Below the pieces are notes generated by a model. That model worked only from the letters and a program-made list of their open reading frames with translations. It did not search any database and had not been told where the DNA came from. The translations under genes were made by a program, and so were the position numbers. A stretch of DNA of 64,000 nucleotides from contig FLMG01001487.1 in the NCBI GenBank assembly GCA_900088475.1, positions 1 to 64,000 of the forward strand. The letters are read 5' to 3'. How positions within the stretch are numbered: position 1 is the first letter of the stretch; each line of letters begins with the position of its first letter. Origin of the DNA: Hyphochytrium catenoides (Eukaryota; Protista; Hyphochytriomycota). Below, in pieces: positions 1 through 64,000 of this stretch.

Positions 1-794
1 GGCAGGGACTTCTACCGTGGCGTTGAAGTGTGTCGCCCTCGCAATCGGAGTTGTCTACACAATGCCAACAACCAGCAAAGCAATGTCACTGCTCCTCCTC
101 CACCGCACCCACACCATCCTCTGTCTCTGTCACGTTGATGTTTTATACTGTTATTTTTGCCACCCTTCTTCGGGATAATCAGAGAGGTACGAGTACAACA
201 TACAGTCAAGGGTGTCTTCATGCCGGCAACGGCTAGCAAGTCGCACCGCTATTTCGGGGTTAGTTTAGGCAACGTGGGGAAATTCGGCTAAGTTTTTGGT
301 GGATGCGACTTACTAACGCTACACAAGGGGCTAAGAGACTACATTTTAGGTCGTTGATGGTAGAAGTCGATTTGTATTTCGGGCCAACTAAAGGTAAGGA
401 ATCTAGGTTTAGGAGGCTACGGACGCTTTTTCTACAGCACCCGTAGAGCTGTTTGATTATGCCTCCATGCCACTGAGAAGCAATGATGCCAGAGATCACA
501 AGCAGCTTCGCCAGTCCATGTTGGGCTCGATGACAGCTCCCTGAGCCGACAGCCGCGTACGAGCTAGTAGTGTACTACTACTGCTGAGCCTGGCGACACT
601 AAAGCCTTGCATCACCTTTATATCTTGCTGTCGGGTACTGACGCCAGTGGTAAGCCTGGAGAAGATCCAGAACCAATAGGAAGAAAAGTGAAAGTTCTTG
701 GCGTCGTTGCCAATCGCAGAGCCATAGATAGCAGCGAAGGCTGCACGATACACCGTTTAGGCCCAAGAAAGTTTGGTGGTTACTGTCTGAGCGC

Positions 795-3029
795 TTAGGC
801 TCGGCTGATCATCTTTGATGAGGGAGGTAAGTCCTAGAAGGCAGACAAAGTGACCTAACTGCTCGGGGCTGAGGCAGATTGTTGGTGCTCCTCAGCTATT
901 TTGCGCTCGAGTCGTACTAGCTTAGCTCTGAGTTCTTTGTTCACTTCCTTGACCTTTGTGAGCTCTTCTGTCTGCAATTTGAGCTCGGCTTCCTGCTTGC
1001 TAAGTAGTGTCTGGTGGGTTTTAAGCTTGGTTCTGAGGGACTGGTTCTCTGAAGCGAACTCTTCAACACTCTTCCGGAGTGAGTCCTACGGCGAGGTGGT
1101 AGGTTAGCGACCTGACAGCGGTAGTAGATGGGCAGACTCTGATTGCGTAGTAAGACAGAGCCCCCCGCAGATCTTTGAGTTGCAGGACAGGCACAGTTTG
1201 ATCATGGGGTGTACCAGAGTAGAAACGAAGAGAAGAAGCAGTGGCTAGATTCTTCATGCTCACCAGCATCTGCTTTGCCTGCTCTTCAAACTCCGTCGGA
1301 CCATGCCTGCATTGAGTATGAGGTGAGACTAGAGAGCTTCTGAAGCCAAAGAGAGCAAGAGGAACACTTACAAAGGTTCTTGTGGGCCCTTCGTTGTCGT
1401 ATTGACTTGAAGCTGAGAGAAGATTTCTAGTAAAAAGTCCTGCATTTTGCTCTGATTGCGAACCACATCCGACACTTGCTTCTGCACCTCTTGCACTTGC
1501 CCCTGTAGCAGTGCCAACCTCTGAGAGCTCTTGTCGGTAACCTCTTTTAGTTTGCCCACTGTCTCAGCATGACCAGCCATGGCTGGGGGACCAGACGCCC
1601 CAAATGTCCCCGTTAGATGATCATCTTTCTTTGGTGACATCTTTGCGGCGTCGTCTCGATCTCTCGGGGTGTCTGATTTTTGCAGATGCTGTCTAGCGGT
1701 TCTTGCAGCTGAATGGGCAGGTATCCAACGACTTCCGGTTGATGAGCCCCGGACTTGGCCACCTCCATACTGATATCTCGAAGGCAGACTATCCTCAAGC
1801 CCTGGATGAGGCGGTGAGGGCTCGCTAATTCGTCGCTCCCTTGGCCCCGAACCTGCAGGACAACCATCATGTTCGACCATCAAGTAGCCATAATTTAGTA
1901 AGCCGTTATTTTCTTCTCCACCCTCAGTCGCCTATCTCTCTCTCTGGCCATACTCTTTCAGCGATAGTAGAGCTCTAGAATCCTACCTGTTGGGTCATAT
2001 TCACCATCATCCTTCTGCGAAAAGGAACACCCGGCAGGGGACACCGAAGTCGAATAGCACAAAGTGCAATGGGACGGCCAGGTCGTGATTATAAGGCCAC
2101 AAGATACAAGAGTGGACGTACAAAGCCAGAGTTAGGCAATGATTGACTTGTTTCGCTGACTGAAGAGGAAGCCGGTCGTTTGGCCAGGGCAAACCAAAGA
2201 GTGGTCAGAAAAAGCCACAGAGCCCACAGAATCATGGTTACAAAGAGGAGAACTATGTGCCCACTTCACCTGGGGCCGTTCCGTAGCTGTCGGCGATTTG
2301 TTACCGCTACTGGGATTGCTGCCACCCGACACATAGCCGGGTGATGCCGGCTCAAACTCTGTGATCGTGAAGCGTCCAACCTTAACCTCCTTCCTCGATT
2401 TATATCTGAAGGAGAACAAAGATTTAGAGTCGCTCTCGACCTTGCCGAGGGAGTCTCTGAGCTAACAATCATGACTCCACATACTGCAGTTCCACAACTG
2501 CTTCCCACCTCGCATTCGTCTCGGACAATAGCACTCTTCTTTCACCTTTCCCCCAAGTAGTTAGCAAGTGCTGAAGAAAGGTGCCGCGTTACCTTCGACC
2601 CTTCCGTCGATTCGGCGACTTAGGAGACCGTGCCGGAGTTCCAGGCCCAGAAGCAGCAGATCCGCCAGTATCTGGACTATTGAGCCCTTGATTAACGATG
2701 ACGGGGCCATGTCGGACTTGTTGGCCATCCACTGTTTTTGTGGTGACGGTGACATTAAGGATGGATCTCGAGGTGGTCATCTCCGAGGAGCTGCCAGCTC
2801 CTGACAGATCTGACTCTTCAATGTCCCTAATAATAAATGTTCTCTTGGGCTTGGGCTTCGCTGACAGTCTTCTGTGCAGCCCAATCCCTCCTGGACCACC
2901 TGCTGCTGGAGGTTCAATAAGCAAAATTAGGTAAGGGAAGGAGAAAAATAAACTGTATCGTAAGGAGAAGGAGAAAAGGAGATAAAGAGAGATAAAGAGA
3001 TAGAGATAAAGAGAGATAGAGATAGAGAT

Positions 3030-3110
<81 letters not shown>

Positions 3111-3417
3111 ACAAAGAGGGAACAAAGGCAAGATGCAAGGATTGCCATAACTCACCACCAGTGCCAGCTTGCGATTGGCCGCTAGGTGGTGGTGGTGGGA
3201 TCGGCCGGTATAAGTCCGGAGAGGTCAACGCTCTGTGGTGCCGTATGGGAGAAACTCCACTCAGGGATCGAGGGGAGGTACTCTTTCCTTCTCCCTCATC
3301 GCTAAGATTGTCATAACCTGTCCGTCCAGCTGGCTCTATGCGAGAACGAGGTGATCCTCCGGGATAGGAGATACCTCGAACTACAGGCCCTGAGGTTGAA
3401 AAGATGTTATTCTTCAT
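795..3417 (-). CDS. Multi-exon hypothetical protein, Ser/Pro/Gly-rich, with C-terminal coiled coils
   Basis: ORF fragments join in frame across GT-AG introns: exon 3417-3156 (MKNNIF...AGTG), an intron holding the (CT)n tract, exons near 2905-2593, 2407-2270 and 1856-1372, exon ~1308-1265 (HGPTEFEEQAKQML) and an exon from ~1085 (DSLRKSVEEFASENQSLRTKLK..., heptad pattern). Some small internal exons and the 3' end (stop at 795 or 855) are uncertain. No family recognised. Confidence 0.6.
2963..3110. repeat. (GA)n/(GAGATA)n microsatellite inside an intron
   Basis: Directly visible: pure GA run at about 3049-3102, preceded by GAGATA/GATAAA variants. Confidence 0.95.
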
Positions 3418-4243
3418 TGTTCTTAACTTTCACTCATCCATCGGCGAAGAGTTCCAGACCAAGGGAAGAGAGAGGAACCGGAGCAGGGTAACAGGATGCT
3501 GCCAAGTTAGTTCCACGGAGCTGAAGCGTGAACCAGGACGAGTCCTGCCTCCCCTACTCTCAACCTTCCATCTGGTCTGGCCAAGCACTAATTCGGGAGA
3601 GATACAGGGGGATCATTGGCTGGCAATCAGGCTACTCTTCTGCAGCCGTCTTCGACGAACAGCAAGAGTCTGACGCCTTGTCCGTCCCTACGGCTCCCCT
3701 GCAGCTCTGGGGGTATGCCCACTTCAACTCTCAAAGTAACGATCACCTAAGTACTGTTTAGGTCAAACCGAGGTTTCCCTTGGTGTATATCTCACTTTCT
3801 CATTATGTGCAAAGGCAACCATGAAATGACGCTGCACTTAGACAGGAACGTTAAGAAGCAAGGATATCAGCGGGGCGGTAAGATAGTATCTTGTCCTGGT
3901 AGCGCTGCCCTTCTTTAAGCGCAGAAGAAAGAGCAAGTATGCTCGAAAGACCAGCACACGGCGGAAGGAACAGAAGAGAAGAAAGAGATGAAAAGGGGAG
4001 AGAAGATTGTAAGAAATGGAGACCTCAGCGCGGCGCGGCCAGGTCCTGCTCAAGCTAACGCAGAGTTAGCCGCTAACGCCTAGCCATCCCCGGAGCACAA
4101 TCACTCTCATCAAGAGGCAATATCGTGGATCCCCGTCGGCACCTTGGCCAGCTGCATCGATCAGCTGCGAGCAGGCAATAGCAAGAAGCGAAAGAGGCAC
4201 CCTAAGCCAGGCAACCACGAACCAGTTTGACCCGCAATGTGCA

Positions 4244-5467
4244 ATGTATCACGCTGAAGCAGCAGTGCCTAGCTTGGGAAGTATGATCATTGACGTCCAC
4301 GCTCACTTGAGTGCCTCGCAATTTGATGACGATCTGAGCGATTGTCTGGAGAAGGCAAAGCAAGTTGGAGTGAGCGCCATCATCTCGGTCACAGAGACTG
4401 CGGAAGATGTTGAGAGACTCCTCCAGGTGGCCGATGAGTATCCGAACATGGTATATCCCTGTATAGGTGTGTCGAGCTGAACTAGGTTTCTCTGCCATCC
4501 CCCTGTCTTTACCTCTTAACCTTTCCCTCATAACTCTGTTGCTGACCAAGGATAGGACTCTCTCGCGTCCACTAGGGCTTCATCCTTGTTGCGTGAACTC
4601 TGGGCGTCTGGCAGATGTTATCCACTCCATCCGCCAGCATCAACATCGTATTATCGGGGTGGGAGAAGTGGGGCTGGACTTCTCCCCTAATGTTCTGGGC
4701 GAGCACCAGGAAGAGATAAAGGAACTGCAAAAGGAGGCGTTTAGGCAGCAAATACTTCTCGCCAACGAGCTGGACCTACCGCTGAATGTTCATAGTCGGG
4801 CGGCTGGTCACCATGTGATCTCGTTCCTGCAAGAACATGGAGCCAAAAGGGTTGTCCTGCATGCTTTTGATGGGCGGGCTCATTATGCTGAGGCGGCTGC
4901 TAAAGAAGGTAAGAGCCATGAAATCTGGCCCCTTGAGAGTGGCTGGAGTCATAGTGTTGCACTTAACGCCTCAAACGGCTTTCTATTTGTGAAAGCTGAG
5001 ACCTTCGCTCACTCCTTCCGGTCGCTTTGCTGCGCTGGCTTATGACAAGGACGCCGGTCCTCGGCCATTAGGAGCGCCCTTTCGAAGACATTCTTACTCT
5101 CTATTCCCCGAGCTCTCCGGCTTTTGTCTTCTCCCTTTCACTCTCAACCTCTTATTCCACTTTTCGCCATCCACCCGTACCTAATGCACCATCTCCCACT
5201 ATCATTTGCTGGTCAGGATACTTCTTTTCCATTCCACCGCACGTGGCTAGGACACCAGCCACACAGAAGCTCATTCGACGGCTCCCACTAGAGAAATTGC
5301 TTCTAGAAACAGATGCTCCTGCGTTGGCTCCTGAAAAGGGCGAACGGAATGTACCAGCCAACATTTTGACATCAATAGAGCACATAGCGCGGTTGAAAGA
5401 CGTTAGCAACGAGGAAGTCATACGTGTCACTGCCGCAAATGCTAGGAAACTTTTTCGGCTAAGATGA
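4244..5467 (+). CDS. TatD-family DNase (TATDN3-like), 3 exons
   Basis: Motifs DVHAH, GLHP (across intron 1), GEVGLD, HSR, HAFDG and LETDAP. Exons about 4244/4283-4465, 4575-4908 and 5217-5467 with GT-AG introns. The start could be the ATG at 4283. Confidence 0.93.
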
Positions 5468-5758
5468 CAAAAGGAAGCAGTGAAGGAGCTCGTGGATAAG
5501 ATTAAGGGACTGATTGGGAGAGGTGTTCATGAGGAAGAGAAGGCCGCATTGTACATAAAGTCAGAGCACATAGAATAAGCTACACGTTTAAGGTGTTGGA
5601 AGGCTAGTTATGATAAATAAAGCGAGGTTCAGCGAGAGAGTTATCATAGGCACTGGTGTCCACGGGGCGATACCACTAAGCAAATCAAGGCAAGGCTAGA
5701 GGACTTCTTTAAGAGCTGCTGCAGCACAGGGTGGCATGCTTTTGGAGCTATCCTCACT

Positions 5759-8596
5759 CTACTGAAGGCCCTGAAGCTGCGATGTCGGCGGTGGCAATGA
5801 AGAGATGGCATTCAACCACAAGTTGACACAAGGCGTGATGTAGGCCATCCCGCAAAAGTAGACCGACGAGTCTCCCAAACATAATGGCACCAGAGAGAGA
5901 GCACACAGTTTTGTGTCAGGCGGAGCTATGGCACATAGCGCTTTAACCTCCTCCATGGACTTCACATGGAAGAGATCATGTTGCTTGGAGTACATCTCAT
6001 AGTCCCCTAGAACCGATTCCAATCTTGAATTCATCTTCTCCCACTGCTCCTGAAGAGCATTAGAGCCTTGTGCTTCATCTTCATGAATCGAGTCCAGCAT
6101 CGCGTCCTTATAAGAGACGAAGGCATATGTACAGACAGTGTACATACCACAGAGAGCGCGAAAATACCTGACTATTTTGGGCATGCTCAGGACTTCCTTC
6201 AGCTGTTCAGAGGATAAGTCAGCCTCCACTACCTGCTTGACCAAGTCCAACGCTCGATCAAGCTCCCTTTCAGTGCTGGACATTAGAGATTTCCAGCTGC
6301 TCAGGCACTCCTCCCCATCCCTGACAATCTTCAACAATCGAAAGCTTCTTTGAGCTGCTCTGTAGAGGTTGGCAGCGCTCTCTAGATCTTGCTCGCCGAT
6401 AATGGTGAGGGATGTCGTCACGTAGCAGGCTCGGAAAGCCTCGATATTGTCTCGTCTCCTAGCAGTTTCGACCTTGTCCCCTGCTCCGGTCACAAGGGTC
6501 CTGAGCTCTTCAAACATCTCCTTAGGAGACATGCCTGGTGCTAACGGTGCCTCTACCCAAGAGGTTAACTTTGCTGCCTGCTCTGCTAGCTCTTCACACT
6601 GAATGAGTGCCTGGATGATGGCTTTATCCTCAGCTAAGTAACCTCCTGCCCTCTCTACTATTCTATGGGCTAATGCAGGCCCCAAGTCGTTTCCATTTCC
6701 TTGTAGGGTATTAGGTATCGATGTGACAAAGCTTTGGCATTCAAGGGCATCCTCAAACTTGAAGGCCCCCACTAAAGGAGCTAAAAGAGCCCGCTGACAT
6801 GCTCCGGTGATGTGGAGCAGAGGATCTTGTGCACTGTGCCCTTGAGGCAATGAGGGTGAGGCCCCATCAACAAGCTGCCCAGCTTCGGTGGACCCAGCAA
6901 GAAGGCCATCTCCGTCATCAAGCGACCGTCTACCGATGAGTGGGGTCGGCTGAGGAGAAAGAAGAGACCAAGCATCATTCAAGTTAGCACTTGTCATTGA
7001 CGCCACTGACGGTTGGGGAGCAGCAAACTCAAACTCTGCCCACTCATCATCATCATCATCCGGGGAAGAAATGGACTCAATAGCTTTTAGGCTCCGCCCT
7101 GACGGCACTTGAAGATCCAGAAGGTCGCTGATGGCGGAATCTCTTTGCTGACCGACTGGTCTGTATTGAGATGCTAACCCTCTACTCAAGACATCCGGTT
7201 GTACGGCGTCCTTACGAGGAAGTGATGAACCCGCTCCACCATCACCTGCAATGCCACGGTGCCCGGATGGTAGGTCCCTTTGCTCCCCGACAAAGTCAGA
7301 CCAGTCTTCATCTTCTATTATACCTTCGTCCGACATGGTTGCTATAAGCACATCTGGTAACTCACGAAGTTCACCGGACGCAGTGGCTAGATGACAGTCA
7401 GTCTCATTACCTATAGGCTCTGTCTCAGGTCCCGGAGGGAGTAGCGGCATTGGCGCATTGGCCAACGGGCTGAAACCCAAGAACGGGTCATCTTCTCCCT
7501 GAGTGCGTCGGTTAGATTGGGGTACTTCAGGTGTTCCATCTTCCCTCGGGGGCAAGGGCAGTGAGGTCACAGGTGGATTCTGTACGCCTTGTTCCGTATG
7601 CTTATGGGTACTTGCCTGTTGCTGTTGCTCCGCAACCCGTGAAGGGGACGAGAATATATCTGCAGGAATCGGAGGCATAGTTGATTGTGAGCCTGCGAAG
7701 TCCCCAAAGAAGTCATCCTCATGCTCTAAAGTGCGGCGCACTGGGCCAGTTCTACCGTGATGGATGACGTCTGGGTATCGCTGCTGTGCAATAGGTGGGG
7801 CCTGAAAGCTTCTAGAATGAGGTAGTTCGGTCCCTTGAGTCTCACTAGGAAGCACTATCGGGCTGCCTGTCCTTAGTTCCATGCCGAGATTATTTCGACC
7901 TTGAGGTGAGTCCCCTGTAATGTGTGGGAGAGACATTGGCCGCGAGGCGAGGAGGAGGAGGTTATCTTGCGATAGCTCGTGCCCTGCCTGAGCCATAGAA
8001 ATGAGTCGCATGGCTACGTAGAACTGTCTACGCTCAAGGAACGATACTGTTCCAAGCGCTGCTATGTTCCATATATCTCTAAGGATAATACGCGGCAGGC
8101 CAGATTTACAAAAGAACTCTACTGCTGCTTGACCTCCAACTCTGCCCTGTCCACTTGCATCCGCCATGTCAAACCACCTATCCAGTAAAGCTTGCACTAA
8201 AGGCGAGGGTGGATAGTACCAGCCACCCTCCATTTTGTCAAGATCACCTGCGCCTGTTGCACTGGAGAGGGCATTGAAGGGATTGTTACGCGACGAAGGT
8301 TGAAGTAAAGCGGGCGATGCTGGTGCAGAGGATGATTGCGGCACTTGAGCAGCTAGTTGGAGATGCTGAGCCTTCCTCGCCTCTTGTGCATAATGCTGGA
8401 GTGGCGATCCTACTGGCGACATTTTCCTAGCATGACCAGTTCCTGTAGCGTGAAACGCCTGTAGACCCTCTGGCGCATCACACCTATCAGATCCATCGAA
8501 AGCGTTATCTCCAACCGCAGCAGGCTGCTGCCACTGACTAGAGAGATGTCGAGTATCAAGAGAATGTGGGGGAAAGATATCCGGGTGCTGGTCCAT
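5759..8596 (-). CDS. EH-domain protein, synergin-gamma-like AP-1 accessory protein (single exon)
   Basis: EH domain WFDMADASGQGRVGGQAAVEFFCKSGLPRIILRDIW...FYVAMRLI. Acidic-aromatic motifs DDFFGDF, EDWSDF and DEWAEF. C-terminal CALSL...YITPCVNLWLN...PP resembles the synergin-gamma tail. The first ATG is at 8596; the ORF track starts at a TTG at 8668. Confidence 0.75.
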   Translation of the reverse strand: MDQHPDIFPPHSLDTRHLSSQWQQPAAVGDNAFDGSDRCDAPEGLQAFHATGTGHARKMSPVGSPLQHYAQEARKAQHLQLAAQVPQSSSAPASPALLQPSSRNNPFNALSSATGAGDLDKMEGGWYYPPSPLVQALLDRWFDMADASGQGRVGGQAAVEFFCKSGLPRIILRDIWNIAALGTVSFLERRQFYVAMRLISMAQAGHELSQDNLLLLASRPMSLPHITGDSPQGRNNLGMELRTGSPIVLPSETQGTELPHSRSFQAPPIAQQRYPDVIHHGRTGPVRRTLEHEDDFFGDFAGSQSTMPPIPADIFSSPSRVAEQQQQASTHKHTEQGVQNPPVTSLPLPPREDGTPEVPQSNRRTQGEDDPFLGFSPLANAPMPLLPPGPETEPIGNETDCHLATASGELRELPDVLIATMSDEGIIEDEDWSDFVGEQRDLPSGHRGIAGDGGAGSSLPRKDAVQPDVLSRGLASQYRPVGQQRDSAISDLLDLQVPSGRSLKAIESISSPDDDDDEWAEFEFAAPQPSVASMTSANLNDAWSLLSPQPTPLIGRRSLDDGDGLLAGSTEAGQLVDGASPSLPQGHSAQDPLLHITGACQRALLAPLVGAFKFEDALECQSFVTSIPNTLQGNGNDLGPALAHRIVERAGGYLAEDKAIIQALIQCEELAEQAAKLTSWVEAPLAPGMSPKEMFEELRTLVTGAGDKVETARRRDNIEAFRACYVTTSLTIIGEQDLESAANLYRAAQRSFRLLKIVRDGEECLSSWKSLMSSTERELDRALDLVKQVVEADLSSEQLKEVLSMPKIVRYFRALCGMYTVCTYAFVSYKDAMLDSIHEDEAQGSNALQEQWEKMNSRLESVLGDYEMYSKQHDLFHVKSMEEVKALCAIAPPDTKLCALSLVPLCLGDSSVYFCGMAYITPCVNLWLNAISSLPPPTSQLQGLQ

Positions 8597-9119
8597 TGTC
8601 CCTCTCAGTCCAATGGGCTGATGGATGAGGCTCGACGGGTGATGTAACGGGGTCAATACATCTACCAACTAACGGTCTCTAAGAGTTACAAGATAGAGAG
8701 CCTCGATGTTGCCAGATCCATGGGCTGTCACACCTCAAGCCTTTCAGGATCAATCTGGCACATCTATACCTAGCTCTTGAATCATTAACATTCAGTCCAT
8801 TGAACTTGGCATTACTTTCCAAGGAGTAGTGGAGCTCTCTTCTTCCTAGTAGGAGCTGCAAAACTCGCTGCGTCTGATCTGATGTCGTCTGCAAGCAGAT
8901 GAATCAGAATCCCGCTCTCTCATGGAGACATTAGACCTTCTTTTTCTACTTGTGAGTTATTGGTCAAGCTAGCTGCCACTGAAACAACATGCAACGATAC
9001 AAATATAATGGCGTTTGCTTTACAGCCACCTCGCCACTACAGTAACTAATGAATAGTAACCAGTCGTTGAGATTTGACAATGAGATTCAAGAGGAATCGG
9101 TTACACTTGCTACAGATAA

Positions 9120-9200
9120 ACGAAGAAAGTAAAAGAAGGAAAAGAAGAAGTAAAAGGAGGAGGAGAAGAAGAAGAGGAAGAAGAAGAAGAAGACAAGAAA
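9120..9200. repeat. Purine-rich (GAA/GGA)n low-complexity tract
   Basis: Directly visible AGA/AGG triplet runs between the divergent genes. Confidence 0.85.
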
Positions 9201-9593
9201 AGCTAAAACACCTTGGTCTCGTCCTCAGCTCGATCTTCTCCACGCTCATCATCAGTAAAGGAAGAATCATAGTTGATCTCCTCAGTAATAATAAGGGCAG
9301 AAGATGGAGGAGGAGGTGGTGAACCACCAGCCACAGAGCGGAGACGTCAATCGACTGCCCATCTGCGGACCACTGATTCGCTCTTACACAGCCTTCGGCT
9401 TACCTTAGAACTACTGTATGGTGACAGACTGGACGCGAAGAGGCACAGGGCTCGGCTGACTGCAGAAGAGACGATTGGCGTTGCTGTCTTTAAGACCTTA
9501 CCCTCTCAACAACCACGATTCCTTTCTTACTATCTTCTTGGGTCCTGGCATTATAAGGTTATTTAGCTCAAGAGAGCCTTGGAATCGACAAAG

Positions 9594-11090
9594 ATGACTC
9601 ATGGCCAAAACCAACAACAAGACAGGAACTCGGCCCAGAGTAATGTGTACCGACTTCAAGTCGTAGGTGGGCGGCGGGACGTTACCTCATTTGAACCATT
9701 GGCAGTCACGTGGACTGAGCTCCCCTTCTGCAGACTTTTCGGTACCAAAAAAGCTTCAAGCAGAGTTCTCTAACGAAGAGATACTTGATTTTCTGGGTTT
9801 GGTGAGCATCCCGAACCCGATAGGGGCTTAGGTGCCGCCTTTCTCATTTACCATTACCTCCTCAAATGGCAGTTTAAGGCTTTGGATACGGATGGCAGTG
9901 GAGCTATTGGGCCCACGGAGCTTGCAGACCTTACGGCAAGCATTGGAATGACACTGAGCATGAGTGAGGTGCCGCAACTATTGAAAGTCAAAGCGAATCT
10001 CTTGTCGCTGATCATTAACGAACGACATGAACATACAGATCGAAGCTCTCATCGATGGTGTCGATTCAAATCATACAAGGGAGATTGAATTCTTTGAGTT
10101 TTTGGAGGTCAGATTCGAGGAAGATGATTGCTTCTCATGTCTCCCGAAAGATTGAAAAAGCAACACCTCTTCACAGATTATGTCAAAATTTAGACGTGGA
10201 GAAGGTAGCAGCCTACTTGGGCAGATGTGGATGAAAGCACGCAATAATCTACCTCTACATCGAGAGCGGAAAGAGCTGGAGAAGGAACCTGTCATGTTGT
10301 GCGAGATAAGGACTGTGCATGGTAATTAGAAGCTATCCACTACCATCATCTCCAAAACCTCTATGAACGCTAAGCATGTCCTCCATAGGGAACAATCGAC
10401 ACTGGTCAATAGACTTTTATGGACCCGCGGAAACTCCTTATGCTGGCGGAAGGTTCCGGATGACTGTGAGGTATAAAGATTACGACTCGCGGCCAAGTTT
10501 TTGGAGCTGAGACATTTTCCCAGCTTCCCACAGGCATATCCCTACGAGAGTCCAGCAGTACGACTTCTCACAAGGATTTACCACCTCAACCTTGAGATGG
10601 TAGGCCTTCTTCTTGCTGTTTGGCTTACAGGCCATCGAAGTGCTGGACAATTCTTAACGCTGGTATTGGTCTACTGTCTGCCCTTATACTTGCCAAACTT
10701 CTGCTCACGATAGCTACCGAACGGAGAGACATTGCTGCCTAGTATCATGGACCGATGGGAGCCAGGTATTGTTACGGCTAGCACACCCTCTACCAGACAG
10801 TAATTTGGGGAAACTGACTTTCGCTACAATGACAAGATTGGGATGTACGGCGGTTGCTCCAAGAGTTAGAAAGTCTGCTAATCACCCCGACCTTGGATTT
10901 GGTCCCTCCGAGCGTGTTACGGAAGGCGGAAGCGAGTGGAACAGCAAAAGATACTCAGCATCTTCCCGACAGCAAAGCAGACTTGATGACGCTTATTTGC
11001 AACGTATACAAGGAGTCTCCAGCACTTTACCGTAAGAACGCAAAGATGTGCACTGAGGAGTTTGCTATGATAAAGAGCTGTCAAAAATAG
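9594..11090 (+). CDS. EF-hand pair fused to a ubiquitin-conjugating-enzyme-like (UEV) domain
   Basis: Spliced product contains DTDGSGAIGPTE and DSNHTREIEFFE (EF loops), then WSIDFYGPAETPYAGGRF, FPQAYPYESPAVRLLTRIYHLN, LPNGETLLPSIMDRWEP and WDVRRLLQELESLL (UBC fold). About 9 GT-AG-joined exons. The N-terminus may extend upstream to about 9273. Confidence 0.8.
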
Positions 11091-12586
11091 TGTGAATTGT
11101 ATCGCGGTAGGACTAGGACTACTGTGACGAACATGGAAACGCAAGGATTGCATTGCTGCGTCTCCCGTGCACTGTGGTTCATTCCCCTGCAAGTTCTTCG
11201 GGGTTTCCTAGCAAGCTTTTAAGAGCTGTGCAGAGCCCATTGCCTCACAGATTGAGGCACAACGCGGTACCTGCACCCGCCCATCATAATAATTGGGACT
11301 GTGCCGTAGCTTCATATTGAGAGATAGAGAGTTCATCATGGCAATGAATGCCTCTTCATGATGTTTCCATCTTATAACTACTACTCCTGCTTAGGGTTAG
11401 TATAAATATTGATGGGCTTGATGATCCCGGAGAGGTTCAAGAACGGGATGGGGGATGGGTCTACGAAGACGGTTCCAGACATTTTTAGACCAAGTGCTGC
11501 TACAGAAGAGGCAGGGGGCAGCTGATCCTGCCCTCTACACCAGCGCCTTGATCATGACAGCGGTAAATCTGAGTCTGAGTTTGGGTCTGGCGCCTGTCTC
11601 ACTACACTGTAAAAATTACTCCGTAATAAATAAGGTCCTACAGTAGCAAGATCGGCTGGTGGATTTGCTGGTCTGGAGCACCTGAGATGCTAATGTATAC
11701 TCCGGAGTATGTATTTGTCCCCTCAGCAGGTCAAGTGGAGGAATGAAATAAAAGTAGAATGGTCGCCCTTTTCTGTGAGGGGTGATGCTGGGCCAATGAA
11801 GGCCTTTAGATCGACAGCTGACCCACCTTCTAGACAAATATTTTCGAACATGCAGCTTTTGGTGCGTTGTTGATGTTCAATGAACAGTACTAAGGTTATA
11901 ACGGAGGGTGTTAGGTTGTACACGTACTGATTTAGACGGAGAAGTAGGAAAGCTTCCTGGCAATAAAGTTAGGCGTTTGTGTGGAACGGATTCCTGTATC
12001 ATAATCAGTGAACGAGGTCGAGTCGACATGTTCTATTCCCTTCCCTTCCCCTCGCCTCCTACCCCCGCAACCCCGTCTTGTCGTGGTGAGGAGTGAGGAG
12101 ACAGACGAGGAAGAGGTTACAGGAGACGGAGGAGGCGAGAGAACAAGGAACACCACCAGCGCCAGCGCCACCTTCCCTACATAGAGGAAAGAGCCTACAG
12201 CACTACTAAGAGCGAGCTGCCTGCGCTGCGTGCTGAGGAAGATCAACATCTACTTCCCTCAAGTTCCTGCTGCTGCGGGCTGAGCTGCTGGCTGCTATTG
12301 CCACTGATCTCTTTGGAGAGGGAGACGGATCGGAGAGGCAGCAACCAGGCAGAAGCCACAAACGTCTTGTTCCCCCGTTCGGCCGCCAGCACCGGTGCCA
12401 CTTTGACACTATCCTTTGTATCCCGAGATAGCCTGAGCGTCCAAGGCCCTTCTCATCCTCGATCTCTACTTCTGCTGGCTGCAAGTGACTTTCGAGAACT
12501 CACTTGAAGGGCCCTTCTTCATGATACGTGCCCCTTGGGCTGACGAAGGGTTTTCTGCATAAGGAGAGAAAGGAGACGAAGGCCAA

Positions 12587-15500
12587 ATGGCGGCCATGGA
12601 TTTTGCGAGTTTCGACGGCACGGCGTTGGAGGCCGCGACATATGATTCATCGAGTGAAAAGGATCCACTTACCGTCTACTCTGCCGTGGGAGAGAGGCTT
12701 AGCTCCAAGGCCAAGTCCAGACCACTCAGATCGCAAAGATCTGTCGCCGAGATATTGAAGGCGGCCAAGTCCTTCCGCGAGGATGGACACGGAGAGAAGC
12801 TATTATCCAATGCAGCAGGTGTTGAGGACGTGACCCTCACTCCTGAACTAGAGGATGCCATCTTCAACAGCGACTTCAGTGCAGCATCGCTGGAAGAGAT
12901 ACTGGAAAGCCTCGGCGGCCTTCAAGGGCTCGGAGAACTCGTTGCTAAAGTTGTCGAGGCTGTCCTGGGTGCCAAGTTGCCACCAATGACAGTAAGATAC
13001 TCTCACATGGGACTCAGAGCGACAATAGTCCATGGTGGTCAATCCTCTTCAGCGACACTGGGCTCTGTGGTGACTAATCTCTTCACAGGTGAGCCTCATC
13101 TATCTTTTCTCTGGTTCGTCCCGATGGGGTGAAAGCTGACGGCCGTCCAACTCCTCTTTCTTTCTTTGATCAAACGCAGGCTTCTGTCGGAAGAAAGAAC
13201 GTAGCAGTGTCGACATTATTAAGGACTGCACGGGCTACATCAAGCCAGCTTCGCTGACGCTAGTGCTCGGAAGACCGGGAAGCGGCAAGAGCTCTTTTCT
13301 CAAGCTACTGAGTGCGCAGTTGAAAGCTAAGAAGGGGATGGAGATTCTGGGCCATATTGACTATAATGGAGCCAATATTTCTGATATAGGGCCTAGTTTC
13401 CGATCATCGGTCCGCTACGTTACCCAGGTGAGAAGCTGCTGTCTGGTTACCTTTGCTCTCTTTCCTTAGCCATATCAGCTAGACTAATAACCACCCCTTG
13501 CTAGCGGGATATCCATGCCCCAACCCTAACTGTCAGCGAGACCTTTACATTTGCTCACTATTGTCTCAACGGCAAGAAGTTGAACAATGTCAAGGGTGTT
13601 GAGAGCTATCAACCGGCGCTTAAGGTAAAAACATGCCCAATATATCTTTCGATAGCTCAAGCTGTGGACTTATCAACCTCAAATTCGGACCACGACTTCT
13701 CACTCCACCTCAAACTAGGGAGAACGTAGACAGAAGGCTATCGAGTTGCTTGACGTCCTTCTGCAGAAACGACCTCAAATGATGCTAAAAGTTCTGGGGC
13801 TCGAGAAGTGCAAGGATACGATTGTGGGCAACGCCATGCTCCGCGGAGTCAGCGGTGGGGAACGCAAAAGAGTGACAACGGGAGAAGTCCTCGTCGGCAG
13901 GAACAGGGCCCTGTTTATGGACGAAATCAGTACCGGATTAGATTCCGCGGCCACCTTCGACATTGTCAAATCTCTCAAAGGTGCAGCACAGCAGTTTGGT
14001 GTCACCTTCGTTATCGCTCTCTTGCAGCCTCCTCCAGAGGTTTTCGAGCTGTTTGACGAAGTAATACTTCTCCACGAGGGTCATGTTGCCTATCATGGGC
14101 CGACCAGCACTGTCGTCCCCTACTTTGCGTCCATTGGCTATGCACCCCCTCCCCACAAAGACGTTGCAGACTTTCTTGTTGAGGTATTCTCTCCGACGGC
14201 TGTGCATTTTGTTACGCCTGAGTTCAGGGACAAGAGACTCCAGTTGCCTCGGAGTGGGGAGGAATTTGCTGCATTGTGGCAGGACTCTGCGCAGTTCAAA
14301 GAAATGGAAGAGTTTGTTGAAGCGCAATGGGTTGGAGAAAGCCCTGAATGGCTCACTAGTCAGAAGGAGTTTGAAATGGGATGGTGGGACAATTTTCTGG
14401 TGGTCTTGGCACGGCAGATGAAGCTGACAATCAGAAACAAGGTGTTCATATTCATGCGGATATTCATGGTCCTCTTTGGCGGCATCCTCTACGGAACAGT
14501 CTTCAGGGATGCAGATAAAGCTCAACCAAATATTATCATCGGTGCGCTGTTCGCGTCTTTGATGTTTGTCTCTATGGGCCAAGCCTCTCAAATTGCAACG
14601 TTCACCGAGATGCGGGGTGTGTTCTACAAGCAGAGAGCAATGAATATGATGCGCTCTTCGAACTACGTCTTCTCTGTGAGCCTTGCACAAGTGCCTTTTT
14701 CGTTCTTGGAGGCGTTAGTCTTTGGAAATATTCTCTATTGGCTGGTGGGACTAGCTGCAACATGGTACAACTATCTCTTCTTCATGCTGCTGCTGACCCT
14801 GACGAACCTGGCCTTCACTCAATATTTCTTCTTTATCTCGTGCCTCATGCCCAACCTTACGTCCATGCAGCCCGTGACGTTTGTCTCCATTCTTCTCTTT
14901 GTCCTTTTCGCTGGGTTCACAATTACCAAGACCCTTATCCCTGACGGTTGGATATGGATGTACTATATCTCTCCTGTGCAATGGGGTATCACTTCTCTTG
15001 CCCTGAACGAGTACAAAACGGACGCTTTGCAGACCTGCGTCTACAACGACAGAGACTATTGTGCGCTTTTCAACCAGAAGGCAGGAGACTTCTTCTTGCA
15101 GGTGCTGGGTTTCCCTACTGACTATTACCTGCAATGGGTGGGAGTACTCTACTTGGCTGGGTTCTTTGTGCTGTTCAGCATTTTTGCATCCGTTCTCCTG
15201 GAGAAAGTCCAGCACGCCGAGCCTGTGTCGCTCTCCAAGCCAGAGGATGACAAAGAACCAGTTCTCAAACCCAATGCCTCTGCGACTTCTTTTCACGAGA
15301 GAATGGAATCGATTCAGCAGCTAACAGAAAGCACTAGACCCAAGAGTGTAGCTTTCCAGCCAGCGATCTTGGCGTTTAGAGACCTTTGGTACACGGTAAA
15401 GGTTCCAGCGGGAAAGAACAAGACAGAAGAGTTAGATCTTCTAAAGGGCATCTCTGGGTACATGCTTCCTGGGACAATGACAGCTCTTATGGGCTCAAGT

Positions 15501-17388
15501 GGGGCAGGAAAGACTACGTTGATGGACGTGATTGCTTATAGGAAAAACACGGGAACTGTCAAGGGCGATATACTAATCAACGGGCATCCTGCAGACAACC
15601 TCACCATCCGGCGGACGACAGGCTATTGTGAGCAGATGGACATCCACTCTCCAACCACGACTGTGAGGGAGGCCCTACTTTTCAGTGCGAGACTCAGGCA
15701 GGACGCTGAGGTCTCAAATACTGCGAAGCAGCACGCAGTAGACGAGGCTATAGACCTTTTGGAACTCGAGGATATTGCAGATTTGATCGTAGGAGGCCTG
15801 TCCATTGAGCAACAGAAGCGGCTTACTATTGGTGTGGAACTCGTGGCCAATCCGTCCATTATCTTCTTAGACGAGCCGACTTCTGGACTAGACGCACGCG
15901 CTGCTAAAATTATCATGAGAGGCGTTCGAAAAATTGCAAACTCCGGTCGGACAATCATCTGTACTATCCATCAACCCAGTTCGGATGTCTTCCTCCTCTT
16001 CGATAATCTCCTGTTGCTAAAGAGAGGAGGAGAGACAGTATATTTTGGTGAGATTGGAGAGAATGGGAGGAAGTTGGTAAGCCATCTCGAAGGGATTCCT
16101 GGCACTCCCGCCATGCGCCCTGGCTACAATCCTGCCACTTACATGCTTGAAGTCATTGGCGCCGGTGTAGGCAGAGCGCAGGTGACGGATTACGCTGCGG
16201 CTTGGCGCAGCAGCCTTCCAGCTTCTTTACTTGAGGAGGAGCTCCAGCAGGAAGGAGTAGGGCTGCCCTCTACAAGGGTGGAAGCTATCAAGTATGCACG
16301 CAAGAGAGCAGCGGCGCCTGGCACACAGGTTGCGGAGATATTCCTCCGGTTTTTCCGCATGCACTGGCGCAGTCCCCACTACAACTTCGCACGTCTGGCC
16401 TTCTCTATCTTTCTGGCGATTGTCTTCCTTTCTGTCTACCGTGGGACGGACTATGGAACATATCAAGGCGCACTCTCTGGTGTCGGTATGATTTTTCTCA
16501 GTGTGCTCTTCGTGGCCATGACGATGTTCAATAGCGTCCAGCCAGTAATCTACGAGGAGAGAGCAGCCTACTACAGGGAGCGAGCAGCGCAAACCTACAA
16601 CGCTCTATGGTGGTGGATAGCCATCTTCACGACAGAGATCCCATATATCTTTGGCGTTAACCTGGTATATTGCGCGATTTTCTTCCCGTCAGTCGGCTTC
16701 ACTGGAGTTGAGAACTTCTTCATGTACTGGTTCGTTCACTCCCTCTACTGCTGGGTAATGGTCTCCTTCGCGCAACTGCTAATTGGGTTGTTGCCCAACG
16801 TGGCCTTCGCCGCTGTCTTTGGAGCGCTATATAGCATCATCCTGAACCTCTTTGCGGGCTTCAACCCGCCTACGGGTGACATCCCTTCCTATTGGCGGTG
16901 GTTCACAACCATAGTTCCTTCAAGCTACGGACTCTCAGGACTGCTGTCAGTTACCTTAGCGTACTGTTCAGGACAGGGAGGGTCGGAGCCTGGCTGTCAG
17001 CTGATATGTGATGAATCCATGGTTCAGAGCAACGCATGCAGTGCCCCCGCTTTGGAGATTGACGGAAAGATGACTTACGTATATACTCTAGAGCAACTCA
17101 TGGACATCTCGTATGATGTGACCTATGATGACAGGTAGGCCCATAACTGCGTTGACTGTAATGCTGCTTTGTCTATTCTCTTAAACTTACAAGTGTAAAG
17201 AGTGGCTTTGATTCACCTCCTCTACTCTTGCTCTCGGAGCTTAGTTGCTATCCGTTACTTCAACTCTGTGCTAACTGTCTTCCGTTTGCTCCAGGTGGAC
17301 CTACATCGCTGGTCTCCTAGTGATCCTAGCCATCTATGGAGTCTTATCGGTCGCCAGCTTTAGGTTCATTAACTGGACTGTCAGATAG
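12587..17388 (+). CDS. Full-size ABCG / pleiotropic drug resistance (PDR) transporter
   Basis: NBD1 GRPGSGKS, VSGGERKRV, FMDEISTGLD; TMD1; NBD2 GSSGAGKTT, LSIEQQKRL, FLDEPTSGLD, TIHQPS; TMD2. Exons 12587-13088, 13180-13427, 13505-13624, 13719-17134 and 17295-17388. Confidence 0.96.
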
Positions 17389-18499
17389 ACCAGCCATGGA
17401 CGCTCCTTAGGACATGAGAAAGTGTTTGCATTTATTTCGTTCTTATACTCTTTCTAGAGGGGCGCAGAAGCGGCGCCAGAAAGTTCAGCGTGGCCATGAG
17501 AATACTCGCGTGATAGACGGTATATCTAGAGTTAGGGGGAACGCGGAGCAAATGACTTAAGGTTCGGATCACCTCTTGGCGAAAGGGTGGCCAAGAAAGG
17601 AGTTACCAGGTGCTCGAGGCCCAGCCGCGCAGTAAAGCAATAGTTACCATCAAGAAATGAAGCGTTTCAAGAGTTGTTACCACTTATTTCAATAAAAAAA
17701 AGCTAGCATCTTGCATCTTTGTAGGGGCCATAGAAAAAGTGCCAATATTAGCCTCATCAACCGGGAATGAACCCATTCAGCTCGGGCCCTGTAGTTCCTG
17801 GGAAGATCTATCTCAACCTCGATGTTCTATCTTTTTCCTTTTCAGAGAACGGACTAGATCTGTGCGGAGTTGCCAAGGATGAAAAGCAAGCATTCTATTG
17901 CCACCATAAGGTCCAAACACCTCAGACTTGATTAGTGATGGTTCGGCTGGCCTGTAGCCGGTAGAGCGCAGTGAAGGCAAGCCTTTCCAGAGATAAGATC
18001 TCCTAAGCACCGAGCGAAAGCAAACATGAAGATAGTTAAGGAGTGACAGGACTCTTGTTCCCTATCGCTACTCGTACAACTGTGATGAAGCAACATCTTT
18101 GCAAGAAGAGATCCCCACCCCGAATGTCATATCACTTGGGCCCGCAAGCCCTGATCGAGCTCCAGAATGGCAGCAGTAGGCCGTCTGTCAGTGGCAGGAT
18201 GCCACCAGAGGGAGGCCAAGCACTAACCAACGTCAACCTCGCTCAAGAGCTCACTCTAATCGCCTAACCCTCCCGCAGTGTAAGATTGGGCTTTCCTGGT
18301 AATAAGGCCAAGGGCAAAAGAAAATCAATAAGAAGAACAACACAAAATGCGATGTTGAAGGTTAAAGAGTTACCGAATCTAACATCCGTTTCCGAGCTTT
18401 GTATCATTGTACAGATGTCCACCAGGAGAGTTTGGATTAGGAATAACACCCTGTGTCATGCGGGTTCTGGGCGTTCGTTACACGCCTGAGTTCCTGTCA

Positions 18500-18875
18500 G
18501 CCCTTGCTCCTCCTCCTCCTCCTTGCTGTCCTTCGTCCCTGCTATTAGACCTCTTCATCCACCTTGGGTCTCTATGATCTATCCTCTCTCTTCATCCGCT
18601 TCTCCTCGGGCTCTCCTCGCTCTCCTTTCAGCTCTCTCTTTCCCTCTCCTTCTCTCTCTCTCTCTCCTCCTCGTACCGTGTCGGTGGTTCTTTCCTCCTC
18701 TCTGTCTCTCTGTCTCTCTCTGCTTTTTGCTTTGTCTCTCTGTTTATCTTCTCATCTCTCATCTCTCATCTCTCTCTGTTGGTCTGTTTTGGTCTTTAGT
18801 TTATCCCATTGGTTCACCCACAGGTCCTTCCGGCTCTCTGTATCTCTTTGCAAGTTGCCGTCTACTTTCTTTCTC
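18500..18875. repeat. Degenerate CT-rich microsatellite / low-complexity region
   Basis: Runs of CTC, TCTC and TCTG; pyrimidine-rich on the + strand. Confidence 0.85.
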
Positions 18876-19222
18876 AGAGCGGCCACTTTATGCCTCGTTA
18901 TTGCAAAAGCGAGTGAGTGCTCTGGCATCATCCGTCGAACTGGACCACCAGACAGCGCTCGCTTGTCATCCAGCGCAACCTGAACAGCAGGAGCGTAGCC
19001 TACTTATAAGAGAAAAGGGGATTGAAAAAGTAAAGCAACTAGTGGGTCACGCCAGCAATATAACCGTGACTATCCCATTTCGCCCCCTCGATGGTCCCTC
19101 TCAGTTCGTCGCCCTAGCCTGAACCCCTTTACCGTCGTCAATGATCTCAAGTCTCCACGCCCGCAGCCTGAGAAAGACGGAGGTTGCATTAATAGTATAC
19201 TTGCTTTAAAGTAGAGCGCAAG

Positions 19223-22200
19223 ATGACGGTAAGCTGACTGCCTGCAGGAAATTGCACCTCTTCTGTTCCCTCTTCCATTTTTGAACCCCTCCCTTCACTG
19301 TTGAGCCATCCATGGCTAAGACTGAGCTCTACAGGACGCCTCTGCTGCCCAGGAAGAGGGCAATGGAGCCGCAGGGCCAGACGAGCTTGGAATGGACACT
19401 TCCCTCTTTGAGGAACTGGAGAAGGACTTTGCTCAGGTGAAGCTCCACCACTGCTTAAGACCGCCCTTCTTCCGACTGCAAGACCTGTTCTTACACTACC
19501 TTTTACCTTGTGGTGTATAAGTAAATAGCTCATCTCCAACATTCTGTACTTCTAAAGGTTTGCTGCAGACAGCACTATGATATAGTGCTGAAGTAGACTG
19601 TCCTACATTCTTACTTAGCCTCTCTGCAACCCACCAGCCAACATCTTTCATCCAACCTCACAGCTTGTAGCTCTTTACTTACACTCTCCGCCACCTTCCG
19701 GCTCTTCGCTGTATATGTCCTCGTTCTAATTACTTGGATGTTTGAACAATCAGGTTCTTAAGGAATTGGCTGGCAATCCCGGGCTGGAGAAGTTCAAGGG
19801 CGAGTATGAGAAGCTCCACTCTGCTCTGGCGCGGTCCCATGACCAAGAAAAGAAGCTGATAAAGAAGTGCCGAGACCTAAACACAGAGATTTTGAATAAC
19901 TCTTCGAAAGTTCAGACAGCGTTAAAGCTGAGCCAGGAGGATCAGAACACAATCAGCTCTCTGAAGCGCGAGATTGAAAAAGCATGGAAAATGGTCGATG
20001 CCGCCCATGACAAGGAGGTGCGTTGAAAGTAGAGTGACAGCTAGGTAGATCTGAAGGCGAGAGCACCGCTTTTCCTTGGCTAGAGCCTTTTTATATTTCT
20101 CTCTTTCTTGTCCCCGGTTTCTTTCTCTATCGTTTCCTCTATTCGTCGTCCGGTGCTCTGTTTAGATCATTTGGTTCTTATCCCGCAATGGCTATGATGG
20201 TATGGTGCTTTCATCGCCCTAATCTCTCTCTAACCTCGCTGTGTACAGCTAAAAGCAAAGGAGACAATTAGCCAGTTGAAGGACGAGATTGCCAACCTCT
20301 CTCGATTAGTAGAGCAAGGAGCGGGCCTTAGTGAGGACCAAGAGGCTATGGTCAAAGCCGTAAGAAGCCCTTTCTCCCTTTAGTGTCCTCCTTCCGGTCC
20401 TCTTCGCTATCTATCTTCTTCCCTTGCTTGAGGAGTTCAGAGACTGCCGATGACTGCTCAGCCCATATTGTGCTCGCTCCCGCAGGTTCACACTCTAAGG
20501 GAAGAGTTAGCGGTTGCAACGAAGGAAAGCGAAGATACACGGAAGAAGAATGACGCTATGGTAAGATTCTGCATATATTCTGTCTTAGCGCTGTCGAAAG
20601 AGCTTCGATGTGGGATGCTGGAAATAAAACCCAGATAAGGGAGAAAGAAGGGGAGACGGAACGAGAGATATAACGAAGAAAGAGGCATTGAGGAGGGAGT
20701 AATGGGTGTATCCCTGAACTCCTCGGAAGCTTCTGTCAATGACCTGAATATCAATCCTCTGTGCTCAGGTACGCGAGTTGCAGCAACACATTGCGTCACA
20801 AGATGCACAACTGAAGGAGAGAGAAGTAGAAAAGACGAAGCTACAAGAGGATCTGAACCACAGAAAGGTGCATGGCACAGCACATGTTCCTTTGCTTTCC
20901 TCGAGACAAGTCTCATCAATGCTTCTCATGATTCTGTGCAGCTGGATAGTGAAAGAGAGCTGAGACGGCGGGAACGAGTTGAAAAGGAGCTTCGTGACCT
21001 GACCAAATCGCTTCAGCAGCAAGTAAGTGGACCGATACGCGACATATGGTTCAGGAGATGTTCTTTATCGGACCCCTATTTCCGTCTGTCCTTGCGCTTC
21101 AACGGCCGTCTCTTCTAAACCCCATTCTTGATCCCTATGTCTCCCCTATGTCTCCCCTAGGCAACACAGTGCAGCGAATACAAGCAGAAGTACGAAGAGG
21201 CTGTGTCAACAAAGTCAGAGTTGGAGGCTGCTATGAAGGAGTCTACCGGTAGCGTTATCCCTCGCCGTGTATGAGCACCAGGCAGAATGTAACAAGCTCC
21301 CTCTACAGCCATTCAAGAGAGACTGCAGCGGGAGCACGACAACGTACATAAGCGCGCTGAGCTATTGGCATCCGAGCTTGAGAGCCGGGTAGGTGGAGTA
21401 GACGAGTTCACAGAGTGAAGTGCCGAGGCACTAACTTCTTCCATCGCGCTTTCAGGCTCAAGTGATCAATAGTCTGCACGCCCAGAAGTTTCAGCTAGAG
21501 AGTGACCTCAAGGTAAATCCTGCTGTACCAAATCAGTACCCAGTTCCGGCAGACTAAAGAATAAGATGTTACCACTAGTTGTGACGGCTGTACGTGGGAC
21601 ATCAGAGTCTGGTGTTTGTTTGAATGACGGTCAAGGATATGACATAGTGCTAGCTGGTGGCACCTTGAGCCCTGCGCATTGGAAGTTGCCCCATTTGACG
21701 GACTAATCCCTACCTATTTCCCCCCGGTCCCCCATAGCTGCGGCAGTCAGAAATTAGTAAGCTCAAAGTTGACAAAGGGATAGCCGAAAGAAAGATCGAG
21801 AAGTAAGCAACTGACGCTGGTAGTTACATCGTTCCTCGCGATTGTACTTACCTCTGGTCTCCCTTCTCTCTTTTCCGTCAGGGAGAAGCAGAATACGCGT
21901 AAGGTTGAGGAACTGGTGGAGAATGAGAAGACTAACAAACAGAGTTTGATTGCTGAAGTCACCAGTCTTCAAAAAGAGATTGACAGGTCACGTCTTTGAT
22001 GCTGTCCTAAGAGCTTCCCTTACTGAACAGCATGTACATTATGTAGGGAGAGGAAGATAGAGACAGAACAACAGAAAGAGATATCTCTGCTGGAAAGAGA
22101 GAGGGAGATTCAAGTGCGAAAGGCTCAGACAGCAGAGGATAAGACAAAGCTCGCAGTGGATGAAGGTAACAGCGTCACTGAGATTACAAGCATGTTGCAC

Positions 22201-24947
22201 AGCCTCCTTAGCACCCTCTTCCCTGCTCGATTTTCATGCCGTGATATCCTGCTTCAGTTAAGGAGCATGAGCGTATCGTCAAGAATCTAGAGGCCGAGCT
22301 GGATGCCTTTAAGCGGGAAGCAAGCAAGCAGCGGAAGTTAATTTATCAACTAGAGAAAGACAGAGAGAAGAGCGGGTTGGAAGCTACAGAGCAGGCACAG
22401 CTCTACTCTGAGACGGTCGAGTTACTCAAGCTCAAAGAACTCAAAATAAGCGAGCTGAACTCAAAGGTTTGAATCCAAGAGGCATCCCACTTAGATGTTC
22501 TGCTTCCGTCTATTGTCCTACCCTTTGACCTGGTTTCTCTCCTGTTGGTCTCTTCCATGTTCGCTTCAACGCAATAATGCCCAACTTCTCTTCTCACTCA
22601 CCTCTGACCATGGTTTTGACTGACAGCTGGCCGAGGCAGATGCCAAAATGAAGCAGCAGCAGCAGCTGTATGAGCAAGTACGAGGAGACAGAAATGTCTA
22701 CAGCAAGAACCTTGTGGAAGCACAAGGTGAAGAAAGCTTTCCTTTTGCCATCCGTCTGCTCCATGCGTATGATGATTCTCTACCTTCCTCTCCTTACTCT
22801 TTACGAAGTCCAAAGTAACTCTCTTTGACAAGGTTTTAACCTCTATCTTTGTCTTCATTCATGCAGATGAAATTCAGGAATTGAAAAAGAAGATCAAAAT
22901 CATGAACCATCAAATAGAGCAACTCAAGGACGAGATTGTCGTCAAGGACAACGCGCTTGTAAAAGAGCGCTTTGACCATCAGAAGGTAGTGATCAAGCCG
23001 AAACCTTTGGTCGGGTAAAGGAGTGACAGACACCAACGGGACATATTATTCAGGGCACTAGCTCGCTTTAATAGGCTGCCAAAGAATAAGGGGTGGGAGT
23101 GTGAAAGAGAGATTTAGACGAGAGAGTAAGCAGAAGGACCGTAGAGAAAGCAGATACAAGAGGCAGAGGAGGTTGAAAGGGAAGGGGCCAACGAGGAAGA
23201 CAATTGTAAGGAATGACTGGAGAAGGTCCATCGGATGCGAAGACCATCTAAGCGTTTATATTTTGGGCTCCCTTTCGACTCCTCATCATCCTGCATAAAT
23301 CAGGTGGAGAAGCAGCGTGAACAGACAGCTCATGAGCTTGAGTCGGTGCGAAAGTTGCTCTCTGTCTCTGACGGAGCTGTGATGGAGCAAGACGCCGAGC
23401 TGAAACTTCTGAACAACCGTCTTCGGCGTCTGGAGGATGAACTTGTTTCCCAAAAGAAGGCATACGATCAGGTGCTGAGCGAAAGGGATCTCCTGGCTTC
23501 ACAGCTGATCAGGAGAAACGATGAGCTGGCTCTTCTCTATGAAAAGCTGCGACTGCACCAGAGCTTATTGAAGAAAGGCGAGTACCAGTATCAGGAGAGG
23601 CTGAATGATGTGCGAGTGCTCAAGATCAAGGTGATGGAGCTCACTAGAGACGTGGTCCTTTATAGGAACCAGGTAGGAAAGGACAGACCTTTCTCTGCCG
23701 GCGCGGCTCTTCATACATGGCCGTCTTGCTACTATTCTCCTGTTTCGCCTTCGAAAGCAAGCTTTGAGACCTTTTCTCCTGCTTCATGAGGCCAAGACAT
23801 TCGTCTAACTTATGTCACCTGCCTTCTCTCGGTCATTCAGCATGGTGGCACTGAGGAGTATAAACGAGAGATAGTACGTTTACAACGAGAGCTGACGGAG
23901 GAGAAGACGAAGGTAAGCGTACCACCCTACTAATTAGTAAGCTCAGCTAGGACAAGGGGGATTGTAGAGGTGGCAAGAAGAAAGGGTCGCATGCTTGAAG
24001 TGAAGGCCATGAGGACGAATAGATACGGAGAAGGTCATGGGTAGGATAGGCTTGGTCAAGGTGTAGTCTGCTATGTCCTAAGTTATATCTATAGGTGAAA
24101 GCTCTATCGGATGAGATGGAGAACCCCTTAAACGTACATCGTTGGCGCAAGTTGGAAGGCAGTGATCCAGCTACGTACGAGCTAATCCAGAAAGTGCAGA
24201 CATTGCAGCGACGACTCATTCAAAAGACGGAGGAGGTAAGAGGTGGAAAGGATGAATGTTACGGATGAAGAGCGAACGGTGAGGGTGTAAAAGCGGTGGG
24301 AGACAGAGGATCACGCCTCTGTGACACCACTTGTCTACCAAAGCGCCCAATCTCCCCGAAGCAGCAAACCGCCTTATTGAGAAGCCCCCGATGATCGTCT
24401 CGTCACTCTTCACTAAACCTTTTCCTGCTCTCCGTTGTTCAGGTGGTAGAGAAGGAGCTCCTTTTGCAAGAAAAACAGAAGATGTATACAGAGCTCAAGG
24501 CGATCCTCGCTCGGCAACCCGGCCCAGAGATCGCTGAGCAGCTGACCGCCTCCCAACAGCAACTGAAGGAAAGAACCAGGCAGATGAAGGCGATGGTCTC
24601 GGAGCTGAACATGGCGCAGGTTTTTAGCCTAGCTCTCTCCGTCTCACACTTATCCGCGTTACTTCTCCTCTTCTTGTCTCTCTTGTCAGCTGCTAAATGT
24701 TCCTTCCCCGTTACGTATACTTCTTCAGGCCCAAGTTGGAGAGTACAAGTTTGAGAATGAGCGTCTGCAGCAGGAGCTCAAGGAAGAAAAGCGAAAGTTT
24801 TATGAACAGAAGAGCAAGGTGAAGCTGCTAAAGGTGCAGGCCCAACCGCGTAGCAGGCAACAGCCTTTGAAGGAGGAGGAGGAGCAGGAGCCTCAACTAG
24901 CAGGAAACAAGTTTGTAGGAGGGGGATTCAGCCTCAAGCACGCCTAA
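19223..24947 (+). CDS. CFAP58: Cilia- and flagella-associated protein 58 (CCDC147 family), about 20 exons
   Basis: FEELEKDFAQ|VLKEL...LEKFKGEYEKLH...KVQTALKLSQED...IEKAWKMVD, ERDLLASQLIRRNDELALLYEK, MENPLNVHRWRKLEGSDP, ILARQPGPE and C-terminal FVGGGFSL. I traced the junctions as in-frame GT-AG; the first micro-exon is ATG-ACG at 19223-19228. Confidence 0.92.
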
Positions 24948-25268
24948 TAATGGAAGAAGTTCTCTCTTATTTGCCCTTCAAACCTATTGCTGTGCTTGCT
25001 ACGAAAGCGGCTCTCTAGTTCCCAAGCTCTCCTCTATATATGAAGTGAGATCCCTCTTCGTTCTAAGAATGAGTGGTATGAAAGCATGATAAGAAGGCCC
25101 ATAGCTCACTTTCTATTGATCGCATCGCCGAGATATAGAAGCACACTAATATGGCCGGAAAAAGAACTAATAGGAACTAAAGGGCAGGAGACGGGAGACA
25201 GACCTCACGGTTTCTCTCTCCTACCAAACCCTGACTAACTTGCTCGCGCGACCAGCAGATCCTTCGGC

Positions 25269-27735
25269 CTACAACTCTTCCTTCTCATTGCTATCCGCCT
25301 CCGACTTGTCTAGATCAGTTGCATCCTCATCCCCATCCTTCTTATCCTCATCCTCGTCCTCCTTCTCCTCCTCAGGAGGCACCTCAATTTCAGGCTCCAA
25401 GTCTAGAGAGTCCAGCTGGAGCTGACTCTTCAGCAGCCGATACATGCGGTGAGAGAACTCCTCTGTGTCATCTAGTGTAAAGCCCGAGTTAGCCAAGGCG
25501 GTGTCGTGAAGGAGCCAAGCTAGGTCCGTCGTGGCCTCACTCTCAGGATCTGATACCACCAGATCCTTCAGTTTGGATACAATTGGATGGCGAGGATTGA
25601 TCTCCATAATCTTCTTAGACGCCATCATCTTGGCCCTGCTGGGGTCGGCAAAGGCCTGGGCACGCATAATCCGCTCCATATTTGCAGTGTAGCCGTACTG
25701 GGAGGTCACCAGAACTGCAGGGGAGTTCTGGATACGCTGGGAAATGACAACGCGCTCTACCTTGTCCTTGAAGAGCTTCTTCAGGAACTCAGTTAGAGGC
25801 TTGAAGTTCTGCTTGTAGAGAGTTTCCCTCTTCTCTGTCACTTTCTCATCTTCATCCCCAAACTTTAGCCCTTCCTTAGTAACTGCCTGCAGGCGTTTCC
25901 CGTCGTACTCTGCGAGGTGCTGGGCAGCGTACTCATCCACTGGGTCCACGAGGTAAAGGACCTCGAGGTCCTTGGCCTTGAGTCTTTCCAGGAAAGGAGA
26001 GTCCTTGACTGCATCGACACTCTCTCCAGAGATGAAGTAAATCTCCTTCTGCCAGTCCTTCATGCGCTCAACGTAGGTGTCAAGGCTGATATACTTGCCC
26101 TCGGACTTGTTGGTCATGAAGCGCAGCAGCTTGGCCAATTTCTGTCGGTTGGCGCTATCTTCAATGACTCCCATCTTAATATTCTTACCAAAGGCCTTCC
26201 AGAACTTTGAATAGTCATCCTCCTCGTCATCCTTGTCCTTTTCATCCTCCTCCTCTTCCTCAGAGTCCTCCTTCTTGCCTTTCTCTGCTAGCTTCCTCAG
26301 AAGCTCTAACGCCTTGCGCACAAGCTTTTTCCCCATGACCTTCAGGACCTTGTGCTGCTGCAATGTTTCTCGCGACACGTTCAGTGGGAGGTCATCCGAG
26401 TCTACTACACCCCGGAGGAAGTTCAGATAGCGCGGCAGGAGATCCTCGAACTCATCAGTGATCAGGACCTTCCGCACATAAAGCCGGACGGCTGCATGGC
26501 TCTGATAGTACTTGTCATAGAAGTCGTACGATGGAGTCTTGGGAATATAAAGGATTGACTTGAACTCAATCTCTCCCTCAGCCTTGAAATGGATCCAGGT
26601 GAGTGGGTCGTTATAGTCCTTAGATATTGCCTTGTAAAACTTGTGATATTCCTCATCTGTGATGTCCTCCTTCGGGCGGGTCCAGATGGCCTGGTTCTCA
26701 TTCACGCGCTCCCAATCCCAAACCGTCTTCGTTTCTGTCTTCTTTTCTTCGGCCTTCTTTTTATCCTTCTTGTCTTCGTCGTCCGAAGTCTCCAGCTCAT
26801 CGTCCGTCTCCTCTTCATCGTCGGTTTCCTCTTCGTCGTCATCGGCGTCGCTCTCGTCGCTGTCAACCTCAACCGTCTCCGTCTTGCTGGTGTGCAGGTA
26901 GATGGGGAACGTAATGAACTCGCTGTAGTGAGAGACAAGTTGCTTCAGCCTTTCCTGATCCAAGAACTCGCTGGCGTCTTCCTTGAGAAACAGGGTGATC
27001 TCTGTACCTCGGCCCAGTGTGTTTCCACGAGGGTCCTTGGCAACGCTGAAGGACTCTCCTGCCGTGGACTCCCAAATGTGCTGGTCATCCTCAGGGTGCT
27101 TAGATACCACGCGGACACGGTCAGCTACGAGGTAGACTGAGTAGAAGCCGACACCGAACTGGCCAATCAGGCTAAGGTCTCCGCTTTTCTCGCTCAGAGC
27201 TTCGACGAAGTTAGTTGTCCCTGACTTGGCCACAGTTCCCAGGTTGGCAACCAGATCTGCCTTGGTCATACCAACCCCTGTGTCACGGATGGTTAGGGTC
27301 CTTGCTTCTTTGTCAGCGGAGATGCGAATCTCTAGATCTTTCTTGTCTCCAAGTAGCTTGTCGTCCGACAAGCTCAAGAAGCGGATCTTGTCCAGCGCAT
27401 CGGAAGCATTGGAAATGAGCTCTCTGAGGAAAATCTCCTTGGCTTTGTAGAGAGAGTTAATGATGATGTCCATTAGACGGTGGACCTCTGCCTGAAACTC
27501 ATACTTCTCCTCGGTGCTCTTTAACTTCTGCATCTCCTGATCTGAAAACCCTTGGCTTGACATTGCGTCGGACTCATCTTTCGCCGTGGTATAAACTAGA
27601 ACAAAGAATCGAAACAGCAAGGGTCAGTTAAAGAGGTGTTTTGACTCGCCGCAGCCGCCAATGTTTATTACCTGTTTGTGCGAAAAGACATCCGACAACT
27701 ATGCTCAGGAAGAGGAGCTTCCGTGCGTGCCTCAT
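25269..27735 (-). CDS. HSP90B1: Endoplasmin / GRP94, ER-luminal Hsp90
   Basis: Signal-peptide exon 27735-27672 ([21 protein letters not shown]), one intron, then [43 protein letters not shown] and [14 protein letters not shown]; C-terminal KEEL. Confidence 0.96.
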
Positions 27736-29760
27736 TTTGACTGGACCCACGCGTGCGTCTCTTATGTCACTAGAAGCCCTCTCAGTGTAAACCCCTCCTC
27801 GTGAGAGATGCAGAGAGGACGGCGGATACTATCCAGCCAAAGCTGTGGGTGCTCTATGTCAGCCACTCAGGGCAGGTTGGTCGCGATAGATAATCCGATT
27901 CAGAGGAAAATCGGCAATTGAAGCTTCTCTTTGATGATGAAGGTCGCGCTCTCTGGAGCTCTGGCCCCAGTCCCTGCGCGCTCTCCCAGCCGCAGCTCCA
28001 AGGCCCAAGCTCGCGATTAGGAACCAACTTCCAAAAAGATCTTTGGAGGCATGGCCTCGTTGTATTACCACGGATCTTCCACAAGGGGTATAGACAGGCA
28101 TAGGGTTCGGACCAGGAGTGACTATTACTAGACTTTGAAGGATTTTCTGTGGAGCTTCAACTGACCGGTGGCCGTCGGATAAAAGCCACTAGTCGGTAGC
28201 TCAGCAGTGACACATCATGCCCTTTCCTTATAGCCAGAGCAATAATTTAATTGTTCCATTGTTAGTTCCATTGAATCTTTGAATGGAAGAAATAGCCATA
28301 CATTATAGCCTGTCACCCCTGGATTATTCAATTCGGTTTAAACGTAACTTTCAGCCGCAACACGTGGCTGCATATGAGGAGATGAACGTGGGCATTCCTC
28401 TTCTACTTCCAAAGCCTAGAGACAGACCTAGGGGGAGAGAGCTCACGCCAACCGCCGCGCCGGCCCAGATGTCGAAGCTTCGGTTCCTGTTCTGGTTCAG
28501 TTTCTAGAAGGTGCAGTACGGTCGTTCCAGCCGAGGGAACTAGAAGGAGAAGTTCCTCACTCCTCTTGACCTTTGGCTCTTGCACTCACTGTTTAGGCGG
28601 CCGGTTTGGTCTGATAATAAGAGATGGGGGGGATGAGGAAGTAGATGGAAGATGTTCATCCACTTGTGTCCCCCTTGAGCTCTTTCAGTGATATTTCTTT
28701 TTGTTACCGATTGTGGGTAAAGTTTGTTGAGATAGTGGCAAGTGACTAGTTCTAATGAATGTCTCCTCCTATTCATCTCTCTCTGTATTGAGCTCTGCCC
28801 TCAGTGGGTGAGACTTTACTGCGCGACTAGTTTTAGCAAAACCGCGAGGCTGGACTTTCTCACGACAGGGCTACGCCGCAGAAGGACAAAAGAGTTGCAT
28901 TTAGAACCCGTTAACCAGGAAGGCACGCAAAAGGCCAGCCGACGTCACCAGCAAGTAACAGTACGATGGCCCATCCACTAGGTGATGAGCAATAGGTGGC
29001 ATGGCCGGGCTTAGAGGTTTCGCCTTGGCCTTAGCAATTCAGCAAATCCTTTGATGCGACAGTAATAATGATTCAGAGGGCCGATTGGTACCGTTGAGGA
29101 GGAGGCAAGGCCTAATTAGTAAGTAAAATATCTCAGTCGACTTTCAACAAAGAAAAGAGTGATGGAAGGACTAGAGTCATATTTTTCCGCAGACCTTCAT
29201 AACAGACTCAGCCTAAAGAGCTGTCATTAGGAGTATAAAAAAGGATGAGTGCCACCACTGGTAAATCGCACATCGCTTGGTCAGCTAGATCTATAGACTA
29301 CGCATAACAAGGGCAAGAGAAGTTCTAGGATTCTTGTGAAGGTGTGCTATCGTTTGACAATCACTTGACAAAGTAGCTCCTTTCTCCCACCATATAGAAC
29401 ATTATGACCATATCGCGTCAGAGCGGTCGGGGCCTGGCCGCGGTAATTCGCAATGAAAAGCACACTGCTTTGGCCTCGTGAAAGTCACCTCGAGAAGGAT
29501 CTTATCGCATGGTGTAGTTCCGTTACTCCGTCTTGCGCGTCAAGAGGCAGCCGAACCTCGACGAACGATAATACAGGTTAAAAGGGATTATCTTCTTGTT
29601 CGAACTTCTAATCCTAGACGTCGCTTTGGGGTTCTTAGGACCTAGGAAACAACCAAGAAGCCTTTCTCCTCATCGAAAGAAAGCTTTACAGAATCTTACA
29701 GATCCCCTATTGCGCTATATTTGTGGACAGCACTTATAATATGGGCCGATAACGTAGCCT

Positions 29761-33908
<4,148 letters not shown>

Positions 33909-34462
33909 CGCTCTTGTACAAAACTATCTATCTAGATGGCACTCCAATGCCAAATCCTTGAACCTTCACTTATAGGACTGTGGCAGAGCGCGCTCTTCTC
34001 CTTCTATTGCTTTATGGTCAAAGGCAGCAAGATCATGATATCAGTACGCCGTAGCTGCTTCTACGGCTGTTCTGCAGCTCAATAATCTCTCATACAGTGT
34101 GGCGGCGGCCGTCGTGAGGCCACAGCGGTCTGGTGGCAGCATTTTGACGGTTCGCATCAACCTCACTTCTTAGGTCAAGGCTATTCTAAATACAGGTGGT
34201 TTTGCCAGCTTAAGTGCTGCTGATGCCATTTGGCTATTCCTGATCCCTCTTCCTATCTATTCGCAATAACCATTGGTAACGGCCCTTATCGCCGCTAACG
34301 GACAGAACATAGTTTTTCTCAATAGAAGCGCTACGCATCAGATCACCAGAATCTCTTCAGCCCGCACATTAGATCTATCGATCTCCTACTCTGAGGCAGA
34401 GCAGCCCGCTCCGTCCCTCGTGGGAGATCGGCAAATCTCCATGAGGCCATCACCAAACAGCG

Positions 34463-34519
34463 TCCTCCCAAGGATAGATAGCCTTTTGACCTTCCTCCCA
34501 AGGATAGATAGCCTTTTGA
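34463..34519. repeat. Tandem duplication, 27-bp identical core with 30-bp period
   Basis: TCCTCCCAAGGATAGATAGCCTTTTGA at 34463-34489 and 34493-34519. Confidence 0.95.
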
Positions 34520-34612
34520 GCTTGATCAACCTTTTGATGATAGAAAGCAATATAGTCATGTGAGCTTCGGCTACCCACTGAACCGGCCTTGAGCCCTCAC
34601 CCGTCCAGTAGG

Positions 34613-37504
34613 ATGGCCCTCTCCAGCCCCTTACTGCACGACAATGTCAGTGACCTATCTGTTTCAGTTCTTGGTGAAGTCAGCGGAGAGAAAGATGAGC
34701 TGGAAGGGGGTGGGCTTCTGGAGGAATTCAACGCCGTGCCGTTAGTCGTCCAGGATGCAGCGGAATTACAGAGGACGTCGGGTCTACCTGGCGGACTCCC
34801 TACCGCCTACGCAGCGGAGCTGGAAGTGCTGAAGATGACAATCGAAGCGTGGTCACCCACAGGAATCTCTTCCCGGGATAGGGAGCACGTATGGCTAGCT
34901 TTTTTAGGTTCTGAGATCAGTAAGCTACAGCATAAAGCCCTGACTTACGGCCAGCTGCTGGAGAAGGCAGCACACTCGTTGTCTGGAGTGGAGGAGGAAA
35001 TAGAGAAAGATATCTCAAGGTTGGGGTCAATCAATACTCAGTCAATGTCTGCACTCCCTGACAACTAGTTGTCTTTTTCTCTTCTATTCGTGATCTGATA
35101 GGAATGCGTTTATCATTACCAGCGGCTTGCACGGTCCAACTCGGCGCGTGCTAACGGCGTACTCTAAGCGAAATGAGAAAGTTGGATACTGCCAAGGCAT
35201 GGACATTGTAGCAGCAATTCTATTGAGTAGCTTAAAGGAGGAGGATGCTTTCTGGTAAGAGCTTCAAGGTTAAACGCTTTAGTTATAGAAAGAGCTTGGT
35301 TGCTCGTGCCTAAGACTCGATTCGTGTTCACATTCACCGCACTCCTTAGGGTCCTCAGCCTGATGGTGGAGTTACTGTTTGCAGATTATCACACGCAAAG
35401 CATGATCGGAATGCAAGTAGATCAGCGTGTACTCCTTTGGTTGCTGGAACAAAGGTGAAACCATATAACGGCCACCAACCGTCCTTGTTCTGCCTGACTG
35501 TTACGACGCTAGGGCACCACAGCTATCTCGTCACTTGAAGGTGGTGGGACTACACATCTCGCACTTCACTACCAAGTGGTTCATCAGCGTCTTCGCAGGG
35601 TCTTTCTCTTATGAGCTGACATTGCGAGTTTGGGATGCGATGTTTTCCCTGGTGTATGATAAGTCTTTGGGAGTGCGGCTTATCCTTGGGTTGGCAATAA
35701 CCATTTTGCTGGCAAACGAGGAAGAGATTATTCTCGCGCATGTAAGCAACGGACCCCGCCCATAGAGATGCCACAATCTGACCTTTGGCTGCAGGATGCA
35801 GAAGAGGTTAGAAGCGTCATTGACCGATTCGTTGCTAGTGCGGACGTTGGTAACGCCGAAACGTGTCGGTTCATGCAGTGGGCCTTTAGTCTGACCGACG
35901 GCATTTCTGCCCACGAAGTAAGTCCTCCTTACTCGTGGAAAGACCGATAGAACTTACACGAGAGAGATAAGAAATGGACGGAGTGGGAAGGCCAATCCTG
36001 AATGCAGATAGACTGAAGCCATTCTGCACACAGATACAAGAGCTGAGACTTCAGTTCTACAAGATAGTTAGCGAAGACTGTAACAGAGTTCGGAAGGCCC
36101 GAACTACCGGGAAGGAAGGACTGGGAACTACCCGTTTTGCTGCCTCTTGGATTCCTCTCTTCGGTTCCAACCCTCAGTGGGAGGTTCTCTTCCAGTATCA
36201 CGACGAGGTGGAGATCAGGTTCAGCGCGGGAGAGTTGGGTGAGGTTCCTCATTGTTAGTACGTCTAAAATAACTTCTTCCCAGTGCTAATGGATCAATTT
36301 TGCTAGGGTTACTTCTGGAACCGGTCCTTGGAGATAGCGTCTTGTATACGCGAGTGAGAGGTTTTAGAAAGCAAAAAGATGGCCGTCAGGGGCCTGCCAA
36401 GAGGTAAGCTTTCGTCAGCACTCACAATCCTCATCACCTAGTACAGTTCTAAGTTTGAGGCTACAGTTGCAAGCTTATCAAGAAGGGTGATGTTCTAGTG
36501 TCTATAAATGGCAGGTCCACGTTGGGTCTAGATCTCTCTGAGGTAAGCCTTCCCACTTTTAGCCCTCCTTGGTCCATACTGAAGTGATTTCCAAAGGTTC
36601 AGAGCCTGATCGCGGCTTGTAGGGATCATCCGGTCATCCTGTGCTTTAGAAAAGTCGACTCGGACAAACATAGCATATCAAGCAGCTCGTTGCTGGATAC
36701 GGCGGCAACAAGCCAGACTGCCATGGATGAGGAAACGGTGCAAGAGCTAACCAAGCAGCAGTTAGTACGCCTGGGGCCCAGAAATCAGGTCGCTATCCCA
36801 CGTCTACAGCTGGGGGTGGACGAGGCTACTATGAGAGGTAGTCTGGCAGCAGGTGATGGGATCTGGCCTGATTGTCAGCAAATGAGGTCAGCTTTGATGA
36901 GAATTCTAATGCTGTCTGCTCCATTCGTGATGCAACCCCGATTGCAGACTCTAACGCTAATCTAGCACGGGGCCCGAGTAGAAATCCACAAGTCGCAGTC
37001 CATAAGGCCGAACCGTCCCTAACAAACTTGGCATTGGCAAGAACAGAAGCACGGCTTGAGCCGACTGCGCTGATTGTCAGCGATGAGTCGCTTAGCTTAG
37101 GGGCTGAAGAAGAATCTACATTTCACCGGACACCAAGCAGACGACATTCTTGGAATTTGGGTGGAGGCATCGAACTTGAAGTCGAATCTACATTACCCGA
37201 GCAGGATAGGTTTACAGGGCTAGATGCTGGGCATCCTGTTGCTGAGGAGGTCTTCGTTCATGACGAATCAACCTTATCATGCCCGGTAGGCTTCAGAAAA
37301 CACCCTTCGGAACAAAATCCAGGTGAGGCAGGCGTTACACGGGAACCGGAAGGTAGCACCTTTCCCTCAGAGCGTCGGGTCCTGGTGTTTGAAGACGAGA
37401 GCCAATTGTTATCTTCCGTTTGCTTCAGGGAGGTTGAAAGTGTGGACAGAAACCAGGGAAATCAAGGCAGCAAAGGAGCAATCTTTAGCTTCTTATGGAA
37501 GTAG
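34613..37504 (+). CDS. TBC-domain Rab GTPase-activating protein with a PDZ-like domain
   Basis: IEKDISR (R finger), GYCQGM (Q finger), EEDAFW, KWFISVF and LRVWDAMF. Then FSAGELGLLLE...VRGFRK...GPA...[12 protein letters not shown] (PDZ-like) and a disordered tail. Multi-exon. Confidence 0.85.
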
Positions 37505-38036
37505 CATCTTCTCGCCGCGCGGACACTTAGCAATGTCCTGAAGTTTGGCTCCTTTTAGAAGTCACCAGCTACAATATGGAGCTCGTCCGGAGCTATTGTT
37601 ATCTCACCTCATTCATTTTGCTATTGATGTTTCTTCCTTGTTTGGGATTGTGCCTCTCTACCAGGCAACGGGATTAAACGGCAATAATTATCGGGAAACA
37701 CTGACCAAACCATCTATGGGAATAAATTATCTCTCTTGCTACTCTCAATATCATGCAAGAGTTATCTAGGCCCAGAACAACCTTAAGGTCTCAATATTTT
37801 ATAAAACATCAGCCGTTGAGCCACAGTCCTTCTCCGCCAGTCGTAGCTACATATCCACCAAGAGTTTTTCTCAATCCCCTGTTATACGCTCCTTTGATGC
37901 ATGCACCAAAGCAAGCACGAGGGGGAGGATCGACGCATCTACGTACCCTCTTCTCAGGCAGACAGGGTTACCGGGTCACCCCAAACGAACGCCAGCAATT
38001 TAATGCCGCCGACCTCGGACGAACGCCGTCCCCGCC

Positions 38037-39546
38037 TCACATTCTAATGTCGCCGACGTCGGACGATCGCCGTCCTCCACGCTGGTCGATGTCCCCCACC
38101 TCACTTGCGCTTCTACTACCACTGTTGCTCATTGAGAAGAATGCTGTTTCCTGACTGCCTACATTCAGTGCGACAACGCCTTCTGGAACATTCGCCTGCC
38201 TCTCTGGTATGGTGACACCCGGATATTGTTGCGAGGCATGGAGGTAAGGAATAAACCCATATCTGCCCTGGACCTCGTTTCCCCTATTACTATCTCTTGG
38301 AGACATCTCAAAGACGATGACTTCTCCCGTAGAGGAGGATGAGACGGGGCTTTTCGTGCTATACTCCCTTCGCCCCTCTCTGCGTCTTTTTACCACCCGC
38401 CACCCGCCATAGACGGCGACGATGGCAAACACTAGCAACAAAACAGCCGCTATAATAGCGGTACTTGCTATGCCAGACTTCGTATCCTCCGGTCGGGACG
38501 CTTCATCCGGAGACGCATCAGAAGGGAAAGAGGGAATGGAGGTTAATGTGCCAGGTTCCGATGGGCCTGCAGTAGGTGCTGGCGTATTCTTGGCGATGAA
38601 AGACTTTGTACAGTTACTGAGTGCCTCAGTCCAGGTCGCGCTCTCGGAGTCCGGCATATAACCCACTCTCGGGTACAACGTAGGATCTGAGTAACTAGAA
38701 TTCTCCAGCCTTGCTAATAAGTAAGCGCTCCGGCTATTGGCGGCACAAGAACAAGCCGTGACCAGCTCTGCTTCAGTCAAGTTGGACGGTAGGTGAAAGG
38801 GATTAGTGGTTCCATCTCGACAGGATGATTCTAGGATGGGTTCTTCCGCGCGAATCTGGCTTGAGAAAATGAAAGATTTCGGCATAGTCTTGCCAAGATT
38901 ATCTATCTTCTCTCGCCACCGTCCCAAACTGCTTTGTCGTGCCTGGCAAAAGGCGCTTTTGTCACTTGCAAGCCAACTGTCTGGAACCCACGCTTTGTAA
39001 CAGACACCTGTAAAATGGGAAGGAAAGGATTAACATAGCTATCCAAGCGTTGCCAACACATTATTCCTTTTGCATACCGTAGTCATCCAAGTGCCAGGTA
39101 CTGCATTGGTTTAGCCCAACCCACCATTCCATACCACCTAGGTTTTGCAACCCCTCAATGCTCTCAAAGGTAATAGGAGTATTAGGAAAGGCCTTTCGGA
39201 TCTTGAGTGCCAAGCAATTGCAGAAGGGATCGACAGCCAAGCGCTTCTGAAGACGATTGAGGTCATAGTCTTGGGTGACAAAGGACTCGCAGCTTGAGAT
39301 AAAGCTTGTGACATCGCTGACGGCCCATCCGTTGCCTGGTAGTATGGAGGGATTAGCGTCCTCTATGTTGGTAACATTCCCTTCCATACTTTGACAGTTG
39401 CCTTATGGAAACGTGAGGGTCGTCTACCAGCTCATGGTTCTAGTAGATCAGGGCTCACACAAAGATGGAACTCCAACCCACCAAACCACAATAATTTTAG
39501 TTGAATTACAGAGCTGATGAGACTGCAGACGAAGCTTTGCTTCCAT
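38037..39546 (-). CDS. Hypothetical type I membrane protein with Cys-rich ectodomain, 3 exons
   Basis: Exons about 39546-39459, 39401-39077 and 39007-38037 join in frame. Weak signal peptide, Pro/Ser/Thr stalk, TM helix IASTAIIAAVLLLVFAIVAVYGGW followed by RVVKRRR, and a cytosolic tail. Confidence 0.7.
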
Positions 39547-40989
39547 TCGTACGCCCTAGCTTTGATTGGAGTTTCTGGAGTTTACTTTCCAAAGATGAAG
39601 ATCTCCACCCCTCCATGAGTGCGTGGGTCAGCAAGCAGACTGCTGCAGCGGAGCGCACCAGTAATCTAGACAGGTAGATAGGTGATCGATGACGGCTCAG
39701 ATCCTTGGAAGGTGTTTGCCTTCCTCTAGAGACCGAGCGGCAGTCGTAAGTTGGCCGCCATCTTGAAGAGCCAGTCCCGAAGGCGATGGCTGCTGATGGC
39801 TCCTCAACAGGTGAGATGAGATGCCTCCTCTCTCAGTCATGCCGCCTCACCCAAAGATGGTGTGATGATGGCGGTTTGGTCGGGTCCGTCTCCGTCTCGC
39901 CTCACAGAGATCCAAGCCTTCATCCTCAAGTTCTATCTCTCTTGTTATCTTTTTATTCATTAGTCATTACTGTGAGCGACGCGCTGTTTCTCTTTATGAT
40001 TCCTAATAAAAGGGGATCCTAGAATTTCTATAAGAAGACTAGCCGTTCTTTGAGACCCACTGACTCATTATCTCATTATAACATCGCAAACTGTAGTAGG
40101 AAATAGAACCGAGACAGAAGGGGCAACCTCTGTGCATCAGCCTTCCTACTCGGCGATTGTACAAAGAGAACAAGCAATCAACCACTTGGGTCGCTCTATA
40201 AGTTTCTTTCCAACAGCTTCATCAATGTTTCTGTAATCCAATTGTACGATGAATGATGTGTGTGAGCTTTCTTCGGGAAAACAATACCTTTGAATCTTTC
40301 ATTAGATGGAATTTGGTCGTCAGAGAAAATTTAGAACCAGAAGCCGTTATGGAGGACTCAGTTCCCTCTTCCTATTGGGCTAGACTGCACGCCTTGACCT
40401 CCGCTTCTCGCTGATTGGGCGAGGCGTAATTTGGGCTCTCCTTGTCCTTTCCTACAGTACAAGTACAAGTAGGAATTATTTATAATAATACTGTCGTTTT
40501 ATGAAGTGGTCAAAATACAGTTATCCTCTAATATTTTCTACGATTGATTCTACTTTGATTTGGTGGGAGTCTGATTACCCTTTTCCTCTGCATAATCCAT
40601 ATCCAACATGCTGATTGAGCTTCAGAACTCTACAGTACTGCATCTCATCAAAGGCCTTGGACGGGCAACAAGGCTCTCTTTTCTAAAAGCTCTTCAATCG
40701 CTATCGTTTGTCAGTCCTGAACAGCTTCCCCTTCTGCTCTTGGCCCTGTCTATGGTGACTATGGACTCTTCACCGAATGTACAGGCAATAAAGAAGGGAA
40801 GGAATCATTAGCTAAAGGCGGGTCTGGGCTATGAGCAACACTTCGCAAATGCACTGGCCACAAAGAAAGGTAGAGATCGTGGAAGAGGGTGCCCTGCTTG
40901 GTGCTGGTAGGCTCCTAGCTTTCCAGAAGGCTCTGTTAGTCAAGGCTGGATAAGCGACATTTGGCGTCAAGTGAACTCTACTTACAGCT

Positions 40990-43900
40990 ATGCGGAGACC
41001 GAGCAAACCAAGCAGTGACCCAAATGCTCCAGCCCGACGGCGCTCGAGCGCCAGCTCTGCAGCGGGAAAGAAGTCGACCTTGGTGGTCACACCTCAGCAG
41101 CGATCATCGGCATCAGCTTCGTCATGGGACCTCAAGGCCATACTGCCTTTCGCGGGGCTAGCTGTCTTTTTGGCAATGGGCCTAGCGTGGCATTATACGG
41201 TGCGGAATATAGGCTCTATGCCGTCATCGGTCCAGAAGCGTGGCCAAGAAACTTCGTCGAACTATACAACACATGACATGTATCCAGAATTCAATGCGTC
41301 TGCAGCGTTGCCCCCTGTAGAGCCTTACTCGCCCTCACTTACACGTGCTCTGAAGTGGGGAACTTTCCGACCGGGTTATTATTTTGGTAAGGTTTCTCGG
41401 TTGCAACTTGATGAGTCCTTACTCAAGCTCCTAATTAGGCATCCGCTCCCAGACGTACCCCGAAGCTATTTCAGCTGGATTAATGTGGTATCGTCCAAAC
41501 GCTGAAGTTAGAGATGTTAGTCTCCCTTTCCTGGGCGGTGTTACCTGATGGATATCTCACATAACACCCCCCCTCCCCCTTTTTTTTTCCTTTCCGACCT
41601 TCACTTGCTTTACGTAGTTCCGCCATGAATGCCGTCAGGAAGATGCTATGCGGCAATATGGCTGGCTCAGTCATGATGGCCGTAGCTTTGGCGTACAAAC
41701 CATACATGATAAGGGGAACATGGTCAAGCTAAAGACTTGGTTCTTAAGGCACGACTCGAAGGATGGCAGTGGTACTGTTATGAGTTCTCGTTTGTTCTCC
41801 ATGCTTATTATAAAAAACATATTATTGTTAAATTTTGCGCAGGCTATGGCTGGACGGGTATTATAGAAGGAGAGTCGGAGATGGAGAGTAAGGAAGGGCA
41901 TCTGCTGTCCTTGTTCTTCTACCTTGATGTTAGAGGTCAAGAAGGGATGGCTGGTGCTACAGAAGTGCAGCCTCTGATGCTTACTGGTCCGAACACCGAG
42001 GGTCACTACGCCATCCGCGGTAAAACCGCCGATTTTGGTGACTTCACGCTTCAGGTAAATAACCTTAAAGCGCCATCTTGAAGTGGCACAAATCCTGATT
42101 ATCTTGTTAGCTTGAAGCGTCTGGCCTAAAAGCATCGACCGTTGATCCTAAATGGAGCTATTGGGGCCTCAAGGAACGTGATCTGGCTAGGATTAAGGAG
42201 CTCGTTATGGATGAGTTGCGTACTCCAAACAACAAGAAGCCTGGGAATGGCAATGTCCCAGCTCTTCCTAACCTTATCGAGGAAGGAAGTACTCTGCTCA
42301 TTATGCAAGTGAACATTCCTGCCCCGGTCGAGCTTATAGCAAGATTCACCAGCGGCAAAGGTTGTTGACACATTTAAGGCCCAAATGCAAACAAAGGACC
42401 TCCAATAACCAAATTCCGACGTCTATCAGGTGTCCATCTCTCAGGAGAGGAGGTAAAGACCAGGGCCCGTACCTCCAGAGCCTTCTTGAAGGATCGGTTC
42501 GACCGCACCTTCCGCATAAAGGATAAAAATGTAGCAGGACGCCTTATTCAGCCCCCAGAGATCCTAATGGCAGAGGCCGCCCTGAGCAACTTGCTCGGGG
42601 GAATCGGATTTTTCAACGGTAAATCCAAGTTGCTTATTGACGGCTCTGAAGTGTGGAGTGCTCAGCACGGCCTGCTGACGGCGGTTCCGTCGAGGTAGCT
42701 GCTGCGTATGCTCTGTGGAGCTTTAACCGCATACTAACGACTGGACTTCTTCCGTCAAGATCATTCTTTCCCAGAGGCTTCCTATGGGACGAAGGCTTTC
42801 ATCAACTATTGGTTTACAATTGGGATCAAGAGCTGAGTATGGAGATTTTCCGCCAATGGCTTAACGTGATGCATATGGATGGGGAGAATGCTGGCTGGAT
42901 ACCTCGCGAGCAGGTAAAGAACACTTGTTTGAAGACCGGTGGCTAAAGTCCTAAAGCTGTTTTTGATTGTCTTTGCCTTTCTTGTCAGATCCTAGGAAGT
43001 GAAGCGCTAGCTAGAGTTCCCCCGGAATTTGTAACTCAGCATCACGAGCATGCCAATCCTCCTACCTTTTTGCTGCTTGTAGAGAAGATGCTTCGAGATC
43101 TCGGAGGTGAGGTTACGGCGTAGCAAGGGAAAGACGGCGCCTTCCTAACCCCAATTACTTATGGATGAACTCTACAGACAAGGAGCCTGGGACGACGGAC
43201 AGAGAAAACTTGTTATCCATTTTGAAGAAGATCTTACCTCGATTTGAGCTCTGGTATTCCTGGTTCCTTAGGTAAATGGCTCTTCTATCCCCGTGTGGCG
43301 CAGCCACAATGTGTAACGGTGCTATGAGCAGATCCCAAGCTGGTCCAAAGCCCAACTCGTTTAGGTGGAGGGGTAGGCAGAAGGAGGGTAAACTCTTTCC
43401 AAATACCTTGGCATCCGGTGAGTGCGCTGACATGGACGCTTCAATGGAAACTTCAACCAACGCTTCACGTTCTTGACTGTGCTTAGGCTTGGACGACTAT
43501 CCACGCGGATCTGAACCGAATAGCGAGGAATACCATCTAGACCTACATGCTTGGGCCACCAAGGTCCTATTTGACGTTTTGCCACTACCTGTTACCGACC
43601 TCTTACTACTGTTATGAATGATGACAGTGGACGATGGTCCTTGCCCAACTTCACAGGGTGCTGGGGAATACAGCTGAGGCTGCGTGGTACACGGACCGAA
43701 CAAAGGATTATTTGATTGCTATGGATCGGCTACATTGGGATGCTGCTCAAGGTCTCTTTGCCGACGTGGGGGACCATAGCGAAGATGGGATCATCAGGGA
43801 ATATCTCGTTTTTAGATGCCAGAGTTCTGATGGCAGAAGGTACAGGAAGCTTATCTGTTTGGAACGGTAGTCAAAGTTAGCTGATAGTCGACGAACAGCA

Positions 43901-44714
43901 CTGCTGACGTCGATATGCCCCTCCCTGCGAAGCCGAATGAGAGGCCGCCATGCCCACCGACCCATCCGCGTCCTTTGTTCCCGCTCGGCAATGGTGCTGG
44001 AGGCTATTTAATTAGAGAGAAGTTCCAACCTCGGACGGTACGGGATCTTGCTCCAATTTCCTCCTTCTGTCTCGAGTGCAGTTGGTCTTATTGAACCTTA
44101 CCTCCGGTAGATTCGCCATCAATTTATCAAGAGGAATGGGTATGTCACCCTGTTCCCATTTCTCCTGATGCTCCTTCCCCCCGAGTCCCCTAAGGTTGAG
44201 GGCATTCTAAAGCTCATGGAAGACCCACGAGAGCTGTGGACAAGCTATGGTAAGGCTAGTAACCTATCTGAATCAATATTAGTCCTGATGGGGCCGGTTG
44301 TAGGCCTAAGATCTCTATCCACAAGAGATATCTTCTTTGAACGGGAGAATGCACCCGGTGACAAACCATACTGGAGAGGCGCCATCTGGATGCCAATCAA
44401 CTACCTGGCACTCTCAGCACTCAACTATTACAAGGCACTAGACTCACCCTATAAAGCTCGCTTTGACAAAGTACGTTGCCCACCATCCAGAAAAGGCAAT
44501 GTGTTGACACTAATCTTGAACCTGCTAGCTCTATACACAACTACGAGATGCTCTCATCTCAAATGTCTTTAACGAGTACAAGCGAACAGGCTATCTCTGG
44601 GAACAGTATGCTGGTGAAGCTCCCGGGTCGAAATGGGGGGGACGAGGCCAACGGAGCCATCCTTTCACCGGGTGGACTGCATTGATCGTGAACATCATGG
44701 CTGAAAAGTACTAG
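40990..44714 (+). CDS. MOGS: Mannosyl-oligosaccharide glucosidase I (GH63)
   Basis: Basic N-tail with type [35 protein letters not shown]|[56 protein letters not shown] and HPFTGWT. About 14 GT-AG introns. Confidence 0.95.
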
Positions 44715-45593
44715 CCTACTGCCCAGTGACAATTGTAGGGGAACCCTACTGAAATTTTCAACTAGGCCATTCGCTGCAACCTCTTTGTGGCAATGACAGC
44801 AATAGACGATCCACTTTCCTATCAGCAGACATTTGGATATGCCTTCCTGATACTTTATTCCTCCCTTCATGGAAGAGCAGAGTCTTATGAAGCAGTAGCA
44901 ATATGTACTTAGCCAGCGCTACCCACTCTACGTGTTTCCTGATCTCTATTCCCGCAAGCTGATGATCACCTCCCTTAAACCACTAGGATATCAGCAAGAT
45001 TTTCTTGGCCTGAACAGCGAACACACACTTAGGTGACCAGTTAGCAGAAAGCACTGCTTCGAAGGATGAGAAGATGATGCGGATGCGTGAGAAAATTGCC
45101 TGCAAAGCTGTTCCCGTCCTCGAGGAAGCATTTCTGAGATCTCTCTCTTGGCGCTCATAACTCTCCTTCCTCAACCTCCAACACCTGCCACCCCAACCTC
45201 CCATTGCACCACCATATCCTTCATATTCGGGATTAGTCGCACTAGCTTAGACGTTATACCTAATACCCTGATACAGGTCGCAAATACGATGAGCTCAGAA
45301 TTGCTCCACATACCTGCTGCTGATGCCGCTACTTTATCGAGTCTCTTCACCAGAGGCTTAGGAAGCTGTCAGGATGTAGAGTTCGGAGCTGTGATTCATC
45401 AGAGAGTCTCCGTCCAGCTCCAGAGGTTGTCTTCCATAGTGGAGAATAGGTTCGGCGCATATCGGACAATAACATTGGGCTAGTGACGGGCGGGATTCTC
45501 AACTGCACCGCTGGAGCACTCTCATTCCGCGCCTTCTTAGGAAGTGTCGCAAAAGTCGAAATAAAGGACAGCACTCATCCACACTACCTAAGG

Positions 45594-51584
<5,991 letters not shown>

Positions 51585-51886
51585 CGGACAGCTTATTTAT
51601 CGACGATGCTCTTGAGGCATTCCACATATTTCCATTTCCCTTTCAACTGCATCTTAGAGTTGCAGTCATCCTGTCTTTAAGCAGGGTAGGAGTAGCTAAT
51701 GATCATAGCAAGGGAAGGACTGTATTTGGTCGAAGATGGAAGGACAACCGACGAGCTCAGACTTCGCCAAGCTATTTATTTACAATAAAGCTCAAACTGT
51801 TCCAAGTGAGCACTGAGTCAGAAACCTGTCCTCTTCCCAGCTCTCTGAAGTGTATTAGCCTTGATATCCTATCAGCATCTTCCTCT

Positions 51887-54800
51887 CTAGCTAATCTCGA
51901 ACAGCCCATTGGTCTCTAGGTCTCTAATCTTCTCATAGTCTGCTATCACCGTCGCTTCCTCCTCATGAATGATCCGTACACTTCCTGGCCGGGTGAAGCA
52001 ATCTGCATCAAGGTAGAATTATTACCGTGAGATAGAAGCACAATGATCAAGAACGGAAAGAGTTATGTTAGTAGAAAAGAACACGTGCGAGCGGGACAGC
52101 GGAGAAATGAATAAATTTGGAAGAGCGGGACAGCAAACCTATTGTCTTCTTTATAGGGCCGCCAACTTGTACATGCATTTGCATAACCCGGAACGAGGGC
52201 AAAGCTCTTATCGCGTCAACCTGGATATCCTTAAGGATGCCTTCCACCTGAAAAATAAGCGTTGAGAAAGTATCCTTCGTGTCTGGACTAGACTCGAGAA
52301 GTGCCATACCTGAGAGACAAGCATCACTTCTCTACCAACCTTTTTCAGGTTTCCATATTCCCGTGGCAGGCTCTCAAATTCCTTCTTGTCCACAAACGCA
52401 TCCACCGTGGCGGAAACCTGAATCATGAAAGGGAGGGGGGAACGATGTTGTTGATCAGATCAGCAATGATGACATGCGCAGGCCACGATGAGTGGTAAGA
52501 TAAGTGGATCCCTGTGGCAGAGCAACTACGGCAGGCATTGCAGCATTGCAACACAAGATCCAAATTCAAGGACGAGCAGTAGGAGGACCAGACGACGAAT
52601 GCACAAGGAAATTACCTGAGAATAGCCGATTGACTCTTCAGCGATAATAAGCCAAGTCCCCTCCCCTCCGTGACAGCGGCTGCCAATTTCCACGAGGCAA
52701 GGACCAGTAGGTGTCATCTTGATCTCTGCGTGTCCAGGACCGTGCTGTAGGAGGAACATAGAGACCAAGGATCAATGACGGGTGTCGTCTCCTCCTCGTA
52801 CAACCGTTCTACATCGCCTTTGTACTTCTGTGTCTTATCATCCCCTAACATGCAGCCATTACGTATCATACTCTGAACCTCTCGAACCTCCCAATTTTGA
52901 GGTCTTCCAGCATACTTGCCTTAATGCCAAGCGCATCTAACACCTTGAAGTCATACTCGATGAGCTCTTGAGCTACTGGAGAACTGGAAGGTAGGAGTTT
53001 CATGCCAAAGTAGACAAAATTCGCGCCGTTGATGGGCCTCTTGTCATATTCCCAAACGGCACAGACCTTGTGGTTGCCATCCCTGCTAACTGTATCCACC
53101 ACATATTCGATACCGCTAAGGTACTCTTGCACCAGGACGGCATTGTTGATATTTCCAAGGCCTACATTGCCGGGACATGAGCAGACTAGACAAACAGTCC
53201 ACTAAGCTTAGACGAGCGAAATGGCAAACAGTTGGAGCTCCGGCGTTGAGCTGGCGCCTTTAGGTCTTGGAGTTGCGTCAAAGGTCAGAATCGACCAGAG
53301 GAAGTAGTAGGTATCTGAAACAAACTTCCCAAAATCTTAAACGGCACAGTCTAGCTAGAGATGACCAAACGTTACCATTCTTTTTGCCAAGGACTTTCTT
53401 CACTGCCTCTATGACTGCCTGGACTGATGGACAAAGGAACACATCATCGCTGCCTGCGGATTCTATAGGCTTCACGATAAGAGGAGATGGCAACGTAGAC
53501 GTCCTTTGTTCGAGAAACTTAGCGGCGTCTTCTGCAAGGAACTCTTTAAGGAAGACCTCTACTTGGCCCAGCTCCGCAACTTTCTTCTGTGCCACAGCTC
53601 TGACCCCTGCCGAGCGTACCTGGGATGATAGGTTGTGAGTTCGTGTTGATCGTTAGTGTCTCCTCGGATCCTGGAAGGGACTATTGTGAGGCAGAGTGGC
53701 TTTGAACTTCGAAAAGTGGGAGCGAATCAGGAAGCTTGATGATAAAGAGAGACATGTCCTTAGTGCGCACCTTCTCCCCCATTTCAAACTTGTTTCTCCG
53801 GGCTTCGGATCCCTTGGTGCCGTTGGTAAGCACTCCCATCAGTTCTGAGAGCTGATCAGCCAGCAAGACCCCCGTCTCTGCGCCGGGCACAACCGCTTTG
53901 ATTGAGTACGGCAACTTCTGTAACTCTCTCTTGATGTTATGCACAGAGTAGTCTAGAGAAGGATCATGGCCTAGTGTGGCAGCGAACTGCAACTGCAGCC
54001 CCTCAGGAATAAGCGATGTCAGAGCAGCAATGGCCTCCAGCTTGTCACTGTAAACGCAAATGACGTCATAGCCCTTCATAGAGAATTGTTTGGCTAACAA
54101 CGCGCCGGTGCTGAAGGGATCCACTACCACGACCGCTGGGGCGGGCTCTACAGGTTTCTGGCACTCAACAACAAATAGAGTCCCTTCGTCCTCCTCCAGC
54201 TTCCGGATCTTCTCGTAATCGCGCTTGATGGCCTCCTCCTGCAGACATAGGACATGTCAATGCATATAACCACCACGCCATATCTCCTGCTCTCCTACTT
54301 GGCTTATCCGCCTTAACCAAAGCATGTCTTGTATTTCGGGCGGTTCCTATTAGTGTCTTACCTCAGCGTGCACGAGCCGCACTGCTCCCGGCCTCGTGAA
54401 GCAGTCTATGGTTTTCTTTAGCTGACAACCCACATTAAGCCCGATTTCAATAGCCACAAAGGAAGGCAATGCTTTGATGATCTCCACTCCAGGTATGGCT
54501 CTGATAATACCATCCTGTCGAGAAACAAGATGAACCTCTCGGCCGTACTTTTTCAACGGGCCATATTCGAAAGGCAGCTTCTCAAATGCTCTAGGATCAA
54601 GGTATGCGTCCACCGTGGCGGAGACCTGGGACGGAGTACACAGTGCAAGGTAAGCAATAAGCAAGAGTTCCCTTATCAGTGGACTGTCAGGACCGCACCC
54701 AAGGAGAAGGTCCCTATCTCACCTGTGACCTCCCAATGCAGGCATCCACGATTGTCAGCCACGTGCCCTCCCCTCCGTGGCAGCGGGATCCAATCTCCAC

Positions 54801-56508
54801 CAGGCATGGACCCGTCCGCGTCATCTTGATTTCGGCGTGTCCGGGACCATTCTGTAAAGCGTAAGACAGCATGGATCAGTTAAAAGCGCCCATACAGCTT
54901 GTGAGGAAGCTACAGAGCTCCCCGAGATACCTCAGCTACGAGCCACGAGCCACTGCATTTGCTAAAATTAAAGCGAAAAGACAGAGGACAAAGTGCAACA
55001 AAGCTGGCAGATGTTCAGGAGATAGTGCCATTCGCCCGTCGCTCATGGCTTTTCGCTTCCCTTAACGGATAGCAGCACATCGAACCCAAATGATGGCAGA
55101 GGAGATAATCAGTATCGGCCCAACCTTGATATTCAAAGCGTCAAGGACTTTGTGCTGATAGTTGATCAACTCCTTCGCGACGGGATCAGTGGTAGGCAGA
55201 AGCTCCATTCCGAAGTAAACAAAAGGAGAGCCATTGACTGGCCTTTTGTCGTACTGCCAGACGCCAAACGTTTTATGGACACCTTCTAAACTGACGGAGT
55301 CCACCACGTACTCCGGTCCCTCCAAGTACTCCTGTAAGAGTACGGCGTTGTTGACGGTACCCAGACCATTGACCTAGAACGAGCAAAGCTTGAGCTATGT
55401 ACCCGAAAATGCGTTGACATATTCCTGAACCCTAAACGCACCTTTCCCATGATGTTACCAAACGCAGCTCGCACTTCGTCAATCGTGTGGCAGAGCGTCA
55501 CGTCGTCACTGCCAGCGGACTCTAGCGGTTTGACGATAACTTTGAAAGGATCTGGCTTGTACAGATCTACATATTTCAGCACCTCTCCCCAAGTCGTGAC
55601 CTTCATTTGTTGCACGGCCCTCAGGCCAGCAGAGCGAACCTAGGAATACACTGATTAGACGACGATTGCGCCATAACAAAGAACAAACCCATGACGGTTG
55701 AAGTACCTTTTCCCCCATCAGGTACTTGTTTCTACGACATTTGGAGTCTTGAGTGCCGTTCGTTCGTAGGCCTAATTTCTCGGATAGGACGTCAGAAAGC
55801 TCAACACCGGTTTCTGCGCCAGGAATGACAGCAGTCACAGGCCAGGGTAGGGACTTGATATCAGCAATAGCAATATCAATCGCCTGTGGAGCTGCCAGGT
55901 TTACCGAGAGCACGGCTGCATACTCTAAGTCACAGTCCTTTTGGACGTACTTCTTCAAATCTTCGTTATCACTGCTCCAGATGCAAACCACGCGATAGCC
56001 ACGCTTGAATATCTGTTGAGCAAGGATTGCCCCTGTCGAGAAGGGGTCAACCACGATAACAGCGTCCCCGTGGTCCTGAGCATAAGCTGTTGATAGCCGT
56101 TTCTCCGGTTTGTAAGGCCCTGCCTCTGGTGCGGAGTTGAAATATCTGATGAGGGCAAGAGCATTGTTAGTGGCAGACTTCTACCGGTACCTTGGGCAAT
56201 CGAGGACTTAACCTTCTGAAGAGAACGTCCTCGACATAGAACTTTTGGTACGTTTTGCTCGTGTCTTGGCGTGAGTCGAAGGTTATGGCCCGCTTGGACT
56301 TGTTCAATCGCTGGAAGTTGCCATCTTCAGCTGGGAACACCTCAAACACGGCATCCCTTGCCACTCGACGGTCGTCAAAGGTAATAGCTTTCGTCATTTT
56401 TGGTGGTCTCTCATAAGCTCCCAAGCGGTACTTTGAGTCACGTCCACTGTCAACATTGCCGCCACGCGGGCTAAAGGCTTGCTTGCCGTTGGCCTGGCTA
56501 TTCCCCAT
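51887..56508 (-). CDS. Tandem two-module ATP-grasp ligase (L-amino-acid ligase / DdaF-NikS-like), about 996 aa, 13 coding exons
   Basis: Exons 56508-56213, 56145-55707, 55639-55442, 55373-55125, 54851-54723, 54625-54362, 54238-53771, 53619-53376, 53161-52920, 52744-52616, 52417-52310, 52247-52139 and 52002-51887 sum to 2991 nt in one frame. Each half has VVDPFSTGA, PGAETGV, RRNK, IVKPxESAGSDDV, QEYLxGxEYVVD, GPGHAEIK, LVEIGSRCHGGEG and KTIDCFTRPG. Confidence 0.9.
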
Positions 56509-56519
56509 CTTTTATATTA

Positions 56520-56739
56520 CTGGACACAGACACTTGGCACGTGATAGATGGACTCGGGCTTTGCCGTACTATGCCTCCGCCAGGTGCAAGATTGCCGTAG
56601 TCCTGTCTTCACAACCAAGCGGTCGCACGGCGGAAGGTAGTGGCAAGTGGTGTTGGTGGAACTTCGTCTTGTCTGGTGCCACCCAGTGGACCCAGCAGCC
56701 ACTGACAAAAAAACTTCTTCTGGCAAAGCTCAGACTCAC
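56520..56739 (-). other. Probable 5'-UTR intron of the ATP-grasp gene
   Basis: Strong donor AG|GTGAGT near 56739 and acceptor GTCCAG ending at 56520, 11 nt before the ATG. An in-frame TAA at 56514-56512 shows the upstream exon is non-coding. Confidence 0.55.
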
Positions 56740-57980
56740 CTAGCTGAAGCGCCTCAGCAGTTGGTGAATGGTCCGTAGAATAAGGTTCCTCCTGACTGGC
56801 ACTTCGGTCTGGATAAGCCCATCTCCTGCCTCCTGACGCGGTCAGGCGCACGAATCGCAGGTCAACAGCATGGCCAAATAATGTCAACCACCTTTACCCC
56901 TCATCAGCTGCAGCATTCTCCGCCCCTAAACCTTAACCATATCACGAATCTGCGCCTTGTTAGGGGAGAGATACTTCACTGCTTTAGGGTTCTGGCACTC
57001 TATGGAGCTGTTACTTGAATCCAAAGATATTCCGCTTCCTTGTCTTCTACATAGTACGAGTACATCATCAGCTCGCGTTAAACCGCTGCCTGCCCCACCG
57101 ATTAAAGGAGATCCTCACTGTGGACTGGACAGCGAGAGGAAGATCCGTAACTCCACAAAGCTCCGAGCAACCAACCAGGTCATCAGGCTCTTAAGACTAA
57201 GGACAGCTCTTCACACCCATAAACACATCATCAGCTCCTTTCCGATTGGGAAAGGAGTTACAGGGCTCCCTGGCCACAAGCACACTCTGGGTTCGTCATA
57301 GAGTAGAAAGAGGATAAAAAATACCGTCATGCCCATGTGGATTGTGTCAGCAGGCTCAATCAACCACGGCAGGGCTGACTGTACGATACAGAGGGATGCG
57401 ACTGGCTGTTATATCCTGGAGATATCACGAGGATGGGCGTAGTTGATTAAGTGGCCGCTATTTCTGTGGCGTTACCAGGAAGGGCTTAATAATGACAGCC
57501 TCCTCCACTGGTCTGACCGAAGGAGCTGGTCGTCGTGATAACCCATACAAATGAAGAAGAGACTTTTGTCTCTGAGGATCGGCTTCATGACCAAGTTTGG
57601 CATGGCCTCTTAAATCTATGGTCTGCCTCGATAAGTCTTTGTTCGCTTTCAGCTCTCAAAAAGGTAAGTCTAGTGGACCCTACGCATCCAAAATCTGGAG
57701 CTCCATTGGCAATTCTGAGGCAGTAGGAGAGAGCAGTAGCTTTGGCAGAGGACCGTCAGATACCGCCTACCAATAGTGGCGGCGAGCCCAGCTTGCCATC
57801 GTGGCCCGCGACTTCCCCTTTGAAGGAAGAAGATACCCTAATGGATGGATCTGATGCTCTTAGCGTGAAGTAAAGGAAAAGTGAGGCTTTCAGGGGCCGT
57901 TATAACAAGTGCCATAATAATAGCATGAATTGTCCTCCTACTCTTTCATGCGTTGGTCAATCATATACACGTTATGGCGC

Positions 57981-59186
57981 TCATAACTGGCTCTCACTCT
58001 TGCGCTTCTTGGACCGAGATGACTCTTCATCTTCCACAGGTTGCATCTTTGCCGTTTCTTGGGCATCGGGAAGTGCCTCTGGTGCCTTGTCTCCTACATT
58101 GTCATCCCCATTCTGGATGCCAGAGTTTGCATTTGACTTGGCACCATCTTTGGCATTTGTTTGATTCAGACTGGGGGCTTCACTATTTATCCTAGCCTCT
58201 GTCCAGAAGGACTCTTAGCCTCACCATTTGGCATCTTTTGCCGCTAAATAAACTTACCGAGAGCTAGCTTTCTTGGGCCCACGATCTGACTATTTGGCTT
58301 GCGGATCTTGTACCCAAAGACACGGGGAACATAGATGTTGCTGTCCAAAGGGGGCTCGAACTCTGGAAATGTCAAGAAGAAAAGGTGTGCAAAGGTTGTT
58401 CCGATGTAGGCTCCATCTTGCTCTGCATGAGAGACCATAAGATCATGTAAGCGCAGAGGACAAGAGTAGCCAGGACGTGTAATCCTACGGTTCTCATCTC
58501 TGGTGTGATACATGTCTTGACACTTCGGGCAGAATAAGTAGAGCCAGTCCTTGTGCAACTCGTCCGTTCGACCCGCCTAGCAAGGGGACAAGTAAGCTTC
58601 CTACCCTATAATGGGTGAGTGCTAGTTCGCTTACCGGGACTACAGGTTGACCACGGCATAGCACTCTAGGACAGGTGCCAAACTCTCGGTTTACATACTT
58701 CTTTAGCTGCGGTTGAGCATAAGAACCCGACAAAAATCACATGCACCATCGGGATAAGCAGGGCCGTGACATACCATAGTTTCCAAGCCTCTTGAGGTGA
58801 CAATAAACCGTGCATGGATAAGCCCATACAGATCCATCGCCTGCTGCGATAGTTCGCTCTCGTCATCGCTCTCAGCTGTGTACATGAGAAGGAGTGTGAA
58901 CAATTACGCATCGCAGGGAAGGTCGATAAGAGAAGTAAGCCCAACCATCGCGATCTAGTATAATGTTCAGAGCTTCGGCATAGTTTGGGATAACTTGACG
59001 GAGGCCATAAAGATTGAAGTTGTCTTCGATGTAGCTGCGGTCCACATGGCAGAGCTTATTTCCCCTACATTTTTACGTCATGAGTACCCTACTGAACTAC
59101 AGCGAACAGGAAGCAGGAGTATGATCGCACTTTAGGCTGCAAAACCAGCTAATCCATGTATCGTCCTCGACCGAAGACTCGGACAT
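57981..59186 (-). CDS. CSNK2B: Casein kinase II regulatory (beta) subunit
   Basis: WISWFCSLKGN, YIEDNFNLYGL, LYGLIHARFI, zinc ribbon CPRVLC...CPKC, DGAYIGTTF and YVPRVFGYKI. Seven exons; alternative in-frame ATG at 59195. Confidence 0.94.
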
Positions 59187-60410
59187 ACTTAGCATCGAAG
59201 TCAGACCTCTTGTAAGGCGCTCTATCTTTCTAGCGATCGGTTGAACCTGGTCGATTGTGGTGAGAGTTAAAGGATGATCGCTGCAGAGGGATAAAACTTA
59301 GGAAATAATGCAAGCAGTATCCGCCCTACCGATTGTACTGCTTAGACTAATAAGCTTGCTTCTCAAGTAGAAGGTAGAGACAGATACCGCAAGTTCTGGT
59401 GGGAGACACAAACGTCAGAATCGTCTTTCAATCGTTCTTATATTGCTTCCAAGAAGCTTGAAAGTGAAAGGTCATCAAAGCATTATATTTCCTGCTCCGT
59501 CCGGTGACACGAAACGCACCTGGGGTCAATCCAGAAGTGCCCTCGCCCGTAGAAGCTGGATGCCGCCACCACACGAAGGGGTATCTAAGTCTGTGCACCC
59601 ATCGGTACAAGTCAGTCCCTATCTCTACAAGCTGTGAAACTCTACTTCTGCCTGCTGAGGCGAAACACTTTCAGCTATAACCTCAAAGGTATATCGGTTA
59701 TCCTGAAGTGACAGTCTCACTCCGGGTTGCAATGCAGATTGTCTAGTGTTGCTGGCAATGAAGCATCAAGCTCTGCTACTGCTGCCGGCCGCGGCTGCAT
59801 AAGTAGAGCTTATCTTCCTCGATCACAGGGGCTCATCAAACCCAATCTAGTCTCTTCTCTCTCTCTCTTCACCCTTCGCACCCTCGTCCACTCTCGGCTT
59901 TCCCACTGCCTCACTCTCACTCCACCCGAGTTCTCTGATATCAAAATCAGCATCAAATGATAACTGAACTGTAATCCTCCAGTAATCGTTATTCACCCTT
60001 CAACTGCAAGCTCAAGCTCTGTTGCTCTGTCTGAAACCTCTGAAGAGCACCTCATGGAGACTATTGCGACCTTCATGCATGTCATACCGCGCCAAGATGA
60101 GCCAATAAAAGTAATTTGAGAGGAGGGACCACCGCTGCGGCACTACTGCGAGGGCAATCCAAGGCTGCTTGGACAGTGCAAGCGGCTGCGCTAGCTCTTC
60201 GTGTTGCTGGCTGTCAATTCCCAAGGACTGAGGTTGTTGGCTTACGGGTGGCGATGTGGCGTTTTGTCGATGAAGGAACCCTCCTCTTGTAACGCCGCTA
60301 TGGCATCTGTATGTGCTTCAACAAAGAGCGCTGTAAAGAGTCTCATGAAGAGCACAAGCGTGTTGATCATATGACCATGGTGGCTGCATTTATCTGCCTT
60401 GTTTTATATC

Positions 60411-63400
60411 TCAAAATAATAGGGAGTCAGAACTTCGTCGACGGAGCCAACTCCTATTCACACCGAATGGTGTGAATGGAGCAGGAGTGGGAGGATCTTC
60501 CGCTCCGTTACCCCTGGGGTTGGTTGTAGAAAGAGAGTTTGAGGAGTGGGTTCGCTCTACGTCACTCAGCTCTGACGAAGCTTGTAAACTAACCGCATCC
60601 TTAGGGTCCCCGAGGTTTGATCCGGTTTGGCCCTTGTTCTGGTCTTGCCCACTTGCAAATTGGTAGAGGCTTGCCACCCTTCGAAAAGTCCTCTCTTCTT
60701 GCTCTTTGATGTGTTGGGAGATCATCCGCACCATTGCCTCTTTCCACCTCGCAATCACCTTGGTGCCTTCCTCCCGTCCTTTCTCTGTTAGCTCTGGAAA
60801 GTGACTCCAGTCTAAGAGCTTGTACTCCTGAACATGGGGCTGTATGTAGATGAGGTTGTATGACATTTTTGCCTCTTCAATCAGCTCTCTCAGCTTCTGA
60901 TTGTTGGTCAGAAAGGTAAGTCCGAGGAGAACATCAGGCAAGAAGGGCATGCTGCTGTCGTCTTCGCCCAATCCTAGATAGCCTAAGAGTGCCTGCCACA
61001 GCAACCAGCCTCCAGAGACGTGACTGTCATACATCGGTAGACCGAGGAAGATGTTCTGCTTATTTTCCACATCCACGGCGATGACAATGCCCGGGGCGAG
61101 ATCCGAGCTCACCAGTACATCCACAGGAAGGTTGTTAACGTATCCTCCGTCAACCAATGTGTCACCTTCAACACGCACAGGGGGTACTAACCCTGCCACT
61201 GACATTGAAGCGCGGACGTACTTCCAGAGAGGACCTATCCGGGGAGCGGATACAAGCGCAAGAGAGGGAGTTAAGGCAGGCGCAGGTGAAGGTGCCAGGT
61301 GAAGGATTGTCAGGAAGCCAAATTTGCCGTGGTCATTTCGTCGCGCTATGGTGCGGTTAGAATGAAGTCACGGAGAAAATAGGTACGAGGTGAAGCAAGG
61401 CGACCCAAAGCTCAAACAATAAAAACAATACAGAACTAGCCCAAACTAATCAAGGAACAATGCAAAGGAGGGAAGAACTGGGACCAGCGCAAGAGTGACT
61501 TGCGATTTGTTCATCTTTACCGGTCTGGTGGATTTGCTCTTTTGAATGGGTGACATTGGTGGTGACACAGAAAAAAGGAATCCAGAGATCTTCGACCTGT
61601 ACATCCCCAAAGACTTCTTTAAGCAGGAGATCCATTCCCTGCCCGGAAAAGTACGAGAGGATAGGGAACGTGATATCTGCCAGAGAATTGATTGGGTCGC
61701 CCATGTTTCGACAGAAGTGTTCCAACAGGGGATGCAGGGTGGTCGTACACAACGTCATAGCATAGAGGGCTGCAATCATTGAACCCTTGAAGTTGGGTCG
61801 AAATGGGAGCACGTGTTAGCATCTCTTAGTCTCTCCTCGATCGCATGAGATAAAACACGTGGGCTAGATCTAACAGAGGCTCTCAGAAGGATTTTTGGGT
61901 TAATAGAGGTTCTCTAACAGAAGGATTCACGGTTAGAGTAGCGGCCAGCAGCAGGAGGCCTCTCTAGATGGGTGGAGAAAAGAAGCTTAATTTACTAGAC
62001 CATCTTATCATAGATGCTTATATACCTGAGAGGTTCCGCCGATAACGTCAACAGGTACAGAATGAGACTCCAGAGCTTGCAGCACCCCAAAATGTGCTAG
62101 GCCTCGTGCTCCACCTCCTCCTAAAACTAGTCCCACGCTATGACCTGAGAGATGGCGGGCCAACCTGACCAATATAGCAATGGTGAGCGCGGGAGAGCAC
62201 CCAGTCTTCGCGGCAAAAAAAATACGGATGAGAAAGCGCAACTTGTCGCCATGCAGCCATTCTAGGAACCAGGAGACAGAAATAGCGGGAGTGGAAGTCG
62301 CGATATACTTGAAAGTAAACATTTGCTCAGCTTTGCCCAATAAGCCAACCTTTCTAGGTCCATCTTTACATGGTCTATGGTCAACCGGAGGTGGTGATGC
62401 TGCCTGATCTTTCTCTCAACGAACCATTCGCGAGTGTGGCTCGGCAGCTCCGGCATGCCGTAATGGAGCAGCACTAGCTCCTTTAGGGCATAGGATCGCC
62501 GTGAATGGTAGGAAGGTGAAAAGAGATAGCTCTCGATGGGACTGAGATAAATGGTTGCAAGGGGACATGTACCACATCAGGCCGGCGTCATCAGAGCATG
62601 CTATCTCTAGGATGGAGCTTGCTTCAAAATGAGGGAATCAAATAGGAATGGCTAAAAAACGAGCACTTAGGGCATCCCAACTACCACACTAAGCACCACA
62701 AGGGACAGCAAGGCATAGGTATAGTACCTGAGCACTGGATCTGCCCCTCCATCTCCAACAAGAAGAATGCAGTCTGCCATTCTAATGCAATATTTTGTCC
62801 ACTGATATCGAGAGGAAAGGTATGAGTTGGCGTTTTTCGCACACAGAGAGAATGGTAAAGATAGGGCCGCGAGTAAGGATAGTGGAATGCAAGGGCGTAG
62901 TGCACACGCCAGTGCTTCGGGGAGTTATGAGATGTTGGCAGCCGTAACAAAGCCAGCTGTTAAGAAGAAGGGTATGACTAATACACAGAAGTCTAAATCA
63001 CAAGGCAGGTATGGGATTGGGAATTGTTTCACCTCTGAAAGAAAGGAGTCTGCCTGGTACACGACGAATCGATACTTCTCTTCAAGGTCGGTGAGCCAGC
63101 TAATAATCCTTTGCTTAGAAAAGAGTGATGGAGTCGAATGGCTTGCACTTTCCCCGAGTGCTCGCTCTACCGTTTCGCTGTCAAGGTAGAACGTGGGGCC
63201 ACTTAATCCTAGCGCCGGGAGAAGCCTAAGAGTTGAGAGTTATGCTTAGAGGTGGGCAGTCCGCTGTACATGGTAGAGACGGGTGGAGAAGGTAGAGACG
63301 GGTAGAGAAGTTACAGACAACCAGGATATCGCCCTAGTTGTCAGGCCGGTGATAATTTGGAGAGGCTAAGTGTTCCCACTCTGCTCATCACTTCTCTCAA

Positions 63401-64000
63401 AAGCAAGTACTACAATGTACGAAATACAAGAAGATAACGAACAGGAAGGGCATTAACGATTCGAGAAATGAGTTCTCTCACCCTTCCGCGAACTGCTTCA
63501 TGTGGACGAGCTTGCTTCCTGCAGGTATTAGAGTTACATTGCAAAGGTTCCGAGAGATTGTTCGGGGGCTTGGTAAGGAATCCCCAGACTCCACTCTGAG
63601 GCTAGCTTCCAAAGTTTGGCGGCTACGTCGTAAAGAAGAGGGAGGACGTTAGCCAGTGACATAACAGGAGCCAGAGCATTCACTCTTGGTTATCGGGCTG
63701 TAACAGAAGCCATNNNNNNNNNNNNNNNNNNNNNNNNNNNNNNNNNNNNNNNNNNNNNNNNNNNNNNNNNNAAGAGACGGAAGGCGGCGCCGTCTGGAAT
63801 AGCTTCACTTTTTACTGCCTCCCCTTCTGGGTAAGAAGTAGCAACCGCCGCCCAGGGAGGAGGGAGAGGCATGGTCGGAGTGAAAACGGTCCGTCCACCT
63901 TTTTGCACCTCCACCTGACGGGCCAATTGAACCAGGAAGCGCTCCATAATATTGGGATATATCTACAGAGGGGAAGAGAGAGACATCCCATTACATTTAC
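60411..64000 (-). CDS. Patatin-like phospholipase, NTE/PNPLA6-7 type (5' part outside the window)
   Basis: [58 protein letters not shown]|G nucleophile motif, [22 protein letters not shown] and [11 protein letters not shown]. Confidence 0.93.
63272..63310. repeat. Short (~19-bp) intronic tandem duplication
   Basis: GGTAGAGACGGGT(G/A)GAGAA twice. Confidence 0.8.
63714..63771. other. Assembly gap (N run)
   Basis: Run of N inside the NTE-like gene; it hides an exon or an exon/intron junction. Confidence 0.99.

What the first reader, a model, noticed from the sequence alone, without database searches (positions are those of the whole stretch)
51887..56508. Eukaryotic double ATP-grasp ligase: candidate stand-alone two-step non-ribosomal peptide synthetase
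Seen: one spliced ORF of about 996 aa holds two complete ATP-grasp modules joined by a short linker (...EGTLFVVECQKPVEPAPAVVVVDPFSTG...). Both keep the ATP/Mg-binding and catalytic motifs (KPxESAGS, QEYL, HxE, ExGxR-xxGG). Established: this motif set typifies the L-amino-acid ligase clade (BacD, DdaF, NikS), which forms amide bonds in bacterial peptide natural products, and the separate ligases DdaG and DdaF act sequentially in dapdiamide synthesis. Animal carnosine synthase also has two ATP-grasp regions. Inference: two apparently intact modules in one chain could build a tripeptide or oligopeptide metabolite (osmolyte, metal chelator, signal or defence compound) in a protist. The N-terminal subdomains differ (IWSSDNEDLKKYV vs VYSDKLEAIAALTSLI) while KTIDCFTRPG is invariant, consistent with different acyl donors and a similar amine acceptor. 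The neighbours are housekeeping genes, so this is not a visible biosynthetic cluster.
Basis: partly seen in the sequence, partly recalled or inferred. Interest (0 to 1): 0.75.

Follow-up and report, generated by a model that had tools for sequence, protein, structure and literature searches.

The report
Tandem double amino-acid ligase gene
This is a real 13-exon gene of a stramenopile protist encoding two complete, apparently active amino-acid-ligase (ATP-grasp) enzymes fused head to tail; it belongs to a large family shared by oomycetes, diatoms, brown and golden algae, for which I found no named or published product.

Summary
A minus-strand gene (51887-56508; 13 exons, 12 introns, 996 codons) encodes a roughly 127-residue N-terminal extension, ligase module 1, a 9-residue linker and ligase module 2. 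The end of module 1, the linker and the start of module 2 lie in one exon with no stop and no Met. The modules are 55% identical, and both keep the ATP-, Mg- and acyl-phosphate-binding residues.

Each module matches NCBIfam PRK07206 collinearly. The closest solved structure is a bacterial 'L-amino acid ligase'. DdaF, BacD, PurD and CPS membership fail.

The architecture is not unique. At least 242 double-module proteins exist, in all sampled oomycetes (including P. infestans PITG_20994), chrysophytes, brown algae, pelagophytes, diatoms, a ciliate and a dinoflagellate. None has an informative name, and no paper was found.

New here:
- A myristoylation-like MGN start and two R/K-x-x-T-F motifs are shared with oomycetes.
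- N and C modules pair by lineage, not by position.

The product is unknown. Earlier notes of this scan report similar tandem ATP-grasp genes on other pieces of this genome.

The parts
51887..56508 (-). Whole coding region: 13 exons, 996 codons plus TAG. Exons, high to low: 56508-56213, 56145-55707, 55639-55442, 55373-55125, 54851-54723, 54625-54362, 54238-53771, 53619-53376, 53161-52920, 52744-52616, 52417-52310, 52247-52139, 52002-51887.
   Evidence: Sequence read. A script check found 2991 nt, no internal stop, and 11 GT-AG introns plus 1 GC-AG intron. Every junction restores a motif conserved in relatives.
56061..56508 (-). N-terminal extension (aa 1-127, includes intron 1 at 56212-56146). 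It starts MGNSQA (myristoylation-like). It carries two R/K-x-x-T-F motifs, KAITFD (56391-56374) and RAITFD (56292-56275), followed by DVLFRR|YFN across intron 1.
   Evidence: No Pfam match. MGN starts occur in 39 of 114 double-module relatives, all the named ones oomycetes. The same two RA[IVAT]TFD[EP]R motifs and DV[LM]xRR[YFH]FN occur in Phytophthora, Aphanomyces, Saprolegnia, Pythium and Lagenidium. The equivalent region of relative P0165 is predicted disordered (pLDDT below 50, residues 1-103).
54161..56060 (-). Ligase module 1 (aa 128-551; exons 2-7a).
   Evidence: The exons match NCBIfam NF005543 collinearly: profile positions 4-114, 117-181, 183-264, 265-297 and 307-392, summing to about 277 bits. 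There is an LAL_C2 hint in exon 6. Exon 4 matches PDB 30vh 'L-amino acid ligase' at 1e-13.
54134..54160 (-). Inter-module linker QKPVEPAPA, preceded by ...LFVVEC. It lies inside exon 7.
   Evidence: Continuous frame in a single exon. A Cys followed by a Pro-rich stretch of similar length sits at the same junction in chrysophyte, brown-alga, pelagophyte and bolidophyte relatives, but not at the C-terminus of second modules.
51890..54133 (-). Ligase module 2 (aa 561-996; exons 7b-13).
   Evidence: NF005543 positions 4-114, 132-183, 185-264 and 265-303 are matched by exons 7-10. It is 55% identical to module 1 along its whole length.
55499..55531 (-). Module 1 ATP-phosphate-binding strand and loop, KPLESAGSDDV.
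   Evidence: The Lys is present in 114/114 first and 112/114 second modules of relatives.
53440..53472 (-). Module 2 equivalent, KPIESAGSDDV.
55230..55259 (-). Module 1 omega-loop motif WQYDKRPVNG (putative carboxylate-donor pocket).
   Evidence: In relative P0165 the same motif aligns to RhiM/RizA (4wd3) residues 218-227, within the 218-232 stretch that holds pocket residues L224 and Q232 (roles from PMC13579937). W, Y, D, K and R are near-invariant in both modules of 114 proteins. No bacterial or archaeal species genome carried this motif together with a confirmed relative.
53025..53054 (-). Module 2 omega-loop motif WEYDKRPING.
   Evidence: Same evidence as for module 1.
54765..54839 (-). 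Module 1 catalytic core HAEIKMTRTGPCLVEIGSRCHGGEG: the two Mg-binding Glu (54833-54831 and 54797-54795) and the catalytic Arg (54785-54783).
   Evidence: The Glu-Glu spacing of 12 and Arg at +4 compare with RhiC E258/E271/R275, which has spacing 13. H, E, E and R are each kept in at least 112 of 114 first and second modules of relatives.
52658..52732 (-). Module 2 catalytic core HAEIKMTPTGPCLVEIGSRCHGGEG.
54386..54418 (-). Module 1 KKTIDCFTRPG (LAL_C2 subdomain; putative C-loop).
   Evidence: Pfam LAL_C2 4.2e-5 on exon 6. In P0165 the Asp lies 98 residues after the second Mg-Glu, against +95 for RhiM D376. This mapping rests on spacing only.
51983..52151 (-). Module 2 KKTI-D|CFTRPG, split by intron 12 (52138-52003).

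Best explanation
The gene encodes one cytosolic polypeptide with three parts: a disordered N-terminal extension and two tandem L-amino-acid-ligase-type ATP-grasp modules, both catalytically competent. The extension is probably N-myristoylated and carries two conserved basophilic-kinase-type R/K-x-x-T-F sites.

Each module should bind ATP-Mg, phosphorylate a carboxylate substrate to an acyl-phosphate, and pass the acyl group to an amine to form an amide bond. This mechanism is inferred from the family.

The two loops that form the carboxylate-donor pocket in solved ligases are conserved in both modules and across the family. The A domain, on the nucleophile side, is the most diverged region. 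The most likely reading is therefore that both sites activate the same or a very similar acid and attach it to different amines. This could be two nucleophiles, or a first product that is extended again, giving a small di- or tri-component amide metabolite. The product is unknown.

Shown: the gene model, the fusion, intact catalytic residues, family placement and wide conservation. Inferred: enzyme activity, a shared donor with different acceptors, and lipid anchoring and phospho-regulation.
For: - Gene model and in-exon fusion.
- Family placement: both modules are collinear with NF005543. Modules of relatives score 318-337 bits against the 302-bit cut-off.
- Solved structures: the nearest is an L-amino acid ligase (1e-13 for one exon; 1e-51 to 4e-53 for modules of relatives). 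In the fold search the best single-module matches are BL00235, BacD and RizA, with TM 0.73-0.81.
- Catalytic residues: Lys, Glu, His-x-Glu and Glu-x-Gly-x-Arg are each kept in at least 112 of 114 first and second modules.
- Donor pocket: the omega-loop motif aligns to the RhiM omega-loop, which together with the C-loop forms the donor pocket (PMC13579937).
- Regional identity M1 vs M2: A 48%, B 56%, C1 72%, C2 56%.
- Fused form in relatives: transcript-derived ORFs (MMETSP Euplotes, Ochromonas, Paraphysomonas, Pseudo-nitzschia, Aureoumbra) and intronless genes in P. infestans and a marine MAG.
- AF2 model of relative P0165: pLDDT 87.7, pTM 0.85, two folded modules and a disordered N-terminus.
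- N-terminal motifs shared with oomycetes.
Against: - No activity, product or transcript data exist for this gene.
- No alignment column separates first from second modules across lineages, so different acceptor specificity is not a conserved family trait.
- The C-loop mapping rests on spacing only.
- The window protein itself could not be scored or folded as a whole. It was searched exon by exon, and the fold is that of a relative about 45-55% identical.
- The myristoylation and phosphorylation motifs are sequence patterns only.
Confidence: 0.55

Rival explanations
1. Covalent pseudo-homodimer. Stand-alone ligases of this type are homodimers. Here the two halves are simply a dimer written in one chain, and both sites do the same reaction, possibly iteratively to give a homo-oligomer as in RizB-type enzymes. 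The fusion fixes stoichiometry and stability.
For: - RhiM is a dimer in crystal and solution.
- pTM 0.85 for a 1007-aa relative suggests a fixed inter-module packing.
- N and C modules pair by lineage, and no position-specific residues exist.
- 95 columns are conserved with the same residue in both modules, including both pocket loops.
Against: - The modules are only 45-60% identical within each protein, and the A and C2 regions stay diverged even where the B region is 84-89% identical (Triparma, Nitzschia). This hints at selection to keep the halves different.
- I could not inspect model coordinates, so the dimer-like packing is not shown.
Confidence: 0.27
2. One reading: an assembly line in which the two modules activate different acyl donors and share a similar amine acceptor, building a tripeptide or oligopeptide.
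For: - There are two intact sites in one chain.
- Precedents exist for sequential separate ligases: RhiM then RhiC, and DdaG/DdaF (my knowledge).
- The A domains differ.
Against: In RhiM/RhiC the donor pocket is built by the omega- and C-loops, not by the A domain. Those loops are the parts conserved between the modules.
Confidence: 0.1
3. A peptide- or protein-modifying ligase: the amine or carboxylate partner is a peptide or protein terminus or side chain (as with PGM1 or RimK-type enzymes) rather than a free small molecule.
For: - The N-terminal lipid-anchor and kinase-site motifs suggest a regulated, localised enzyme.
- The family has no known metabolite.
- ATP-grasp enzymes of neighbouring clades do modify peptides (my knowledge).
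Against: The closest solved and curated relatives are free-amino-acid ligases. No partner gene is conserved next to it.
Confidence: 0.06
4. Gene-model artefact or primary-metabolism enzyme: either two adjacent genes wrongly joined, or a PurD, biotin-carboxylase or CPS-type enzyme.
For: Public records mislabel relatives as 'biotin carboxylase' or 'argininosuccinate lyase 2'. CPS aligns over both modules in Foldseek.
Against: - The fusion lies inside one exon with no stop or Met.
- Relatives are fused in transcripts and in intronless genes.
- PurD scores 25-36 bits against a cut-off of 288.
- The CPS superposition has TM 0.28 and rmsd 26 A.
Confidence: 0.02

Closest known systems
Bacterial 'L-amino acid ligase', 419 aa, solved structure listed by the tool as PDB 30vh/30vq
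   Same: It is by far the nearest solved protein: 1e-13 for exon 4 alone and 1e-51 to 4e-53 end to end for single modules of relatives. Domain order, catalytic H-x-E / E-x-x-x-R and the K-T-x-D-x-F-x-x-P-G region are the same.
   Different: It is single-module with no N-terminal extension. Its omega-loop reads W-R-A-D-K-L-P-A-P-D-G instead of W-E-Y-D-K-R-x-x-N-G. I could not find which organism or pathway it comes from: no paper was found, and the entry is not in the Foldseek copy.
NCBIfam NF005543 (PRK07206), a bacterial ATP-grasp subfamily named 'hypothetical protein'
   Same: Each module is collinear with the whole 416-position profile. Modules of relatives exceed the curated cut-off: 318-337 bits against 302.
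   Different: The bacterial family is single-module and itself has no assigned function. The eukaryotic proteins carry two copies plus an N-terminal extension.
Uncharacterised double-module proteins of oomycetes and ochrophytes (e.g. P. infestans PITG_20994, Saprolegnia SDRG_04930, and Aphanomyces, Triparma, Undaria, Nitzschia and Skeletonema proteins)
   Same: They have the same architecture: extension, module, short linker, module. Oomycetes share the MGN start and the RAxTFD motifs. Identity is 40-60% per exon.
   Different: The P. infestans and marine-MAG genes are intronless, whereas this gene has 12 introns. No close orthologue is in the databases: at most about 60% identity. In the tree this protein's two modules are each other's nearest relatives.
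RhiM (RizA) and RhiC, BacD/YwfE, BL00235, DdaF: characterised stand-alone L-amino-acid ligases
   Same: The fold matches (TM 0.73-0.81 per module), as do the acyl-phosphate chemistry residues and the omega-loop position. RhiM then RhiC, and DdaG then DdaF, are precedents for two ligations in series.
   Different: Sequence relationship is distant (E 1e-7 to 1e-12). DdaF scores 164-189 bits against a cut-off of 840, and BacD about 33 against 850. Those enzymes are separate proteins encoded in bacterial clusters.
Carbamoyl-phosphate synthetase large subunit
   Same: It is the classic case of two duplicated ATP-grasp modules in one chain, each active and carrying out successive steps. It gives the only full-length alignments in the fold search.
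   Different: The relative arrangement of modules differs (TM 0.28, rmsd about 26 A) and identity is 11-14%. There are no oligomerisation or allosteric domains and no amidotransferase partner. The resemblance is analogous, not orthologous.

Membership tests
ATP-grasp superfamily | Nucleotide-binding Lys, hinge Glu-x-Leu, two Mg-binding acidic residues and a catalytic Arg in the C-terminal domain | tested here: met
   KP(L/I)ESAGS, QEYL, HAE, VEIGSR are present in both modules. They are conserved in at least 112 of 114 first and second modules of relatives.
L-amino-acid ligase clade (Pfam ATP-grasp_4 + LAL_C2) | ATP-grasp_4 core followed by the LAL_C2 subdomain, at Pfam gathering scores | tested here: inconclusive
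   Window exons alone give ATP-grasp_4 13 bits and LAL_C2 24.2 bits, below the cut-offs of 27 and 29.4 because the domains are split by introns. Full-length relatives pass both, for example P0006 with ATP-grasp_4 95.7 and LAL_C2 55.9. The joined window protein was not submitted.
NCBIfam NF005543 (PRK07206 subfamily) | Whole-protein score of at least 302 bits, collinear over the 416-position profile | tested here: inconclusive
   Module 1 exons cover positions 4-392 in order and sum to about 277 bits; module 2 exons 7-10 cover 4-303. Modules of relatives score 318-337 bits. The window modules could only be scored piecewise.
DdaF (dapdiamide A synthase) equivalog NF041595 | Score of at least 840 bits | tested here: not met
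   24.8-38.7 bits per exon; 164-189 bits for whole modules of relatives.
BacD (alanine-anticapsin ligase) equivalog NF053745 | Score of at least 850 bits | tested here: not met
   27-34 bits for modules of relatives. PDB BacD E 3e-8 to 5e-7.
PurD / biotin carboxylase / CPS (primary metabolism ATP-grasp) | Curated family score; for CPS, the two-module fold arrangement | tested here: not met
   purD 25-36 bits against 288. CPS-like NF009402/NF009403 score 14-27 bits. CPS superposition has TM 0.28 and rmsd about 26 A.
L-amino-acid ligase (functional definition) | ATP-dependent formation of an alpha-peptide bond between two unprotected L-amino acids with ADP + Pi release | not testable with these tools
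   No biochemical data exist. No paper on any double-module member was found.
Carnosine synthase (CARNS1) | Orthology to animal ATPGD1; beta-alanine + histidine ligation | not tested
No animal protein appeared among the listed hits.
N-myristoylated proteins | Met-Gly start with a small residue at position 6 and no Pro at 7; lipid shown by labelling | tested here: inconclusive
   The MGNSQAN start fits the pattern as I know it. MGN is conserved in all named oomycete relatives. Modification itself is not testable here.

The most novel reading that the evidence does not exclude
The family is a conserved stramenopile (and partly alveolate) two-site ligase that is membrane-tethered and kinase-regulated. 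It makes a still-unknown small amide metabolite by adding the same acid twice, for example bis-acylation of a diamine or polyamine, or stepwise extension. Its two halves have been kept alike by repeated intragenic gene conversion for hundreds of millions of years. It is absent from plants and animals but present in every sampled oomycete pathogen, so it would mark an undiscovered piece of stramenopile metabolism.
Probability: 0.3. Interest if true: 0.75.

Novelty: new variant of a known kind. Interest (0 to 1): 0.55.

Why it matters
L-amino-acid ligases are known as single bacterial enzymes of antibiotic and toxin pathways. This gene shows that a tandem-fused form, with both sites intact, is a standard part of the gene set of a major eukaryotic group: oomycete crop and fish pathogens, diatoms, kelps and golden algae. 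No product, phenotype or paper could be found for it.

The study turns a single odd gene into a defined family with testable features:
- two active sites with conserved donor-pocket loops;
- a likely lipid anchor and two kinase-type sites;
- an unusual evolutionary pattern in which the two halves track each other within each lineage.

Finding the product would add a metabolite, or a modification, to stramenopile biology. It would also give enzymologists a natural two-site ligase for peptide synthesis.

Tried and rejected
There is no transcript check of this gene.
- Bacterial relatives and their gene clusters: the genome-contig scan with module alignment A2 used the pattern W[EQ]Y[DN]K[RKV]xxN[GD] and confirmed nothing.
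- Identity of PDB 30vh/30vq: it is not RhiM/RhiC and was not identified in the TabS-related papers. The code itself found no relevant paper.
- Literature on tandem, double or fused ATP-grasp, or on ATP-grasp in oomycetes: nothing relevant.
- Conserved neighbours: the loci of P0165 and P. infestans share no neighbour with the window.
- Old N-versus-C split hidden in sub-regions: region trees lower the label changes only to 12-14. For the A+C2 columns, a tree with the window's two modules as sisters is not rejected (p-AU 0.50). A mosaic history is therefore not shown for this gene.
- Recent gene conversion in the window gene: rejected. Third codon positions are near saturation (37% identity), and paired introns are no more alike than shuffles.
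- Position-specific residues: none at the 60%/20% thresholds.
- Joined spliced protein: it was never sent to any search, family, look-up or fold tool. Those ran exon by exon by reference, or on database relatives. Inside run_python I concatenated the exons from /data only for local work: module-versus-module comparison, a local profile to delimit modules, alignments and trees.


Full report
**Gene model.** Three-frame translation of the minus strand and the sequence itself give a 13-exon gene.
- Start and stop: ATG at 56508, TAG at 51889-51887.
- A script check found 2991 coding nucleotides, no internal stop, and 12 introns of 62-273 nt. Eleven are GT-AG and one is GC-AG with a gcaagt donor (intron 9).
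- Every junction rebuilds a motif conserved in relatives that are intronless or come from transcriptomes (consensus lines). Examples are DVLFRR|YFN, GEK|VRSAG, GK|VNGLG, NIK|NGPGH, SQ|VSATVD, HAE|EEA and TI-D|CFTRPG.
- The end of module 1, the nine-residue linker and the start of module 2 lie in one exon (54238-53771) without a stop or a Met. The two-module chain therefore does not depend on any splice prediction.

**How the searches were run.** Those were run exon by exon by reference, or on database relatives. Inside run_python I concatenated the exons for local computations only: module comparison, a local profile, alignments and trees.

**The two modules.**
- Module 1 (aa 128-551) and module 2 (aa 561-996) are 55% identical over 431 positions.
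- Three introns sit at identical positions and phase in both modules: after GEK, after (N/G)IK and after SQ. A fourth is shifted by seven nucleotides. Module 2 has two extra introns, and module 1 has one that module 2 lacks.
- Third codon positions are nearly saturated, and paired introns are no more alike than shuffled sequence. The copies are therefore old.

**Family placement.**
- Exon by exon, both modules match NCBIfam NF005543 (PRK07206, 'hypothetical protein') collinearly, with DdaF a distant second.
- Whole modules of relatives pass the curated NF005543 cut-off (318-337 bits against 302). They fail those of DdaF, BacD and PurD by wide margins.
- The only solved structure hit by a single exon is a 419-residue bacterial 'L-amino acid ligase', listed as 30vh/30vq (1e-13). 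Modules of relatives match it end to end at 1e-51 to 4e-53. BL00235, RizA and BacD follow at 1e-7 to 1e-12.
- Placement in the L-amino-acid-ligase clade is therefore supported. Identity with any characterised ligase is not.

**Distribution.**
- A search of 1.84 billion representatives with exon 4 gave 1456 hits. The best 18 all have two matched stretches in chains of 579-1180 aa.
- A profile search found at least 242 double-module proteins.
- The named ones come from every sampled oomycete genus, including P. infestans PITG_20994. Others come from chrysophytes, Triparma, brown algae, pelagophytes and diatoms, plus a ciliate and a dinoflagellate.
- Several are transcriptome ORFs, and the P. infestans and marine-MAG genes are intronless. 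The fused mRNA is therefore real in relatives.
- The nearest single-module relatives whose source is named are also eukaryotic.
- Public names are uninformative or wrong: 'biotin carboxylase', 'argininosuccinate lyase 2', 'dapdiamide A synthase'.
- I found no paper on the family.
- The window's organism is a stramenopile without a close sequenced relative. Its Grp94-type HSP90 is 66% identical to metagenomic proteins and 60-63% to oomycete proteins. No ligase relative exceeds about 60% identity.

**Are both sites active?** In 114 double-module proteins the phosphate-binding Lys, the hinge Glu, His-x-Glu and Glu-x-Gly-x-Arg are each kept in at least 112 first and second modules. The window's modules have all of them. 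Neither half looks like a pseudoenzyme.

**Substrate sites.**
- In RhiM/RhiC the omega- and C-loops build the pocket for the amino acid that is phosphorylated. The amine partner binds on the A-domain side (PMC13579937).
- The family-specific motif W-x-Y-D-K-R-x-x-N-G aligns to RhiM residues 218-227, within the stretch that holds pocket residues L224 and Q232.
- By spacing, T-I-D-C-F-T-R-P-G lies where the C-loop is.
- Both motifs are conserved in both modules across the family. The A domain is the most diverged part of the window protein: A 48%, B 56%, C1 72%, C2 56% identity.
- The likeliest reading is therefore the same or a similar acid donor in both sites, with differing nucleophiles.
- A caution applies. 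No alignment column distinguishes first from second modules across 22 lineage representatives, so a fixed division of labour is not a family trait. A covalent pseudo-dimer doing one reaction remains a serious rival.

**Fold.** AlphaFold2 on relative P0165 with 94 sequences gives pLDDT 87.7 and pTM 0.85, with two folded modules and a disordered N-terminal region of about 118 residues. Foldseek's best single-module matches are the ligases BL00235, BacD and RizA (TM 0.73-0.81). CPS aligns over both modules but with a different arrangement (TM 0.28, rmsd about 26 A).

**N-terminal extension.**
- The protein starts MGNSQA. MGN starts are found in 39 of 114 relatives, and all the named ones are oomycetes.
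- Two motifs, KAITFD and RAITFD, match RA[IVAT]TFD[EP]R pairs in oomycetes. Ochrophytes carry related R/K-x-x-S/T-F sites.
- DVLFRRYFN is also shared.
- These look like a myristoylation signal and basophilic-kinase sites. That is inference from sequence patterns.

**Evolution of the halves.**
- In a 251-row tree the window's modules are sisters, and in lineage after lineage the first and second modules are sister groups.
- With a site-heterogeneous model on 46 rows, the position label needs 16 changes, as many as random labels. A tree with all first modules together is rejected (delta lnL 1377, p-AU 1.4e-7).
- Identity between halves varies sharply along some proteins, for example Triparma: A 55, B 89, C1 69, C2 46%.
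- A Cys/Pro-rich linker of similar length is shared by several ochrophyte classes and resembles the window's.
- Together this favours one old fusion followed by concerted evolution. Repeated internal duplication is not excluded. For the window gene, the A+C2 columns do not reject sisterhood.

**Context.** The neighbours are a Prp22-type helicase, a GH63 glucosidase, a CK2-beta-like gene (identified by eye) and a patatin-like lipase. There is no cluster. Earlier notes of this scan list other tandem ATP-grasp genes elsewhere in this genome. I did not examine them.

**Verdict.** This is a genuine gene with a correctly described architecture. It is a member of a widespread eukaryotic variant of L-amino-acid ligases for which I found no informative name and no paper. 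The function remains inferred.

Noticed in passing
window 56508-56061 (-): The N-terminal extension carries a myristoylation-like MGN start, two R/K-x-x-T-F motifs (KAITFD at 56391-56374, RAITFD at 56292-56275) and DVLFRR|YFN. All are shared with oomycete relatives, and ochrophytes have related R/K-x-x-S/T-F sites. This suggests membrane anchoring and kinase control of the enzyme.
   Followed up: partly
window 51890-56060 (-) and proteins P0004-P0288: First and second modules are sister groups within each lineage instead of grouping by position. A clade of all first modules is rejected (p-AU 1.4e-7). Identity between halves is patchy along the chain in some species (B domain 84-89% against 46-60% elsewhere). 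This fits concerted evolution or repeated internal duplication.
   Followed up: partly
window 54134-54175 (-); relatives P0188, P0210, P0191, P0226, P0155, P0189, P0190, P0165: The inter-module junction has a conserved Cys followed by a Pro-rich stretch of similar length in several ochrophyte classes and in the window (VVEC-QKPVEPAPA). The motif is absent from the C-terminus of second modules, which argues for a single origin of the fusion.
   Followed up: partly
window introns 55706-55640 / 53770-53620, 55124-54852 / 52919-52745, 54722-54626 / 52615-52418: Three intron positions are identical in phase and site in both modules, and a fourth is shifted by 7 nt. The P. infestans (L003) and marine-MAG (L001) genes have no introns at all. 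Intron 9 uses a GC donor (gcaagt).
   Followed up: partly
window 25269-27620 (-): There is an intronless 783-aa Grp94/endoplasmin-type HSP90 ORF. The best matches are 66% (metagenomic) and 60-63% (oomycetes). I used it only to place the organism among stramenopiles.
   Followed up: partly
window 13746-17138 (+): A 1130-aa open frame carries ABC2_membrane and ABC_tran domains: an ABCG-type transporter in one long exon.
   Followed up: no
window 46021-51094 (+): An S1 domain (46021-46740) and an OB_NTP_bind domain (50810-51094) lie on the same strand. This is probably one Prp22/DHX8-type spliceosomal helicase gene ending about 800 nt from the ligase stop codon (convergent genes).
   Followed up: no
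window 58247-58736 (-): Open frames containing LYLFCPKCQDMYH and FGTCPRVLCRGQPVVPV look like casein kinase 2 beta subunit. I recognised this by eye only.
   Followed up: no
window 60411-62340 (-): Patatin-like phospholipase exons (Pfam PF01734 on two ORFs).
   Followed up: no
public records of relatives (P0208, P0225, P0223, many JGI entries): Members of this family are labelled 'Argininosuccinate lyase 2', 'Dapdiamide A synthase' or 'biotin carboxylase' in public databases. None of these names is supported by the curated-model scores.
   Followed up: yes
same genome, other pieces (notes s1-345864, s1-367460, s1-338286, s1-350107): Earlier first-stage notes list another fused tandem ligase-type ATP-grasp gene, an intronless double ATP-grasp gene and further ATP-grasp genes in this genome. 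The family may be expanded here.
   Followed up: no
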